Below are positions 1-64,000 of a stretch of 64,000 bases of DNA, one piece after another (the stretch's first letter is position 1; the number at the start of each line of letters is the position of its first letter). The notes under the pieces are model-generated. The model ran no database searches, was not told the origin of the DNA, and saw nothing but the letters and a program-made list of their open reading frames with translations. Origin of the DNA: Collinsella sp. (GTDB taxonomy: Bacteria > Actinomycetota > Coriobacteriia > Coriobacteriales > Coriobacteriaceae); the NCBI GenBank assembly GCA_036302525.1, contig JAXJCG010000008.1:106822-170821 (forward strand), written 5' to 3'. Made by a program: the position numbers and the translations under genes.

Positions 1-26
1 TCGTCGCCGGCAAACGATATACTCTA

Positions 27-1403
27 GTGCCAGAAGAGACCATCCCGTCGAAAGCGAAATCTGTGAAGTCCCTCACCTCTTTTGCAAAGCGCTCCGCCCA
101 GCTTGCCGCCGGCTTTACCTGCGCCATCGCCCTTGTTGCCGGCGTGCCTGCTGTTGCTGGCGCCCAAGTGCTCACGACCGACGACGTCTGCGGCAAGACC
201 GCCGACGTCCGCGGCATCACGACAGAAAACCTGCCCGATATCGAGGCAACTAATGCCCTTGTTATGGGCAAGGACGGCACCGTCTACTATGGACGCGGCG
301 CCGATGAACAGGTCAAGATTGCCTCGATCACCAAGGTCATGACCGCAATCCTAACCGTCGAGAATTGCAAGATGGACGAGAAGGTCACGGTGAGCAACGC
401 CGCAGCCACCGTGGGTAATTCGACCGCCGGCTTGCTCGAAGGCGACGAGCTTACCGTGGAGCAGGCACTACGCGGTCTGATGATTCCCTCGGGCAACGAC
501 GCCGCCATCGTGCTCGCCGAATATGTGGGCAAGAAGATCGACCCCAAGACCAAAGACGCCGAGGCCACATTTGTGAAGGCCATGAACGAGCGCGCTAAGA
601 AGCTCGGCTGTACCGGTACGCTTTTTGAAAACCCGCATGGTCTGGACTTTGATGAGTGGGCTGGCAATATGCACTCAACCGCACACGACGTAGCGCTGAT
701 GATGCAGGAGGCCATGAAAAACGACACGATCCGCGAGGTCGTAGCGAGCGAGGATTCCTGGATCGAGGTCACGGGCGCCGACGGCACCGACCATTCGCAT
801 TCCATGGACACGCATAACTATTTGCTGGGCCAAGATGGCAACATCGGCGGCAAGACCGGCACCACCGACGACGCGGGCTATTGCTTTACGAGCGCCTACA
901 ACCGCGACGGCGACGAGATCTACACCGTTATTTTGAACTCCACCACCACCGATCAGCGCTTTACCGATACCGCCACCCTTGCCAACTGGTACTACGGTCA
1001 CAAGGTGACGGTCGCAATCGCCAACACGCAAGAAAAGACCGCCAACGGCAACCCGCTTATGGCGCGCATTAGTCAAACCGACTGGACGGATAAGACAATC
1101 GACGCCACGCTCGCCGATCCCACGGCGCAAGCGACCGTGTTTTCTCTTGCCGGCGAGGTGACCGAAAAGGTTAGCTACGACGATCTTTCGGGCACGGTGC
1201 ATGTGGGCGACAAGGTGGGCAGCGTTACACTCAAGCAGGACGGCACCAAGATCGCCGTCATGGACCTGGTTGCCGACGAGGAAGGCGCAGGGCCGAATCC
1301 CATTGAATGGCTGCTCGTGAAGCTCGATCGCTTGGGCCGCCGCATCGACAACCGCCCGCTCACAGCCGAGAGCGAGACCGTAGCCAAGGCGCCCAAGGCG
1401 TAG
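27..1403 (+). CDS. D-alanyl-D-alanine carboxypeptidase (serine-type, peptidase S11 / low-MW PBP)
   Basis: 458-aa ORF with an N-terminal hydrophobic signal/anchor (LAAGFTCAIALVAGVPAVAGA). SxxK (SITK), SxN (SGND) and KTG (KTGTT) motifs occur in canonical order. Confidence 0.85.
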   Translation: MPEETIPSKAKSVKSLTSFAKRSAQLAAGFTCAIALVAGVPAVAGAQVLTTDDVCGKTADVRGITTENLPDIEATNALVMGKDGTVYYGRGADEQVKIASITKVMTAILTVENCKMDEKVTVSNAAATVGNSTAGLLEGDELTVEQALRGLMIPSGNDAAIVLAEYVGKKIDPKTKDAEATFVKAMNERAKKLGCTGTLFENPHGLDFDEWAGNMHSTAHDVALMMQEAMKNDTIREVVASEDSWIEVTGADGTDHSHSMDTHNYLLGQDGNIGGKTGTTDDAGYCFTSAYNRDGDEIYTVILNSTTTDQRFTDTATLANWYYGHKVTVAIANTQEKTANGNPLMARISQTDWTDKTIDATLADPTAQATVFSLAGEVTEKVSYDDLSGTVHVGDKVGSVTLKQDGTKIAVMDLVADEEGAGPNPIEWLLVKLDRLGRRIDNRPLTAESETVAKAPKA

Positions 1404-1432
1404 GGCCGGAGCGATATCACATCGAACCAAAT

Positions 1433-1460
1433 GAGGCGTCCAACGGGGCGCCTCAATTTT
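1433..1460 (+). terminator. rho-independent terminator after the carboxypeptidase gene
   Basis: GAGGCGTCC-AACG-GGGCGCCTC hairpin (one G:U pair) followed by AATTTT. Confidence 0.55.
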
Positions 1461-1493
1461 GAGGGTTCGAATCCCCAGCCTCCTTTCTCCGCA

Positions 1494-1520
1494 CAAAAAA
1501 GGGCCCCAAATGGGACCCTT
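1494..1520 (-). terminator. terminator downstream of tRNA-Ser
   Basis: Minus strand reads GGGTCCC-ATTT-GGGGCCC followed by TTTTTT. Confidence 0.5.
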
Positions 1521-1534
1521 CTTCAAATTCGTAC

Positions 1535-1625
1535 TGGCGGAGAGCTGGGGATTCGAACCCCAGATGCCCTTTTGGGGCATACTCGCTTAGCAGGCGAGCA
1601 CCTTCGGCCTCTCGGTCAGCTCTCC
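1535..1625 (-). tRNA. tRNA-Ser(GCU)
   Basis: Hand-folded 91 nt: acceptor GGAGAGC/GCTCTCC, anticodon arm CTCGC-CTGCTAA-GCGAG, long variable hairpin ATGCCC-CAAAA-GGGCAT, T arm CTGGGG-TTCGAAT-CCCCAG, encoded CCA. Confidence 0.9.
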
Positions 1626-1717
1626 GTAACAGCCGTTCTATAGTAACCAAACAGCCTAAGATGGGCAAGAGGAAATTTTCTAATTGCCTAGCATCCTTTC
1701 CTCATTGGAAGCTTCGC

Positions 1718-4159
1718 CTACCCCAGCGAGCGGTTGAGGGAGCCGAGCTCGTCGTTGCCCATGGTGCGCCACATTTGGAAGATGCAACCGCGTGCCAGGA
1801 AAAAGAAGCCGTTGTCGACCAGTTGAACAGCGGCATCTGCCAGCTGATTCGTCACGGCGGACACTGGCGGCAGCTCGAGTCCAGCCTTGCGAATGGTCTC
1901 GACCGCTTCCTCGAACGTCGGAGGCTCGCTGACGCCCATCTCGTTCATAAGGCCCTGCATTTCTTCCAGCGCGCTGCTGCCCGACTCCTCGCCACGTGGC
2001 ACCAGACGGTAACAAGCCAGCGCAAGGTCGAGCTGATCGCAATTCCAATAGGCAAACGCCAGGCGATAGAACAGGTAGCCGATTGCAGAGCGATCGCTGG
2101 CAATACGTAGGCCGTGGCGCGCCACCTCGATAATCTCGTCAAAGCGCTCCAGACGCGCAAGAACGTTGATGAGCGCAAAGTGCGATTGCATGGACGAGCG
2201 CGCCAGATCGTAAAGATGGCGCACCTCGGGCAGCGCTCGTTCAAAGTCCTCTTGCTCGACGTAAAAGCTGCAGATCTCGTGCTGGGCAAAGTACAGCGCA
2301 TCGGGCGCACGAAGGATTCGCACAGAGCGGTCTTCTTCCAACACCGGTAGCACCATGCGCACCAGCTGGTTATCGCAAAACTGCGTTTGAACCGGACCTG
2401 TCGCCAAAAGCTCGGCAACGGCGCACTTAGCCTCCAACTCCTCAACAAGACGGGAAAAGCCTTCAAAAGCACCTGTACGGTCGACTTTTGCCTGCTCGCG
2501 CAATTCAACAACACGGGCCACGTATGGGTCGTCGTCCTCTTCCATGACCTCCAACTCGTCAGCCGTATCGGCAAGCAGCAAATCGCGCAGCGCCGGCGGA
2601 AGCGTGCGATGGTCATCACGCGGACGAGCATGAACCTCCGCAGGTTCAATCGTCTCCGGAGCAGTTGACTCATACGCCTCAAGTACACGCTTGCACGGCA
2701 TATCGTCCATGTCCATGCTCTCAAGATCCTTGGCGACAGGCACGCAATCGGCCAGATAGGCCGCGCGCCCAAAGAAATACGTTGCGACAACGCGCTCGCC
2801 CTGCTCACTGTCGGGAGCAGCAATCTGCACATAGCAGCGCGTGATGCAGGTGCCCGCGGCAAAACACGCTGCCGCAAGCGTGAGTGCCACGCGCGCATCG
2901 TGCTCCGCGGCCCAGATCGCGCGCGTGTCCTCGTCCAGCTCGCGCCAGGCGTCATCCTGAGCGTCGTATTCACGTTGCGGCATGGCATCAACGACAGACT
3001 GCCCAAACCGAACGAGCATAATCCCCTCGGCAACGTTTGCCCGATAGGTATAGTCGAGCCGCGTGACCACGTTGAGCGCCTCAACGATTCGCGCAAAACG
3101 GGTGCGCACGTCCCACTCGCCGCCCGGCTGGCAAGCCACCGTACCCGGCTTGCCCCACGGGTTATCGCTCGAAGCCGTATCGAGCAGTCGGGGAACATCG
3201 TTGGTCGTCTTGGCGATATGCCACGCATCAAAGAGCGCGCAGCCCTCAAGGCTCGGCGAGGATGCCGCAGGGACCAATCCGGCCCCGATGCGCTCAAGGA
3301 TGCCGGAGAGGCGGTTGAGACGGCACTCGATGGCAAGCAGCATGTCAATCTCGTCCTGGTCCAACAGGCTACGATCAAAATTGAGATAGAAAATCTTTGA
3401 GCGATCAATGCGAGCCAGGCTCATCTCGGACTTGGCAGCGATGGTGCGCAGGCGGGGCAAGTCAATTTCGCTCATAAGGGCGGCGGCATAGCGCTCGATA
3501 CCGCTCGGATTCTCGGCATGGTCAACGCGGTAGAGCAGCGTCTCGATAGCATCGGGGAGCGGTGCCGTGTTAAAGCCCAAAAACACCTCGACCGGCTCGG
3601 TCAACTTTACGAGCTTGATCTTGTCGACAACATTTTGCATGTCCGCATCGAGACCGTCGACGCCCGCCGTGTTCGCAATAGCGCTTTCGGAGTTGGCAAA
3701 TATCACGTAGCGCAGGAACATCGATGCCATGAACTCGCCGTAAGGAAGGGAGCGGGCCGAATTCCATGTCTCGTGATCGGACTGCTCGCGCATGGGGCCT
3801 TCGGGAGAGCCGACGGTTCGCGCGCACGCGCGCATTGCACCGCTGGCTTCCCTTACCATAATCTCACCAATACTGGAATCCGACTCGTCAAGAACCAGTT
3901 CCATGTCGGGATCGTTGGACAGCGATACTTCGTTAACGGGACGGTCCACCTTATAGACCTCACCCGAAACGCTCACGTAGCCCAAAAGCGACACATGGCT
4001 TTTGCCGACGAATTCGACGGCATAGCATGATTCATGCGGGTCCTCGCCAAAGAGTTTCCAGACCACGCCATATGAGCGTCCCGCAGGCTGCTCGGGCATC
4101 ACCGGAAAGCGCTTCTTGGGATCGAGAAACCTGAGCTTGTATGTCGGACGCTCTGCCAC
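1718..4159 (-). CDS. hypothetical 813-aa protein with C-terminal TPR-like helical repeats
   Basis: Longest ORF at this locus; the overlapping ORFs look like frame shadows. The last ~200 aa have TPR-like periodicity (ALYFAQHEI..FERALPEV..LARLERFDEIIEVARHGL..YRLAFAYWNCDQLDLALACYRLV). I recognise no catalytic motif. Confidence 0.65.
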   Translation of the reverse strand: MAERPTYKLRFLDPKKRFPVMPEQPAGRSYGVVWKLFGEDPHESCYAVEFVGKSHVSLLGYVSVSGEVYKVDRPVNEVSLSNDPDMELVLDESDSSIGEIMVREASGAMRACARTVGSPEGPMREQSDHETWNSARSLPYGEFMASMFLRYVIFANSESAIANTAGVDGLDADMQNVVDKIKLVKLTEPVEVFLGFNTAPLPDAIETLLYRVDHAENPSGIERYAAALMSEIDLPRLRTIAAKSEMSLARIDRSKIFYLNFDRSLLDQDEIDMLLAIECRLNRLSGILERIGAGLVPAASSPSLEGCALFDAWHIAKTTNDVPRLLDTASSDNPWGKPGTVACQPGGEWDVRTRFARIVEALNVVTRLDYTYRANVAEGIMLVRFGQSVVDAMPQREYDAQDDAWRELDEDTRAIWAAEHDARVALTLAAACFAAGTCITRCYVQIAAPDSEQGERVVATYFFGRAAYLADCVPVAKDLESMDMDDMPCKRVLEAYESTAPETIEPAEVHARPRDDHRTLPPALRDLLLADTADELEVMEEDDDPYVARVVELREQAKVDRTGAFEGFSRLVEELEAKCAVAELLATGPVQTQFCDNQLVRMVLPVLEEDRSVRILRAPDALYFAQHEICSFYVEQEDFERALPEVRHLYDLARSSMQSHFALINVLARLERFDEIIEVARHGLRIASDRSAIGYLFYRLAFAYWNCDQLDLALACYRLVPRGEESGSSALEEMQGLMNEMGVSEPPTFEEAVETIRKAGLELPPVSAVTNQLADAAVQLVDNGFFFLARGCIFQMWRTMGNDELGSLNRSLG

Positions 4160-4345
4160 GAAGTATCACCCTGATCGGTCGTTGAGAGAAGGAGTGATCG
4201 CGGATGGGCCGCGACACCTACTCGGAATCTTACACGAGTCGACAGGAAATAGTCCGCTTTACGCCCGCGCCTCGACCGAGGTTCGAATCCATGCAGTGTT
4301 TACGTAAAAGAAAAGCCCCCGTTGCCGGAGGCTTTCAATTTCGGT

Positions 4346-4365
4346 TGGTGCGGCGTATAGGATTC
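4346..4365 (-). pseudogene. orphan copy of the last 20 nt of tRNA-Arg (GAATCCTATACGCCGCACCA), module 1
   Basis: Exact 20-nt identity to the tRNA-Arg 3' end. Sequence diverges immediately 5' of the T loop. Confidence 0.85.
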
Positions 4366-4535
4366 CGCGCATCCGCTGCGCGGATCCGCACCGGCTTCGC
4401 CCGCCTGCCGGCGTGCTCGCCCGCTCGCTACGGACGCTCCGCGTCCGCTTCACGCTCGCGCCTCGACCGAGGTTCGAATCCATGCAGTGCTTACGTAAAA
4501 GAAAAGCCCCCGTTGCCGGGAGCTTTAATCTCAAA

Positions 4536-4612
4536 TGGTGCGGCGTATAGGATTCGAACCTATGACGTTCTGATTCGTAGTCAGACCCTCTATCCAGCTG
4601 AGGTAACGCCGC
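4536..4612 (-). tRNA. tRNA-Arg(ACG), copy 1
   Basis: 77 nt: GCGGCGT/ACGCCGC acceptor, D arm CCTC..GAGG, anticodon arm TCTGA-CTACGAA-TCAGA, T arm ATAGG-TTCGAAT-CCTAT, encoded CCA. Confidence 0.92.
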
Positions 4613-4624
4613 GACTTGTTGATT

Positions 4625-4653
4625 ATTATGCACATCGACTGAATAAAGGTCAA
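4625..4653 (-). promoter_or_regulatory. sigma70-like promoter of tRNA-Arg copy 1
   Basis: Minus strand reads TTGACC - 17 nt - CATAAT, ending ~12 nt upstream of the mature 5' end. Confidence 0.5.
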
Positions 4654-4800
4654 GCATTTTTCGAAAAAAGTTATCAAATTTGATTTTTACTCATTTGATG
4701 CAGTCGATCGACTCGATACTTTCAAACACGGCGAAAGCAACTCCTCAAGTATGTCGACGATATATGAAAAGCCCCCGTTTCCGGAGGCTTAAAACTCAAT

Positions 4801-4820
4801 TGGTGCGGCGTATAGGATTC
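4801..4820 (-). pseudogene. orphan copy of the last 20 nt of tRNA-Arg, module 2
   Basis: Exact 20-nt identity to the tRNA 3' end. Confidence 0.85.
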
Positions 4821-4990
4821 CGCGCATCCGCTGCGCGGATCCGCACCGGCTTCGCCCGCCTGCCGGCGGACTCGCCCGCTCGCTAAAAACGCTTCGCGTT
4901 TTTTTGACGCTCGCGCCTCGAACGAGGTTCGAATCTCCGCAATGCCCCCGTAAAGGAAAAGCCCCCGTTGCCGGAGGCTTAAAACTCAGT

Positions 4991-5067
4991 TGGTGCGGCG
5001 TATAGGATTCGAACCTATGACGTTCTGATTCGTAGTCAGACCCTCTATCCAGCTGAGGTAACGCCGC
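4991..5067 (-). tRNA. tRNA-Arg(ACG), copy 2
   Basis: Identical over 77/77 nt to copy 1. Confidence 0.92.
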
Positions 5068-5079
5068 AACGCACGGATT

Positions 5080-5108
5080 ATTATGCACGTGACCCCTCGA
5101 TGGGTCAA
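5080..5108 (-). promoter_or_regulatory. sigma70-like promoter of tRNA-Arg copy 2
   Basis: Minus strand reads TTGACC - 17 nt - CATAAT. Confidence 0.5.
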
Positions 5109-5230
5109 GCGACAATTTGGAAAAATTTTACGAAGTGATGATTAAGATGCTCACGCCTCGACCGAGGTTCGAATCCATGCGGTGTTGCCATAAAAGAAAA
5201 GCCCCCGTTGCCGGAGGCTTTAAGTTCGAT

Positions 5231-5250
5231 TGGTGCGGCGTATAGGATTC
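5231..5250 (-). pseudogene. orphan copy of the last 20 nt of tRNA-Arg, module 3
   Basis: Exact 20-nt identity to the tRNA 3' end. Confidence 0.85.
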
Positions 5251-5420
5251 CGCGCATCCGCTTCGCGGATCCGCACCGGCTTCGCCCGCCTGCCGGCGGA
5301 CTCGCCCGCGGGCTGAAAACGCTCCGCGTTTTTTTGACGCCCGCGCCTCGACCGAGGTTCGAATCCGTGCGGTGCCGGCGTAAAAGAAAAGCCCCCGTTG
5401 CCGGAGGCTTCAAGTTCGAT

Positions 5421-5497
5421 TGGTGCGGCGTATAGGATTCGAACCTATGACGTTCTGATTCGTAGTCAGACCCTCTATCCAGCTGAGGTAACGCCGC
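5421..5497 (-). tRNA. tRNA-Arg(ACG), copy 3
   Basis: Identical over 77/77 nt to copies 1 and 2. Confidence 0.92.
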
Positions 5498-5509
5498 AGC
5501 GCAAGACAT

Positions 5510-5538
5510 ATAAAACCACTTTAGCTTATTGGAGTCAA
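5510..5538 (-). promoter_or_regulatory. candidate promoter of tRNA-Arg copy 3
   Basis: Minus strand reads TTGACT - 17 nt - TTTTAT. The -10 is weaker than in copies 1 and 2. Confidence 0.35.
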
Positions 5539-5739
5539 GCACAATCTCAAACTTTTTTGTGGAACGCAGTTTTGTCATGCTGCTCCGCATATACCGCTGT
5601 TCCCCGTACGATCGATTGGCTTTTCGATCACGTCGAACTTGGCATCAAGTTCCCTCAGGAGCGATCTCACCCGCTGGGCACAATCATAATCGGCAAACGA
5701 GATGCTCAGCATGCGCGCGACCTGGTTGGAAGTCCCAAC

Positions 5740-5952
5740 TCAATAGAAGTGCTCCAGCGCCACAAGTCCCTCGTGTGTCACAAAGGTCTCGACCACATGC
5801 GGCGACTCCTCAAAGCACCATTGTGTCAACGGACCCTCACTCGTCTGCCGAACCACCAGGCCGCCCATGCCAGACGGCTCACACGTTACAAGCAGGTACT
5901 CCCCGCCCTCGTCGCTCTCAAACAAAACCACCCGATCATCAAACAGCTCCAT
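5740..5952 (-). CDS. hypothetical small acidic protein (70 aa)
   Basis: ORF preceded by AAAGGGGG Shine-Dalgarno. No recognisable motif. Confidence 0.45.
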   Translation of the reverse strand: MELFDDRVVLFESDEGGEYLLVTCEPSGMGGLVVRQTSEGPLTQWCFEESPHVVETFVTHEGLVALEHFY

Positions 5953-6073
5953 CGCGCCCCCTTTCTCTCGCTCTTATTTAGCAAAAGCATAGCAGGTAGT
6001 TGGCTGTATACAGAACGTTTGTTCGTGTGTTTTCTATTGAGCTGTCCGCACGATATGGTAAGGCTTTGCGCAC

Positions 6074-6101
6074 AAAAAAGGCGCCCCGGAAAGGGGCGCC
6101 C
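6074..6101 (-). terminator. rho-independent terminator of serS
   Basis: Minus strand reads GGGCGCCCC-TTTCC-GGGGCGCC followed by TTTTTTG. Confidence 0.7.
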
Positions 6102-6125
6102 TCGCAAATCGCTTATGCAGGCAAC

Positions 6126-7409
6126 CTACGCGACCGGCTCAATCTTCTCGAGGCCACCCATGTAGGGACGAAGAGCCTCGGGGATCGTGATGGTGCCGTC
6201 GGCGTTCTGGTAGTTCTCCAGGATGGCGGCCATGGTGCGGCCAGCCGGCAGACCGGAACCGTTGAGGGTGTGCAGGTAGCGCGAGCCCTTGAAGTTCTCG
6301 GGGTCGCGATACTTGATGTTGGCGCGACGGGCCTGGAAGTCGCCGCAGTTGGAGCAGGAGCTGATCTCCTTGTAGGCGTTGTAGCTCGGCAGCCAGACCT
6401 CGATGTCGTAGGTCTGACGGGCAGAGAAGCCCAGGTCGCCGGTGCACAGGCTAATCACGCGATACGGAAGGCCCAGCTGCTGAAGCAGGTACTCGGCCTC
6501 GGCGGTCATGCTCTCAAGCTCCTCGTCGGACTCCTCCGGCTTGGCAAACTTGACCATCTCGACCTTGTCGAACTCGTGCTGGCGAATGATGCCGCGGGTG
6601 TCGCGACCAGCGGAGCCGGCCTCCTCGCGGAAGCAGGGGGTGAAGGCGGTGTAGCGACGCGGCAGGGTATCAGCATCGAGAACCTCGCCGGCGTGCAGGT
6701 TGGTAAGCACGACCTCGGCGGTGGGGATCAGGAAGTTATCACCCGAGACGTGATAGGCATCGTCCTCGAACTTGGGCAGCTGGCCCGTGCCAAACATGGT
6801 CTGACGCTTGACGACGATGGGCGGCCACCACTCCTTAAAGCCACGGCTGGTGTGCGTGTCGAGGAAGAAGTTGATGAGGGCGCGCTCCAGACGGGCGCCG
6901 GCGCCACCGAGAACGGTGAAGCGGCTGCCGGAGAGCTTGTTGCCGCGCTCGAAGTCGAGGATGTCGAGGTCGGTGCCCAGATCCCAGTGCGGCTTAAAGT
7001 CGAAGTCGAACTCGCGCGGGGTGCCCCAACGACGGCGCTCGATGTTCTCGTCCTCGTCCTTGCCGTACGGCGTGGCCTCGCAAGGGATGTTGGGCAGGTG
7101 AGCCATGAAGTCGTACTGCTCCTGCTCAAGAGCGGTGCGGCGCTCGGCCAGACCGTCAATCTTCTCGTTGACGGCGCGCACGGCCTCCTTGGCGGCCTCG
7201 GCCTCGTCCTTCTTGCCCTCCTTCATCAGGGCGCCGATCTTCTTGGACTCGGCATTACGCGTTGCCTGGAGCTCCTCGACCTCGGTGATGACGGCACGGC
7301 GCTCGTCGTCGAGCTCAAAGAACTTCTCGCGGTCCCAAGACGTCTGGCGGTTAGCCATGGCGGTATCGATGGCATCGGGGTTCTCGCGAACAAACTTGAT
7401 ATCAAGCAT
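6126..7409 (-). CDS. serS: serine--tRNA ligase
   Basis: Canonical N-terminus [12 protein letters not shown] with coiled-coil arm, and class II core ([27 protein letters not shown]). Start moved to M10 because GGAGGA lies 6 nt upstream. Confidence 0.93.
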
Positions 7410-7520
7410 TAGATCCTCCGGCAATATACATTCCATTTAGGTTGCAACCTTGTACATGTATGGGCAAGTATATACTTATGAGCGTTTACGACCCAACTCA
7501 ACTACGCAAGAAGGCACCCA

Positions 7521-7694
7521 ATGGACGCAGTTTTTTCCTTTTTGTTTGGCACCCGCACCGGTTTTGCCATCCTTTTCGCCGGCGGCATCCTACTGTTTGC
7601 GATTCTTGCCTTTGTAATGGAGAAGCGCACCCATAAGCTCTACGTCGACCGCGGACCCAAATCCGAGGACGATCAAGACGGCTTCTGGGACTAA
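7521..7694 (+). CDS. hypothetical small membrane protein (57 aa)
   Basis: ORF is below the track cutoff. AAGAAGG lies upstream, there is one hydrophobic helix (GFAILFAGGILLFAILAFV), and a strong terminator follows. Confidence 0.4.
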   Translation: MDAVFSFLFGTRTGFAILFAGGILLFAILAFVMEKRTHKLYVDRGPKSEDDQDGFWD

Positions 7695-7731
7695 CCTGCC
7701 AAAAAGGGACCGGTTTATTTTGGTCGGTTTT
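7694..7731. repeat. REP-like palindromic element, degenerate copy (inverted orientation)
   Basis: AACCTGCCAAAAAGGGACCGGTTTATTTTGGTCGGTTTT closely matches the reverse complement of the 56888-56927 element. Confidence 0.6.
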
Positions 7732-7747
7732 ATCTGAGCAAACGCAA

Positions 7748-7790
7748 GCGCCCCGCAACTGGAATTGAGCCAGTTGCGGGGCGCTTTTCG
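7748..7790 (+). terminator. rho-independent terminator
   Basis: GCGCCCCGCAACTGG-AATTGAGC-CAGTTGCGGGGCGC followed by TTTTCG. Confidence 0.7.
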
Positions 7791-7814
7791 CACATGCGAA
7801 AAAACCGCAGGAAA

Positions 7815-7853
7815 AAACCTGCCAAAATAAACCTGTCCCTAAATGGCAGGTTT
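7815..7853 (-). repeat. REP-like palindromic element acting as the proC terminator
   Basis: AAACCTGCCAAAATAAACCTGTCCCTAAATGGCAGGTTT. On the minus strand the hairpin is followed by TTTTTTCC, directly after the proC stop. Confidence 0.6.
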
Positions 7854-8623
7854 CACTGGAGGGTGGCGTCGATGGCCTTGACCAGGGCGCTGCGCATGCC
7901 GGCGTCCTCGAGCGCGACGACGCCCTTGATGGTGGCGCCGCCGGGTGAGCATACGGCATCCTTCATCGCCGCAGGATGCTGCCCTGTTGCAAGCTGCAGC
8001 TTTGCCGTACCCAACACCATCTGGCTCACAATGCGATAGGCATCGGCGCGCGGAATGCCGTGCTTGACGGCCGCGTCGCCCAGGGCCTCAATCGCCATGG
8101 CGACAAATGCCGGGGCGCAACCGCCCACGGTGCCGCCCACAAACAGCAGGCTCGTGTCGAGCTCGACGACAGTGCCAAGCTTACCGAGCAGGTCGAGCAC
8201 AACAGCACGTTGCTCGTCGCCGAGCGTAGAGGACCTCTCGCAGGCGATGACGCCCTCGCCCACCGAAACCGGCGTGTTGGGCACTGTCGAGATATGCGCG
8301 ACACCCGGCAGGACCTTTTCCCACTTGGCGCTATCCCAAGTCCAGGCAACCGAAAGGACAACCTTGTCGGCAAGAGTGTCCTTAAGCGGAGCGAAGACCT
8401 TCTCGATCATGTACGGCTTGACCGCAGCAACCACGATATCGGATGCGGCGACAACCTCCGCCGCGTCACGACAGGCAACCATCCCACGCGCCTCACAACG
8501 CTCAACCAAGGCGTCGTAGTGGCCCGCGCAGGCGCACATATCGCTCGCAGCCACACCGGCGGCGATCCAGCCATCGGCCATAGCGCTCGCCATATTGCCA
8601 AAACCGACAAATCCAATCTTCAT
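7853..8623 (-). CDS. proC: pyrroline-5-carboxylate reductase
   Basis: N-terminal Rossmann GFVGFGNMASAM and C-terminal P5CR dimerisation signature (SPGGATIKGV..LE). Confidence 0.88.
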   Translation of the reverse strand: MKIGFVGFGNMASAMADGWIAAGVAASDMCACAGHYDALVERCEARGMVACRDAAEVVAASDIVVAAVKPYMIEKVFAPLKDTLADKVVLSVAWTWDSAKWEKVLPGVAHISTVPNTPVSVGEGVIACERSSTLGDEQRAVVLDLLGKLGTVVELDTSLLFVGGTVGGCAPAFVAMAIEALGDAAVKHGIPRADAYRIVSQMVLGTAKLQLATGQHPAAMKDAVCSPGGATIKGVVALEDAGMRSALVKAIDATLQ

Positions 8624-8696
8624 ATCTCATAGTCCTCTCAGACACGTTCTTCAAAACGAAAGCTATTGTCCCACGGCATTGTTTCGTATTGCCGAC

Positions 8697-9167
8697 CTAT
8701 TTGTGATACGGCTCGCCACGGCTGATCTTGCAGGCGCGATAGATTTGCTCCAGCAGCACCACGCGCGCCAAGTTATGCGGCAAGGTAATACGTCCAAAGC
8801 TGAGCATCTCGTCGGCTCGTGCGCGTACATCATCGCTCACGCCGTCCGATCCGCCAATCACAAAGGCGATGTCGCTGTTACCACGCAGCATAAGATCGTC
8901 GAGCCGCGCCGAGAGTTCCTCACTCGAGCGCTCTTTGCCCTCAATGGCCAGCAAGATCACATGTGCTCGAGGTGGCAGGGCTGCAAGTATCGCTGCCCCC
9001 TCCTTGTCGCGCGCGGCATCCACGCCGCCCGCCTTAGCCGGGTCGATATCGGCCACCTCGCGGATATCCACTTTGGCATAGGCGCCCAGGCGCTTGGTGT
9101 ACTCGGCGCAGGCATCCTTCCAAAAGCGCTCCTTGAGCTTACCGACGCAAACGACGGTGTATTTCAC
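8697..9167 (-). CDS. rlmH: 23S rRNA (pseudouridine1915-N3)-methyltransferase
   Basis: 156 aa, SPOUT/RlmH pattern (MKYTVVCVGKLKE..., ..FVIGGSDGV.., ..LSFGRITLPH). Confidence 0.85.
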   Translation of the reverse strand: MKYTVVCVGKLKERFWKDACAEYTKRLGAYAKVDIREVADIDPAKAGGVDAARDKEGAAILAALPPRAHVILLAIEGKERSSEELSARLDDLMLRGNSDIAFVIGGSDGVSDDVRARADEMLSFGRITLPHNLARVVLLEQIYRACKISRGEPYHK

Positions 9168-9173
9168 GCGCGT

Positions 9174-10112
9174 CTACTCCTTCGAATCGTTTTGGACTTT
9201 GCCGGCGGTCAGCATCTGCTCGAACATCGAGGCCGACTGCGAGAAATCGCTCGGCAGTACGACCGTCGATGTTTTACCCGTGCGAGCGAACTCTGTCATC
9301 ATCTCGGACCACTGCGTAAACATGAACAGCTGGTTGGCCTCGTCGTTACCGACACCCGTCTCCTGGATGATCTCGAGCGAATCCTTGATGCCCAGCGCGA
9401 TGGCCTTGCGCTGGTTGGCGATGCCCTCGCCCGCCTTTTCCATCGCCTCGGCCTCGGCGGTCGCCTCGGTGACGCGCTTGATGCGGTCGGCCTCGGCGAG
9501 CTCCTGCGCAGCAGCGCGCTTTCGCTGGGCGGCATTGATGTCGTTCATGGAGTTCTCGACCTCGGTCGGCAGCGCGATCTTGGTGATGAGTGTCGACACG
9601 AGGGTAAAGCCGTAGGCAGCCATCTGCTCGGACACGGTGGCATTAACGTCCTTGGCGATGTCATCCTTCTTGGCAAAGACCTCATCGAGCGTATAGACGG
9701 GGATGGAAGAGCGCAGGGCGTCGGTGATGAAATCACGCATCTGGTCGACGGGCTCCTGCAGCATGTAGTAGCTCTTGTAGATGCCCGAATCTGCCGGGCC
9801 GGCGCCCATGTCATAGCTCACGTGGTACTGAGCAGAGACCTCAAGGCCGATGGTCACGTTGTCCTGGGTCTTAACGTCGATGCCAAAACCGTTTTTCATG
9901 GTGCGCAGACTCACCGTGGCGGCCTTGCGGTCGATCACGGGCACCTTCATGTGGAAGCCCGCGTTGACGATGCGGTTAAACTTGCCCAGACGCTCGATGA
10001 TCACGGCATGCTGCTGTTCAACGACATAGCAGGCGTTGGGGAGCAGCAGCAACAAAATGATGATGGGAAGTAGAAAGCTCGTAAGGGCAGCGATGATACC
10101 GGACAACAGCAT
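9174..10112 (-). CDS. SPFH/Band 7 (stomatin-prohibitin) domain membrane protein
   Basis: N-terminal TM helix followed by an SPFH-type core (VVEQQHAVIIERLGKFNRIV..G.HMKVP.ID). Start set at M8 with GAGGAGAG upstream. Confidence 0.8.
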   Translation of the reverse strand: MLLSGIIAALTSFLLPIIILLLLLPNACYVVEQQHAVIIERLGKFNRIVNAGFHMKVPVIDRKAATVSLRTMKNGFGIDVKTQDNVTIGLEVSAQYHVSYDMGAGPADSGIYKSYYMLQEPVDQMRDFITDALRSSIPVYTLDEVFAKKDDIAKDVNATVSEQMAAYGFTLVSTLITKIALPTEVENSMNDINAAQRKRAAAQELAEADRIKRVTEATAEAEAMEKAGEGIANQRKAIALGIKDSLEIIQETGVGNDEANQLFMFTQWSEMMTEFARTGKTSTVVLPSDFSQSASMFEQMLTAGKVQNDSKE

Positions 10113-10189
10113 GGTCTCTCCTCTGATAGGCACACGTTGGCACTAGGATACCCGCACGAAGCAGCCACGTGACACCAACAGGAGGACCC

Positions 10190-10408
10190 GTGGTCAAAAA
10201 AGGCCAAATATGAGTACTGTTACCAGTTTAGTAACAGCGTATTTGGGTCAAAATCGCCTCGTTGAACCCGAGGTCTATCGAAATTACTTCATTTTGTCTC
10301 AAGGTTGAGCCAAATTAGCGTACATCTGTTGCGTAAAATGAGCAAAAATGGCTTCATGAAATGTCTCTATTTTCATGTCAGTACTCATATTTGCCACTTT
10401 TTGACCAC
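10190..10408. repeat. MITE-like element: ~30-bp imperfect terminal inverted repeats around an AT-rich core
   Basis: GTGGTCAAAAAAGGCCAAATATGAGTACTG (10190-10219) matches the reverse complement of 10379-10408 at 27/30 positions. The interior is visibly AT-rich. Confidence 0.55.
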
Positions 10409-10462
10409 AGGGGCATCTACCGCGCGAAATCGATATGTCAAATCTGCCAAAAACGGCCCATA

Positions 10463-10490
10463 ACAAAAAAGCTCCCATTGCTGGGAGCTC
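10463..10490 (-). terminator. terminator of tRNA-Leu
   Basis: Minus strand reads AGCTCCCA-GCAA-TGGGAGCT followed by TTTTTTG. Confidence 0.7.
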
Positions 10491-10500
10491 TTTCATTCAA

Positions 10501-10587
10501 TGGTGCGGGCGAAAGGACTTGAACCTTCATGGGGTTGCCCCCATACGGACCTGAACCGTACGCGTCTGCCAATTCCGCCACGCCCGC
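10501..10587 (-). tRNA. tRNA-Leu(CAG)
   Basis: 87 nt: acceptor GCGGGCG/CGCCCGC, anticodon arm TACGG-TTCAGGT-CCGTA, long variable arm, T arm GAAGG-TTCAAGT-CCTTT, encoded CCA. Confidence 0.9.
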
Positions 10588-10630
10588 GTGCAGGAATTAG
10601 AATAACGGAGCGCCACCGCGAACGCAAGAA

Positions 10631-11548
10631 CTATTTTTGAAAAAGTTTGCAGGCATTTTCCCAAGCGGCTTGCGCGATTGCCTCAGCATCCTCGCCGGTA
10701 CGATCGACACGGTCGTTAACCAGCGCGTTTGCCGTAATGGAGATCATTGCGGGCTCGCATTCAAGACCGCGGATGGGCTCCGGAGCCATATACGGGCAAT
10801 CCGTCTCGAACAAAATTCGATCGAGTGGGGTTGCCGCAAATGCCTCGCGCACGTCGTCGTTGCGCTTAAAGGTGGCCGCACCACCATAGGCGATATAGCA
10901 GCCCAGCTCCACAAAGCGCTCCATCGTGGCGCGGTCCTCGCCAAAGCAGTGCAGCACACAACCGGCCTGGGGCACGCCCACCTCACGAAGCACGTTGTAC
11001 GCATCAACGTGCGAGGTGCGCTCATGGTCCGTGTCCTCGTGGCGCAGATGCAGCTCCACCGGCACGTTACGGCACACGGCAAGCTCGAGCTGACGCGCCA
11101 TGCAGTCAATCTGCACGTTATGGGGTGCCGGCGCGATATCGTCGTCATAGTCCATGTGGTAGTCCAGGCCGATTTCGCCAATACCGGCGCATAAGGAATC
11201 ATCGAGCGCGGCAACGACCTGTGCGTGAACGTCGTCGGTATAGTCCGGTGCGCCATACGGATGCACGCCGGCAAGATACTTGATCTGCGGGATATCCTGC
11301 ATCGGCAGAATTTCGCGCACGAGCCAGTCGCTATAGTCCGTCACGCTGCGTTTGTCAGCGATGGGGTCGAGCATCGTCACCAACAGGTCGACGCCTGCCG
11401 CCTTGGCACGCACGAGCGTCTCAGGCACATCCTTGCCCCAGAACGAAAGTAGATGCGCATGCGTGTCGGCAAGCGGTGCCAAGGGCACGGGACAAGCAAC
11501 CGTCTTCTTTTTCTTGGTAAACGTCACACGTTCGGCATTAGGCATCAT
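10631..11548 (-). CDS. tatD: TatD-family metal-dependent hydrolase/DNase
   Basis: DTHAHL motif near the N-terminus and a conserved HCF..D / ETDCPY pattern. Confidence 0.8.
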   Translation of the reverse strand: MMPNAERVTFTKKKKTVACPVPLAPLADTHAHLLSFWGKDVPETLVRAKAAGVDLLVTMLDPIADKRSVTDYSDWLVREILPMQDIPQIKYLAGVHPYGAPDYTDDVHAQVVAALDDSLCAGIGEIGLDYHMDYDDDIAPAPHNVQIDCMARQLELAVCRNVPVELHLRHEDTDHERTSHVDAYNVLREVGVPQAGCVLHCFGEDRATMERFVELGCYIAYGGAATFKRNDDVREAFAATPLDRILFETDCPYMAPEPIRGLECEPAMISITANALVNDRVDRTGEDAEAIAQAAWENACKLFQK

Positions 11549-12398
11549 GGATTAGCTCCTGGGCCAGACGGACAAAGTCGGCAACATCAAGCGTCTCGGC
11601 GCGCGTGGTGGGTGCGATACCGCAAGCCTCAAAGGCGGCATCGAGCACGTCCTTGGCAAAGCCGTTGGCGCTCATGGAATTGCGGATGGTCTTGCGACGC
11701 TGGGCAAATGCAGCATCAATCACGCGAGCCACAAAGTCGCGATCGAGCCCTTCGGGCACCACGCCGTCAACACGGTCGATACGCACGACGGCCGAGTCCA
11801 CGTGCGGCGCCGGCATAAAGCAACGCGGCGGCACCTCAAAACGACCCGTCACCTGCGCATACAGGCCGAGCTTTGCCGTATAGCCGCCATAGGTCTTGTT
11901 GCCCGGCGTTGCGGCAATGCGATCGGCAACCTCCTTTTGAACCATGACGACGGCGCGCTTGAGCGCGGGCATCGTCTGGAAGAACTGCAGGATGATCGTC
12001 GCCGCCACGTTATAGGGCAGGTTCGCAACAAATACCGTTGGCTCACCGCCTGCAGCCTGCTCAATCTGCCCCGGCGTCACCTTGAGCGCGTCACCCATGA
12101 TAAAGCGGAAGTTGGCATAGTCGGCGGCGTGGGCGTCAAGCACCGGCTCAAGCTCGGGATCGGCCTCGATCGACGTAACGCACGCCGCCTCCTGCAGCAA
12201 CGCAAGTGTCAACGTACCGCAACCCGGGCCGACCTCGAGCACGCGCTCATCGCCCGCAAGTTCAGCGAGCTCACAGATACGTTCGATCACATGGTTGTCG
12301 ATCAGGAAGTTTTGGCCCAGGCGATGCTTGGTCGCAAGGCCAAACTCCTCTAGCAGCTCCCTAGTTGCCGTGGGGTTTGCCAAAGGCGAAGTTGTCAT
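11538..12398 (-). CDS. rsmA: 16S rRNA (adenine1518/1519-N6)-dimethyltransferase
   Basis: LGQNFLID, SAM-binding VLEVGPGCGTLT and NLPYNV motifs. Confidence 0.9.
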   Translation of the reverse strand: MTTSPLANPTATRELLEEFGLATKHRLGQNFLIDNHVIERICELAELAGDERVLEVGPGCGTLTLALLQEAACVTSIEADPELEPVLDAHAADYANFRFIMGDALKVTPGQIEQAAGGEPTVFVANLPYNVAATIILQFFQTMPALKRAVVMVQKEVADRIAATPGNKTYGGYTAKLGLYAQVTGRFEVPPRCFMPAPHVDSAVVRIDRVDGVVPEGLDRDFVARVIDAAFAQRRKTIRNSMSANGFAKDVLDAAFEACGIAPTTRAETLDVADFVRLAQELIHDA

Positions 12399-12505
12399 AG
12401 TTGCCTCCTTAGCATGGTGGCGGCGTCTTGAAACAAAAGGGCATGGACCGTTGCGGCCATGCCCTTACATCTAAACAGCAAATTGCCGATATGGCGCGCA
12501 GCGGC

Positions 12506-14107
12506 TTAGCCCAGACGCGGGAACAGCGGCTCGCCCTTCTCGACGGGCTGACCACCGGCAAGCAGGCCCCAAGCGCAAATGCCCTTGAGGTCGTCGCTCG
12601 TGGCCTCGTCCTCGCAGGACAGGCGACGCAGAGCCTCGGCAGAAGTCTGGGGCATGAGTGGCATCAGCAGGTGAGCGGCGATGCGGATGGCCTCGAGCAG
12701 GTTGTAGATCACAAACGCCAGCTCGTCAGCCTTGGCCTCGTCCTTGGCAAGCGCCCAAGGCTCGGAGTCCTCGATGTAGTGGTTGGCGGCATGGATGAGC
12801 TCCATGACCTCGTCCTTAGCTCCACCGTAATCGAGCACGTCCATCTTGGCCATGTAGCGATCGACCAGGCCATCGGCAATCTTTGCCAGCGGGTTGTCGA
12901 ACGCATCGAACGATGCGGGCTTGGCGGGCGCGCAACCGTCAAAGTACTTGCCGCTCATGTTGAGCGAACGCGAGATAAGGTTGCCCCAGCTGTTGGCCAG
13001 GTCGGCGTTGTAGACCTGCTCCATGCGCTCGAAGCTGATGGCGCCGTCGGTGCCGGGCACCACGTCGGTCATAAAGTAATAGCGATAGCCCTCGACGCCC
13101 AGCATGTCGATAACGTCCTGCGGAGCGATGGCGTTGCCGCGGCTCTTGGACATCTTCTCGGCCTTGCCGGTCTCGGCATTGCGCACGGTCAGGAAGCCGT
13201 GGGCAAAGACGTGCTCGGGCAGGGCCTCGCCGATGGCCATGAGCATGGCGGGCCAAATGACGCAGTGGAAGCGGATGATGTCCTTGCCCACGATGTGGAA
13301 CTGCGCGGGCCAGCGATAGGCCAGCTCGGCACGCGCCTCGTCGGTGTCGACACCGTAGCCGACGGCCGTCATATAGTTGAGCAGCGCATCGAACCACACG
13401 TAGGTCACGTGACCCTCGTCAAACGGGACCTGAATGCCCCAGTCAAAGCTCGTGCGGCTCACGGAAAGGTCGTTAAGGCCGCCCTCGACAAAGCTGCGCA
13501 CCTCGTTCATGCGGAACGCAGGCTCGACAAAATCGGGGTGCTCGTCATAGAGCTTGAGCAGCTTGTCCTGGAACGCAGAGAGCTTAAAGAAGTAGGACTC
13601 CTCCTGCACGCGCTCGAGCGGACGGTGGCAATCGGGGCACAGGTGCTGGCCGACGCTGCCGTACTCCTCGTCGCCCTTCTGGACCTGCGTATCGGTAAAG
13701 TAGGTCTCGTCGGGCACGCAGTACCAGCCGTCGTAGCTGCCCTTATACAGGTAGCCGGACTCCTTCATGCGCTCCCACAGATACTGCACCGCATGATGCT
13801 GGCGCGGCTCGGTGGTGCGGATGAAGTCGTCGTTGGAGATCTCGAGCTTGCTCCAAAGCTCCTTGAAATGCGGAGCCTGGCTGTCGGTCCACTCCTGCGG
13901 CGTCATGTTGTGCTTGGCTGCAGCCTCGGCGACCTTCTCGCCATGCTCGTCCATGCCAGTCAGGAACTTGACGTTATAGCCGGCTGAGCGGCGATAGCGA
14001 GCCTGAACATCGGCGATGATGGTGGAATAAGCCGTGCCCAGGTGCGGATCGGCGTTGACGTAGTAGATGGGCGTCGTGATAAAGAACGAAGGCTTGGTTT
14101 GATCCAT
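12506..14107 (-). CDS. metG: methionine--tRNA ligase
   Basis: Class I motifs P.YYVNADPHLGTAY (HIGH-type) and KMSKSRGN, plus zinc knuckle CPDCHRP. Confidence 0.93.
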   Translation of the reverse strand: MDQTKPSFFITTPIYYVNADPHLGTAYSTIIADVQARYRRSAGYNVKFLTGMDEHGEKVAEAAAKHNMTPQEWTDSQAPHFKELWSKLEISNDDFIRTTEPRQHHAVQYLWERMKESGYLYKGSYDGWYCVPDETYFTDTQVQKGDEEYGSVGQHLCPDCHRPLERVQEESYFFKLSAFQDKLLKLYDEHPDFVEPAFRMNEVRSFVEGGLNDLSVSRTSFDWGIQVPFDEGHVTYVWFDALLNYMTAVGYGVDTDEARAELAYRWPAQFHIVGKDIIRFHCVIWPAMLMAIGEALPEHVFAHGFLTVRNAETGKAEKMSKSRGNAIAPQDVIDMLGVEGYRYYFMTDVVPGTDGAISFERMEQVYNADLANSWGNLISRSLNMSGKYFDGCAPAKPASFDAFDNPLAKIADGLVDRYMAKMDVLDYGGAKDEVMELIHAANHYIEDSEPWALAKDEAKADELAFVIYNLLEAIRIAAHLLMPLMPQTSAEALRRLSCEDEATSDDLKGICAWGLLAGGQPVEKGEPLFPRLG

Positions 14108-14176
14108 GGGGTCTGTCCTCCAGAAAAACGTTGCATACAGGGGATGATTCTAGCGCAAGGGCTGGATATCCTCCAT

Positions 14177-15055
14177 CTATTGCATATCGAGCACCATGGC
14201 ATAGACATCGCGCTTGCGGCGCGAGTACTTCTGAGACAGGCGCTTTGCCACCGCGGAGGCGGGCTCCCCCTCCTCGAGCGCGGTGCGAATGTCCTCGCGC
14301 AGGGCTTCGTCGGGGTCTACCGCTGCGGCTCCAACCGGCGCGATACCGGCCTCCTCGTCCTCACTCGGCGGCGCGATGACCAGCGCGATCTCGCCCTTTA
14401 CCTCGCCACGGGCACGCAGCTCCTCGGCGAGCTGGGCAGCGGGCCCGCGCAAGACCTCCTCGTGCAGTTTGGTGAGTTCGCGGCAGACGGCGACATCGCG
14501 CTGGGGAAAAACCTCTGCCACGGCCTCGAGCGTCGCCACGATGCGATGTGGAGACTCGTAGAAGATGAGTGCGCCGGGGACGACGGCAAGGCGCTGCAGT
14601 CGGCGCACGCGGTCGCCGTGCTTGCGACCCAAAAAGCCTTCGAAGAAGAAATGCTCGCAGGGAATACCGGACGATACGAGCGCCGTGACGCAAGCAGAGG
14701 GGCCGGGAATAACCTCGACAGGCACATCCGCCTCGCGCGCCGCCTCGACCAGCGCCTGGCCGGGATCGGACACACTCGGCATACCGGCGTCCGAGGCAAA
14801 GGCGAGGGTCTCCCCCGCCAGCAGGCGGTCGACCAGGCCGGCTGCGCGACTTGCGATCACGTTCTCGTCGCAACGAACGAGCGGCTTGGAGATGCCTAGG
14901 TGCATCAGCAACTTTGAGGTCACACGCGTGTCCTCGCAGCAAATGGCATCGGCGGCGGCAAATGCCTCGCCGACGCGCGGAGACAGGTCGCCCAGGTTAC
15001 CGATGGGCGTACCGACCACATAAAGTTTGCCCGTGCGGGCGCTGTTTTGCGTCAT
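14177..15055 (-). CDS. rsmI: 16S rRNA (cytidine1402-2'-O)-methyltransferase
   Basis: LYVVGTPIGNLGDLSPR N-terminus typical of the RsmI tetrapyrrole-methylase fold. Confidence 0.88.
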   Translation of the reverse strand: MTQNSARTGKLYVVGTPIGNLGDLSPRVGEAFAAADAICCEDTRVTSKLLMHLGISKPLVRCDENVIASRAAGLVDRLLAGETLAFASDAGMPSVSDPGQALVEAAREADVPVEVIPGPSACVTALVSSGIPCEHFFFEGFLGRKHGDRVRRLQRLAVVPGALIFYESPHRIVATLEAVAEVFPQRDVAVCRELTKLHEEVLRGPAAQLAEELRARGEVKGEIALVIAPPSEDEEAGIAPVGAAAVDPDEALREDIRTALEEGEPASAVAKRLSQKYSRRKRDVYAMVLDMQ

Positions 15056-15061
15056 ATCAAC

Positions 15062-16123
15062 CTATTCAATCATGCCGCGCTCGAGCGTGCCGAGTGCCGC
15101 GCGGGCGTCCCATGCTGCAATGCGCTTCTCGGTCTTCCACGTTTGGAAGAACCAACCGGCAGCCGGCGCAAACGAAGCCAGCTGGTTGGCGATAAACACG
15201 CGCTCGTAGGCATTGCGGCCCTCGGGCGTAACCGACGAGTTGGCGAAGATCGCCGCGCCCGACCATTCGCCCACCAAAACGGGGAACCCAGTTGCGACCG
15301 CCTCTTTGAGCTCACGCTTGTTGCGCGAAATCGCCGTCGTCAGACCGCGGGGGCTCGTGATGTCGAGCGCATACTCGTCGCGGTAATGGTACAGGTGAAG
15401 GTCCATGTAGACGTTCTTGTACTTGGCACCGCGCATAAAGTGCTTCCACTCGCCAGGGTGTCCCGAAGAGGAAAAGACGACGATCTTGTCCTCGGGCATA
15501 TACGAACGAACGAGCTCGTAGGCATCGCGATAGAAATTGCGCAGGTAGTGGGCCGGAATGCCATCCGTCATGGTAAAGAGGCTCTTGCGTACGCTCATCT
15601 GCGGCGTATCCAACAGCTCGATGCCCAGCAGGCTCTCGGCCTCACCATAGCGATCGGCCAGGCGCTCGAGCACATCGAGCGCAACGTGACGGCCGTTGGT
15701 GGACGAATGCCACTCGGCAACAGCCTCCGGCGTGGTTGGCGAATCATTGGAATCGCCCTGACCGCCGGGTACAGTCGCCAGATCAAGCAGTACGCGGATG
15801 TTGTACTTGTCGGCCCACTCAATAGCACGGTCAATATAATCGACGACCGAGATGTAGGAAGCGTCGGACTCCTGCGAGCCAAAGGCATACCACGGCACCG
15901 GCAGGCGCACGGCGTTGAGACCGATCTGCGCCATACGACGAAAATCGTCCTCGCTCACAAACGTCTCGTAATGGCGACGCATGCGCTCGTTATAGGCAGC
16001 GGTGCCCATGGCCTCCTGCAGCTCGGCTGCATTGGATGCTCCGGTCGCTGCATAGAGCGACGGGGTCACCCAGGGCTCGGGAATAAACCAGCCAGAGAGA
16101 TTAACGCCGAGAATCCTCTCCAT
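15062..16123 (-). CDS. glycoside hydrolase family 5 (exo-1,3-beta-glucanase-like), no signal peptide seen
   Basis: GVNLSGWFIPEPWVTPSLY start motif, NAVRLPV, and a GEW acid/base-nucleophile context. Start moved to M58 with AAGGGGG upstream. Confidence 0.7.
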   Translation of the reverse strand: MERILGVNLSGWFIPEPWVTPSLYAATGASNAAELQEAMGTAAYNERMRRHYETFVSEDDFRRMAQIGLNAVRLPVPWYAFGSQESDASYISVVDYIDRAIEWADKYNIRVLLDLATVPGGQGDSNDSPTTPEAVAEWHSSTNGRHVALDVLERLADRYGEAESLLGIELLDTPQMSVRKSLFTMTDGIPAHYLRNFYRDAYELVRSYMPEDKIVVFSSSGHPGEWKHFMRGAKYKNVYMDLHLYHYRDEYALDITSPRGLTTAISRNKRELKEAVATGFPVLVGEWSGAAIFANSSVTPEGRNAYERVFIANQLASFAPAAGWFFQTWKTEKRIAAWDARAALGTLERGMIE

Positions 16124-16405
16124 CACGGCCCCCTTCGAATCGCGCAGGCCGAACCTGCATCGTATTGCATAGGAAAAGTATCGTTTTGAGTATACCCGCG
16201 CGTGCGGACAGGCGACCGAACGGTCTACAAAGTGGCGCAAAAGTGGGAGGAATGTCCGGGCAGACGGAACCCGAGATGGCGCGCCGAAATGCACACGCGC
16301 GCCGGAAAGCTCGTTCCGTTTTTCCGCTCAATAATGGGATGCATTTTCCGCAGGAGCCCTCGGTAAAAGAAAAGGACCCCTTCGCAGAGGTCCTTATCAA
16401 GTCAA

Positions 16406-16480
<75 letters not shown>

Positions 16481-16615
16481 ATTTGAGGTGTGCCTTGTTT
16501 CAAGGCTTGATTAGTATAACCAAGGACGCGCTCCGGTCAACCGAGAATTTTAAAAAAGTTTTTGAGCGCGACATCGGCCACGATCTCGCTCCTATAGAAC
16601 GGCACGTCAGAAGCA

Positions 16616-16903
16616 TCAACCGGCCGCAAGAAGTTTTTCACTCAGGGCCGCACGGGCAAACTCACTTGGCGTCATCCCCTCGGCAGCCGCCCGTCGACGA
16701 ATAGCCTCCTTCATTCCCAGAGGAATCTTGACCGATAGCGTTGCCGTTCCCTCACCTGAGAGTGGAGGCCGTCCATGCACGATTCCGCCAACGGTGTGTT
16801 CGCCATCCGGAAACTCTCCGCGCTCGTACGACTCACACCACGCGTCAATCATTTCATCCGTTACAACCTGACCACTAGCGGTCGTATATGTCTTGCCCAT
16901 CAT
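16616..16903 (-). CDS. ribbon-helix-helix (CopG/RHH) antitoxin-like protein
   Basis: C-terminal RHH pattern LSVKIPLGMKEAIRRRAAAEGMTPSEFARAALSEKL. The N-terminal part is typical of TA antitoxins of this type. Confidence 0.6.
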   Translation of the reverse strand: MMGKTYTTASGQVVTDEMIDAWCESYERGEFPDGEHTVGGIVHGRPPLSGEGTATLSVKIPLGMKEAIRRRAAAEGMTPSEFARAALSEKLLAAG

Positions 16904-16955
16904 CGACCCCTTCCGTCAGGTGCTTTTTGGCGTTGGGATGAATCTCGACATCCAT
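16875..16955 (-). pseudogene. possible truncated toxin remnant (26 codons) overlapping the antitoxin start
   Basis: MDVEIHPNAKKHLTEG... resembles N-termini of small toxins encoded upstream of RHH antitoxins, but the frame stops after 26 codons. This rests on recognition only. Confidence 0.2.
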
Positions 16956-17013
16956 GCATTTCCTCCCCCATCTTACCCAATTTCGTATGACGAAAGTCCA
17001 CTGTCGCCAATTC

Positions 17014-17394
17014 TTATGCCGGCACGCGTTGGAGAACAGGGGGCGAAACAATGAGTGAAGGGCGTTCGAGTGCCGCCCAGGCACCGGGACAGGAACACAT
17101 ACGCCAAGGGCGTACGTTTTCGTAGCATGCGAGGACATTGCCGCTGCGATCGATAAAGGCAATGTCGATGGGATAGGCCATAAAGCAGGTGTGAACCGAG
17201 GAACAGCGCGGAAACGCCATGACAAGCGGCAGTCCGCTGGCGGCAATTGGCCGCCGTCCCAGCATGCCGCGCAGACGCACGGTAAACGACTCCGCCACCA
17301 CAAACTCGGCCGGCGTCCAACCCAACCTGTTGAGCGCCCGCGCGTAGGCGATATAGGACGAGACCGCGGTCACATGACCACCCCCGGACGCCAT
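17014..17394 (-). CDS. DUF192 domain protein (last gene of the tad cluster)
   Basis: Pattern RLRGMLGR..., LVMAFPRCSSVHTCFMAYPIDIAFIDRSGNVL...RPW matches the DUF192 consensus as I remember it. Confidence 0.6.
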   Translation of the reverse strand: MASGGGHVTAVSSYIAYARALNRLGWTPAEFVVAESFTVRLRGMLGRRPIAASGLPLVMAFPRCSSVHTCFMAYPIDIAFIDRSGNVLACYENVRPWRMCSCPGAWAALERPSLIVSPPVLQRVPA

Positions 17395-17846
17395 GGATCG
17401 ACCGTCACCGCACGTTCATGCGTGAGCACGGCCGGCGCCCCCAGGGAAACGCCGGCGATGCTCAGCAAACTCGGCCACGGCTCGTAGTGCATGGTGCAGG
17501 TATAGGTCCTAAACGTGCCAGAAAGAGAGAGCAGACTACCATCCGATGACGCCGTGCCTTGCTCGCTCGAGACCTCGACCTGTAGGTCATATCCCTCCAT
17601 GGCATCCTGAATCTGAGCTTGAACGGTCGCGGAAGCGTCAATGGAGCTCTCGTCACCCTCCCCGCCCGGCGCCACAGCGTGCGCAAGCACGATGTCGGGC
17701 ACCACGCGGTCGAAGCGCGCGACCGCGCCTGCAAAGATCATGACGTTGTACGCGACGAGAGCCAGCACGAGCAGGACAGGCGTGACCACGGCCATCTCGA
17801 CCGTCGCCTGGGCACGCTCCTCGCGCAAGCCCGCGCGAATGCCCAT
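17370..17846 (-). CDS. TadE-like pseudopilin
   Basis: Start at the TAATG overlap with the upstream gene. N-terminus REERAQATVEMAVVTPVLLVLALV is a TadE-type leader plus hydrophobic helix. Confidence 0.7.
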   Translation of the reverse strand: MGIRAGLREERAQATVEMAVVTPVLLVLALVAYNVMIFAGAVARFDRVVPDIVLAHAVAPGGEGDESSIDASATVQAQIQDAMEGYDLQVEVSSEQGTASSDGSLLSLSGTFRTYTCTMHYEPWPSLLSIAGVSLGAPAVLTHERAVTVDPWRPGVVM

Positions 17847-20011
17847 TACGACCCACCGCCAAAAGCTCCCACCAGCGTGGCAACATCGACAGTGAGCGGG
17901 ATGGAGCGGCCACCGGGCAGCGGGATCTCCGCAAGCGTGAACACCGCGCTGCTGATGGTGCGCTCGACGTGATATTCCAAGGCCTCGCAAAGTGCCTTGG
18001 GGTCAGTCACGCCCAAGGGGATTTTTCGCAGGGTATCTTGAGTTTTGGAGATGCCTGCGATATCGGACCCCGGACTTTTGATGACATTGGCGGTATCGGT
18101 CAGCACCGGTTTTCGCAGACGCAAATCGCACGGTTCGAGCCCCAGCGCCGCCACGGAGGACGAGACGGTGTCACCGAGCCTGGACGCGATGGAGCCCAAC
18201 GCGCCGCTACCCCCTCCCAAGCCACCGATCAGCTCTCCCATAAGCTCGTCGGCCGCACCCTGGATGTCTCCGTACCCCACAAGCAGGCGGCCCCAAACAT
18301 CCATAGCACCGTCGAGCACGCCGGCAACGCCGCCCGAACGCTCCTCCAGCGTCGAGAAAAACCGCGAGAGAACGTTATTTTGTGCCGTCGCATCATCGGG
18401 TGCGAGTACTGCAGCAGAAATTGCACCACGATCGCCAAGCTCGACTGCCGTGCTAAACGAAGAGTTGAGCTCGTCGGGACTGGAGATGGCGCCCGAGACC
18501 GCAAAGGCGACCACGCCGTTGCGACCGGGCGGGGCGATGCGCGGACGCTCACCGGATAGTTCTTTGATGGCGGTATCGAACGCATTGCCCGCACGGTCGG
18601 CTTCGTCCTCGGTCTGACGCTCGAGTTCGAGTTCCTTGTTGCGACAGTCGACGTAGTCCTCCAGGGCGTCTTTAAACTTGTCAAAGTGATACTCGAAGCC
18701 GTTTTCGATAGAGGTTGAAGGCGCCGCAACAGCACCAAGCGACGAAACGCCAAAATGGCATTTGCTGCATTTATCCTGCCCATCGTAATCGGCAACCGAA
18801 GCAAATCCGCTCGGCGTTCCTTTCTTATAGTTAGGGCAGGTCGTCCCGTAATGCAGATACGCCTTGTCATCGTTCATGCTCGTCGGCCACACCGCATCGG
18901 TATAGAGTTCCGTCGCCCGAACCTCATCAGAGTTGCGCGGCAGCAGCGGAATATAGGAGGAAACCCTGTCTCCGTTCTCAGTTATATATGCCCGATCGAC
19001 CTCCGCACTCACATAGGTATAAAACGCCTTACGCGCCGCAGACTCTGCCTTCATCTCGACACTCGAGCCTTGGGGCTTCTCGCTTGCCAGACGCCGATGG
19101 TAGTAGTCCTTCGAGCGATTGAGCGCCACTTGGGGCTCCCACGTAACGCTCGATGAGTAATGCGGATTTTGAACACCGGAGAGATCCGTTAGGCTTTTTG
19201 CGCGCTCCCACATACACGAACAGCTGCCGACCGAACCTTTATCCGACCCACCGCAATCCGCTAGCCAGGCGCGCTCTTTGGCCTTCGCCGTCTCCTCCGA
19301 TGCTTTTTGCAGCTCCTCGGCCGCGCGTTCCAAATCTTCCGATGCATCTTTAATGGCATCGGTCGAAATCTCGGACCCTTCGAGCGCAACAAAATCCGAC
19401 TCGGATGTCCTGGGCACGGCGAGCGCCGTACCGGTATAGGTCACGCCGTCGGTATCCTGCGCCGATACTGCCTGCATGGCGCGCGCGGCAACCAGGTACG
19501 GCAAGGCGGTCTCGATCTTTTGCAGGCCCTTTGCCGCGCTTTTAGCAAACTTGTTACGCGTTTTAATGATCTGGGTTCCCGTATCGATGATATCGCTGCC
19601 GACAACCTCGGCGCCCGGAATGAGAATGGCAACCAAGCCGGTGCCGATCGTGGCAAACCCCGCCAGGCCCAAACTCAAAATGCTCGCATCGACCACCGTG
19701 GCGGCTGTGTGATAGGACGACACCACGTTGGCGCCCGCCAGTGCACCGCTATCGGCCGCCACCTGGGTATCTCCGGCGCGCGACATGCTCCATATCGCCG
19801 CGGTCGACGAAAACAGCAGCGTAAGCACCGCCAGAATGACAACCGCAGAGGAGAGCGTGGTATAGGCCCCGTCTTCGATAAACAAGTCGATACCGGCACG
19901 GCCCATAAAGCCGCCCCGCTTGCGGCGAGCGCCTGGTCGACGGCGAGCCGCAAACCCTTGCGTCACCCGCAGCAGGCAGCGCCTAATCCCATGCAGCAAT
20001 CCATGAATCAT
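17846..20011 (-). CDS. large TadG-like pilus-associated protein (721 aa)
   Basis: GGAGGGAG lies before the ATG at 20011. A TM helix is followed by the AADSGALAGANVV motif typical of the TadG N-terminal domain. The remainder is unrecognised and Cys-containing. Confidence 0.65.
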   Translation of the reverse strand: MIHGLLHGIRRCLLRVTQGFAARRRPGARRKRGGFMGRAGIDLFIEDGAYTTLSSAVVILAVLTLLFSSTAAIWSMSRAGDTQVAADSGALAGANVVSSYHTAATVVDASILSLGLAGFATIGTGLVAILIPGAEVVGSDIIDTGTQIIKTRNKFAKSAAKGLQKIETALPYLVAARAMQAVSAQDTDGVTYTGTALAVPRTSESDFVALEGSEISTDAIKDASEDLERAAEELQKASEETAKAKERAWLADCGGSDKGSVGSCSCMWERAKSLTDLSGVQNPHYSSSVTWEPQVALNRSKDYYHRRLASEKPQGSSVEMKAESAARKAFYTYVSAEVDRAYITENGDRVSSYIPLLPRNSDEVRATELYTDAVWPTSMNDDKAYLHYGTTCPNYKKGTPSGFASVADYDGQDKCSKCHFGVSSLGAVAAPSTSIENGFEYHFDKFKDALEDYVDCRNKELELERQTEDEADRAGNAFDTAIKELSGERPRIAPPGRNGVVAFAVSGAISSPDELNSSFSTAVELGDRGAISAAVLAPDDATAQNNVLSRFFSTLEERSGGVAGVLDGAMDVWGRLLVGYGDIQGAADELMGELIGGLGGGSGALGSIASRLGDTVSSSVAALGLEPCDLRLRKPVLTDTANVIKSPGSDIAGISKTQDTLRKIPLGVTDPKALCEALEYHVERTISSAVFTLAEIPLPGGRSIPLTVDVATLVGAFGGGS

Positions 20012-20495
20012 AATCTCCCTCCAGCCATTCGGGACGCGATCGATACGAGACGTCGACCTTGAGCTCGACATAGCCGCCCTCACCCGCGCTGCCCATGGCC
20101 CGCGCGAATGCACCGATCACGGGCAGCGGCTTAACCTCGCCGGCAACAGACACGGACGAAACGCCGCCGGCACCGGCCCGCCCTAACTCGATATCCCACG
20201 ACAGCGGCCCGCCGGCATGAAAAATCGAGACGTTGGGCACCGCGGCAAGTCTGCGGCGAGTGAACTCCTTAAGGTCATCGTCGTCCTCCACCGTCGTCGT
20301 GGTCATAAGCCGCGCGGTCTCGGCGGCGGCAGACTCCATGACCGCACGCGTATAGAGCAGGCACACCGGCTGCAACGCGAGCAAGATAAGTGTCAAAAAC
20401 GTCGGCAGCAAAAAGGCGGCCTCGACCGTAGATTGCGCCCGATCCTCGCACGCGATATCAATACAGAGCGATGTCCTTGGCACCCGTCGCGGCAT
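19983..20495 (-). CDS. TadE-like pseudopilin (start uncertain)
   Basis: EDRAQSTVEAAFLLPTFLTLILLAL leader/helix. The nearest in-frame ATG at 20495 overlaps the upstream gene and has no clear SD. Confidence 0.55.
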   Translation of the reverse strand: MPRRVPRTSLCIDIACEDRAQSTVEAAFLLPTFLTLILLALQPVCLLYTRAVMESAAAETARLMTTTTVEDDDDLKEFTRRRLAAVPNVSIFHAGGPLSWDIELGRAGAGGVSSVSVAGEVKPLPVIGAFARAMGSAGEGGYVELKVDVSYRSRPEWLEGDYDSWIAAWD

Positions 20496-20676
20496 CGATA
20501 ACCGACGATGGGGCGACGCCATGAGACGCCGCCCGCTCGACCAGTGCCGCCAAGCGCCCATCGGCGCCAGCGCGCCAAAGCCCCGCAATCGCCAGCACAA
20601 TCGATAACAGCGCCACGGTGACGATGGCGTATTCGACGGTCGACTGAGCAGATTCCTCACGCAGGACATCATGCAT
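20458..20676 (-). CDS. Flp-like small pilin/pseudopilin (72 aa) lacking the processing Gly
   Basis: AAGGAGGGG SD. REESAQSTVEYAIVTVALLSIVLAIAGL parallels the Flp pilin but has S where Flp has G. Confidence 0.6.
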   Translation of the reverse strand: MHDVLREESAQSTVEYAIVTVALLSIVLAIAGLWRAGADGRLAALVERAASHGVAPSSVIDAATGAKDIALY

Positions 20677-20677
20677 T

Positions 20678-21241
20678 TCACGACCCCTCCTTTGACTCCG
20701 TTGTTTGCGGAACCAGACGCACGGCACGCAGGCGGCACGAGGCATCGCCGGCATCCGCAGCAACCGTCACCATATCGACCCAGCCTCGCCCATCGCGCAC
20801 GATGGCGCCCCATACGTTGCCCTTAATATCGAGATAGCCGCTCAGGGCGAGCTGGGCCGTGGGCACCTCGCGGTAGGCGCGCAACAGGTCTGCCGCCGCC
20901 TCGGTCATCGGCCGGTCCTCGGACCATGCGAGCCGAACCGCGATCGCGTTGCCTGCAGACGGCTCCGTCGCGCTGGCAGCCCGCTCGTCGAGTGCCTGTA
21001 AAAAGGTCTGAGCCGTGACGGCGGCATTCCGACCGCCCATATCTCGCGCGCCTTCCGCTTGTGACACCGCCGCCGAGCCCGATCCCAAATCGGCAGCAGC
21101 GCCTGGACGCTGCTGCCGCGCAACACCCAGCCCCCAAAGCGTCACCGCTATTGCTACGAGCAAACAGACGAGCACCAGCGGCGAACCAACAGGCCGCCTG
21201 CCTCCTACAGGCTGTTGATGCCGTCTTTGATCGCGTTCCAT
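20678..21241 (-). CDS. hypothetical membrane-anchored protein in the tad cluster
   Basis: 187-aa ORF with a single N-terminal TM helix (LVLVCLLVAIAVTLWGLGV). It overlaps the flp stop by 37 nt, so the start is uncertain. Confidence 0.5.
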   Translation of the reverse strand: MERDQRRHQQPVGGRRPVGSPLVLVCLLVAIAVTLWGLGVARQQRPGAAADLGSGSAAVSQAEGARDMGGRNAAVTAQTFLQALDERAASATEPSAGNAIAVRLAWSEDRPMTEAAADLLRAYREVPTAQLALSGYLDIKGNVWGAIVRDGRGWVDMVTVAADAGDASCRLRAVRLVPQTTESKEGS

Positions 21242-21438
21242 AGTTCTTCGACTTTGCTCTTAAACGCGACGATGGCGATAATCGCGATCACTACGAGCAC
21301 GCCGACCAAGATGGCGTATTCGGTAGTGCCCTGCGCGCTCTCCTCCCGCAACAGCGCCTTGGCACGCTGGCGAGCGCGGATTGCCCGGCAAAAAGCCCAG
21401 CTCCAAGCCTTGCCCGCAATGTCGGTCATCGTGTTCAT
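21205..21438 (-). CDS. flp: Flp family type IVb pilin
   Basis: GGGAGGAA SD. Leader then G/TTEYAILVGVLVVIAIIAIVAF, the Flp motif. Confidence 0.85.
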   Translation of the reverse strand: MNTMTDIAGKAWSWAFCRAIRARQRAKALLREESAQGTTEYAILVGVLVVIAIIAIVAFKSKVEELWNAIKDGINSL

Positions 21439-21448
21439 GTATTCCTCC

Positions 21449-22090
21449 CTACATCATCCCGCCTGCTCCCAGCAGCGGGCCCAATATGGACAGAAGCAAC
21501 GCCGGCAAGATGAGCGTGCCGGTGGGAATCAGCAACTTGACCGGCGCGCGCTCAATCTCGCGCTCGACTGCGGCGCGATGAGCCGCACGGATCTCGCGAC
21601 TTTGAGCAGCCAGCGTCTCGGCCAGCGGAGCGCCCAGGGCAAGCGCCTGCCCCACCGTGATGGCAAAGGTCTCAAGCGCCCTCACGTCCAAATCACGCGC
21701 GGCAGCCAACAACTCGGCCTCGCGCGTCCCCACGCCCACCTGCCATGCCATGCAGGCTCGCTCAAGACGGACGGCCAGCACCGACCGACGATTGGCACAG
21801 AAAATCTCGAGCGCCGCATCAAATGAAAGGCCGGCAGAAAGCCCCAGGCGCACCACGTCGATCATCTCGGACGCCTCACCGAGCGACACCCGCGCCGGGC
21901 CGCCCACCCCAATTGCGCCCTTCATTCGCGCGGTCAGGGCATCAATCACCAAGCGGCCCGCGGCAATGACCAGTACCGCCTCACGCTTGCACGTCTCTGC
22001 AATCTTGCGGGCATCCGCACGCTCCAAACCTGTCGCGGCAAATACGCTCAGGGCACACAGACAAGCCGCGACCCCGACCAGGGCGCTCAT
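21449..22090 (-). CDS. tadC: type II secretion system F-family protein (TadC-like)
   Basis: ATGA overlap with tadB. Polytopic, with a T2SSF-like C-terminus (REIERAPVKLLIPTGTLILPALLL). Confidence 0.75.
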   Translation of the reverse strand: MSALVGVAACLCALSVFAATGLERADARKIAETCKREAVLVIAAGRLVIDALTARMKGAIGVGGPARVSLGEASEMIDVVRLGLSAGLSFDAALEIFCANRRSVLAVRLERACMAWQVGVGTREAELLAAARDLDVRALETFAITVGQALALGAPLAETLAAQSREIRAAHRAAVEREIERAPVKLLIPTGTLILPALLLSILGPLLGAGGMM

Positions 22091-23013
22091 AACTCCACCC
22101 GCATAATGCGCCGGATAACTACCAGGGCAACGACGTTGAGGGCAAGCCCCAGCACCACGGCGCCCGCACCAGCCGGCGTCGCAAGACCGCGGCGAAAGTC
22201 TGCCGAAAGCAAAGCCAGCACCGCGCACATGCCCGCCGGCATCGCCGCGACCATGTGTGCCGACATACGCGCCTGTGACGTCTTAACGTCCAGACGGCGT
22301 TTGAGCTCAATGCGCTCACCCACCATGCTCGACGCCTCGGACAGCAAGCCGGCAAGCGGAGCCCCGGTACGTTGCGATACTTTGAGCGCCAAGGTGACAA
22401 GCGAAAGGCCGGGGGCATCGATGCGAACGAGTAGGTCATCGAGTGCGTCGGTCGCCGAGATACCGCAATCGATTGCCGCCGCCACCCGCAAAAACTCGGT
22501 ATGCACCGGCTCTTGCGCATGGGCGCCCACAAAGCGCATGCCCTGTGCCAGCGAATGCCCCGAGGCAAGCGACATGGATAACGCCGTGAATGCCTCGGGC
22601 ATGGCCTCTTCTACATCATGCTGTTCGCGTCGGCGATCGAAGGCGTCACGCGCGGCGCCCACGCCAAACGGCGTCACCAGCCCCAAGACAAAGCCGATGG
22701 GCGACAACGACGCAACGGCCAGCAAAACGCTGCAGATACCGCTCGACAGCAGCAGAAATGCCAGACGAGCCGCGTTATCCTCAATAGCAAGCCCAAGGCG
22801 ATCTGCGGGGACCAGCGATGCCCACGAGCGGGCAATCTTTGTCAGCAGATCGTTTTCCACCAGCTCACGCGGCAGCTTCTCTGCCACCGTCTCGAGCGCC
22901 TGACGCGCCAGCTCCGCCGGCGGCACCTGCGGCACACGAGGTTCCGCCCCGCACGCCGTCGCAACAGAAAACCCTGCCAAACCCCCTACGACGAGGGGCA
23001 CAGCGACCTCCAT
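22087..23013 (-). CDS. tadB: type II secretion system F-family protein (TadB-like)
   Basis: Polytopic membrane protein adjacent to the CpaF ATPase, with T2SSF-type helices. Confidence 0.75.
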   Translation of the reverse strand: MEVAVPLVVGGLAGFSVATACGAEPRVPQVPPAELARQALETVAEKLPRELVENDLLTKIARSWASLVPADRLGLAIEDNAARLAFLLLSSGICSVLLAVASLSPIGFVLGLVTPFGVGAARDAFDRRREQHDVEEAMPEAFTALSMSLASGHSLAQGMRFVGAHAQEPVHTEFLRVAAAIDCGISATDALDDLLVRIDAPGLSLVTLALKVSQRTGAPLAGLLSEASSMVGERIELKRRLDVKTSQARMSAHMVAAMPAGMCAVLALLSADFRRGLATPAGAGAVVLGLALNVVALVVIRRIMRVEL

Positions 23014-24314
23014 TCGTCCACCTCCTCTTGTGTGAGCGTCCCCGACCGCAGGCCTTCTGCGATAAACGGCGGCTCGCGGTCAAGCGTCCAGGTGCGCTCG
23101 GCGGCATCGAAAGTCACATAGCGCTCGAGCTCTACGCCGCCCGACGCGGCGCGACGCACCCCCGAATACGAGGAGACGAAACGCCTGCCATCGGCGTGGC
23201 GCTCAGACATCACGATGCCGTCGAGCGCCATGGCAATCTGCTCCTCGATGAGCTCGCTCGGCAGATCGATGCCATAACGCGCAAGCAACGTCAGACGCAC
23301 CACGGTCTCCTGTTCTGAACCCGCATGAAGTGTGGTGAGCGACCCGTCGTGGCCCGTATTCATGGCCTGCAACATGTCGCAGCACTCGGCACCGCGCACC
23401 TCGCCCACCACGATGCGGTCGGGGCGCATGCGCAGGGCATTGGTCACCAGGTCGCGGATCGTCACCGCGCCCTCGCCCTCAATTGAAGCCTCGCGCGCCT
23501 CTAGACGCACCACGTGCGGATGATGCGCAAACTTGAGCTCGGCAGAGTCCTCGATCGTCACGATGCGCTCGCCGGTGGAAATCTCACATGACAACGCGTT
23601 GAGCAGGGTGGTCTTACCAGATCCCGTGCCTCCCGCAACCGCCAGGTCCTGTCGCAGCGACACCGCGCACGACAACAGCTGCGCATACCAAAGCGGCAGC
23701 GACCCCAGCCCCACAAGCTCGTCCAGCGAGCAGATGCGGTCCGAGAACTTTCGGATGGTGAGAATCGGTCCGTCAATCGCCACAGGCGGAATCACCGCGT
23801 TGACGCGATAGCCCGTTTTGAGGCGGGCGTTGACGATGGGGCTGCGCTCGTCGATACGGCGGCCAAGTGGCGAGATGATGCGGTCGATAAGCACACGGAT
23901 CTGCTCATCATCCTCAAACGCATGCTCGATGGGGTGCAAGACGCCGCCGCGTTCAAAGAAAGCCGAGCGGCAGCCGTTAATCATGATCTCGGTAACGGTG
24001 TCGTCCTCGATGAGCGGCTGCAACGGCCCCAAGCCCACCACGTCATCCAAAATCTCGTCGATGATGGTCTCGCGCTCGGACGTCGCGAGATCAGTCGGCT
24101 CCTCAACATTGAGCGCCGCCTCCACCGCGGGACGCAATTCCGAGCGGGCAAGTGCCGGGTCGATATAGGCGCTGATACGCGCCACTTCGTCGTAACCCAT
24201 GCGGTCCATCACGGCGCGCTTGGTGCGTCGTTTCACCGCGCGGCGACGCCCCGCATCTACAGGCGCTGCCCCCGCTGCAGCGCCGGCAGCCTTAATCCTC
24301 GTTTGCAGGCTCAT
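22986..24314 (-). CDS. tadA: CpaF/TadA family pilus assembly ATPase
   Basis: Walker [15 protein letters not shown], Walker [11 protein letters not shown], His box, LVGEVRGAE. Confidence 0.92.
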
Positions 24315-25963
24315 CGCTGATCACCCTCGCGCGACCAGGGAAGGCGGATACGCGGGCGTTCGGTGCGCGTTGCACGGTCGGCGACCATATCGCTCCAAGG
24401 GCCGACGGCGCACCCCAGTTCCACGAGCATCTCGCGCGTGGCCTCGCGCACGCTGGTCGCAAAAGCGCTGGTCTGCCCCACTGCCTCATCAGCGCGCCCA
24501 AACGCCATGAGCGCGGCGAGATCCTGCCCGCCATCGGCGATACGAATCTTGGAGCTCAACGCACAGGCAATCTCAAAGCGCATGGCGACGTCCTCGTCTG
24601 CCCCGCGCGCACCGAACCGGTTGAACACGGCGCTCATGCGCGTGCGCGGCACACCTACTCGACTTGCCAGTTCAATGACGCGCGACGCCGATGTCGCGGA
24701 CGACACCGCAGCATCGCCAACGATCAGGCAACGGTCGCTCGCCGCCACCGCAGCCGCCACGGCGTCGCCCCAAAAGACCGAGGTATCGATAAAGACCACG
24801 TCGGATTCGCGACGCAGAACATCAAGCAGTAGCTCCACCGGACATGCCATGAGCTCGGCTTGCTCGGGCGCCGCGACGGGACCCCAGAGCGTAACGCCCG
24901 GCGCCACGCGCATCGATGCGGCCACGATATCCGGCTCGGCAAGCGCGCCCGCCACCGACGGCTCGATAAGTGCCGCCATATCGCGCGGAGCATCGACGCC
25001 TAACAAGTCGTAAAGGTTTCCAAACATCAGGTCCAGGTCGAGCACGGCGGCACGCAAGCCCAACAGCGACGATGTGTGTGCCATGGTGGCAATGATCGTC
25101 GACTTGCCGCAACCGCCCGAACCCGAAATGGCGCAGATGACCGGAGCTCGATGCTGCGGAGCGGCAGCGTCTGCCGGCGGCATCGGAGGCGGCGGGGCGG
25201 GCGTCGGTGACAGCGTCCCCGTCTCCCCCGCCGCAACCACACGCTGCGTCCAAGCCGGCATGGCAGCTTGTTCGGTCTGCGAGGCAGGCTCGTTCTGTGC
25301 AATCTGCTCATGCTGCATCAGCGACAACTCGCCGCACCCGGCAAAGCCCTCAACTTCGTCGAGTTCATCCGCCAGATTCACGCCGTGCACGTATCCCATA
25401 TCTACAGCCGGGGAGTCGCCAGCATGCTGCGCCGGCTCTCCAGCGTCATCGTATACAAGGGGGTTCCGGGGGCGCCGACCATGCTCGGCTTCCGCTTTTC
25501 CATAATCATCAACACGCGGGCCTCTTGTAGCGCGAGGCGCCCCGGGTTCCCTATCAACAAAAGCATCGGGCTCAATCGTCATGCACCGATCGGAATCAAC
25601 CGCTCCCTCGCCCGCGCGCCCGTTGCCGCATATACTGTGCGCAGCGATGACCTCGGTCGCCCCTGCGCGAAACAGCCCCTCGATATCCGATGGATCGAGT
25701 GCTTCTATCAACACGACCACGCGACTCACGCGGCCTTCGGCCGTCAGGCGCGCAACAGTCTTGCGCACATCTTCGGTATCAAACAGAGACGCCGCGATGA
25801 TGGCAGCCCCGCGGCGCGACGGAAACGCCCGCGCCATGGAAACCAGCCCGTCCAGGTCACCCACGCGAAGCACCTGTGCACCCGTATCACGGCCCTCGAC
25901 TTCCCGCTGCAACAGCCCGTAATCGCCGCACGCGCAGCACGCAAGCCAGATCGCCTTCATCAC
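24311..25963 (-). CDS. TadZ/CpaE-like protein: receiver-like N-domain, Pro-rich linker, ParA/MinD-type ATPase
   Basis: Deviant Walker A ISGSGGCGKSTIIATMAH. Lies between cpaB and tadA as in other tad loci. Confidence 0.75.
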   Translation of the reverse strand: MMKAIWLACCACGDYGLLQREVEGRDTGAQVLRVGDLDGLVSMARAFPSRRGAAIIAASLFDTEDVRKTVARLTAEGRVSRVVVLIEALDPSDIEGLFRAGATEVIAAHSICGNGRAGEGAVDSDRCMTIEPDAFVDREPGAPRATRGPRVDDYGKAEAEHGRRPRNPLVYDDAGEPAQHAGDSPAVDMGYVHGVNLADELDEVEGFAGCGELSLMQHEQIAQNEPASQTEQAAMPAWTQRVVAAGETGTLSPTPAPPPPMPPADAAAPQHRAPVICAISGSGGCGKSTIIATMAHTSSLLGLRAAVLDLDLMFGNLYDLLGVDAPRDMAALIEPSVAGALAEPDIVAASMRVAPGVTLWGPVAAPEQAELMACPVELLLDVLRRESDVVFIDTSVFWGDAVAAAVAASDRCLIVGDAAVSSATSASRVIELASRVGVPRTRMSAVFNRFGARGADEDVAMRFEIACALSSKIRIADGGQDLAALMAFGRADEAVGQTSAFATSVREATREMLVELGCAVGPWSDMVADRATRTERPRIRLPWSREGDQR

Positions 25964-26634
25964 TCGTCGCCTCCGCTCTTTTTGCCGCGCACCGTGGAGG
26001 GAATCGTCAAGCTGACCGTTCCCTTGCCCGATGCCCCCAGCAGTTCCTTGACGTCTTCGGGGTCAGCCGCCAGCGTCACCCATTCGATCTTGCCCTCGCG
26101 CGTGGCACCGGAATCTTCACTGGTATCGATCACGTACGCGCCGCACAACCGATCGGTTACGCCGTCTTTTTGCACATACACATCCACGTAGCTGCCCACG
26201 CCCGTAGCACCGCCGACCGAGTGCTCGGCATCGACCGCCACCGAAACGGCGACCTTGCCCTTAGGCACCTCGAGCTTGTGACTCTCGGCCTTGGTGTAGA
26301 CATTGCAGATCACGGCGTTTTTGGGAATACGCGAAGTCGTCACGTCGCCGCGCACCTGGCGCAGCTCGGTCGCCGCGTCACGCGGCAACAGGCTCGTCAG
26401 CCATTCCTGGGTTATGACATTGGTCTCATCGAGGGTCTCGCCCACATCGATATCGCGCGCCGCGACGCATACCTCGACGCGATCGCCACCGTACTTGGCC
26501 AAGGTCTCAGCCTGGACCTGTTCGGCTTGCGAGCGGATCGACGAGCCGTAAACCATGCAGAGCAGAGCAGCGAGCACGCCCGCGACCAGACTGATAGCGA
26601 TGCGCTTGCTCTTGTTCACGGCCGCTCCTCTCAT
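25960..26634 (-). CDS. cpaB: Flp pilus assembly protein CpaB/RcpC-like (SAF domain)
   Basis: N-terminal TM helix, then VCVAARDIDVGETLDETNV (SAF-like). A GTG at 26619 with AGAGGAG upstream may be the true start. Confidence 0.75.
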   Translation of the reverse strand: MRGAAVNKSKRIAISLVAGVLAALLCMVYGSSIRSQAEQVQAETLAKYGGDRVEVCVAARDIDVGETLDETNVITQEWLTSLLPRDAATELRQVRGDVTTSRIPKNAVICNVYTKAESHKLEVPKGKVAVSVAVDAEHSVGGATGVGSYVDVYVQKDGVTDRLCGAYVIDTSEDSGATREGKIEWVTLAADPEDVKELLGASGKGTVSLTIPSTVRGKKSGGDE

Positions 26635-26818
26635 GGCAGTGCCGGGCGAATGCCCGTACCACCATTGTCTGGGCGGTCAGAGCGCAAAGCGGCGCAATCG
26701 CGATCTTGGTTTTCGATGTCAAACCAATCGCTGACCAAAAGCTGACCAGCCCGTCAAGCTCGTGGCAAGGTTTTGGTCAGCACGTCAGCAAACTGCATGT
26801 TTCGAGGCTTTTCCGCAG

Positions 26819-26854
26819 CAAAAAAGCCGTCTCCCGAACAGTTGGGAGACGGCT
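26819..26854 (-). terminator. rho-independent terminator of rsgA
   Basis: Minus strand reads AGCCGTCTCCC-AACTGTTC-GGGAGACGGCT followed by TTTTTTG. Confidence 0.75.
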
Positions 26855-26871
26855 GTCATAGGAAAAATCAA

Positions 26872-28056
26872 TTACAGATGGACATCGGGATCGAGCATTT
26901 GAGCGCTCACGCGCATGGATGACGCCAAGTTTTGGAACGTTTCCAGACGCAGACTGTCGATCTGCCCGGCGTCCTCGGCCTCGCGAACGGCGCAGCCCGG
27001 TTCGTGGGTATGCGTGCAGTCGCCAAACCGGCACGCGCGCGATGCCTCGACAATCTCGGGGAAGGCGCGCGCCAGACCCCGCTCGTGACCCACGAGCGGT
27101 AAGCTGCGCAGGCCCGGGGCATCGGCGATCACGCCGGCGTCGCCCGGCAGTGCCACCATCACGCGCGCGACGGTAGTGTGACGGCCCTGGTCGTCGCGTT
27201 CGCGCACACCGCCAGTCGCCAACGTATCGTGGCCCAGCAGCGCATTGAGCAGCGTCGACTTGCCGGCACCCGACTCGCCCAGAATCATGGCGCAGCTCCC
27301 GGCAGGCACGCAGGAACGAACCTCGTCCAGGCCGCGCCCCTCGGCAGAGGACGTCACGATCACGCGCACGTCCGGACCCACCAGGCGGCGCACGCGGTCC
27401 AGATCGCGCTCGAGCTCCTCGGCATCGCAGCGGTCAGCTTTGGTGAGCACCACCACCGGTTCGGCATCGCAGTCGAGCGCCAACACCAGCGAGCGCGCCA
27501 CGCGGTCGAGCAGCACCTCACCGGCACCGAGCGCCTGCACGATTAGCACGCTATCCACGTTGGAGCAGAGCACCTGGCGCTCTCCACGGGCACGGCCGCG
27601 CCAACGCTCAAAGCTCGTACGGCGCGGCAGCACGCACTCAATCACGCCCATATCGTGCCCGGGAGCGCGGCGCACCGCCACACGGTCGCCCACGGCAGGC
27701 AACAGGACCTCGTCCTCGCCGCGCGACTTGGCAAACCCCACGGCATGCTCGGCGCGGAAGGTGTCGTCGGCAGTCGCCACCAGCGGAAACCCGCGATCCA
27801 AGCGCACCACGGCACCCAGCCGCATCTGCTCGGGCTCCTCGGCATGTGCGCAGAAATCATCAAAGGCAGCCTGCTGGGCTTCATCGACCGGCAGGTCATC
27901 AAACGCCGGAACGTCCTGCAGCGCGTCGAGTCCCGGCACGCTCGCCAGCAGCTCCTCGGCAGACGCGGGGGCCTCGGTCGCGAGCTTCCGACGACGATCG
28001 CGCTTAGCCCGCGCCCCCGTCGTCTTTTTCTTCGCCTTAGCCTTAGCCTTGCCCAC
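26872..28056 (-). CDS. rsgA: ribosome small-subunit-dependent GTPase A
   Basis: Circularly permuted G domain (VVLTKADRC, then GESGAGKSTLLNAL) and C-terminal zinc knuckle CRFGDCTHTHEPGC. Start set at GTG 28056 with GGGAGG upstream. Lys-rich N-terminal tail. Confidence 0.88.
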   Translation of the reverse strand: MGKAKAKAKKKTTGARAKRDRRRKLATEAPASAEELLASVPGLDALQDVPAFDDLPVDEAQQAAFDDFCAHAEEPEQMRLGAVVRLDRGFPLVATADDTFRAEHAVGFAKSRGEDEVLLPAVGDRVAVRRAPGHDMGVIECVLPRRTSFERWRGRARGERQVLCSNVDSVLIVQALGAGEVLLDRVARSLVLALDCDAEPVVVLTKADRCDAEELERDLDRVRRLVGPDVRVIVTSSAEGRGLDEVRSCVPAGSCAMILGESGAGKSTLLNALLGHDTLATGGVRERDDQGRHTTVARVMVALPGDAGVIADAPGLRSLPLVGHERGLARAFPEIVEASRACRFGDCTHTHEPGCAVREAEDAGQIDSLRLETFQNLASSMRVSAQMLDPDVHL

Positions 28057-28303
28057 AAGCGCCTCCCAGCACCATAAATCACAACTGAGCAGGTATTTTA
28101 AATCAAAAAGAGCTGGCCGGGCAAAGCCCGACCAGCTCACAAACTTTTCCTCAGCCCTTTTCATCCGCACGGGAGAAAAGCCAGCAAGGATACCGCAGGG
28201 CCCGCCCGCCGGGAGGGGTTTCCTAAGGGCACATCCCGCAGCCGCAAAGCGGCGAGGACGTGCCCGTGGAAACCCCGCAGGCGGTCGGGCCCGGACAGGT
28301 ACG

Positions 28304-30985
<2,682 letters not shown>

Positions 30986-31426
30986 ATAGAGTCCCCTCCT
31001 GGGATTCGGGCCACTCAGCAGATTGATGCCCGATCATAATTCCCAGGAGAAGGGCAAGGGCTCATCAAGGCTGCCGTGCTGAGCGGCAGTTGATAGTGGG
31101 GCTATGGTACCCCAAAGCAACGCGTCTAGCCAAAACAATCCATTTGGAAATATGGTCCATAAGCAACGGTGCAGACCGTGTGATGCTCAATACTGATAAA
31201 ACGTTTTTTCTTCGGCGCATCATCAAATTGAAATATCGCCCAGATAGCAGCGGTTAGAACGGTTGGTAAAGTTTTTGCATATACCGTTTTTCCGCAAAAA
31301 ATGAACTTCTAATTCGGCATACGGTCGATTTTTTGGGGTATTCGGACGCCATTTCGTTATAATCAACTCGGTTTTATTTCTTATGGTTTATCTATCAGCG
31401 CAAGACGATGTCAGATGGAGGTCTGA

Positions 31427-32887
31427 ATGTACAAGCGCACCAAGATTGTATGCACCATGGGTCCCGCCTGCGATAGCGACGAGACCATCCGCGAGATGAT
31501 CAAGGCGGGCATGAACGTCGCCCGTTTTAACTTCTCGCACGGCTCCTACGACGAGCACCACGGTCGCATCGAGCGCGTCCGTCGTATTTCCAAGGAGCTC
31601 GGTATGCCCGTCGGCATCCTGCTCGACACCAAGGGCCCCGAGGTCCGCACCGGCCTTCTGGTCGACGGCAAGAAGGTTGCCGTCAAGACCGGCGACAAGA
31701 TCGTCGTCACCGCTCAGCCCACGACCGAGGATTTCCACGGCACCTCTGAGCACATCTCCCTCGACTACCTGGCTCTGCCCTCCGAGGTCGAGAAGGGCTC
31801 CCTCATCCTGATCGATGACGGCCTGGTTGCCCTCGAGGTCGAGTCCGTCGACGGCCAGGACATGACCTGCGTCGTTAAGAACGACGGCCTGATCGGCGAG
31901 CGCAAGGGCGTCAACATGCCCAACGTCAACATCTCGCTGCCCGCCATCACCGAGCGCGATCGTCAGGACATCCTCTTTGGCCTGACCGAGAACATCGACT
32001 ACATCGCCGCTTCCTTCATCCGCGACGGCGAGTCCGTCCGCGGCATCCGCGAGCTTTGCCGCGAGAACGGCGGCGAGCACGTGACGATCTTCCCGAAGAT
32101 CGAGTGCGCCCTGGGCGTCGAGAACTTCGACGAGATCCTCGAGGCTTCCGACGGCATCATGGTCGCCCGTGGCGACCTGGGCATCGAGATCAAGCCCGAG
32201 CTCGTTCCGCACATCCAGAAGGAGATCATCGCCAAGTGCAACGCGGCCTACAAGCCCGTTATCACCGCTACGCAGATGCTCGACTCCATGCAGCAGAACC
32301 CGCGCCCGACGCGCGCCGAGGTTGCCGACGTTGCTAACGCCATTTACGACGGCACCGACGCCGTTATGCTGTCCGGCGAGTCCGCTGCCGGTAAGTACCC
32401 GGCCGAGGCCGTCAAGATGCAGGCCAGCATTGCTCTCGAGACCGAGAAGTACCTCCCGGCTCACGCTCCGCTCGAGGTTCCGGCCGATGCTCACGGCACC
32501 CGCGTTGTCAACAACGTTGTGGGTATGTCCGCTGTGAACATGGCTACCACCGTTGGCGCCAAGTGCATCACCGTGCCGACGACCACCGGTCGTACCGCTC
32601 GCCTGATCTCGCACTTCCGTCCCAACATGCCGATCTGCGCGTTCTCCCGCCACGAGTGGGCCGTCCAGCAAATGATTATGTACTGGGGCGTTATCCCGCA
32701 CCAGGCCGAGATTACCCAGGGCACCGTCAACGGCACGATCGTCAAGGCGATCGAGACCGCTAAGGAGCTCGGCTACGTCGAGGCCGGCGATCTGACCGTC
32801 GCCACCGCCGGCGATCCCCGCATGAGCGTCCAGCTCGAGGACAAGGTCTCCTCGACCAACGTCGCTTACGTCGCTCAGGTGCGCTAA
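31427..32887 (+). CDS. pyk: pyruvate kinase
   Basis: KIVCTMGPA, NVARFNFSHG, MVARGDLGIE, TQMLDSM signatures. Confidence 0.95.
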   Translation: MYKRTKIVCTMGPACDSDETIREMIKAGMNVARFNFSHGSYDEHHGRIERVRRISKELGMPVGILLDTKGPEVRTGLLVDGKKVAVKTGDKIVVTAQPTTEDFHGTSEHISLDYLALPSEVEKGSLILIDDGLVALEVESVDGQDMTCVVKNDGLIGERKGVNMPNVNISLPAITERDRQDILFGLTENIDYIAASFIRDGESVRGIRELCRENGGEHVTIFPKIECALGVENFDEILEASDGIMVARGDLGIEIKPELVPHIQKEIIAKCNAAYKPVITATQMLDSMQQNPRPTRAEVADVANAIYDGTDAVMLSGESAAGKYPAEAVKMQASIALETEKYLPAHAPLEVPADAHGTRVVNNVVGMSAVNMATTVGAKCITVPTTTGRTARLISHFRPNMPICAFSRHEWAVQQMIMYWGVIPHQAEITQGTVNGTIVKAIETAKELGYVEAGDLTVATAGDPRMSVQLEDKVSSTNVAYVAQVR

Positions 32888-32918
32888 ATCGCACTTGCAA
32901 GCACACTTGCATTGCAAA

Positions 32919-32953
32919 GGGCCCGGAAGGCTTTGCCTTCCGGGCCCTTTTTT
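32919..32953 (+). terminator. rho-independent terminator of pyk
   Basis: GGGCCCGGAAGGC-TTT-GCCTTCCGGGCCC followed by TTTTTT. Confidence 0.85.
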
Positions 32954-33090
32954 AGGACCTACTTCATATGCCGCTTCATCGATTTGTGATCAGTCGCGAA
33001 CCTTTCCGATGCCGAGCGTACCACCGAAGATGCCCTGCGACGGGAGCTGTTGGTCAATTGGGATGAACTGTTCTCCGTTAAGCCGGCCGG

Positions 33091-33951
33091 CTAGCAGCTA
33101 GCGATCAGGGGGACTGCAGGAACGTCAGGTGCAGCAACGCGAGCCGCAAAGCCTGCCTCGGTTAGCTCGACGACCTCGGTAAACGTTGCATCGAAAAACT
33201 CCTCGGTTAACAGGCGATACGGCGGATGATCGGGCTCGCCGGGGTTTTCGCGTACAATCTCGTGCATGACGCCGATGGTCTTGAGCACATACTCCTTATG
33301 GATGGGATACTGCCCAAAACGCGTCGCAGCGGTATACAGGCGATCGGTCGCGCGCGGGATGGAGACAATGCCCAGCGTCTTGCCAAACCAGTCAAAGTCG
33401 CCTTGCTTTTTAATGCGGAACTCCTCACACGGCTTGCCGCCGTGCGCCTCCAGGTACTGATTCACACGCGTGTTCCATACGGTATCGGCCACCAGATGCG
33501 ACCAGACGCCCAGCGTCAAATCGAGCAACGACTGCGCCACATCTTCGGACGCAAGCGAGAACTCACAGGCGCCGGGACCGACAACCGGCTCGGCATCCTT
33601 GTAGCGCTGGGGATAGTGCACGCGGTTCAGCCGCTCGCGTTCCTCGATAATCGAGGTCGCCGCGGCCGGCGCACCGGTGGGCGAACTTTTAAGCAACGGT
33701 GCCACATAGGTATCCCAGAACTCATGCTCACGAGGCTTAGGGATAGGCTCGGGCTTTGCAAAGTGCGTAATGCGGTACGGAATGGGATCGGCGATGCCAG
33801 GGACCATATAGCCCACGAAGATATCCGGAACCACGCAGCCAAACAAAAAGGCATTGCGGTCGCGCACGTTCTTGGCAAGCGCACCGGTGCGCTCCAGCAA
33901 ACGCTCCGTCTGAGCGATATGAATGTTCCAGCTTGGCATAGCCACCCCCAT
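33091..33951 (-). CDS. zinc-dependent phospholipase C-like family protein (tentative)
   Basis: N-terminal MPSWNIHIA and later SHLVADTVWN resemble the His-rich metal sites of this family. Recognition-level only. Confidence 0.45.
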   Translation of the reverse strand: MGVAMPSWNIHIAQTERLLERTGALAKNVRDRNAFLFGCVVPDIFVGYMVPGIADPIPYRITHFAKPEPIPKPREHEFWDTYVAPLLKSSPTGAPAAATSIIEERERLNRVHYPQRYKDAEPVVGPGACEFSLASEDVAQSLLDLTLGVWSHLVADTVWNTRVNQYLEAHGGKPCEEFRIKKQGDFDWFGKTLGIVSIPRATDRLYTAATRFGQYPIHKEYVLKTIGVMHEIVRENPGEPDHPPYRLLTEEFFDATFTEVVELTEAGFAARVAAPDVPAVPLIASC

Positions 33952-34019
33952 AAAAAACCTGGATAACTATACCATCACGGCAAAGCCGCGCGGGCGGCTA
34001 CGCACGCTCTACGCAGCAA

Positions 34020-34790
34020 CTAGTCCGTAGCACCGCTTTCGGTTCCATACGACGGCGAAGGCGCCTCGACCACATGGTGATATCGATCGATATAGATGGC
34101 GCGGGCCCCCAGGCGGCGTACCAAATCTTGGTGATGTGTGCTCATCAAGACCGTCTTACCGGCAGCAACATAGGCCAGTAGGAAGTTGACCACGATGTCG
34201 CAAGAGTCCTCGTCAAGTCCGTTAGTAGGCTCGTCGAGGACCAAGATATCCGGGTTCATCGATACGACCGCAGCCAGCGCAACGCGCTTCTTTTGCCCGC
34301 CCGAGAGCTGATAGGGAGAGGCGTCGGCAAGGTCGGCAACCTGGAACAGCCCCATGGCATCGCGCACGCGGCGCTCGAGCTCGTCTGCCGGCAGCCCCAT
34401 CTGCGCGGGACCAAAGGCAACTTCCTCGCCCACCGTAGCACAGAACAGCTGGGCGTCGGCATTCTGGAACACAAAGCCCACGCGCTGATGAAAACGCTGA
34501 GCGGCCGCGGAATCCTTTAGAAACGCCGCATCGATCACGTGCCCGTCAAACAGGTATGCCCCTGCGTCCGCGAGTTCAAGGCCGTTAATAAGGCGCATAA
34601 TCGTCGTCTTACCGCAGCCGTTGGGACCGAGCAGGGCAACGAGTTCACCACGATCGACCTGCAGCGACACGCCATCGACAACCGTATGCCCCGCATAGGA
34701 AAACACCACGTCGCGAAACTCGATGAGCGGCGTGGTCTCGGCGCCGCCCGCACCGTTCGTGCCCGCCGCACTCTTCATATCGATCGTCAA
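34020..34790 (-). CDS. cbiO: ECF/cobalt-type ABC transporter ATP-binding protein
   Basis: Walker A GPNGCGKTT, signature LSGGQKKRVALA, Walker B ILVLDEP. Confidence 0.88.
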   Translation of the reverse strand: MTIDMKSAAGTNGAGGAETTPLIEFRDVVFSYAGHTVVDGVSLQVDRGELVALLGPNGCGKTTIMRLINGLELADAGAYLFDGHVIDAAFLKDSAAAQRFHQRVGFVFQNADAQLFCATVGEEVAFGPAQMGLPADELERRVRDAMGLFQVADLADASPYQLSGGQKKRVALAAVVSMNPDILVLDEPTNGLDEDSCDIVVNFLLAYVAAGKTVLMSTHHQDLVRRLGARAIYIDRYHHVVEAPSPSYGTESGATD

Positions 34791-34834
34791 AACGTCGCCC
34801 TTCCCTACTCACATCGACGGCTCGGCCGCCCGCA

Positions 34835-35671
34835 CTACAGCACGGCGCACAACACTGCCAGCAGCGCCACGCCGGCCGCATAGACCGCATCGCGCCAGCT
34901 AAACCCGGCGCGCGCGGGCGCCGGATACGTACCGGCAAAGCCGCGGCACAGCATGGCCTCGTCCATCGCGCGGCTGCATTCCATCGCCTTGATAAAGGTC
35001 ATGCCCATGATACCCGCCAGCGAGTCGGTACGCGAAAATCCCTCAGGCGCACGGCCAACGCTGCGCAGCATGACCGATTCGCACAGATTGTGCGCCGTGC
35101 GACCCAGCACCTCGATGTGCTTGAGCGCCATATCAAACGTAAAGATAACTTCGTCGGGCAGATGCAGCATCTTGAGCGCCGCCGACATGCGGCTCCAGGT
35201 GAGCGTCCACGAAACGCCCAGTACGAGCGACAGGTTAATGAACGTCTTGAGCGCAATTTTGAGCATGGCGCCCGTAGCGGAAGCGCCTAGCAGCAGGGCA
35301 GGCAGCGCCAGAACCACTGCGAGTCCCGCGGCACCGAGAGCCGGCACAAAGGTCGCGCGCAGCCCGCGTACAGGGCGCACAGCAACGAGCACCAGCGCGA
35401 TAGCCGCCATCAACATGAGGTACAGCGGACTCTGCGTCAGACACACGCACAGGACGCAAACGAACATCCCCACCAGACGCACCGGAGCCGAAACGCAAGA
35501 AAGGGCGCGGTCGACCATCGACCCGCCCTCGTGCGCGCCTCCACCCAAGCGAACCCGCTCAAGCAGGCTCGCCAGGTGCAGGACATTCTTTTGCATCACA
35601 CGATGCCGAGCCCCCGCGGGCTCGTAACGCTGCTCGACCGCAAGCCAGCTAGGCAGCTCAACCATCTGCAT
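34835..35671 (-). CDS. cbiQ: ECF transporter transmembrane (T) component CbiQ/EcfT
   Basis: Polytopic protein located between cbiM and cbiO, with a CbiQ-like ARG-containing loop (MLRSVGRAP..). Confidence 0.75.
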   Translation of the reverse strand: MQMVELPSWLAVEQRYEPAGARHRVMQKNVLHLASLLERVRLGGGAHEGGSMVDRALSCVSAPVRLVGMFVCVLCVCLTQSPLYLMLMAAIALVLVAVRPVRGLRATFVPALGAAGLAVVLALPALLLGASATGAMLKIALKTFINLSLVLGVSWTLTWSRMSAALKMLHLPDEVIFTFDMALKHIEVLGRTAHNLCESVMLRSVGRAPEGFSRTDSLAGIMGMTFIKAMECSRAMDEAMLCRGFAGTYPAPARAGFSWRDAVYAAGVALLAVLCAVL

Positions 35672-35675
35672 GCGC

Positions 35676-36731
35676 TCAGTTTTCCTTAACCGTCAGCGAG
35701 ATCAGACGGAATGCGATGGTGAGCACCGCCACGCCAATCACGCCGGACAGGATATACATGGCAGCCTGGCCGGCAAAGCCAAGACCCTGCTCCTCGGAAT
35801 AGGCCTGAAGGTAATCGCCCGTGGGCAGCGCATCGGCAAAGGTCGGGGTATCGAGGCCGACCGAAGCCTGCAGGCTATCGTCGCCGGCTTCCTGGACGGC
35901 GGTCGCGGCGCCCTCGGCGTCCCACTCGCCCCAGGCGTCACCGGTGGCCAGCAGACCCAGCGGCGTGGCCACGACAAGCACGGCAACCAGGATGAGCGTG
36001 GGGACCAGCGAGGTCTTCTTGGCAGCACCATCGGCGGCAAGCTGGCCATCGACGGCCTCGGGACCGACGATAACGCCCGGCGCCGTCTTCTTAATGAAGC
36101 CGTAGATGGCGGCCGTCGCCACGCCCTCAACCACGCCGGCGACCAGCATATGCGGGATCAACATGGCAGGAATAGCCACGGACAGCGGGAAGGGGCAGTA
36201 CAGCGGAGCGCCCGAAGCATTCGTGAAGAGCATCGGCTGAATACCAAACTCGATTGCCGCGCACAGGGCCGCCAGGCACAGGCCGACCCAGCCGCTCACG
36301 ATGGCAGAAACCGAGGTGCCCCAGCTCTTGTCGTGCAGACGGCTGTTGAGCGCACGAAACACGATAGCGGCGGCAAACGGCAGCACGAAGGCCATGTTAA
36401 AGCAGTTGGCGCCAAAGGACAGGATGCCACCGTCGCCAAACAGCAGCGCCTGCAGCGCCAGCGCGACCGAGACAGCGATAGCCGCGGCCTCGGGACCCAG
36501 CAGCAGCGCGATGAGTGCGCCGCCGACGGCGTGGCCTGTGGTGCCGCCGGGCAGCGGAACGTTAAACATCATGAGCAAGAAGGAAAAAGCGGCGCAGATG
36601 CCCAGGAAAGCCATGTGCTCGCGGTCGAGCGTGGCGCGCACCTTCTTGATGCAATGAACCCACACGGGCACCATCGCCACTGCCATGACGGCATCGGTCT
36701 GCGGAGACAGATAATTATCTGGAATGTGCAT
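35676..36731 (-). CDS. cbiM: CbiM/NikM substrate-capture component with C-terminal PDGLE-like extension
   Basis: Hallmark N-terminus MHIPDNYLSP, 6-7 TM helices, C-terminal GDAWGEWDAEG region and a final TM helix. Confidence 0.85.
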   Translation of the reverse strand: MHIPDNYLSPQTDAVMAVAMVPVWVHCIKKVRATLDREHMAFLGICAAFSFLLMMFNVPLPGGTTGHAVGGALIALLLGPEAAAIAVSVALALQALLFGDGGILSFGANCFNMAFVLPFAAAIVFRALNSRLHDKSWGTSVSAIVSGWVGLCLAALCAAIEFGIQPMLFTNASGAPLYCPFPLSVAIPAMLIPHMLVAGVVEGVATAAIYGFIKKTAPGVIVGPEAVDGQLAADGAAKKTSLVPTLILVAVLVVATPLGLLATGDAWGEWDAEGAATAVQEAGDDSLQASVGLDTPTFADALPTGDYLQAYSEEQGLGFAGQAAMYILSGVIGVAVLTIAFRLISLTVKEN

Positions 36732-36831
36732 GTACGCCTCCCGGTTATCGGCGCACAGAATTGCAACGCCGCTTAAATCACCTTGTCAGTGTTACGCATT
36801 GTCAGATTCGTAACACGCCGCGGGCTATCAT

Positions 36832-36869
36832 AGCAAAACGGCGCACTGCCGACAAAGCAGCACGCCGTT
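36832..36869 (-). terminator. candidate terminator of the pheST operon
   Basis: Minus strand reads AACGGCGTGCTGC-TTTGTCG-GCAGTGCGCCGTT (internal 2-nt mismatch) followed by TTTGCT. Confidence 0.45.
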
Positions 36870-36979
36870 ATGTAATGCGCGTGTCATATATGAAGGCTCA
36901 ACGGTGCCTCATACCGAACACCGCGGTCACGCAAAGGCCACAGCAACCGCCATCAGGCCCTACGCTCCCAGCGCAAGCC

Positions 36980-39433
36980 CTATCCGCGGACCTCGCCGTT
37001 TACGCCCTTGCACACCTTGGTGACGATCTTCTGATGCGCCTTCTCGACCTCTTCGCTGGTGAGCGTGTGGTCGTCAGAGCGATACGTAAGTGCAAAGGCC
37101 ATGGACTTCTTGCCCGCTCCGATGCGGATGGGATCGCGGTAGACATCGAACAGGCGCACGCCCTCGAGCAGCTTGCCGCCGGCGCTGGTAATGCGGCGCT
37201 CAAGATCCTCGCAGGTCACGGAGTTGTCGACCACGATAGCAAGGTCGTGCTCAACGGCAGGGTACTGCGAGAACTCGCGGTAGTTCTCCTGATTGCGGGC
37301 ACCCTTGATCAGCTTGTCCAGATCGAGCTCAAAGGCAACGACGACCTCGTCGATGCCCATCGCCTCGCGCGCCTTGGGGTGAATCTCGCCGACCCAGCCC
37401 AGCACGGTGCCGCCGGACAGAACCTCGGCCGCACGACCCGGCTGCAAGAAAGCGTAGCCCTCGCCCTCGACGGGACGGAAGCGGACCTTCTCGATGCGCA
37501 GCTGGGCGAGCAACTCCTCGACAATGCCCTTGCCAAAGAAGAAGCGCAGCTTGCGGTACTTCATATTCCAGGACTGCTCGCTCCACTGGCCCGAGAGCAC
37601 GCCCGCCACGGACTTGGTCTCCTTGGGCAGGCTGGCGTTCTCACGGCCGTGGAACAGGCTGCCGACCTCGTACAGGTGCACGTTGGGCGTACCGTGTGCC
37701 TCGTTGTAGGCCACGGACTGCAGCAAGCCCGGCAGCAGCGAACGACGCATCTCGGTCTGCTCGGCTACCAGCGGATTCATGAGCACCACGGGGCAGCCGC
37801 GGCCTTCGGTGGACATACCGATCTTCTCTAGGTCGCCCGGGGCGGCAAAGCCAAAGGTCGTGGTCTCGTTGAGGCCGCAGGCGCGCAGGATCTCGCCGAC
37901 CTTACGGGTGAGCTTCTGCTCGCGAGTCAGGCCGCCGATGTGGTTCTTGGCAGCCGGGATGGTCGCCGTCACACGGCCCATGCCCCACAGGCGCAGGACC
38001 TCCTCGATCAGGTCAATCTCGCGCGGCAGGTCGGGGCGGAAGCTCGGCGGGGTGACCACGAAGTCCTCGCCGTCGCGCTCGACGGTACAGCCCAGGCGGG
38101 TGAGCGAGCGCTCGATAAAGTCAGGCTCGATGTCGGCGCCGCAGATGGCATGCACGCGGGCCAGGCGCAGATTAATGCTGTCGATGGTCTTGGGCGCGGG
38201 GAACACATCCACGTAGCCGGGAGCGACCTCGCCGCCGGCGATCTCCTCGATGAGCGCGCACGTGACGTTGGCGACATCCACGCAGCCGGTCTCGTCGACC
38301 TGGCGCTCAAATCGAATGGAGGCATCAGAGATCAGCGACAGATCGCGGCTGGTGTGCGAGGTGCGACCGGCGTTGAAGCAGGCGCTCTCGACCATCACAT
38401 CGACGGTATCGTCCTCGATCTCGGAATCCATGCCGCCCATAACGCCAGCCAACGCCACGGGGCGCTCGCCGTCAGTGATAAGGCCCATGCCGGCGTCGAG
38501 CGTGCGCTCCTCGCCGTCGAGCGTCGTGAACTTCTCATCCTGCTGGGCGGCGCGAACCACCACGCGGCGCCTGCCCTCGCGCTCGGCAAAGGTGTCCAGG
38601 TCAAAGGCATGCAGCGGCTGACCGGTGAGCATCATCACGTAGTTGGTGATGTCGACAATGTTGTTGTGCGGACGCACGCCCAAGGCGTTGAGGCGCTTGA
38701 CCATCCAGTCGGGCGAGGGGCCGACCTTCACGTTGCGCACGATGCGGGCGACATAGCGGTCGCACAGGCCCTCGTCGGCAATCTCGACCGAAAGCTCGTC
38801 GTCGGTCGCGCGGCCGGTCTCGGCCTTGATGGTGGGCAGCTCAACGTGGAAATCGCGATCGAAGATGGCGCCGGTCTCGCGGGCCATGCCGATCATGGAC
38901 AGGCAGTCGGGACGATTGGGCGTGATCTCGCAGTCGAGCACGGTGTCGCTCGAGCCCACGTACTCGGCAAACGGCATGCCGCAGGGCGTATCCTCGGGCA
39001 GGATCATAATGCCGGAGTGGTCGCCGCCCAGGCCGAGCTCTCGCGCGGAGCAGTTCATGCCCATGGACACGACGCCGCGAAGCTTGCTCTTCTTGATCTT
39101 GACGTCGCCGGGCAGGACAGCGCCAATCATTGCCGTGACGATGTGGTCGCCGGCCTCGAAGTTCTGCGCGCCGCAGACGATCTGCAGCGGAGCGGGGTTG
39201 CCGTCGGCGTCGAGGTTCTTGTCACCCACGTCGACCGAGCACACATACATGTGGTCGCTATCGGGGTGCGGGGTCTTGGTGAGCACCTGGGCGGTCACCA
39301 CGTGGTCGAAGGACTCGCCCACGGTGTCGATTGCCTCGACCTCGGTGCCGGTACGAATATATTCGTCCGAAAGGGTCTTGGGATCCTCCGGAATATCGAC
39401 CATGGTCTTGAGCCAGTCGTAAGAAACACGCAT
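36980..39433 (-). CDS. pheT: phenylalanine--tRNA ligase beta subunit
   Basis: 817 aa with MRVSYDWLK start. The tRNA-binding, B3/4, B5 and FDX-ACB regions are recognisable by layout. Confidence 0.93.
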   Translation of the reverse strand: MRVSYDWLKTMVDIPEDPKTLSDEYIRTGTEVEAIDTVGESFDHVVTAQVLTKTPHPDSDHMYVCSVDVGDKNLDADGNPAPLQIVCGAQNFEAGDHIVTAMIGAVLPGDVKIKKSKLRGVVSMGMNCSARELGLGGDHSGIMILPEDTPCGMPFAEYVGSSDTVLDCEITPNRPDCLSMIGMARETGAIFDRDFHVELPTIKAETGRATDDELSVEIADEGLCDRYVARIVRNVKVGPSPDWMVKRLNALGVRPHNNIVDITNYVMMLTGQPLHAFDLDTFAEREGRRRVVVRAAQQDEKFTTLDGEERTLDAGMGLITDGERPVALAGVMGGMDSEIEDDTVDVMVESACFNAGRTSHTSRDLSLISDASIRFERQVDETGCVDVANVTCALIEEIAGGEVAPGYVDVFPAPKTIDSINLRLARVHAICGADIEPDFIERSLTRLGCTVERDGEDFVVTPPSFRPDLPREIDLIEEVLRLWGMGRVTATIPAAKNHIGGLTREQKLTRKVGEILRACGLNETTTFGFAAPGDLEKIGMSTEGRGCPVVLMNPLVAEQTEMRRSLLPGLLQSVAYNEAHGTPNVHLYEVGSLFHGRENASLPKETKSVAGVLSGQWSEQSWNMKYRKLRFFFGKGIVEELLAQLRIEKVRFRPVEGEGYAFLQPGRAAEVLSGGTVLGWVGEIHPKAREAMGIDEVVVAFELDLDKLIKGARNQENYREFSQYPAVEHDLAIVVDNSVTCEDLERRITSAGGKLLEGVRLFDVYRDPIRIGAGKKSMAFALTYRSDDHTLTSEEVEKAHQKIVTKVCKGVNGEVRG

Positions 39434-39613
39434 ATAACTGGTCTCCTTTCATCTGTAACGTCTGCAATAAACAGACGGAAAACTCCAGCTACGGAGACGG
39501 GTTTCCGAGGTGCCGCAGATTGCCTTGAAAGAGGAGGGCCGCGTACTTAGGTACGCAACCGACGATTGAAAGGCAAGGTGCGGTGGCTCGGGAAGCCGCC
39601 GGGACAGGTAAAC

Positions 39614-40690
39614 TTAAAATTGGTTCAAGAAGCGCATATCGCCCGTCATCAACGTGCGCAGGTCGGGCAGGTCGTAGCGCAGGGCCGCGACGCGCTCGGC
39701 GCCAATGCCAAAGGCGAAGCCGGTGTACTTCTCGGGGTCGATGCCGCAGTTGATAAGGACGTTGGGGTCGACCATGCCGCAGCCCAGAATCTCGATCCAG
39801 CCGCTGTGCTTGCAGAAGTTGCAGCCCTTGCCGCCGCACACGTGGCAGCTCACGTCCACCTCGCAGCTGGGCTCGGTGAAGGGGAAGAAGTGCGGGCGGT
39901 AGCGCGTCTTGCGGTCCTCGCCAAACATGCACTTAACAAAGTAGTCGAGCGTGCCCTTAAGATCGCCAAAGGTGATGCCCTCGTCGACGACCAGGCCCTC
40001 GATCTGGTTGAACTGCGGCAGGTGGCAGGCGTCGGCCGTGTCGGGACGGTAGACGGTGCCCGGGCAGATCATGTAGATGGGCGGCTTTTGCGACTCCATG
40101 GTGTGGATCTGTACGCCCGAGGTCTGGGTGCGCAGGAGCACGTCGGACTCGCCATGGGCGTGAGCCTCGGGGTGCGCGACGCTGCCGGGGTTGTTGTCGA
40201 CCACGTAGAAGGTATCGCGGGCCGAGCGGCTCGGGTGATCCATGGGGGCGTTGAGCGCGGTGAAGTTGTAGTAGGAGGTGTCGACCATGGGACCGGACTC
40301 GACGGTGTAGCCGATGCCGCAGAAGATGTCCTCGGCCTCCTCGATGATCTGCTTGATCAGGTGCTGGTGGCCGATCTGCGGACGGATGCCCGGCAGCGTG
40401 ATGTCGACGGCCTCGTGCTCGAGTGTGTGCTTGAGGGCGGCGGCCTTCATCTCGGTGGTGCGCTCGTCGAGCATGCCCTCGATCAGCTGGCGCATCTCGT
40501 TGGCACGCTTGCCCATCATAGGACGATCCTCGGGGGCGAGCTTGCCCATCATGCGCATCAGGCCGGTGATGCGGCCCTTGCGGCCGAGCAGCTCAACGCG
40601 CGCGGCCTCGAGCTTTGCGGCGTCGTCGGCGCCTGCGACGAGCTCCTTGGCCTCTTCCTCGAGTTTGACCAGATCATCAATCAGACTCAT
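39614..40690 (-). CDS. pheS: phenylalanine--tRNA ligase alpha subunit
   Basis: Start at MSLIDDL (M62 of the track ORF). Class II motifs including YRPHFFPFTEPS and GFAFGIGAERVA. Confidence 0.92.
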   Translation of the reverse strand: MSLIDDLVKLEEEAKELVAGADDAAKLEAARVELLGRKGRITGLMRMMGKLAPEDRPMMGKRANEMRQLIEGMLDERTTEMKAAALKHTLEHEAVDITLPGIRPQIGHQHLIKQIIEEAEDIFCGIGYTVESGPMVDTSYYNFTALNAPMDHPSRSARDTFYVVDNNPGSVAHPEAHAHGESDVLLRTQTSGVQIHTMESQKPPIYMICPGTVYRPDTADACHLPQFNQIEGLVVDEGITFGDLKGTLDYFVKCMFGEDRKTRYRPHFFPFTEPSCEVDVSCHVCGGKGCNFCKHSGWIEILGCGMVDPNVLINCGIDPEKYTGFAFGIGAERVAALRYDLPDLRTLMTGDMRFLNQF

Positions 40691-40769
40691 GTCTTCCCTT
40701 TCGTCTCTCGCGCTCCCCGCTTGCCGAGGCGGCTGCCGCCGTCTGACGTTGCGAAAACGCGGCCCGGTT

Positions 40770-41065
40770 CGGTAACAAAAAACCGTCCTCGGGCATGTGC
40801 ATTGCCCAAGGACGGTTGAATTCCGCGGTACCACCTTGTTTGACCCGACGGATGTCTGGCCCGTCGCGCCCACTCTTTGCCCCTTGTCGCGAGGCTCACG
40901 GCTTCCCTACTGGGGACATCGCCGCCGCTGGCCGCGCGCCCGTTGAGGTCGCTGCTCGGGAGTGAACGCTTGGCCCTTGTCACCGCAGGAAGGCTTGCAG
41001 CCCATGACCTTCCCTCTCTTGCCGGCGACGCGGCGGGCAAAACCCTCTCCGTCAACGCATTGGGC
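40770..41065 (-). promoter_or_regulatory. T-box riboswitch leader, Phe (UUC) specifier, with intrinsic terminator
   Basis: Minus strand has the T-box sequence AAGGTGGTACCGCGGAAT (40823-40835 core). The terminator AACCGTCCTTGGGCA..TGCCCGAGGACGGTT + TTTTTTG lies at 40775-40817. Stem I base pairs GTTGACGG/CCTCAAC with an AGAG box. Candidate specifier is GCG-UUC-A at 40964-40966. Confidence 0.8.
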
Positions 41066-41195
41066 TACAGGATACCACATTGTGTGGGCGTATCGCCGCG
41101 TTCCGTTTTGTTCGCACTGGGTACAAGGCAGGTAGCTGTGCAAACTGGCCGTGCGCCCATCCGTGGCGCTCGGCTCGCGAGATCAAGGATATGGT

Positions 41196-42770
41196 ATGGG
41201 AAAGAAACTCGATAAGAAGGCCAAGCCCGCAGCGGGCAAGACGCCCAAAGGCATGAAGGTCGATAAGGCCGTTAAAAAATTCCGCAAGCTCGAGGGCAAG
41301 CTGTGGACCCGCGAGTATCTGCTCAAGATTGCCGAGTTTGACGGCGCGACCATTGCTCCCGCCAACGGTGCCGCCGCCCGCGCCGATGCTATGGGCACCC
41401 TTGCCGGCGAGCACCATAAGCTTCTGACCAGCGAAAAGTCTGTCGAACTTGTGCGCTCGCTGACACGTGAGACCGTCGCCGGAGGCAAGATCGACGACCC
41501 GCAGCTGCTCGACGAGATCCGCGTGCTCGGCCGCGACCAGCGCGAAGCGAGCGTCATTCCCACCGAGGAGGCCGAGGCCTGGACCAGGCTCACCTGCGAG
41601 GCCGACGCCGTGTGGCACAAGGCCAAGACGGCCAATGACTGGGCGAGCTTTGAGCCCTATGTGGATAGAATCGTCGGCCAGCTTAAGCATCAGGCCGAGC
41701 TCATGGACCCAAAGCGAGACCCGTACGATGTTTGGCTCGACCAGTACGAACGCGGCCTTTCCGCCAAGAGCTTCGACGCGTTTTGTGATGAGGTCAAGGC
41801 GACGGTCGTGCCGCTCGTGCACGCCATCGGCGAGCGCGGCCAGCAGCCCGCTGCCGACTTTTTGCACGCTCGCGTGCCCGAGGCCGTCCAGCGTGCCATG
41901 AGCTTCGACCTTATGAAGCTCGTCGGCCTGGACCTGAACGACACCACGCTTGCCTTTACCGAGCACCCGTTTAGCGAGGGCTTTGCCGTGGGCGACGCGC
42001 GCATCGCGACGCACATCTACGAGGACGACTGCATCTCCAACGTCTACAGCATCATCCACGAGGCGGGCCACGCCATGTACGAGCTGGGCGTCAATCCTGC
42101 CTATGCGCGCACCTGCCTGGAGGGCGGCACCTCCATGGGCATCCACGAGAGCCAGAGCCGCTTTTTCGAGAACACCGTGGGTCGCAGCCGCGCCTTTATG
42201 GGCCCGCTGCTCGAGGTACTGCGCCGTCACGCGCCCGAGGTCTACGGCGACGTTGACGAGGACACGCTCTACCGCGCCGTGAACATTGCGCAGCCGTCGT
42301 TGATCCGCACCGAGGCGGACGAGCTCACCTATCCGCTGCACGTTATGGTGCGCTACCAGATCGAGCGCATGCTGTTTGCCGGCGAGGCCACGGCCAAGGA
42401 CATCCCCGCGCTTTGGAACCGTTTTATGGACGAGTACCTGGGCATTCCCGTTCCCGACGACACGCACGGCTGCCTGCAGGATACGCACTGGAGCGGTGGC
42501 TCGTTTGGCTACTTCCCCACCTATGCGCTGGGCAGCGCCTACGACGCCATGTTTGTGCCAGCCATGTGCCGCGACGGTGTCGACCTTACCGGTGCCTGCG
42601 CGAGCGGCGATCTGGCGCCCGTCCGCGCCTGGCTGGGCGAGCACATTTGGCAGTGGGGCCGCGCCAAGGACGCGCCGGAGCTCATCAAGGGCGCCTGCGG
42701 CATGGACTTTGACGCCCGCTACTACTGCAGCTACCTGCAGGACAAGTTCACCACGCTCTACGAGCTGTAA
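41196..42770 (+). CDS. carboxypeptidase M32 (Taq-type metallocarboxypeptidase)
   Basis: HPFSEGF, HEAGHAMYE (HExxH), GIHESQSRFFEN, IRTEADELTYPLH, QDTHWSGGSFGYFPTYALG. Start set at M16 with AAGGA upstream. Confidence 0.9.
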   Translation: MGKKLDKKAKPAAGKTPKGMKVDKAVKKFRKLEGKLWTREYLLKIAEFDGATIAPANGAAARADAMGTLAGEHHKLLTSEKSVELVRSLTRETVAGGKIDDPQLLDEIRVLGRDQREASVIPTEEAEAWTRLTCEADAVWHKAKTANDWASFEPYVDRIVGQLKHQAELMDPKRDPYDVWLDQYERGLSAKSFDAFCDEVKATVVPLVHAIGERGQQPAADFLHARVPEAVQRAMSFDLMKLVGLDLNDTTLAFTEHPFSEGFAVGDARIATHIYEDDCISNVYSIIHEAGHAMYELGVNPAYARTCLEGGTSMGIHESQSRFFENTVGRSRAFMGPLLEVLRRHAPEVYGDVDEDTLYRAVNIAQPSLIRTEADELTYPLHVMVRYQIERMLFAGEATAKDIPALWNRFMDEYLGIPVPDDTHGCLQDTHWSGGSFGYFPTYALGSAYDAMFVPAMCRDGVDLTGACASGDLAPVRAWLGEHIWQWGRAKDAPELIKGACGMDFDARYYCSYLQDKFTTLYEL

Positions 42771-42795
42771 GGCATAACCGACACGTCAACGCAAA

Positions 42796-42833
42796 GGGGA
42801 CGCCGCGGAACCAATCCGCGGCGTCCCCTTTCC
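42796..42833. terminator. bidirectional terminator between the M32 gene and glmM
   Basis: GGGGACGCCGCGGA-ACCAA-TCCGCGGCGTCCCC flanked by AAA / TTT runs. Confidence 0.65.
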
Positions 42834-42867
42834 ACCTAGTTGTTTAAGAACGTCCCCAATGACTACC

Positions 42868-44199
42868 TTACAGAGCTTCCAGCGCGGCGGCGATGCGCTT
42901 CATGGCGGCATCGGCAGATGCTTGGTCGGGCGCCTCGGCCAGCACGCGGATAACCGACTCGGTTCCGCTCTTGCGCACGAGCACGCGACCCTCGCCTGTC
43001 AGCGCAACCTCGGCCTCGGCGATGGCGTTCTGCACGCCCATGTTCTCGAGCGCGGCGTCCTTGTCCGCCACGCGCACGGCCACCTGCGCCTGCGGCAGCA
43101 GCTTGCACGGAGCCGTGAGCTGCGAGAGCGTCTCGCGCTCGGCACGAATCACTTCCATCACGCGCAGCGAGGTCATAATGCCGTCGCCCGTGCGCTCGAT
43201 ATCGCCAAAGATCGTATGACCCGTCTGCTCGCCGCCCAGGCTGAAGCCGCCCTCGCGCATCTTGGCATACACGTGACGGTCGCCCACGCCGCTGGTCACG
43301 GCGCTTAGACCGGCAAGCTCCAGCGACTTGACCAGGCCAAAGTTGCTGGCAATCGTCGGAACCACGGTACCGCCCGAAAGGCGACCGTGCTTGTTCAGGT
43401 ACACGCCGCACACGTACAGGATCTGGTCGCCGTCGACCACACGGCCGCGCTCATCCACGGCCAGGCAGCGGTCGGCATCGCCGTCGTAGGCAAAGCCCAC
43501 GTCCAGGCCCTGCTCCACCACGTGGCGCTGCAGGCGCTCCATATGCGTGGAGCCACAGTCCACATTGATGTTAAATCCGTCGGGCGCGGCATTGATCACG
43601 CGCACGTCGGCGCCCAGCGCGTCAAACACCGGCTTGGCCACCGAGGACGCCGAGCCGTTGGCGCAGTCGATGCCGATCTTGACGCCCTGCAGCGAAAAGT
43701 TCGCGCTTGCGATGAGCGAGGCAATATAGCGGTTGCGGCCCTGCATGTAATCGACCGTAGCGCCAATGTGGTTGCCCGTTGCCAGCGGCACCTCGCTCTT
43801 GCCATCGATATAGTCCTCGATGAGCTCCAGCACGTCCTCGTCCATCTTAAAGCCGTCGCTGTTGACGAGCTTAATGCCGTTATCGCAAAACGGGTTGTGG
43901 CTCGCGCTGATCATGATGCCGCAATCGAAGCAGCCCTCCACGGTCTGATGCGCCACGCCCGGCGTTGGAATCACGTGCAGCATATATGCGTCCGCGCCGC
44001 TCGCGACCAAGCCACTCACCAGCGCCGCCTCGAACATGTAGCTCGAACGACGCGTGTCCTTGCCCACGATCACGCGTGCTTTGCGCTCGCGGTTGGCACC
44101 GTAATACCAACCCACAAAACGGCCGATCTTGTACGCGTGCTCTACCGTCAGCCCAACGTTGGCCTCGCCGCGAAAGCCGTCGGTGCCAAAGTACTTCAT
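42868..44199 (-). CDS. glmM: phosphoglucosamine mutase
   Basis: FGTDGFRG start and the active-site loop SASHNPFCDNGIK. Confidence 0.93.
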   Translation of the reverse strand: MKYFGTDGFRGEANVGLTVEHAYKIGRFVGWYYGANRERKARVIVGKDTRRSSYMFEAALVSGLVASGADAYMLHVIPTPGVAHQTVEGCFDCGIMISASHNPFCDNGIKLVNSDGFKMDEDVLELIEDYIDGKSEVPLATGNHIGATVDYMQGRNRYIASLIASANFSLQGVKIGIDCANGSASSVAKPVFDALGADVRVINAAPDGFNINVDCGSTHMERLQRHVVEQGLDVGFAYDGDADRCLAVDERGRVVDGDQILYVCGVYLNKHGRLSGGTVVPTIASNFGLVKSLELAGLSAVTSGVGDRHVYAKMREGGFSLGGEQTGHTIFGDIERTGDGIMTSLRVMEVIRAERETLSQLTAPCKLLPQAQVAVRVADKDAALENMGVQNAIAEAEVALTGEGRVLVRKSGTESVIRVLAEAPDQASADAAMKRIAAALEAL

Positions 44200-44282
44200 G
44201 CGCTCTCCTTACAAAATAGGGGCGAACAGATTGCCTGTCCGCCCCAAAATGGTACTCGATTATCTGCGCTACCAGAAAAACC

Positions 44283-46595
44283 CTACGCCGACGCGCTGTC
44301 GCGAGCCGCCTGGCATGTAGGAGTCTGACGCAGCGTAAGCGGCTTGTCCCCCGCCTCGGCCGACGTGGTCAGCGTATACGTGATCGTCGTCGTCTCGCCA
44401 GCATGCAGGTCAACGGTGCCCGAATAGAAGGGGATTCCATGCCACGTAGCGGCGCCAAGACCAAACTGGGTGCCCTCGACGGTCAGATCAGTAATGTTGC
44501 CGCCCGTCGGGGCAAACAACGAGACATTCAGACGCTCGTCGTCACGCGCGGCATCGGGTGCGCTCGCCGCAACGTAGTCGGGCAGCTTGCCAGCCTCCTC
44601 CTGCGTCATGATGTTCGTCAGGGTAACGGTGATGCGATAGGAGCACGTGCCGTCGCCGTTCTTCACGCCCTGACCAATCTGAGTGTCGGCGTTCAGATAC
44701 CAGTCGAGCTTGGAGAAGCTCAGGTTGTTAAAGTAAACGCCGGCAACGGGATCGGCACTCGGATCATCCGGATCGGGCAGCGAAGCGTCAATGCCCGTCT
44801 CTTTGATGGCATTCTGCTCATCATCGTTTCTCATCCACGCGATCAGGCGGCCCTCTTCGGCACCGCGCTCAACGGCGCTGACAAGCTTCGTAACATCGAC
44901 ATCGCCGATGCCACCGAGAATCTTGTCGAAGGCGGCGCTGGCAACAGCCGCAAAGATGCCGTCCGATTCCTCGACCGGATAGTTCCAATACACATCGTGC
45001 ATGAGAACCTTCGCCGCGTTGGTACCGTCGACGACCGTACCATCAGGCAGCGAGACATTACCGACAAGGCCCAGCAGGTACTGCAAGAACACCGGATCGA
45101 TGCCGACGACGCCATCAACGTCCTGCCCATACTGGGACTTCCACAGCGCGGCGACACGCTGCGAGTTGCGGGGCCAATCAGGCGAATAGGTATTGCCCGA
45201 GTTGTACAGGTTGCTGTGGTTGCCGAACAGCGCCTCATCCTCTTCGTCGACGCTCTCGACTGCCTCATCCTCGCTGAGTCCAATGCGGGGAACAAACTCG
45301 CCAATCGACATCTGGCCGTCGGTGACCGAAATCAGGCCCTGCGAACCGCCAAAGCCGCCGCAGGCACGAATCTCGACGTTGTTCATGGCGTACACAAGGT
45401 AGTTGCGCGTCTGGCCGTTGGCGCCGAGCATCTGGGGAAGGACGGGGGCGACCTTCTCCGCCGCGTCAACCGCGCCGTTGAGGGTGGCAAAGCCGTCCTT
45501 GGCCTTATCGACCAGCTCAGTCACCTGGGAAATATGAGTATCGCCAATGCCCTGGATCTTCTCGTTGGCGCTCTTGAACACCTTCGAGCTGCTGGAAAGC
45601 GAATCGGCGACCGCCTGCAGCGCGGACACGTTAATCATGCCGTCCTGGAACAGCTTGCCGGGCGTGGCCTGCGAAAGGTTGTCGGCCATGGGAACCAGCG
45701 CATTGCTCGAGACATCGGACAGGGCGTCAATCATGGTGCGGGCCGCATTGATATCGCTGCCATACACCGGGATAAACGAAGCCGCCGTCCACAGCGGGCT
45801 CGAGGTCTCCGCCTTCATGCTGTTACAGAGCTCATCGATCTTCTTCGCGTCGTCAGGCAGCGTCGAAAAATCGCCTGACGTGACCTTGTCCTTAAGGCCA
45901 CCGACGATCTCGACAGCCTCCTTCGCCTCGCTCTTTACGGTCTTTGCCGAGTTAAGCAGCATAAAGCCGCTTGCGCCAAGCGCAACGAGAAGCACCGCGA
46001 CCACAGCGGCAATAATGGCGCCGGTGTGACGCTTTTTGCGCTCGCCCTTGCGATGGCGATGACGGACCAGACCGTCAGAGGTCGAACTCGACGAAGCGTC
46101 GCTACCGTAGTTCAAACCAAAATCGTAATAATCTTCCTTGGAACCCGAGCCCGCAAACTCGGCACCGCTATCATCCAGGCGGGCGAACGTGCCAGTCTCG
46201 GAGGCGCCGGTGTAAATCGTGCCAAGGTTACCCGTAAGCCCCGCGCCACCGGCAGAGGGAGTATTGTTGGCGGCCTTGCCGGCATTAACGTTGCCGGCGC
46301 CATTCGCGGCGTTGGCAGCACCTGCGTTGTTCGCGGGTACCGAAGGAGCCCCGCTCGGCTGCGACGTGGAGGTTGCACCACCCGCAAAGACATTCCCTCT
46401 TGCACGGCCGGTCTTTTTTGCCTTTTGAGACTGCTCGTACAGAGCGGTAAACATCGCCGTCTCGCCCGGGGACACGCGCTTACCGGAACCGCCCTGTCCA
46501 GCGCCCCCCGGCGTGCCGGCCTTACCAGCCCCGTTCGGACGCGGCGGAACTGCAGGACGGCCGCTATCGCTGCCCTTAAAGTGATTACCAGCCAT
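44283..46595 (-). CDS. DUF4012 domain membrane-anchored protein
   Basis: Low-complexity Gly/Ala-rich N-terminus, one TM helix (IIAAVVAVLLVALGASGF), then NNVEIRACGGFGGSQGLISV, which I associate with DUF4012. Start at M10 with GAGGA upstream. Confidence 0.6.
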   Translation of the reverse strand: MAGNHFKGSDSGRPAVPPRPNGAGKAGTPGGAGQGGSGKRVSPGETAMFTALYEQSQKAKKTGRARGNVFAGGATSTSQPSGAPSVPANNAGAANAANGAGNVNAGKAANNTPSAGGAGLTGNLGTIYTGASETGTFARLDDSGAEFAGSGSKEDYYDFGLNYGSDASSSSTSDGLVRHRHRKGERKKRHTGAIIAAVVAVLLVALGASGFMLLNSAKTVKSEAKEAVEIVGGLKDKVTSGDFSTLPDDAKKIDELCNSMKAETSSPLWTAASFIPVYGSDINAARTMIDALSDVSSNALVPMADNLSQATPGKLFQDGMINVSALQAVADSLSSSSKVFKSANEKIQGIGDTHISQVTELVDKAKDGFATLNGAVDAAEKVAPVLPQMLGANGQTRNYLVYAMNNVEIRACGGFGGSQGLISVTDGQMSIGEFVPRIGLSEDEAVESVDEEDEALFGNHSNLYNSGNTYSPDWPRNSQRVAALWKSQYGQDVDGVVGIDPVFLQYLLGLVGNVSLPDGTVVDGTNAAKVLMHDVYWNYPVEESDGIFAAVASAAFDKILGGIGDVDVTKLVSAVERGAEEGRLIAWMRNDDEQNAIKETGIDASLPDPDDPSADPVAGVYFNNLSFSKLDWYLNADTQIGQGVKNGDGTCSYRITVTLTNIMTQEEAGKLPDYVAASAPDAARDDERLNVSLFAPTGGNITDLTVEGTQFGLGAATWHGIPFYSGTVDLHAGETTTITYTLTTSAEAGDKPLTLRQTPTCQAARDSASA

Positions 46596-46744
46596 AAAGA
46601 AATCCTCGCAATTGAGTCGCAATGAAAAAGTCCATAACGTTACTAGTTTATGGCATTTTGAGCATCGACAGCTAAACTCCAGACACGGACATCAATTGGC
46701 GAAAATGCGGCACAACACCTTTTCCGTCTTGGCAGCGGCGCCAG

Positions 46745-47767
46745 CTACACCGTGAGGAACATCATCACGATGATCATGACAAAGCCGATAAGGTCGGTCG
46801 GCAAAAACACCGTGCCCAGCATAACGGCGCTGGTGATGGTCGCCGAAACCGGCTCCACAGTTCCGATGAGGCTCGCACGCACCGAGCCGATGTCCTTAAC
46901 GCCCTGCATATAGAGCATGTAAGCAAAAAACGAGCCGATAACCACGAACACCGCGAGCGCCTCGATACCGGCGGCATCGAGCGCCGGCATATGCGCCCAG
47001 GGCTGCACGAAGACACATGAGACCACGCCCGCCGTGAGCATTGCCGAGCCCGTGACGATGGGGCTGCCGTATTCGGGCAGGATCTTGGCGGGAATCACCG
47101 CCATACACGCGGCGCTGACCGCACACATAAGACCTGCTGCCAGGCCAAGCGGCGAGATATTCAGGCTGGTGGGGTCGCCGCCGGTGGCGATTAAAAAGGT
47201 TCCACCCAGAGCCAGGCCAATGCCGATGACTTCGCGAGTACGCGGCATACGGCGATCGGTCACGCAGGCGTAGCCCATGATGATAACGAGCTGCAGGCAC
47301 TGGAGCACCGTCGCGGTTCCGGCGTTCGTCAGGCGCACGGCCGAAAGATAGCAAAACTGGTTGAACAGCAGGCCAAAAGCGGTAAAGAGCAGCAGCTGCT
47401 TGCGATCAGCGGGCGTCGTCCAAAGCTTGACCAGGCGTGCGCGGTCGCGCGTGACAACCACAGCCATAAAGAGCAGGCCGGCGAGAATCTGACGCACGCT
47501 CATAAGCCACAGCGTATCGACATGGTAGGTATCGAACAAAAAACTCGCGCTGGTGCCCGAGAAGCCCCAAAACGAACCGCCCACCAGCGTAGCCAAGACG
47601 CCCGTGATCATCTTGCGCGTCGAAGCGCTGTTCAGGCGGTCGCGCCATGCGCGACGGGTGTTGCGGCTGAGCTCGTCGGTGCCCTCGGGCACATCAATGT
47701 TCGATATATCGGTCATCGGCACCGAAGCCCCTGCGCCTTCGACCTGCTCGACACACTCTTTGCTCAT
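46745..47767 (-). CDS. DMT superfamily (EamA-type) transporter
   Basis: 10 predicted TM helices in two EamA-like halves. GGGGGAG SD. Confidence 0.7.
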   Translation of the reverse strand: MSKECVEQVEGAGASVPMTDISNIDVPEGTDELSRNTRRAWRDRLNSASTRKMITGVLATLVGGSFWGFSGTSASFLFDTYHVDTLWLMSVRQILAGLLFMAVVVTRDRARLVKLWTTPADRKQLLLFTAFGLLFNQFCYLSAVRLTNAGTATVLQCLQLVIIMGYACVTDRRMPRTREVIGIGLALGGTFLIATGGDPTSLNISPLGLAAGLMCAVSAACMAVIPAKILPEYGSPIVTGSAMLTAGVVSCVFVQPWAHMPALDAAGIEALAVFVVIGSFFAYMLYMQGVKDIGSVRASLIGTVEPVSATITSAVMLGTVFLPTDLIGFVMIIVMMFLTV

Positions 47768-47998
47768 TCCACTCCCCCGAAACAGCCTGGAAACAATTCG
47801 GCTTACCTTACCACGGCGAAGTCACCAGCTGGAGGCTTGTCCGCTTATCGGTAGGACAATTCCGCAGGCGTCTTTCCATAGCTCGATACCGCAATGGCCT
47901 TGCATTATGCGACAGCCAAATCGCGGCAGCAGGCTCTTTTGAAATGGATGCGACAAAGCCCCCGAATTCCACAATGTAAGCGATTTTTAAAAATGTTC

Positions 47999-48027
47999 TT
48001 GCCACCGAGTTCAGGCTCCGTTATATT
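47999..48027 (+). promoter_or_regulatory. sigma70-like promoter of tRNA-Val
   Basis: TTGCCA - 17 nt - TATATT, about 30 nt upstream of the tRNA. Confidence 0.5.
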
Positions 48028-48056
48028 ATCCCTTGCGCGCTTGCGCACCCTTGATC

Positions 48057-48131
48057 GGGCGTTTAGCTCAGGGGGAGAGCGCTTCCCTGACACGGAAGAG
48101 GTCAGAAGTTCAAATCTTCTAACGCCCACCA
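48057..48131 (+). tRNA. tRNA-Val(GAC)
   Basis: 75 nt: acceptor GGGCGTT/AACGCCC, anticodon arm CTTCC-CTGACAC-GGAAG, T arm CAGAAG-TTCAAAT-CTTCTA region, encoded CCA. Confidence 0.9.
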
Positions 48132-48139
48132 AATGTTCG

Positions 48140-48176
48140 CAGCTCAGAGGCTATGTCCTCTGGGCTGTTTTGTTTT
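48140..48176 (+). terminator. terminator of tRNA-Val
   Basis: CAGCTCAGAGG-CTATGT-CCTCTGGGCTG (one bulge) followed by TTTTGTTTT. Confidence 0.6.
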
Positions 48177-48357
48177 ATGTCGCCAAATCAGCTGGCAGCT
48201 CCAACCGCCCAACTAGCCAAAAGCCGACCATCTACTTGCCGATCTATTCATCGGCATAACCAATCAGTCCGCACCGCAACTTCTCAGCAAAACGCCGCGA
48301 TGTCTGCGCCCTGCGGTATCCTTGAGCCACTTGCACCTGCAGCACCAAGGAGCCGCC

Positions 48358-49044
48358 ATGCGCACCGAGCTCGATGTCCCCTTTTCGCACAAAGAAGAAG
48401 CCAAGGCGCTGGGCGCCAAATGGGACCGGACCAAGAAGATCTGGTATGTACCAAGCGGCGTCAACCCCGAGCCCTTTGCCGAGTGGCTGCCCGGTGTTGA
48501 CCGATCCGACCCCTCAGCGCCGTATATATATCTAGTACTGGGCAAGCGCGAGTGCTGGAAGTGTCACAAAGAGACCTCGGTCGCAGCCTTCGGCATTCCC
48601 TATCGAACCGATAACGACGAGAGCATCGCCATCGCGCACGCGCCCAACGAAGCCGGGTACATTGCCATCGACACGGCCAACGCCAACGCACTCGCCATCG
48701 TGCCCGCTCTTGGCTGCGTACCGGGCGAGATCCGCGACTACCTTCATAAGCGCTGCGGCTACAAGCCCGTAGGCGCGCGAGCCTCCAAAGCCCCGTCGCT
48801 CGGCAACACGTGCACCAGTTGCGACGCGCTGCAAGGCAGCCGCTATCTGTTCGAGGAGCCCTCGTCCCCGTTTGCCCTCACTGCCATCAACAAGCTGCCG
48901 GCACTGGAGTTTATACGCGTCGAAGTTGCCGGCGTCTTTGGCGTCCCGGTCACGCGTACCGACTTTGACCAGGCGCTCTTTACCTGGGCACGCGACCATC
49001 ACGCCGAGTTCCACAAGAGCCTGCTCGAGGGGATTTACCTGTAG
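48358..49044 (+). CDS. DUF5710-like N-terminal domain protein with a CxxC...CxxC region
   Basis: AAGGAG SD before the ATG at 48358. N-terminus LDVPFSHKEEAKALGAKWDRTKKIWYVP fits the DUF5710 pattern as I recall it. Also CWKCH (aa ~66) and CTSCD (aa ~150). Confidence 0.6.
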   Translation: MRTELDVPFSHKEEAKALGAKWDRTKKIWYVPSGVNPEPFAEWLPGVDRSDPSAPYIYLVLGKRECWKCHKETSVAAFGIPYRTDNDESIAIAHAPNEAGYIAIDTANANALAIVPALGCVPGEIRDYLHKRCGYKPVGARASKAPSLGNTCTSCDALQGSRYLFEEPSSPFALTAINKLPALEFIRVEVAGVFGVPVTRTDFDQALFTWARDHHAEFHKSLLEGIYL

Positions 49045-49171
49045 GGCAAAACTCGAAAATCGAGCGTGAAAATCCTCGCAAATCGAGTATGCGCAGGTAG
49101 CTGAGCTGTTTGTGTAACGCAGAAAATGTCGAATCACCGGGTTTGCCCGACTAGATATTCAGTCTTCGAAG

Positions 49172-49453
49172 CTATGGCTCCGCATCATCATAGGTAATAG
49201 CACATCCGCAAGTTGGGCATTGCTGAGGATAGACTGGAAGACGCAGGCCTATTCGAGCCCGCGGGTCGGCAGCGTGTTTGTCGCGGACGTCGATGTAACT
49301 GATCTCTAGGCATGGAAGGCCTGCGCCGCAGCTTGGGCACGGCAGATGGATTTGGCTGCAGGTCGCCTCGACGAGCGGGAACAGGTTCCGGTCCATTAAC
49401 GCTCGCGATAGATTTCCATACACGCCTCGCGCGATATCGCTTCGCCATCCCAT
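49172..49453 (-). CDS. hypothetical small zinc-ribbon protein (93 aa)
   Basis: CPSCG ... CPTCG pairs ~45 aa apart. No other motif. Confidence 0.45.
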   Translation of the reverse strand: MGWRSDIARGVYGNLSRALMDRNLFPLVEATCSQIHLPCPSCGAGLPCLEISYIDVRDKHAADPRARIGLRLPVYPQQCPTCGCAITYDDAEP

Positions 49454-49708
49454 GGTCCTTCCTTTCCCGTTTTAGCTGTTGAGGAGAGGATGGCAGGATC
49501 GTGCAGTTCTCGCTGCGGCGCGGCGCGATCCGATCAATCGACATGATTAGGCTGCAACGGACAGCACCTGCCTAATACGGAGCAACGACTTCCACCCGAC
49601 GTTGTGATTCCGAGAAATCGAACTTCCCGTCCCTCCCCCACTCGGTATACTGGATGTAGCACGTGTAATTTCTGCCTGCATATGGCGGCTGTTTATTGGG
49701 AGACCCCT

Positions 49709-50218
49709 ATGGCTATCGCAAACCAACCCAAGGGAAGCGTTTCGTCCGGATCGATCAAGCCGGTGACGCGCAAGGCCGTTCGTTGTCAGCGCGAAGTCGC
49801 CTGGCTGGTCACGCAAGCGGCCGGTAAGCTCGTCGCCACCACCGACGACGTCAATGCGCCCACGCCCAGCTTTGTACTGGCGGCGGCATTGTCGTACACC
49901 CGCAAGCAGGAGCAGACCGCTCAGGACCGTGGCACCGCGATCGACTACGAGGCTGTCATGGACCCCGACCTTGCGAGTTTTTGCCAAGCTGCGGGGTTGC
50001 CTACAGCGCCCAACGCGCTTTCGGACGCGGGCTACATGTTCACGCTCTCGGGCGCGGACCTGATCCGTGACGTCTACACCTACTGCAGCGACCTCGGCGA
50101 GCGCTCGGGAGACGCGGCGCAGGTCAAGCCGGGCTACGCGATCAAGCTCGCTCTACGGCTGTTCTTGCTGGACGGAGCCTCAGCAGCCACCGCTTCCGAC
50201 GACAAAACCTCGGCATAA
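49709..50218 (+). CDS. hypothetical protein (169 aa)
   Basis: GGGAGA SD 6 nt before the ATG at 49709. No recognisable motif. Ends at a shared bidirectional hairpin. Confidence 0.5.
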   Translation: MAIANQPKGSVSSGSIKPVTRKAVRCQREVAWLVTQAAGKLVATTDDVNAPTPSFVLAAALSYTRKQEQTAQDRGTAIDYEAVMDPDLASFCQAAGLPTAPNALSDAGYMFTLSGADLIRDVYTYCSDLGERSGDAAQVKPGYAIKLALRLFLLDGASAATASDDKTSA

Positions 50219-50223
50219 CAAAA

Positions 50224-50257
50224 GCGTCGGGCCGGGGAATCACCCCCGGTCCGACGC
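50224..50257. terminator. bidirectional hairpin terminator between the 169-aa gene and the AIPR gene
   Basis: GCGTCGGGCCGGGG-AATCA-CCCCGGTCCGACGC. Confidence 0.6.
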
Positions 50258-50260
50258 CCA

Positions 50261-52363
50261 CTAAACCTCTGGAAATGCCTCAAGATAAGAACGGCCGCTT
50301 GGCTTAAATTCAAACTTGTCTTCTCTATACAGTTCGTTTCTTTCAAGACACTCTTTCTTAATTTCGATAAGATTCTCGCGCCTTCCCAGATACATCTTTG
50401 GTCTGCTCTGGCCCAGAATTAGCCTCTTGTTGTCCTTCAGGAAACCCCGAAGCCCCTGATTAACCAGCTCATATAGCGGAACGAGCAAGCGGTTGGGCCC
50501 TTCAGTAATGTCAGAGTCTTCGATGACAGATTTATCCATGCCCTTCTTCAGCCAAAATGAAACATCATTGAGGTCTAGAAGGCGTTTGCATGTATCAGAA
50601 TCGAGGGTTCCATATTTATTGCAAAGCAAAAATGATCCAATTTCAGCAACCGACAATGCCATCTGTGCCTTCCAAACACCAAACAAAAAGTCATTATCTT
50701 CATTTAGTGCGATGAGTTTCTCCTGTTGAGTCGCCCTCGGGCTGACAACACCAGTATCCTCAAGCCTTGCCAGAGCCTCGTTTTTCAGCTTCGTCGTCCC
50801 AACAGGCTTGACGCGGTATTCAAGATAGCGCCCGACCGCCATTGCCAATAGCAATTGATATTGAGTGGGCTGTCCGTCCTCAAGTAAATCGGCTTTATAG
50901 CTAAAGTTGGGCTTTTTCATTTGCTCCCAGAGGGCAGGAGAAGGCCTCTTCGCAAACACGGAGGAATACTCCGGGTCTCGAAAGTACTTAACTCCGCCAG
51001 CATTGGCTTTAGGAGCGTTTCCGATCCATGCCCACCAGATTTTTGCCAGGTCTTCGTTATCGATATGCCTGTAACGATTCTTGCCCCTTCTCGTCGATCC
51101 CTTAATCTCGAAGTAACTTTTCTTTGGCTCACGCTTGTTCGACTGAAGGAAGGAATCGAGTTCTCCGTCCTTCCTGATATAGAAATAACGCATCTCTTTT
51201 TTAAGTGGGTCTTTATAGAAAGAAGACTGCAGCTTTCGCTGCTCGGCAGAATTGGACTTTAGATTGCGATCATTCATTGGGTTCTGGTGATTCGATGCGA
51301 CGATGATGTCGTCGAGCAGCTCATCTTGATTTGCCGTACTGCTATTTAAGACCTTAGCAATGATCTTCACATCGGAACAGATGCTCTCTTTCACGCTATC
51401 GTTAGATGCCATGTAAAAGTCAAAAATAGTGCTCAGGGTCTGGCAGCCGTTCACTACTTGGGCATCAGCCACCTTAATCGAAGGCTTCCTGTCCCCTTGA
51501 CTTGGCTTCACATAGTTGTTGCAGGTAATCACGATTCCATTGTTAAGATGGACGAAACGCTTTCTACCCTTTTCAGTCGACAGCTGCTTCTTGATTGCCG
51601 CATTCACGTTCGACCCCTTCAACGTTGATCGAACATTCATGTCAAACAAGTCATATCCGTATTTTGCAATAGCGTCAATTAACGGTTTGACATCCAAGAC
51701 AGCGCAGAACCAGCCGTTTTGCCATATAACGCAATCATTAATATCACGCGTAGTCAGCTTTAACTCGATATGGGTTCGGTTGGCAACCTCATCATTTCTG
51801 TGCCAACAATCGTAAATATCATTCTCCTCGTAAAGACAGATATTTATTCCCTCATTGGCTTTTTGAGAACGTACCTCCTCAAAACGCCTTCTTGCAGAGT
51901 CGCTGAGTCTACCCTCAAGCGCAAGCACGGCAGTTAAGATGCAATTAGCCTTTTTGAATTGATATCCCTGCTTCAGTTTTCTCACACCGGCGTTCGAACC
52001 AGCATCATTATCCGAAGTAATAAACTCAACAGCTTCTTGCAACTCATTAACAGGTGTTGCGTCAAACACTTTTCCCTCTGGATAATTATCCAGATTGCAC
52101 GATTTGCATTGATAGAACGTGTAGCCATCATCGCGCGCAATGTAAAAATCAACACCGTGGTCATTGGCCCCATCGGTATAGATAAAGCTATTCTCATCGG
52201 AAAGAATATCTTCGCCTTCAAAAACGGCCGCAACGGTATAGGCGAAGGCGACATCATCCCCTTCGCCATCATCCAAATAGTTTTCACGAATATCGTCCAT
52301 CTTTGATGTGATATCCGCATTAAACTCTGATCTGTCGAACGTGATGCCCATACGCCACTCCAT
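50261..52363 (-). CDS. AIPR (abortive infection phage resistance) family protein
   Basis: 700 aa. The N-terminal nuclease-like module has GANDHGVDFYI...YQCK (D...QxK). The central VNGCQT motif and overall layout are typical of AIPR proteins. The gene is visibly AT-richer (hand counts 43-48% G+C on two 60-nt lines). An alternative start at 52351 has a GGAG SD. Confidence 0.8.
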   Translation of the reverse strand: MEWRMGITFDRSEFNADITSKMDDIRENYLDDGEGDDVAFAYTVAAVFEGEDILSDENSFIYTDGANDHGVDFYIARDDGYTFYQCKSCNLDNYPEGKVFDATPVNELQEAVEFITSDNDAGSNAGVRKLKQGYQFKKANCILTAVLALEGRLSDSARRRFEEVRSQKANEGINICLYEENDIYDCWHRNDEVANRTHIELKLTTRDINDCVIWQNGWFCAVLDVKPLIDAIAKYGYDLFDMNVRSTLKGSNVNAAIKKQLSTEKGRKRFVHLNNGIVITCNNYVKPSQGDRKPSIKVADAQVVNGCQTLSTIFDFYMASNDSVKESICSDVKIIAKVLNSSTANQDELLDDIIVASNHQNPMNDRNLKSNSAEQRKLQSSFYKDPLKKEMRYFYIRKDGELDSFLQSNKREPKKSYFEIKGSTRRGKNRYRHIDNEDLAKIWWAWIGNAPKANAGGVKYFRDPEYSSVFAKRPSPALWEQMKKPNFSYKADLLEDGQPTQYQLLLAMAVGRYLEYRVKPVGTTKLKNEALARLEDTGVVSPRATQQEKLIALNEDNDFLFGVWKAQMALSVAEIGSFLLCNKYGTLDSDTCKRLLDLNDVSFWLKKGMDKSVIEDSDITEGPNRLLVPLYELVNQGLRGFLKDNKRLILGQSRPKMYLGRRENLIEIKKECLERNELYREDKFEFKPSGRSYLEAFPEV

Positions 52364-52531
52364 CCTAAATGTGCTTAAGCGAAATTAGATCACCACTCAT
52401 TAGGGCGATCAAGATCTCAAACCACCAAGCGGCAGCCACATTTAGAAATACGGCAGCGAGGTCATGCGACGGATAACATACGCCGCCGTCCAAACGCCAA
52501 TTCAGTCCGTTGTCTCAATCTGCCCGCAAAA

Positions 52532-52565
52532 GCGCCGGGCCGGGGAATCACTTCCGGCCCGGCGC
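52532..52565 (-). terminator. hairpin terminator paralogous to 50224-50257
   Basis: GCGCCGGGCCGG-GGAATCACT-TCCGGCCCGGCGC directly downstream of the 52575 stop. Confidence 0.55.
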
Positions 52566-52574
52566 TTGTTCGTC

Positions 52575-53066
52575 CTACTTGTTCCCGTCCCCTGTGGGTG
52601 AGTTCTTTTGGTTGCGACGGTTACTCCGGGTCACGTTGTGTTCCTTGTAGTAATCGGGCGCCTCGTTGCTGCTCGCACTAATGGGGTCATTGCCGGTGAG
52701 GGTGTCGGCAATATCCTGCACGAACTTAACGAACAGGCTCGAATCGTCGGTCTCGGACGAATCAAAGTCAAAACCGAACTCCACCGCGCCGCCGATGATC
52801 TTGTCCACGCACTCCGGGTCGTCGCCGTCCAGCCAAATGACCACGGTGTATTTGTCCACATCGCCCACCTGATACTGCAGCAGCAGCTTTTGGTTTTCGT
52901 CCATGAGCAGCGGCTTGCCGGCGAGCATGGGTGCGCTCATAAGGAAGTACGCCTCGTCCAGGTCCTCTTTGTACGTGGCAAGCATGTTGAAGTCGGTTTT
53001 TTAGCCCATGGGCACGTCGAATGCCGCCTGAAGCTTGGTCCCCAGCGTTATCTGCTGCTCTGCCAT
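52575..53066 (-). pseudogene. hypothetical gene interrupted by an in-frame TAA after codon 21
   Basis: A strong SD (GGGGGAGAA) precedes the ATG at 53066 (MAEQQITLGTKLQAAFDVPMG*). The 136-aa ORF starting at 52985 is in the same frame 5 codons later and has no SD of its own. Confidence 0.5.
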
Positions 53067-53262
53067 GTATTCTCCCCCAGTCGCGGGCGCCGATATCATC
53101 GTCGTGCGCGATGCACATTGGGCTATCGTAACTGCTTTGCCGCAGGTTTCGTTGCACAGCGCGCGAAATGGCGCGATGCGGGGAGTGGGCGTCAGTGCAG
53201 CTGCTCCGCACGCAGCATCAATCTGACAGCAATACATGTCCCCGACAGACCGTCTGTCTGTC

Positions 53263-53338
53263 TATCTCTCAGCTATCTCTCGTAATTATCTCTCGTCTCT
53301 CATTTATCTCTCACATTAGAGATGAGTGAGAGATGAGA
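53263..53338. repeat. iteron-like module 1: 4 direct TATCTCTC copies + 2 inverted (GAGAGAT) copies
   Basis: 8-mers start at 53263, 53274, 53287 and 53305. Inverted copies lie at 53318-53323 and 53328-53334. Confidence 0.8.
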
Positions 53339-53439
53339 AACAAAAATGCCGTTATCGGTTCAATCAAATCACGTTCGCGCAGGTAAACGCATGTATACGG
53401 GAACTTTGACTCGATCCCCCAGCCACCTTGCAGCATTGT

Positions 53440-53508
53440 TATCTCTCATATTTATCTCTCGTCTTTCTGCTATCTCTCGTATTAGTGACGGATGAGAGAT
53501 GAGAGATA
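53440..53508. repeat. iteron-like module 2: 3 direct TATCTCTC copies + 2 inverted copies
   Basis: 8-mers start at 53440, 53453 and 53471, with the same 13/18-nt spacing as module 1. Inverted GAGAGAT(A) lies at 53494-53500 and 53501-53508. Confidence 0.8.
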
Positions 53509-53566
53509 CGTGAGTGATGGACGGGCGTGGATTTTTGGACGGTTTTTGGGCGTTTTGAGGCTGATT

Positions 53567-53640
53567 CCGTCCGAAAATCCACTCTCATTCAATTTGCGTC
53601 CAAATACCCACTCTCGTCCGTCCGATTTTCCACTCTCGTT
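53567..53640. repeat. second repeat family CCGTCCGA(AAAT/TTTT)CCACTCTC(A/G)TT
   Basis: ~22-nt direct repeat at 53567-53589 and 53618-53640, with a third CCACTCTC at 53608-53615. GGATTTTTGGACGG (53529-53542) is the near reverse complement of 53567-53580. Confidence 0.7.
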
Positions 53641-53774
53641 CGACAGGCGGCCGGGACGCATTGACTTCCCATCGGCATAACCGCCAGTTCGCCGCAGGGT
53701 CGCGGCCCCATATGGGTATACTCTCGAGGATTCGACTCGATTCGCCCCCGCTGGGGCGTCAAAGGAGACTGCAT

Positions 53775-56700
53775 ATGCCCACCACCTCAACCGACCCGCG
53801 CGCCGCAGCCGCTGCACTGCTGGTGCCCGGCACTACCTGCCACGGCTTTGCCGTCGAGCGCCGCGAGACCGTGCCCGAGCTCGACTCGGACGCTTACGTG
53901 CTGCGACACACTGCCTCGGGCGCTCGCCTGCTGTACCTGGCGTGCGACGACGAGAACAAGGCCTTTGCCATTGGCTTTAAGACGCCGCCGGCCGATTCCA
54001 CCGGCGTGTTCCATATTCTTGAGCACTCGGTGCTGTGCGGATCGGCCAAGTTTCCCGTCAAGGAGCCGTTTGTCGACCTGATCAAGAGCTCCATGCAGAC
54101 GTTCCTCAACGCCATGACCTACCCCGACAAGACCATCTACCCCGTTGCCACCACCAACGAGCAGGATCTGTACAACCTGATGGACGTGTACCTGGACGCG
54201 GTGTTCAACCCGGCCATCTATACCAAGCCCACCATTTTTGAGCAGGAGGGCTGGCACTACGAACTGGACCTGCCGGAGGGCGACGGCGACAGCAGCGCCG
54301 CGAGCCTGCACGAGGGCACGCTGCGTTATAACGGCGTGGTGTTCAACGAGATGAAGGGCGCGCTGTCCGATCCCATGAGCGTGTTGGACGATGCCGTCAA
54401 CGCCGCGCTCTACCCCGACACCGCCTATGCGCACGAGAGCGGCGGCGACCCGCGCGCGATTCCCGCGCTCACCTACGAGCAGTTCCTGGACACGCACGCG
54501 CGACACTACAATCCCTCCAACTCCTACATCACGCTCTACGGCGACCTGGACGTGGACCGCGCACTGGCCTTTTTGGACGAGCGCTATCTGTCGCAGCCGA
54601 GTGCCGCGAGCCGCCGCATGGACGCTGCCGTTGCCGCCGGCGAGGACCCGTCCACGCTGGCGCCCAATCCGTTGGACGCGCAGGCGCCCGTGACCTGCGA
54701 GTACAAGCGCATCGAGATGGCCACCACACCCGAGAACGCCCTGGTGGGCCTGGGCCTTGTGCTGGGCAGCGCGCTCGACCGCAAGCGCACGATCGCGGCG
54801 GATATCCTGTTCGAGGCGCTGCTGGGCTCCAACGAAGCGCCGGTTAAGAAGGCCATTCTGGCCGCCGGCCTGGGCGGCAACGTGGTGAGCTACACCGCGG
54901 CCGAGAGCCTGCAGCCCTACGAGCTCATCATGCTGCAAAACGCACAGCCCGGTGTGGCGCGCGAGCTGCGTCGCGTGTTCCAGGACGCCTGCCGCGACCT
55001 GTGCGAGCACGGAGTTCCGCGCGAGCGTCTGGAAGCCATCATCAGCAGCAACGAGTACGACCTGCGCCAGCGTGACTATGGCATCGCCGACGGCGTGGCC
55101 ATTGCGTGCGACGCGCTGAGCACCTGGCTCTACGATGACGACGCCGCGACGCTGGCGCTCAAGTACGGCCCGGTGTACGAGGAGCTGCGTAGCGAGCTGG
55201 ACGGCAGCTATTTTGAGGACCTGCTGCGCGAGCTGGTGCTGGAAAACGACCACATGGCACTGGTCGAGCTGGTGCCGGTGGACGCCGCCGAGGGTTCGGA
55301 GGGTGCCGAGGCCGCCGAGCTGGCAGCCAAGCGCGATGCCATGACCGATGCCGAGCTGACCGACGTGGTCGAGCGCACGGCCGCGCTGCGTGCCGCGCAG
55401 GAGGCGGAAGACACACCCGAGGCCAAGGCCACGCTGCCGCGCCTGCGCGTGTCCGACATTGGCGAGGCGCGCCCCGAGCCGCCACTGATCGTGGACACGA
55501 CCGTGCCCATCCCCTGCCTGCGCCACGGCATCCCCACCAACCGTCTGGCCTACGCCATGCAGTATTTCGACCTGAACTGCGTCGCGTTTGAGGACCTGCC
55601 CTATGTGACACTGCTCTGCCGCCTGCTTAAGCAGCTGCCCACGCGCGAGCACTCGGCCGAGGAACTCGACAACTTGCTCGCTGGCAAGCTCGGCTTTTTG
55701 AGCTTTACGACCGAGGTCATGACGCAGCCCGAAGTGGACGGCGTGCGCCCCTACCTGCTGGTGAGCGCCGGCGCCCTGTCCGAGAAGATCGATGCGCTGG
55801 CGAGTCTGCCGCGCGAGGTATGGTCGAGCACGCTTTTGGCAGATGCCGACGCCGACCGCGTGCGCGACGTGCTCACACAGATTCGCATTGGGCTTGAGCA
55901 GGGCTTTATCAACAACGGCCACTCGGCGGCGCTCGGTCGCGCGATGAGCTACAGCTCGCCTTCGGCCGTGGTGCGCGAGCAGCTTTCGGGCGTGGACTTC
56001 TATCTGTTCCTGCGCGACCTGCTCGACCACTTTGACGAGCGCGTGAACGGGTTGCGTACCAAGCTTGCCGAGCTGGCAGGCCGCATCTTTGTGGCCGATG
56101 GCTGCCTGGCGAGCTTTACCGGCAGCGACGAGGACTTTAACGCATACTGGGCCGCCGCGGGCGACCTGGAGCTGGGCGCTGGCGACGGCGCCGATGCCGG
56201 CCGCAACGCGCTCGTGGTGCCGACGCCGTGCGACCGCCACGAGGCCTTTGTCATCCCCAGCGACATCTGTTTTGCGGCAAGCGCGTGCGACCCGCGTCGC
56301 TTGGGCATCGACGTGACGGGCGCCTGGGCGGTTGCCGCCAACGCGCTCTCCTACGACTATCTGTGGAACGAGATCCGCGTTAAGGGCGGCGCGTACGGCT
56401 GCGGATTCCGCGCGGCCGGCGAGCGTCAGGCGGCGTTCTACACCTACCGCGACCCGGCGATCGATCCTTCGATTGAGCGCGTGGAGCGCGCGGGCGCATG
56501 GCTTGGCAGCTTTGAGCCCGACGAGGCCGCCTTTGAGGGCTTTATTGTGAGCTGCGTGAGCGGCATGGACGCGCCGGTGAAGCCGTACGCGCTCACCAAG
56601 CGCCGCAACACGACCTACCTGGCCGGGCTCGATCCGCATGCGCGCGAGGAGCGTCGCGCCCAGATGCTCGCCGCCACGCCCGGTGAGCTGCGCTCGCTCG

Positions 56701-56810
56701 GCGCCGACGTGACGCGCATCGCAGCCGAGTCGCCCACCTGCGTCTTTGGCGGCCGCGAAGTCATCGCCAAGAGCAACGCCGGCTTCAACGTAGTCGACCT
56801 GCTGGGCTAA
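53775..56810 (+). CDS. M16-family (insulinase/PreP-like) zinc metallopeptidase
   Basis: Inverted zinc motif HILEH and downstream E, ~1000-aa PreP-like architecture. Start at M39 with AAAGGAG upstream. Confidence 0.85.
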   Translation: MPTTSTDPRAAAAALLVPGTTCHGFAVERRETVPELDSDAYVLRHTASGARLLYLACDDENKAFAIGFKTPPADSTGVFHILEHSVLCGSAKFPVKEPFVDLIKSSMQTFLNAMTYPDKTIYPVATTNEQDLYNLMDVYLDAVFNPAIYTKPTIFEQEGWHYELDLPEGDGDSSAASLHEGTLRYNGVVFNEMKGALSDPMSVLDDAVNAALYPDTAYAHESGGDPRAIPALTYEQFLDTHARHYNPSNSYITLYGDLDVDRALAFLDERYLSQPSAASRRMDAAVAAGEDPSTLAPNPLDAQAPVTCEYKRIEMATTPENALVGLGLVLGSALDRKRTIAADILFEALLGSNEAPVKKAILAAGLGGNVVSYTAAESLQPYELIMLQNAQPGVARELRRVFQDACRDLCEHGVPRERLEAIISSNEYDLRQRDYGIADGVAIACDALSTWLYDDDAATLALKYGPVYEELRSELDGSYFEDLLRELVLENDHMALVELVPVDAAEGSEGAEAAELAAKRDAMTDAELTDVVERTAALRAAQEAEDTPEAKATLPRLRVSDIGEARPEPPLIVDTTVPIPCLRHGIPTNRLAYAMQYFDLNCVAFEDLPYVTLLCRLLKQLPTREHSAEELDNLLAGKLGFLSFTTEVMTQPEVDGVRPYLLVSAGALSEKIDALASLPREVWSSTLLADADADRVRDVLTQIRIGLEQGFINNGHSAALGRAMSYSSPSAVVREQLSGVDFYLFLRDLLDHFDERVNGLRTKLAELAGRIFVADGCLASFTGSDEDFNAYWAAAGDLELGAGDGADAGRNALVVPTPCDRHEAFVIPSDICFAASACDPRRLGIDVTGAWAVAANALSYDYLWNEIRVKGGAYGCGFRAAGERQAAFYTYRDPAIDPSIERVERAGAWLGSFEPDEAAFEGFIVSCVSGMDAPVKPYALTKRRNTTYLAGLDPHAREERRAQMLAATPGELRSLGADVTRIAAESPTCVFGGREVIAKSNAGFNVVDLLG

Positions 56811-56821
56811 GGCACAGCAAG

Positions 56822-56870
56822 CAAAACCACCACAAAGGGGACAGCGCCTTCGTGGTGGTTTTGCCGTCTT
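56822..56870 (+). terminator. candidate terminator of the M16 peptidase gene
   Basis: CAAAACCACCAC - 18 nt - GTGGTGGTTTTG followed by CCGTCTTT. Confidence 0.5.
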
Positions 56871-56887
56871 TATCGCGTTTGCCCAGA

Positions 56888-56927
56888 TAAAACCTGCCAA
56901 AATAAACCTGTCCCTTTTTGGCAGGTT
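56888..56927. repeat. REP-like palindromic element, best copy
   Basis: AAACCTGCCAAAA-TAAACCTGTCCCT-TTTTGGCAGGTTT: perfect 13-bp stem and 13-nt loop. Confidence 0.7.
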
Positions 56928-56944
56928 TGCTAGAGGAGGCTGGG

Positions 56945-57541
56945 ATGGACAAGGCTGAGTTGCGGCGGGCGGTGATTGCTCGGCGTGATGCTCTTGATTT
57001 GGACTTGCGGGCAGCGAAGTCTGCCGTTATCTGCGCGCGGCTTGTTGAGCTGTTGGATCGCTTGGATGCCGCGGCGCCGCACACCGTTGCCATCTATGCC
57101 GCGATGGGCTCCGAAGTCGACCCAGCCGCGTTTGCCGCTGCGGCCGCCAAACGCGGCTGGCGCGTGGCCTATCCGTGCATGCTCTCGGCAATTGATGCCG
57201 CAGCTTGTGGCCAGCGCATGTGCATGCGAGCAGTTGCCGCCGACGATGCGTCCGCGGCTCCGTTTATCGCCCACCCCGCGAGGGCCTTCGCGGCCACGGA
57301 CATCGACAGCGACCGCTTCCCCATCGTGCCTGCCGAAGCACTCGACATGATTGTTGTGCCGCTCGTGGCCTTCGATCAAACCGGCGCGCGCCTGGGCTAC
57401 GGCGGCGGCTGCTATGACCGCTACCTGCCCATGCTCTCGCCCGTATGTCAAATCGTCGGCATCGCCTTCGACGAACAACGCATCAACCACGTCCCCACCG
57501 ATGCCCACGACCTGCCGCTACCCAACATCATCAGCGCCTAA
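56945..57541 (+). CDS. 5-formyltetrahydrofolate cyclo-ligase
   Basis: GAGGAGG SD. C-terminal GYGGGCYDRY motif characteristic of MTHFS. Confidence 0.8.
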   Translation: MDKAELRRAVIARRDALDLDLRAAKSAVICARLVELLDRLDAAAPHTVAIYAAMGSEVDPAAFAAAAAKRGWRVAYPCMLSAIDAAACGQRMCMRAVAADDASAAPFIAHPARAFAATDIDSDRFPIVPAEALDMIVVPLVAFDQTGARLGYGGGCYDRYLPMLSPVCQIVGIAFDEQRINHVPTDAHDLPLPNIISA

Positions 57542-57583
57542 CCGCCGCCACATCAGCCACGGCTACAGCAGTACCATCGCAGT

Positions 57584-58510
57584 CTAGTGCTCCTCGCCGG
57601 CGCGGGCTAGGTCGTAGGGCGTGGTCTGGTAGACGTAGTAGTTGAGCCAGTTGGTGTAGAGCAACTGAGCCTGGCTGCGCCAGACGTTGCGCGGCTCGGC
57701 CGTGGGGTCGTCGTTTGGGAAGTAATGCGCCGGCACCTGGGGGTTGAGCCCGCGCTTCACGTCGCGCTCGTACTCCAGACGCAGCGTATCGGTATCGTAC
57801 TCGGGATGGCCAAAGACAAAGAAGCGGCGGCTGTCGGTCGACTTGACGATGTACAGGCCCACCTCGTCGGACACAGCCACGACCTCAAGCTGCGGCTCGG
57901 CCTCCACGTCCTCGCGGCGCACATCGGTGTTGCGCGAATGCACGGCATAGAAACGGTCGTCAAAGCCGCGAACCAGCGGGCTTTGAGGCTTCACCAGATA
58001 ATGCTCGAACACGCCGCTCGCCTTTGCCGGCAGGTCGTGCTTCTGAATACCGTAGTGGTGATACAGGCCCGCCTGCGCGCCCCAACAAATGTGCAGCGTA
58101 GAGTGCACGTGTGTGGTGGACCAATCCATGATCTGGCAGAGTTCGGGCCAGTAGTCGACCTCCTCGAAGGGCATCTGCTCAACCGGCGCGCCCGTGATGA
58201 TCAGGCCGTCGTAGTGGATGTCGCGGATGTCGTCGAACGTGCGGTAGAACGTCTCCAGGTGGCCAGCGCTCACGTGCGTGGCCTCGTGCGTCTTGGTGCG
58301 CAGCAGGTCCACCTCCACCTGCAGCGGCGTGTTGGAGAGCTTGCGCATGATTTGCGTCTCGGTGGCGATCTTGGTGGGCATGAGGTTGAGGATGAGCACG
58401 CGCAGCGGGCGGATGTCCTGGTGCAGCGCGCGGTACTCGGTCATGACAAAGATGTTCTCGCTCTCGAGCTGCGCGGCGGCAGGGAGGGCGTCGGGAATGC
58501 GAATGGGCAT
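57584..58510 (-). CDS. metA: homoserine O-acyltransferase (MetA family)
   Basis: [11 protein letters not shown] start, LILNLMP, and CWGAQAG active-site Cys context. Confidence 0.9.
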
Positions 58511-58721
58511 GGATGCTCCTTACGAGTCAGTTGCAGCTATGGTACAACGAGCAGCCCCATCCGCGCGAGCACATCGCCCAGCGATGCCGTCAACGGCCCA
58601 AATCACTCCAAAAGTAGAGATTGAGGCGTGTCCCAAAAATCTGCGGCGCTTTAGCCTAGCAAAGTGACAGCAGGAAGCTACAATGGTTCGACGCGAAAAA
58701 CTCGGCCGGAAGGATACTCAT

Positions 58722-59699
58722 ATGTACCAGACGCGTAAAATCGGTGTGGTCGGCCAGGGCCACGTAGGAGCACATGTCGCCAACAGCCTGCTCATGCAGG
58801 GCATTGCCGATGAGCTGTACCTGTGCGATATCAACGAGGCCAAGGTGACGTCCGAGGTCCAGGACCTGCGCGACTCCCTTTCGTTTGTCCCGTACAACAC
58901 CAAGATCGTCAACTGCTACGACCACTACGAGGAGCTGGCCTGCTGCGACGTCATCGTCAACGCCGCCGGTAAGGTCGCGCTGGCCGCTGGCAACCGCGAC
59001 GGCGAGCTGTTCTTTACCACCGACGCCGCCCGCTCCTTTGCCAAGCGCATCGTCGACGCCGGCTTCGACGGCATCTTCGTGAGCATCTCCAACCCCTGCG
59101 ACGTCGTGTGCACCGAGCTGTGGCACCTGACCGGCTACGATCCCAAGAAGATCATCGGCTCGGGCTGCGGCCTGGACTCCGCCCGCCTGCGCACCGAGAT
59201 CTCCAAGAAGGTCGGCGTGAGCCCCAAGTCCATCGACGCCTTCATGATCGGCGAGCACGGCTTTAGCCAGCTGGCCGCCTTTAAGGCCGCGACCATCGCC
59301 GGCAAGAGCCTCAACGAGCTCCAGGCCGAGAACCCCGACAAGTACGCCTTCGACCACATGGAGATCGAGGAACTCGCGCGCAAGGGCGGCTATGTGACCT
59401 ACGCCGGCAAGCAGTGCACCGAGTATGCCGTCGCCAACTCCGCTGCACGCGTCTGCGCCGCCGTGCTGCACAACGAGCACGCCGTGCTTTCCGCCTCCAC
59501 GCTCATGACCGGCCAATATGGTGAGGAGGGCATCTTTACCTCCCTGCCGTGCGTGATCGGTGCCGAGGGCGTCGAGGAGGTTTACACACTGGACCTGTCC
59601 GAGCACGAGCTCGAGGGCTTCCACAAGAGCTGCCAGCACATCCGCGACAACATCGCCCAGCTCGACTGGTGGGACGCCGAGGCATACGACGCGAAGTAG
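58722..59699 (+). CDS. ldh: L-lactate dehydrogenase family (L-2-hydroxyacid dehydrogenase)
   Basis: KIGVVGQGHVGA Rossmann motif, ISNPCDV, LDSARLR, IGEHGFSQ. Start at M14 with GGAAGGA upstream. Confidence 0.85.
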   Translation: MYQTRKIGVVGQGHVGAHVANSLLMQGIADELYLCDINEAKVTSEVQDLRDSLSFVPYNTKIVNCYDHYEELACCDVIVNAAGKVALAAGNRDGELFFTTDAARSFAKRIVDAGFDGIFVSISNPCDVVCTELWHLTGYDPKKIIGSGCGLDSARLRTEISKKVGVSPKSIDAFMIGEHGFSQLAAFKAATIAGKSLNELQAENPDKYAFDHMEIEELARKGGYVTYAGKQCTEYAVANSAARVCAAVLHNEHAVLSASTLMTGQYGEEGIFTSLPCVIGAEGVEEVYTLDLSEHELEGFHKSCQHIRDNIAQLDWWDAEAYDAK

Positions 59700-59741
59700 G
59701 CCGTTGGCTGCCACAACCTTGCGAATCTAAGCGCGATACTA

Positions 59742-59782
59742 AGCGGGCCGTGCCGGAAATCCCCGGCGCGGCCCGCTTTTTT
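59742..59782 (+). terminator. rho-independent terminator of ldh
   Basis: AGCGGGCCGTGCCGG-AAATCC-CCGGCGCGGCCCGCT followed by TTTTTTG. Confidence 0.8.
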
Positions 59783-59806
59783 GACTCACACAGTGCCCTC
59801 GCGAAT

Positions 59807-59988
59807 CGAAGGTGAATACTTTTCCGCGAAGTGAACGAGCAAAAACGAGCCCCCGAAGCATCGACACTTTTCAGACGCTGTTTCCTGCGGTTTCGCTGAG
59901 TTTTTCCTGCAGTTTTGGCGTCAAAAAGTGTGGATGCTTCGGGGGTCCAAAATAGGTCGTTCACTTCGCGGAAAAGTATTCACCTTCG
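59807..59988. repeat. 182-bp nested palindrome (MITE-like / long hairpin)
   Basis: Outer arms of 32 nt are perfect (59807-59838 vs 59957-59988). Inner arms of ~22 nt have one mismatch (59850-59871 vs 59924-59945). Confidence 0.8.
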
Positions 59989-60079
59989 TTTTTCGCGCAG
60001 ACACGGATCCGGCCGCCGCAACGCAAAACGGGGCCCGCGCGCAGCGCAGACCCCGTCGTGAGAGGTTATTCCCGGAATA

Positions 60080-61048
60080 TTAGTACTGCTCGATGCCCAT
60101 GTAGCGACGAACCTCGGGGCTGTGATCGAACACCTTGCCGCGTGCGGCGCGCAGCTCGCAGCTCATGTTGTAGAAGAAGATCGGCTCCAGGTACGAACGC
60201 ACGCTGGCAGGCACCTCGCCCACGCCGTACTCGAGCGCGTCGAGCACCATGATCGTGTCGGTGTGCGTGTTGAGGAACGCAAGAGCGCGCTCCTCCATGG
60301 GGCGGCACTCGCCCGATCCGAGCTGCACAAAGTAGAATACGCCGGGCTCGGTGGCTTCGAACGGGCCATGGAAGTACTCGCCGGAGTGGATGTAGCAGCA
60401 GTGCTGCCACTGCATCTCCATGAGCGAGCAGATGGCCATAGCGTAGGTCTGGCTAAAGTTGGGGCCGGAGCCCAGGATATAGAAGAACTTGTGCTGCTGG
60501 CAGAGCCCGGCAAAGCGGGCGCCCAGCTCGGCGTTGACCTTCTCACGGGCGGCGGGCAGCAGCGCATCCATCTGCTTGAGGCCCTCATACATGTCGGCGA
60601 GTGCCTCGTAGCCTTCCTGCTGGTCGAGCAACTCGGCGGCGATCAGAGCGCCGATGCCCTGCGGCACCTCAGCCTGCGACACACCCTCACCCCACGGATA
60701 GACCCAGGTAGTCCACTTGCCGTTGTCGATCTTTGAGCCCTCGCAGTCGGTGAGGGCAACGACTTCGGCACCGGCGGCCAGCGCCATCTCGCAGCCGTCA
60801 ACGACCTCTTGCGTGTTGCCGCTGTGGCTGCAGGCGATGACGAGCGACTTCTCGCCAAGACTCTTGGGAGCCATCAGGCAAAACTCGCGCGCCGTGTAGA
60901 CCGTCGAGGTAAACGTGGTGGCCTCACGCTTGAGCAGTTCGTTGGCCGGCATCAGGTCGATCATCGAACCGCCACAAGCGATCCAAAAGACATTCTCGAT
61001 CTTGCCCTTGCGCTCGATGATTTCCTGAACCAGATCATGTGCGTTCAT
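60080..61048 (-). CDS. SIS-domain sugar-phosphate isomerase/deglycase-like protein (FrlB/AgaS-like)
   Basis: Two SIS halves. VFWIACGGS and VIACSHSGNTQE motifs. AAGGAGGAG SD. Confidence 0.7.
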   Translation of the reverse strand: MNAHDLVQEIIERKGKIENVFWIACGGSMIDLMPANELLKREATTFTSTVYTAREFCLMAPKSLGEKSLVIACSHSGNTQEVVDGCEMALAAGAEVVALTDCEGSKIDNGKWTTWVYPWGEGVSQAEVPQGIGALIAAELLDQQEGYEALADMYEGLKQMDALLPAAREKVNAELGARFAGLCQQHKFFYILGSGPNFSQTYAMAICSLMEMQWQHCCYIHSGEYFHGPFEATEPGVFYFVQLGSGECRPMEERALAFLNTHTDTIMVLDALEYGVGEVPASVRSYLEPIFFYNMSCELRAARGKVFDHSPEVRRYMGIEQY

Positions 61049-61104
61049 GCTGATGCTCCTCCTTGTGGGGCGGCTTTGAACGACGACAGCTCGTACCTGC
61101 TGTC

Positions 61105-61183
61105 GTTCTATGTTGTCCTATTTATAGCACGTGTAACAACGCCCGTGAAGTCATCTCTGCAAATTTGTTCTATGTTGTCCTAT
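61105..61183. promoter_or_regulatory. pair of 17-nt direct repeats (GTTCTATGTTGTCCTAT): candidate GntR operator
   Basis: Exact copies at 61105-61121 and 61167-61183, between the GntR gene stop and the SIS gene start. Confidence 0.4.
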
Positions 61184-61192
61184 CTGTGGACG

Positions 61193-61948
61193 TTAGATGT
61201 CGAAGACGTAGCGCGAGCCCACGATCTTTTGGCGGCCGAGCAGTAGAGGGCGCCCGCCGGCGTCGGTAAAGTAGGCCTCCATATAGAAGAGAGGCTCGCC
61301 GACCGGCACCTCCAGCAGCGGGGCCGTCTGAGTATCGGCAAGCGCAATCTCCACGGTGCAGGGGTCGGACTTGAGCGGCGCGCGACCCGAATGCTCGGCA
61401 ACGAGCGCAAAGATTGAGTTATCGGTGAGGTCCTCGTCGGCCAGCGTCTGCAGGTAGGGATGGTCGGCGAGCACAAAGGCGTTGTTCTCGAGCATGACGG
61501 GGATGCCATCGGCCGTGCGCACGCGCTCGACCACGATAAGCTCGCAGCCGGGCTCCACGCCAAAGAACGCCGCATCCTCGTGAGTCGCCGCGACCACCGT
61601 GCGCGACACCAGACGCGCACCCGGCACCATGTCGTTGGCAGCACAACCCTCAGTAAAGCTCTGGACGTCACCTTTCTGGCGAATCTTGCGCTTGAGCTTG
61701 GGGGCGCACACAAACGTGCCCCTCCCCTGCTGGCGGTTGAGATACCCCGCGCGCGACAGCTCCTCGATGGCACGGCGCACGGTGATGCGCCCCACGCCGT
61801 AGGACTTCGCGAGCTCCATCTCGGCAGGGATGCGCGAGCCGGCGGGGTACACGCCGCGCGCGATCTCGCCCTTTAGGTCGTCCATGACCTGCTGGTACAG
61901 CGGCACGGCGGGCACGTCAGTGCGGTCGGTTTTATCGTCGAATGCCAT
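61193..61948 (-). CDS. GntR-family (HutC/FarR subfamily, UTRA C-domain) transcriptional regulator
   Basis: wHTH segment LPAEMELAKSYGVGRITVRRAIEELSRAGYLNRQQGRGTFV. Confidence 0.85.
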   Translation of the reverse strand: MAFDDKTDRTDVPAVPLYQQVMDDLKGEIARGVYPAGSRIPAEMELAKSYGVGRITVRRAIEELSRAGYLNRQQGRGTFVCAPKLKRKIRQKGDVQSFTEGCAANDMVPGARLVSRTVVAATHEDAAFFGVEPGCELIVVERVRTADGIPVMLENNAFVLADHPYLQTLADEDLTDNSIFALVAEHSGRAPLKSDPCTVEIALADTQTAPLLEVPVGEPLFYMEAYFTDAGGRPLLLGRQKIVGSRYVFDI

Positions 61949-61950
61949 CG

Positions 61951-63927
61951 TTACACTCCATCCCGCGCATGCTCGGACTCAAATTCTTCAATCGCCGCCA
62001 TAAACTGCTCGCCAAAGGCGTCGGCTTTTTTCTCGCCAATGCCGTTGACCTGGATCAGCTCCTCGCGCGTCTGCGGACGCAGGCGGCACAGGCCGCGCAG
62101 GGCCTTGTCGGAAAAGACCATATACGGCGCCATCTCCAGCTCGGTCGAGATCTCCTTGCGGAGGGCACGCAGGCGCTCGAACAGCTCGGCATCGTCGCCA
62201 ACGCGCGGGCGCTGATCCAGCTCGGCCTCCTCGCGCAGCAGATCGACGGCGCGGCGGGCGCGGGCCGAGGCCTTGCGCTTGGACGCACGACGCTTAACGG
62301 TAAAGGCGAACGCCTCATCCTCGACCTCGACGGCACGCGGACCCAGCCCCACGACCGGGTACTGCCCCTGCGAGGTGGCCAAATAACCGCGACCGCACAG
62401 CTGGCCGATGATGTCCTTGATGCGCCCGACCGATTCGCTCGACAGCTCACCGTAGCCGCGCTCCTCGTCCAGATGCATCTGGCGAATGCGCTCGGTGTTG
62501 CCGCCGTGGAGCACGTCGGCGATCAGCGACTTGCCAAAGCGCATGGGACGCGTGGCCACATAGCGCACGGCGGCGCGGGCCATATCGGTGACGTCCTCGA
62601 CCTCGAACTGCGTGAGACAGTTGCTGCAGTTGCCGCAGCCCTCGGCGTCGTCTGCCGTGCCGCCCGCGGCGGCTGCCGCATGCTCGGCCGCCGCCTCGTC
62701 GCCAAAGTAGCGCAGCATGTATTCGCGCAGACAGCCAGTGGTATTGCAGTAGCCCTCCATCTGGCTGAGCAGGCGATAACGGTTCTGGAGCGCCCACGCG
62801 CGCTGCTCGTCGTCGAGCGCCTCGTCGGCAGCATCGCCGCGGTCGATCAGAAAGCGGCGCATGCGAAAATCGTTACCGTTCCACAGCAAGTGGCAGCTGG
62901 CCGGGTCGCCGTCGCGGCCAGCGCGGCCAGCCTCCTGGTAGTAGGCCTCGATACTCTCGGGCACGTTGTTGTGAATCACGTAGCGCACGTTGGGTTTGTC
63001 GATGCCCATGCCAAAGGCGTTGGTGGCAACCATCACCTGGATATCGTCGTCGATAAAGGCGCGCTGGCTTTGGCGGCGGGCGTCGTTGCCCATGCCGGCA
63101 TGGTAACGGCCAACGCGAATGCCACTGGGGCCCAGCGCCTCGGCAAGCTCACCTGCCAGCGCATCGACGGTCTTGCGGGTCGAGCAATACACGATGCCGC
63201 TCTCGCCCGAATGCGCGATCACATAGTCGCGCACCCAGGCGGTCTTGGCTTTGTCGCCCATCTCCTCGCAGCCAAAGTAGAGGTTCTTGCGATCGAAGCC
63301 CGTCACCACCGTCGCGGGGTTTTGCAGGCCGAGCATCTGCTGGATGTCCGCACGCACGCGCTCGGTTGCCGTAGCGGTAAAGGCCGCCACAATGGGACGC
63401 TGCGGAAGCGATTCGATGAACTCGCGAATCTGCAGGTAGGCGAGGCGAAAATCCTGGCCCCATTGGCTCACGCAGTGCGCCTCGTCAATGGCCACGAGCG
63501 GCACGCCGATGCCGCCGTCGGCCGCGGCCTCCTGTGCAAAGGCTAAAAAGCGTGGCTCGAGCAGGCGCTCGGGCGCCACGTACATAAGCTGGTAGCGGCC
63601 CTCGCGCGCCCGCTTGAGCACGGTGTTTTGCTGGGCCGGGGTAAGGCTGGAGTTGAGATAGCTAGGTCGCGCACCCGCCGCGAGCAACGCACGGGTCTGG
63701 TCCTCCATAAGCGACAGCAGCGGACTCACCACAAAGGTGATGCCGGGCAGCATGAGCGCGGGCACCTGGTAGCAAATGGACTTGCCGGCGCCCGTGGGCA
63801 TAACACCCAGCGCATCGCGGCCTGCAAGAATCGCATCCACCATGCGGTCCTGCCCCGGGCGAAACGAGGTGTAGCCAAAATAGGCGCCGAGCGTGTCGAG
63901 CGCCATCTGCTGCATGCTATCGGTCAT
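61951..63927 (-). CDS. recQ: ATP-dependent DNA helicase RecQ
   Basis: FRPGQ, MPTGAGKS (motif I), DEAHCVSQWGQDFR (DEAH), RQC zinc Cys cluster, C-terminal HRDC-like region. Confidence 0.93.
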   Translation of the reverse strand: MTDSMQQMALDTLGAYFGYTSFRPGQDRMVDAILAGRDALGVMPTGAGKSICYQVPALMLPGITFVVSPLLSLMEDQTRALLAAGARPSYLNSSLTPAQQNTVLKRAREGRYQLMYVAPERLLEPRFLAFAQEAAADGGIGVPLVAIDEAHCVSQWGQDFRLAYLQIREFIESLPQRPIVAAFTATATERVRADIQQMLGLQNPATVVTGFDRKNLYFGCEEMGDKAKTAWVRDYVIAHSGESGIVYCSTRKTVDALAGELAEALGPSGIRVGRYHAGMGNDARRQSQRAFIDDDIQVMVATNAFGMGIDKPNVRYVIHNNVPESIEAYYQEAGRAGRDGDPASCHLLWNGNDFRMRRFLIDRGDAADEALDDEQRAWALQNRYRLLSQMEGYCNTTGCLREYMLRYFGDEAAAEHAAAAAGGTADDAEGCGNCSNCLTQFEVEDVTDMARAAVRYVATRPMRFGKSLIADVLHGGNTERIRQMHLDEERGYGELSSESVGRIKDIIGQLCGRGYLATSQGQYPVVGLGPRAVEVEDEAFAFTVKRRASKRKASARARRAVDLLREEAELDQRPRVGDDAELFERLRALRKEISTELEMAPYMVFSDKALRGLCRLRPQTREELIQVNGIGEKKADAFGEQFMAAIEEFESEHARDGV

Positions 63928-64000
63928 GGTTTCCTAACGTCCAAGTCATCTGCCGCCGATTATACGCCGCCACGCGGACCGGTGCCGCACGGCCGTCGGC

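Follow-up and report, generated by a model that had tools for sequence, protein, structure and literature searches.

The window, a stretch of 64,000 nucleotides of Collinsella sp. DNA from a C. aerofaciens-like bacterium, carries three tRNA-Arg(ACG) genes on the minus strand, identified by both ARAGORN and Rfam. Their 77-nt sequences are identical, in agreement with the original prediction. Downstream of each gene, in the direction of transcription, come an intrinsic terminator (B), a box holding the inverted T arm (A), a hairpin segment of about 107 nt (E), a second copy of the last 20 nt of the tRNA-Arg (C) and a further B. The features are as follows, with R1 denoting the covariance model used for the modules.

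5510–5538, minus strand: promoter-like site of tRNA copy 1 (TTGACT 5533–5538, 17 nt, TTTTAT 5510–5515), by sequence inspection
5421–5497, minus strand: tRNA-Arg(ACG) copy 1, first in the transcription direction (ARAGORN; Rfam tRNA, 66 bits)
5388–5411, minus strand: B, intrinsic terminator of tRNA copy 1 (terminator scan, 10 pairs and a T run)
5231–5381, minus strand: module 1 (A-E-C), with A core 5344–5365, hairpins P2–P5 and C 5231–5250 (R1, 143.1 bits; exact matches)
5198–5221, minus strand: B, second terminator copy, after module 1 (terminator scan)
5154–5175, minus strand: solo A box and P2, then promoter spacer; a truncated next unit (identical junction in the module-less locus L036)
5080–5108, minus strand: promoter-like site of tRNA copy 2 (TTGACC, 17 nt, CATAAT; promoter scan)
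4991–5067, minus strand: tRNA-Arg(ACG) copy 2 (ARAGORN; Rfam; identical sequence)
4959–4980, minus strand: B, terminator of tRNA copy 2 (terminator scan)
4801–4951, minus strand: module 2 (A-E-C), with A core 4914–4935 and C 4801–4820 (R1, 150.1 bits; exact matches)
4766–4788, minus strand: B variant GCCTCCGGAAACGGGGGC, with a short or poor T run and no A box after it (sequence matches)
4625–4653, minus strand: promoter-like site of tRNA copy 3 (TTGACC-17-CATAAT; promoter scan)
4536–4612, minus strand: tRNA-Arg(ACG) copy 3 (ARAGORN; Rfam; identical sequence)
4503–4526, minus strand: B, terminator of tRNA copy 3 (terminator scan)
4346–4496, minus strand: module 3 (A-E-C), with A core 4459–4480 and C 4346–4365 (R1, 149 bits; exact matches)
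4311–4336, minus strand: B, last terminator copy (terminator scan)
4252–4305, minus strand: terminal truncated unit, with an A box (4268–4289), P2 and the first P3 bases, then unique DNA (repeat family D2)
1463–1479, minus strand: solo A box GCTGGGGATTCGAACCC, the inverted T arm of tRNA-Ser, behind tRNA-Ser(GCU) 1535–1625
10456–10587, minus strand: tRNA-Leu(CAG) and its terminator, an unoccupied (empty) site of the module family (sequence comparison with related loci)

Most of the anatomy that had been read from the letters is borne out. The exact 20-nt copies of the 3′ end (GAATCCTATACGCCGCACCA) stand at the three C positions listed, and the A core (GATTCGAACCTCGKTCGAGGCG) occurs in all five places given. 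B, described as a hairpin plus U run, is present in six copies; the terminator scan accepts five of them, where shuffled sequence gives 2.1 on average. In the middle cassette no A comes after the second B, and the statement that A usually follows is therefore correct. Each tRNA was also said to have its own promoter: two of the sites pass the scan (TTGACC-17-CATAAT), while the site of copy 1 is seen by eye and fails the scan rule because position 2 of its second hexamer is T. The claimed lack of a nearby integrase holds among the scanned ORFs, a subset of the ORFs of the window. The repeat finder reports a 300-nt repeat three times and an 84-nt repeat five times over the cassettes. The terminal truncated unit gives a weak R1 match at 4177–4305 (19.6 bits), and its end is identical in L036, L066 and L081. 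The promoter scan found no promoter-like site inside the modules, and neither exact matches nor the R1 search found a module copy outside the tRNA flank within the 64 kb. The GC skew of the plus strand of the window is negative.

The module is not confined to tRNA-Arg. In gut metagenomes the A-E-C unit stands behind at least 11 host genes. Modules follow tRNA-Leu(CAG) and tRNA-Ser in related loci, and among 120 metagenomic loci they follow Gly(CCC), Gly(GCC), Leu (CAA, UAA, UAG), His, Glu and tmRNA, the identity of the last host being confirmed with Rfam. One family member lies in Mobiluncus. For instance, full Ser modules occupy the tRNA-Ser(GCU) site in L025, L039, L041, L043 and L047, and the counterparts of the empty Leu(CAG) site are occupied in L001, L011 and L015 and doubly occupied in L017. 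E is common to the different host genes with 74–91% identity; A and C are specific to the adjoining gene. The likeness of E is greater between hosts within one lineage than for one host across genera. Copies at L083 and L088, both outside the training set of R1, are recovered by the model. Thus the suggested miniature tRNA-targeting element stands in a weaker sense, as one E core behind at least 11 hosts with host-matched ends, present or absent among strains and alike in the hosts of one lineage.

The proposed comparison of relatives did find cassettes both with and without the module among strains. The tandem units repeat every 190 nt or so, and their number differs from strain to strain, with 1–4 tRNA genes and 0–3 modules in the 31 complete Arg arrays and 0, 1 or 2 modules at Leu sites; many of the loci are short-read metagenome assemblies in which repeats collapse, so that some of these differences in copy number may be artefacts. 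C. intestinalis has an empty tRNA-Gly(CCC) allele, its flanks too diverged to tell the native terminator.

The A-E-C unit is, by structure modelling, one folded unit. On the sense strand A pairs with the T-loop/T-stem-3′ part of C, closing a four-hairpin junction (P2–P5) in which the P2 loop is a GNRA loop and the internal loop of P3 is asymmetric and conserved. Outside the closing stem, which in the Arg modules is 6 bp only, the acceptor strand and CCA of C remain as a 3′ tail. A had been called a T-loop-like inverted box; this holds, and more exactly A is the complement of the cognate T arm and forms a stem with C. The predicted folds of six copies, the diverged L083 and L088 included, give one architecture (z −1.9 to −5.1), and that of module 1 has −75.2 kcal/mol and z −2.5. 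Alignment A1 (MAFFT, 51 copies, 11 host genes) bears this out for the hairpins: the cells of P2–P5 are paired in 97.7%, versus 87.7% in shuffles (0/500) and 29–42% in slid controls, and 18 of the 34 pairs are changed on both sides. RNAalifold on A1 missed P1, P2 and P4, the C region being placed differently from host to host by MAFFT, and therefore P2–P5 were tested with the stated structure and P1 host by host. By the latter route P1, the A:C stem, was found with host-specific sequence in every host class, its sequence being in each that of the duplex tRNA gene from position 59 to about 72. Among 98 aerofaciens-group copies, 253 G-U cells far exceed 10 A-C cells, and therefore the sense strand is the folding strand. 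The part of the original prediction that foresaw a structured RNA with a tRNA-like CCA 3′ end is upheld as far as a modelled sense-strand fold well backed by covariation can do so. A folded single-stranded DNA would likewise preserve hairpin covariation.

Several other readings of the fold were rejected. The pairing of E with C through GGTGCGG/CCGCACC, pointed out from the sequence, is present here. In other hosts it fails to follow the 3′ end of the host gene, and GCG there makes the outer stem of hairpin P5; it is not a general feature, and its bases belong to P5. An RNA from the opposite strand is disfavored by an antisense consensus fold of −10.5 versus −22.9 kcal/mol, and the 253 G-U cells would become A-C. 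Similarly, ARAGORN detects no convergent pseudo-tRNA on that strand. A tRNA pseudogene does not explain the module either, since ARAGORN and the Rfam tRNA model give only the three genes and E is common to modules of unrelated tRNAs.

The Rfam search that had been advised as a check gave over the modules only tRNA and tmRNA matches and no further family, at gathering and permissive thresholds alike. The present branch of the RtT-like architecture is in no Rfam family, and no published account of such elements in Collinsella or behind tmRNA was found in the literature searched. To this extent the statement that the element is not a described one is right; it is wrong for the architecture, long known at E. 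coli tyrT.

The modules are probably Collinsella versions of the E. coli RtT repeat, the closest known system. The architecture of the tyrT-locus repeat has been familiar in E. coli for decades; the tyrT-tyrV operon contains a 178-bp repeat reported by Egan and Landy 1978, and an rtT RNA was reported by Bosl and Kersten 1991. According to PMC3318445, which cites the latter work, RtT RNA is structured, ends in a tRNA-like CCA and derives from the tRNA transcript; rttR is reported to be processed from the tyrT repeat (PMC3318445; bioRxiv 10.1101/2024.07.17.603846). Both RtT and the modules lie directly downstream of a tRNA gene, on the same strand and in a tRNA gene cluster, and both occur between and after duplicated tRNA genes with strain-variable copy number (1–10 RtT copies per E. 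coli genome). The distance from the tRNA end to the A strand is about 55 nt in both, and the tandem period is 178 nt for RtT versus about 190 nt for the modules. Both units end in a tRNA 3′ copy from T loop to CCA, of 19 nt in RtT (AATCCTTCCCCCACCACCA) and 20 nt in the modules. In both, a 5′ strand pairs with the 3′ copy and closes a multi-hairpin fold, leaving the acceptor strand and CCA unpaired; the RtT consensus closing stem is GGGGAAGGAU with AUCCUUCCCC of the 19-nt tRNA-Tyr 3′ copy, and the tail is CCACCACCA. UUCGA, GAGCGU, a GCAG-loop hairpin, GGGCGAAGC, a GCA-loop hairpin and AAUCC are collinear in the two.

There are also differences. The host of RtT is tRNA-Tyr in a gammaproteobacterium, one tRNA as against at least 11 tRNA and tmRNA hosts here. 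RtT lacks the long P3 hairpin of the modules and, as recorded for E. coli, overlaps tpr, a small ORF, and an intrinsic terminator between tRNA and unit is absent for RtT in E. coli but present for the Collinsella modules. Rfam finds RtT (RF00391) four times in the E. coli tyrT-tyrV locus with 133–137 bits. In the window, the same model gives no match at the gathering threshold (45 bits), nor up to E of 10 on 4100–5700. The modules are therefore not members of RF00391, and the link to RtT rests on architecture and weak reciprocal scores. On 50 kb of E. coli DNA, R1 ranks RtT 1, 2, 3 and 5 with weak scores of 17.6, 12.7, 12.0 and 8.7 bits (E 5e-4 to 0.3), one unrelated match standing at 9.4 bits.

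We propose, with a probability of roughly 0.6, that the module is an RtT-like tRNA-trailer element, a non-coding A-E-C unit of ~150 nt behind a tRNA or tmRNA terminator in the orientation of the gene. By analogy with what is reported for E. coli RtT, it would be transcribed with its tRNA via read-through of terminator B, the enzymes of tRNA 3′-end maturation would trim it to a CCA-ended structured RNA, and the second B would end its transcription. With a good intrinsic terminator ahead of each module and no promoter-like site within it, little RNA may be produced. In the DNA itself, unequal recombination may be driven by the C-B-A direct repeats, about 105 nt long, together with the identical tRNAs; it would expand and contract the modules and tRNA-Arg genes and so explain the triplicated cassette.

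Alternatively, though this is unlikely, the module may be the product of a tyrosine integrase encoded elsewhere. A circle carrying only attP (C-B-A-E) would insert into the T-loop-to-3′-end core of tRNA genes, each insertion bringing a fresh tRNA 3′ end and terminator and pushing the old 3′ end downstream. tRNA and tmRNA genes are reportedly the classic targets of integrases (Williams 2002), and presence or absence and tandem copies are observed as expected. At Gly(CCC), Gly(GCC) and His a direct repeat runs from the T loop to exactly CCA, with differing flanks after the copies. Gly(CCC) moreover has serial units with a common P5-C end, in which C is most degenerate in the copy farthest from the gene, as with serial integration. 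A displaced 3′ end is compatible with these Gly(CCC) arrays, but not with tmRNA: there, in about 30 copies, C reproduces 12 nt from inside the gene and runs on into unrelated sequence. Since the tmRNA gene and its terminator are intact upstream, the distal copy cannot be a 3′ end that was pushed away. From host to host the terminators that separate gene and module are unrelated, while E remains 74–91% identical; they look host-derived rather than element-borne. tRNA-Gly(CCC) is indeed used by real integrase elements, but these (L218, L219) have 45–60-nt identity blocks starting near the anticodon loop and arms unlike E. No integrase adjoins the modules examined, none of 2.9 million viral contigs carries the E core, and an integrase leaves the A:C pairing and G-U bias unexplained. 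The att-site idea raised at the outset thus fits poorly. The modules resemble att-site scars and CIMEs in the 3′-end duplication starting in a loop, the tRNA and tmRNA hosts, the tandem accretion and the lack of genes inside; unlike them, they have a conserved covarying folded core and no linked integrase, their tmRNA copy is internal and 12 nt long, and the real integrase junctions at Gly(CCC) differ.

Other origins and routes of insertion were considered and set aside. A phage origin of the modules is rejected, the viral contigs being free of the E core. A retroviral-type origin of an 18-nt copy, with reverse transcriptase stopping at m1A58, conflicts with a boundary at position 56 in His, Leu(CAA), L083 and L088; the copy also often extends into the trailer, and the tmRNA copy is without the 3′ end. 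A target-site duplication from a staggered cut suits Leu(CAG) (64 nt) but not the sites with differing flanks. An element derived from a MITE or insertion sequence is opposed by the lack of copies off the tRNA flank in the 64 kb and by duplicated targets that are host-specific and 12–64 nt long. As for an IS200/IS605 partner, the L214 element sits directly after a terminator and its ends are unlike E.

The A-E-C unit could also work as a folded single-stranded DNA recombination site, like integron attC or CTX phage attP(+), in which case the A:C stem would mimic the double-stranded T-arm region and units would accumulate beside the gene like cassettes. The identity of the A:C stem with the gene duplex in all host classes speaks for it, and so do the common tandem copies, the newest-proximal serial arrays at Gly(CCC) and the folding of one strand only, the sense strand, for which the negative GC skew may suggest a lagging-strand template. 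In attC and attP(+), too, inverted partners fold to mimic a duplex target, structure is kept while sequence varies, and arrays of units stand beside a fixed site. The modules, however, have no linked recombinase or integrase partner, their GNRA loops and asymmetric P3 internal loop are typical RNA architecture, their E. coli relative is reported as RNA, and insertion falls behind the terminator, about 55 nt from the mimicked site. We consider this reading very unlikely. A neutral by-product, that is, a local duplication of the 3′ flank of the tRNA by strand slippage or unequal crossover, neither functional nor mobile, would account for the tandem layout with a fixed period, the varying copy number in Collinsella strains and E. 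coli, and the degenerate C copies. It is extremely improbable: one E core follows 11 or more unrelated host genes and spans two classes of Actinomycetota, covariation is seen in 18 of the 34 hairpin pairs, every host has A and C fitted anew to it, and local duplication is unable to place E at a new locus. As an origin it is contradicted, and it stands only as a mechanism of copy-number change.

It is conceivable, although distinctly doubtful, that RtT and the modules form one ancient family of non-coding self-propagating elements that guide insertion behind tRNA and tmRNA terminators. A conserved scaffold of RNA (or single-strand DNA) would then carry two re-programmable segments, A reading the T-arm sense strand and C identical to positions 59–76, which together would recognise the tRNA or tmRNA gene. 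Insertion would use a protein encoded elsewhere or none, amounting to homing without an adjacent protein gene. In type V-K CRISPR transposons, insertion takes place tens of bases downstream of a match to a tRNA gene. The omega/reRNA of IS200/IS605, the bridge RNA of IS110 and the homing crRNA of type V-K likewise join a structured scaffold to short target-matching segments, but no transposase or Cas gene is near the modules, nor do these match the Rfam families of such RNAs.

The favored reading, an RtT-like trailer element, would change the standing of RtT. For more than 40 years RtT has been a curiosity of one locus, the E. coli tyrT operon, with a function that was never settled. If the link is true, it is one member of a broad family in Proteobacteria and at least two classes of Actinomycetota, whose members lie behind the tmRNA gene and a wide range of tRNA genes, every copy fitted to its neighbor. 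The conserved five-way junction, host-matched stem and tRNA-identical tail would then offer a comparative handle on function. The family also poses the puzzle of how a non-coding unit comes to carry A and C sequences that fit every newly adopted host gene. In a genus common in the human gut, it is a structured element that had so far gone unannotated. The family would account for the strain variation in Collinsella tRNA-Arg gene number and for breaks and mis-joins of short-read assemblies at module loci. Among 125 modules, about 6 look chimeric. P3 of module 3 is a GCGGACGC/GCGTCCG variant, and the P3 block difference among Arg copies possibly reflects one recombination event rather than independent compensatory changes.

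The tRNA-Arg array of the window has a seryl-tRNA synthetase gene and a D-Ala-D-Ala carboxypeptidase gene as neighbours, and was compared with 80 related loci; these genes and loci assign the window to the aerofaciens group of Collinsella.

Module-family sites in the window
5421-5497, minus strand: tRNA-Arg(ACG)
4991-5067, minus strand: tRNA-Arg(ACG), identical in sequence
4536-4612, minus strand: tRNA-Arg(ACG), identical in sequence
10456-10587, minus strand: tRNA-Leu(CAG) (10501-10587) and its terminator, an unoccupied site
1463-1479, minus strand: solo A box GCTGGGGATTCGAACCC (T arm of tRNA-Ser, inverted), behind tRNA-Ser (1535-1625)

On the 3' side of each tRNA-Arg stands B, in which a GC-rich hairpin is joined to a T run; a terminator scan accepts five of the six B copies, against 2.1 expected. 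B is followed by A (core GATTCGAACCTCGKTCGAGGCG, five copies in the window), by E, about 107 nt of hairpins, and by C, in which the final 20 nt of tRNA-Arg are repeated exactly (three copies). After C comes a second B, and in two of the three cassettes another unit then begins (A, the hairpin P2 and the first bases of P3). The exact copies and the scans thus bear out the three identical genes and the B, A, E, C, B layout of the original prediction. As for the promoter it assigned to each gene, two pass the scan and the third was seen by eye. Between serS and the array, a small ORF (5575-5952, minus) carries an in-frame stop in the window and is intact, at 125 aa, in the related locus L001; Pfam gives no match to it. 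Directly downstream of the array, an 813-aa ORF (1718-4159, minus), called as 793 aa in L001, is without a Pfam domain.

The A-E-C module takes on a conserved, host-matched fold of the sense strand. Minimum-energy folds were computed for six copies, including those of L083 (Collinsella ihumii) and L088, from other Coriobacteriaceae, whose E can hardly be aligned to that of the remaining copies. All six share one architecture (z-scores -1.9 to -5.1), in which pairing of A with the T-loop/T-stem-3' portion of C forms a stem, P1; this stem encloses a junction from which four hairpins (P2-P5) project, and the acceptor strand and CCA are left as a 3' tail. Consensus pairs in 98 distinct copies of the aerofaciens group comprise 3247 Watson-Crick cells and 253 G-U cells but just 10 A-C cells; the scarcity of A-C beside the many G-U cells indicates that the sense strand folds and its complement does not. 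In a MAFFT alignment of 51 copies from 11 host genes, made with no fitting to structure, 97.7% of cells are paired at the 34 pairs of P2-P5, versus 87.7% in shuffles (0 of 500 reach the observed value) and 29-42% after the partners are shifted by 1-3 columns. Both sides have changed in 18 of these 34 pairs. P1 could not be scored on this alignment because MAFFT displaces the C region from host to host; examined host by host, it is present in every one, always with a host-specific sequence.

Pairing of P1 by host gene
Ser: GCUGGGGAU with AUCCCCAGC
tmRNA: CGCGGAGAAUC with GAUUCUCCGCG
Leu(CAA): UGAAGGGACUUG with CAAGUCCCUUCA
Arg: only GGAUUC with GAAUCC

The duplicated host sequence begins in the T loop, at position 59 in Gly, Ser and Leu(CAG), 57 in Arg, and 56 in His, Leu(CAA), L083 and L088. 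Where it ends depends on the host. The copy stops at CCA in 20 of 20 cases at Gly(CCC), and likewise at Gly(GCC) and His, and the sequence following it there differs from that following the gene. Copies at Arg, Leu(CAG), Ser, Leu(CAA) and Leu(UAA) run on into a copy of the terminator. The tmRNA copy is 12 nt only, GATTCTCCGCGC, and lacks the 3' end, the tmRNA and its terminator standing intact upstream of the module. Since different hosts have unrelated terminators between gene and module while E is conserved, the constant entity is A-E-C behind a host terminator. Additional, shorter serial units at tRNA-Gly(CCC) have only the P5-C end in common, and of their C copies the most distal one has degenerated furthest.

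The architecture of the A-E-C module is identical with that of RtT (Rfam RF00391), the repeat of the E. coli tyrT-tyrV locus, which includes the annotated sRNA rttR. Four RtT copies (133-137 bits with Rfam) lie there, the first in the interval from tyrT to tyrV and the other three beyond tyrV, and every one terminates in the final 19 nt of tRNA-Tyr, AATCCTTCCCCCACCACCA. In the Rfam consensus the closing stem pairs GGGGAAGGAU with AUCCUUCCCC of the tRNA-Tyr copy and leaves CCACCACCA unpaired, which corresponds to P1 and its tail. The two also resemble each other in period (178 nt in RtT), in the roughly 55 nt from tRNA end to A strand, in their placement between and after duplicated tRNA genes, and in variable copy number (RtT, 1-10 per genome with a median of 3, in 4738 of 5426 E. 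coli genomes); the Glu module also contains the RtT junction GGAU-GAGAAGC. From the 51-copy alignment a covariance model was made, trained on actinobacterial and metagenomic modules only. Applied to 50 kb of E. coli DNA, it gave the RtT copies as its first, second, third and fifth hits (17.6, 12.7, 12.0 and 8.7 bits), on the right strand and ending at CCA; the tRNA-Tyr genes scored below 5 bits. However, Rfam's RtT model, which finds RtT, gives no score on the window modules, and for this reason the modules are called RtT-like and not members of RF00391. Judged from sequence, the RtT kind would reach far beyond its single E. coli locus. The rtT RNA has been tied to processing of the tyrT transcript and possibly to the stringent response, its mode of action not being established (2024 preprint, bioRxiv 10.1101/2024.07.17.603846).

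A metagenome scan with the P3 pattern returned at least 120 loci, and Rfam confirms tmRNA among the host genes.

Modules with matching A and C, by host gene, among the matches listed
tmRNA: at least 31
tRNA-Gly(CCC): at least 24
tRNA-Arg(ACG): at least 19
tRNA-Leu(CAG): at least 15
tRNA-Ser(GCU): at least 10
tRNA-Gly(GCC): at least 8
Leu(CAA), Leu(UAA), Leu(UAG), His and Glu: at least 1 each

The Leu(UAG) module occurs in DNA of Mobiluncus, from another class of Actinomycetota, and the His and Leu(CAA) modules in DNA of 46% G+C. The covariance model found just the three modules in the 64-kb window (143-150 bits), with weak partial matches; it detected the modules of L083 and L088, neither in its training set, and gave no match on syntenic loci of Atopobiaceae, Olsenella, Slackia and C. 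intestinalis. E cores of different hosts are 74-91% identical within the aerofaciens group, whereas Ser modules of different genera are just 58-71% identical; this higher likeness within a lineage points to spread or homogenisation within lineages.

At Leu(CAG), other Collinsella loci carry the unit too: behind the tRNA and its terminator come A' (the T arm of tRNA-Leu in inverted form, GGGACTTGAACC), then E, GTCCTTTCGCCCGCACCA and a terminator. L017 has two such units in tandem. No module follows the tRNA-Leu(CAG) of the window; a Leu-type A box lies downstream of 44 of 60 related genes. An AT-rich stretch of about 260 nt (about 10195-10455) downstream of this tRNA adds a second insertion/deletion polymorphism to the locus: the window and L015 have it, L001 and L017 do not. 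A Ser-type unit stands behind tRNA-Ser(GCU) in seven loci, and five related loci have full Ser modules at the window's site, where the solo A box alone remains, between the terminators of tRNA-Ser and the convergent carboxypeptidase gene. Behind the tmRNA modules of L108, a hairpin repeat of 62 nt (GGGAYGC..TTTCC..GGAAA..GCRTCCCGGAATC) is present in 2.7 copies (5240-5404), and L103 and L120 have similar repeats.

The original prediction offered two readings, a tRNA-targeting mini-element or att decoy and a structured RNA with a CCA end; taken together they find partial support, and an RtT-like fold behind the tRNA fits the second. That modules are att scars or mini-integrative elements is improbable and would concern some sites only. 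Genuine integrase-bearing elements do occupy tRNA-Gly(CCC) upstream of purB (L218 813-2190, L219 307-2060), yet tRNA identity at their junctions spans 45-60 nt, starting close to the anticodon loop, and E has no likeness to their arms. As predicted, no integrase lies beside the modules examined in the window, nor beside those examined behind tmRNA. Viral contigs lack the E core, and the tmRNA layout contradicts a displaced 3' end. The absence of integrase, the non-viral E and this layout place the reading low. The L219 element has its own tRNA-Gly(CCC)-like gene.

By analogy with RtT, the RtT-like module may be transcribed together with the tRNA through a leaky terminator, and its transcript would then be trimmed to a CCA-ended RNA. 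A is complementary to tRNA positions 51-62 or more and C is identical to positions 59-76; both change with the host, while the flank CCCATCGCA stays constant, like E. Re-specification of A and C at a new host could possibly come about by selection for P1 after rare transfer, by template switching at the conserved T-loop sequence or by a guide-like homing mechanism.

The modules are tandem units of variable number. The 31 Arg arrays contiguous from leader to downstream anchor, mostly from short-read assemblies, hold 1-4 tRNA genes and 0-3 modules. L036 and L081, with three and four tRNA-Arg genes, have no full module and retain truncated A-P2 ends; some arrays have a truncated E fused to the next promoter, and in that of L041 even A is missing. 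The repeat structure suggests that the three cassettes of the window arose by unequal recombination among C-B-A repeats and identical tRNAs, and the states of the arrays are those such exchanges would be expected to leave. In about six metagenomic modules (L093, L104, L155, L159, L177, L188), and also in L060, A and C belong to different hosts. Mis-joining through the shared E during assembly is the probable cause; genuine recombination between loci is a less probable one.

A low-G+C islet (0.48-0.54) a few kb from tRNA-Val(GAC) (48057-48131) encodes an AIPR (abortive infection) domain protein (50261-52363, minus), and no integrase was found among the scanned neighbouring ORFs. In L214 an IS200/IS605-type element with a Y1 transposase (3925-4675) sits exactly 3' of the T run of the purB terminator, a site that is empty in L210.
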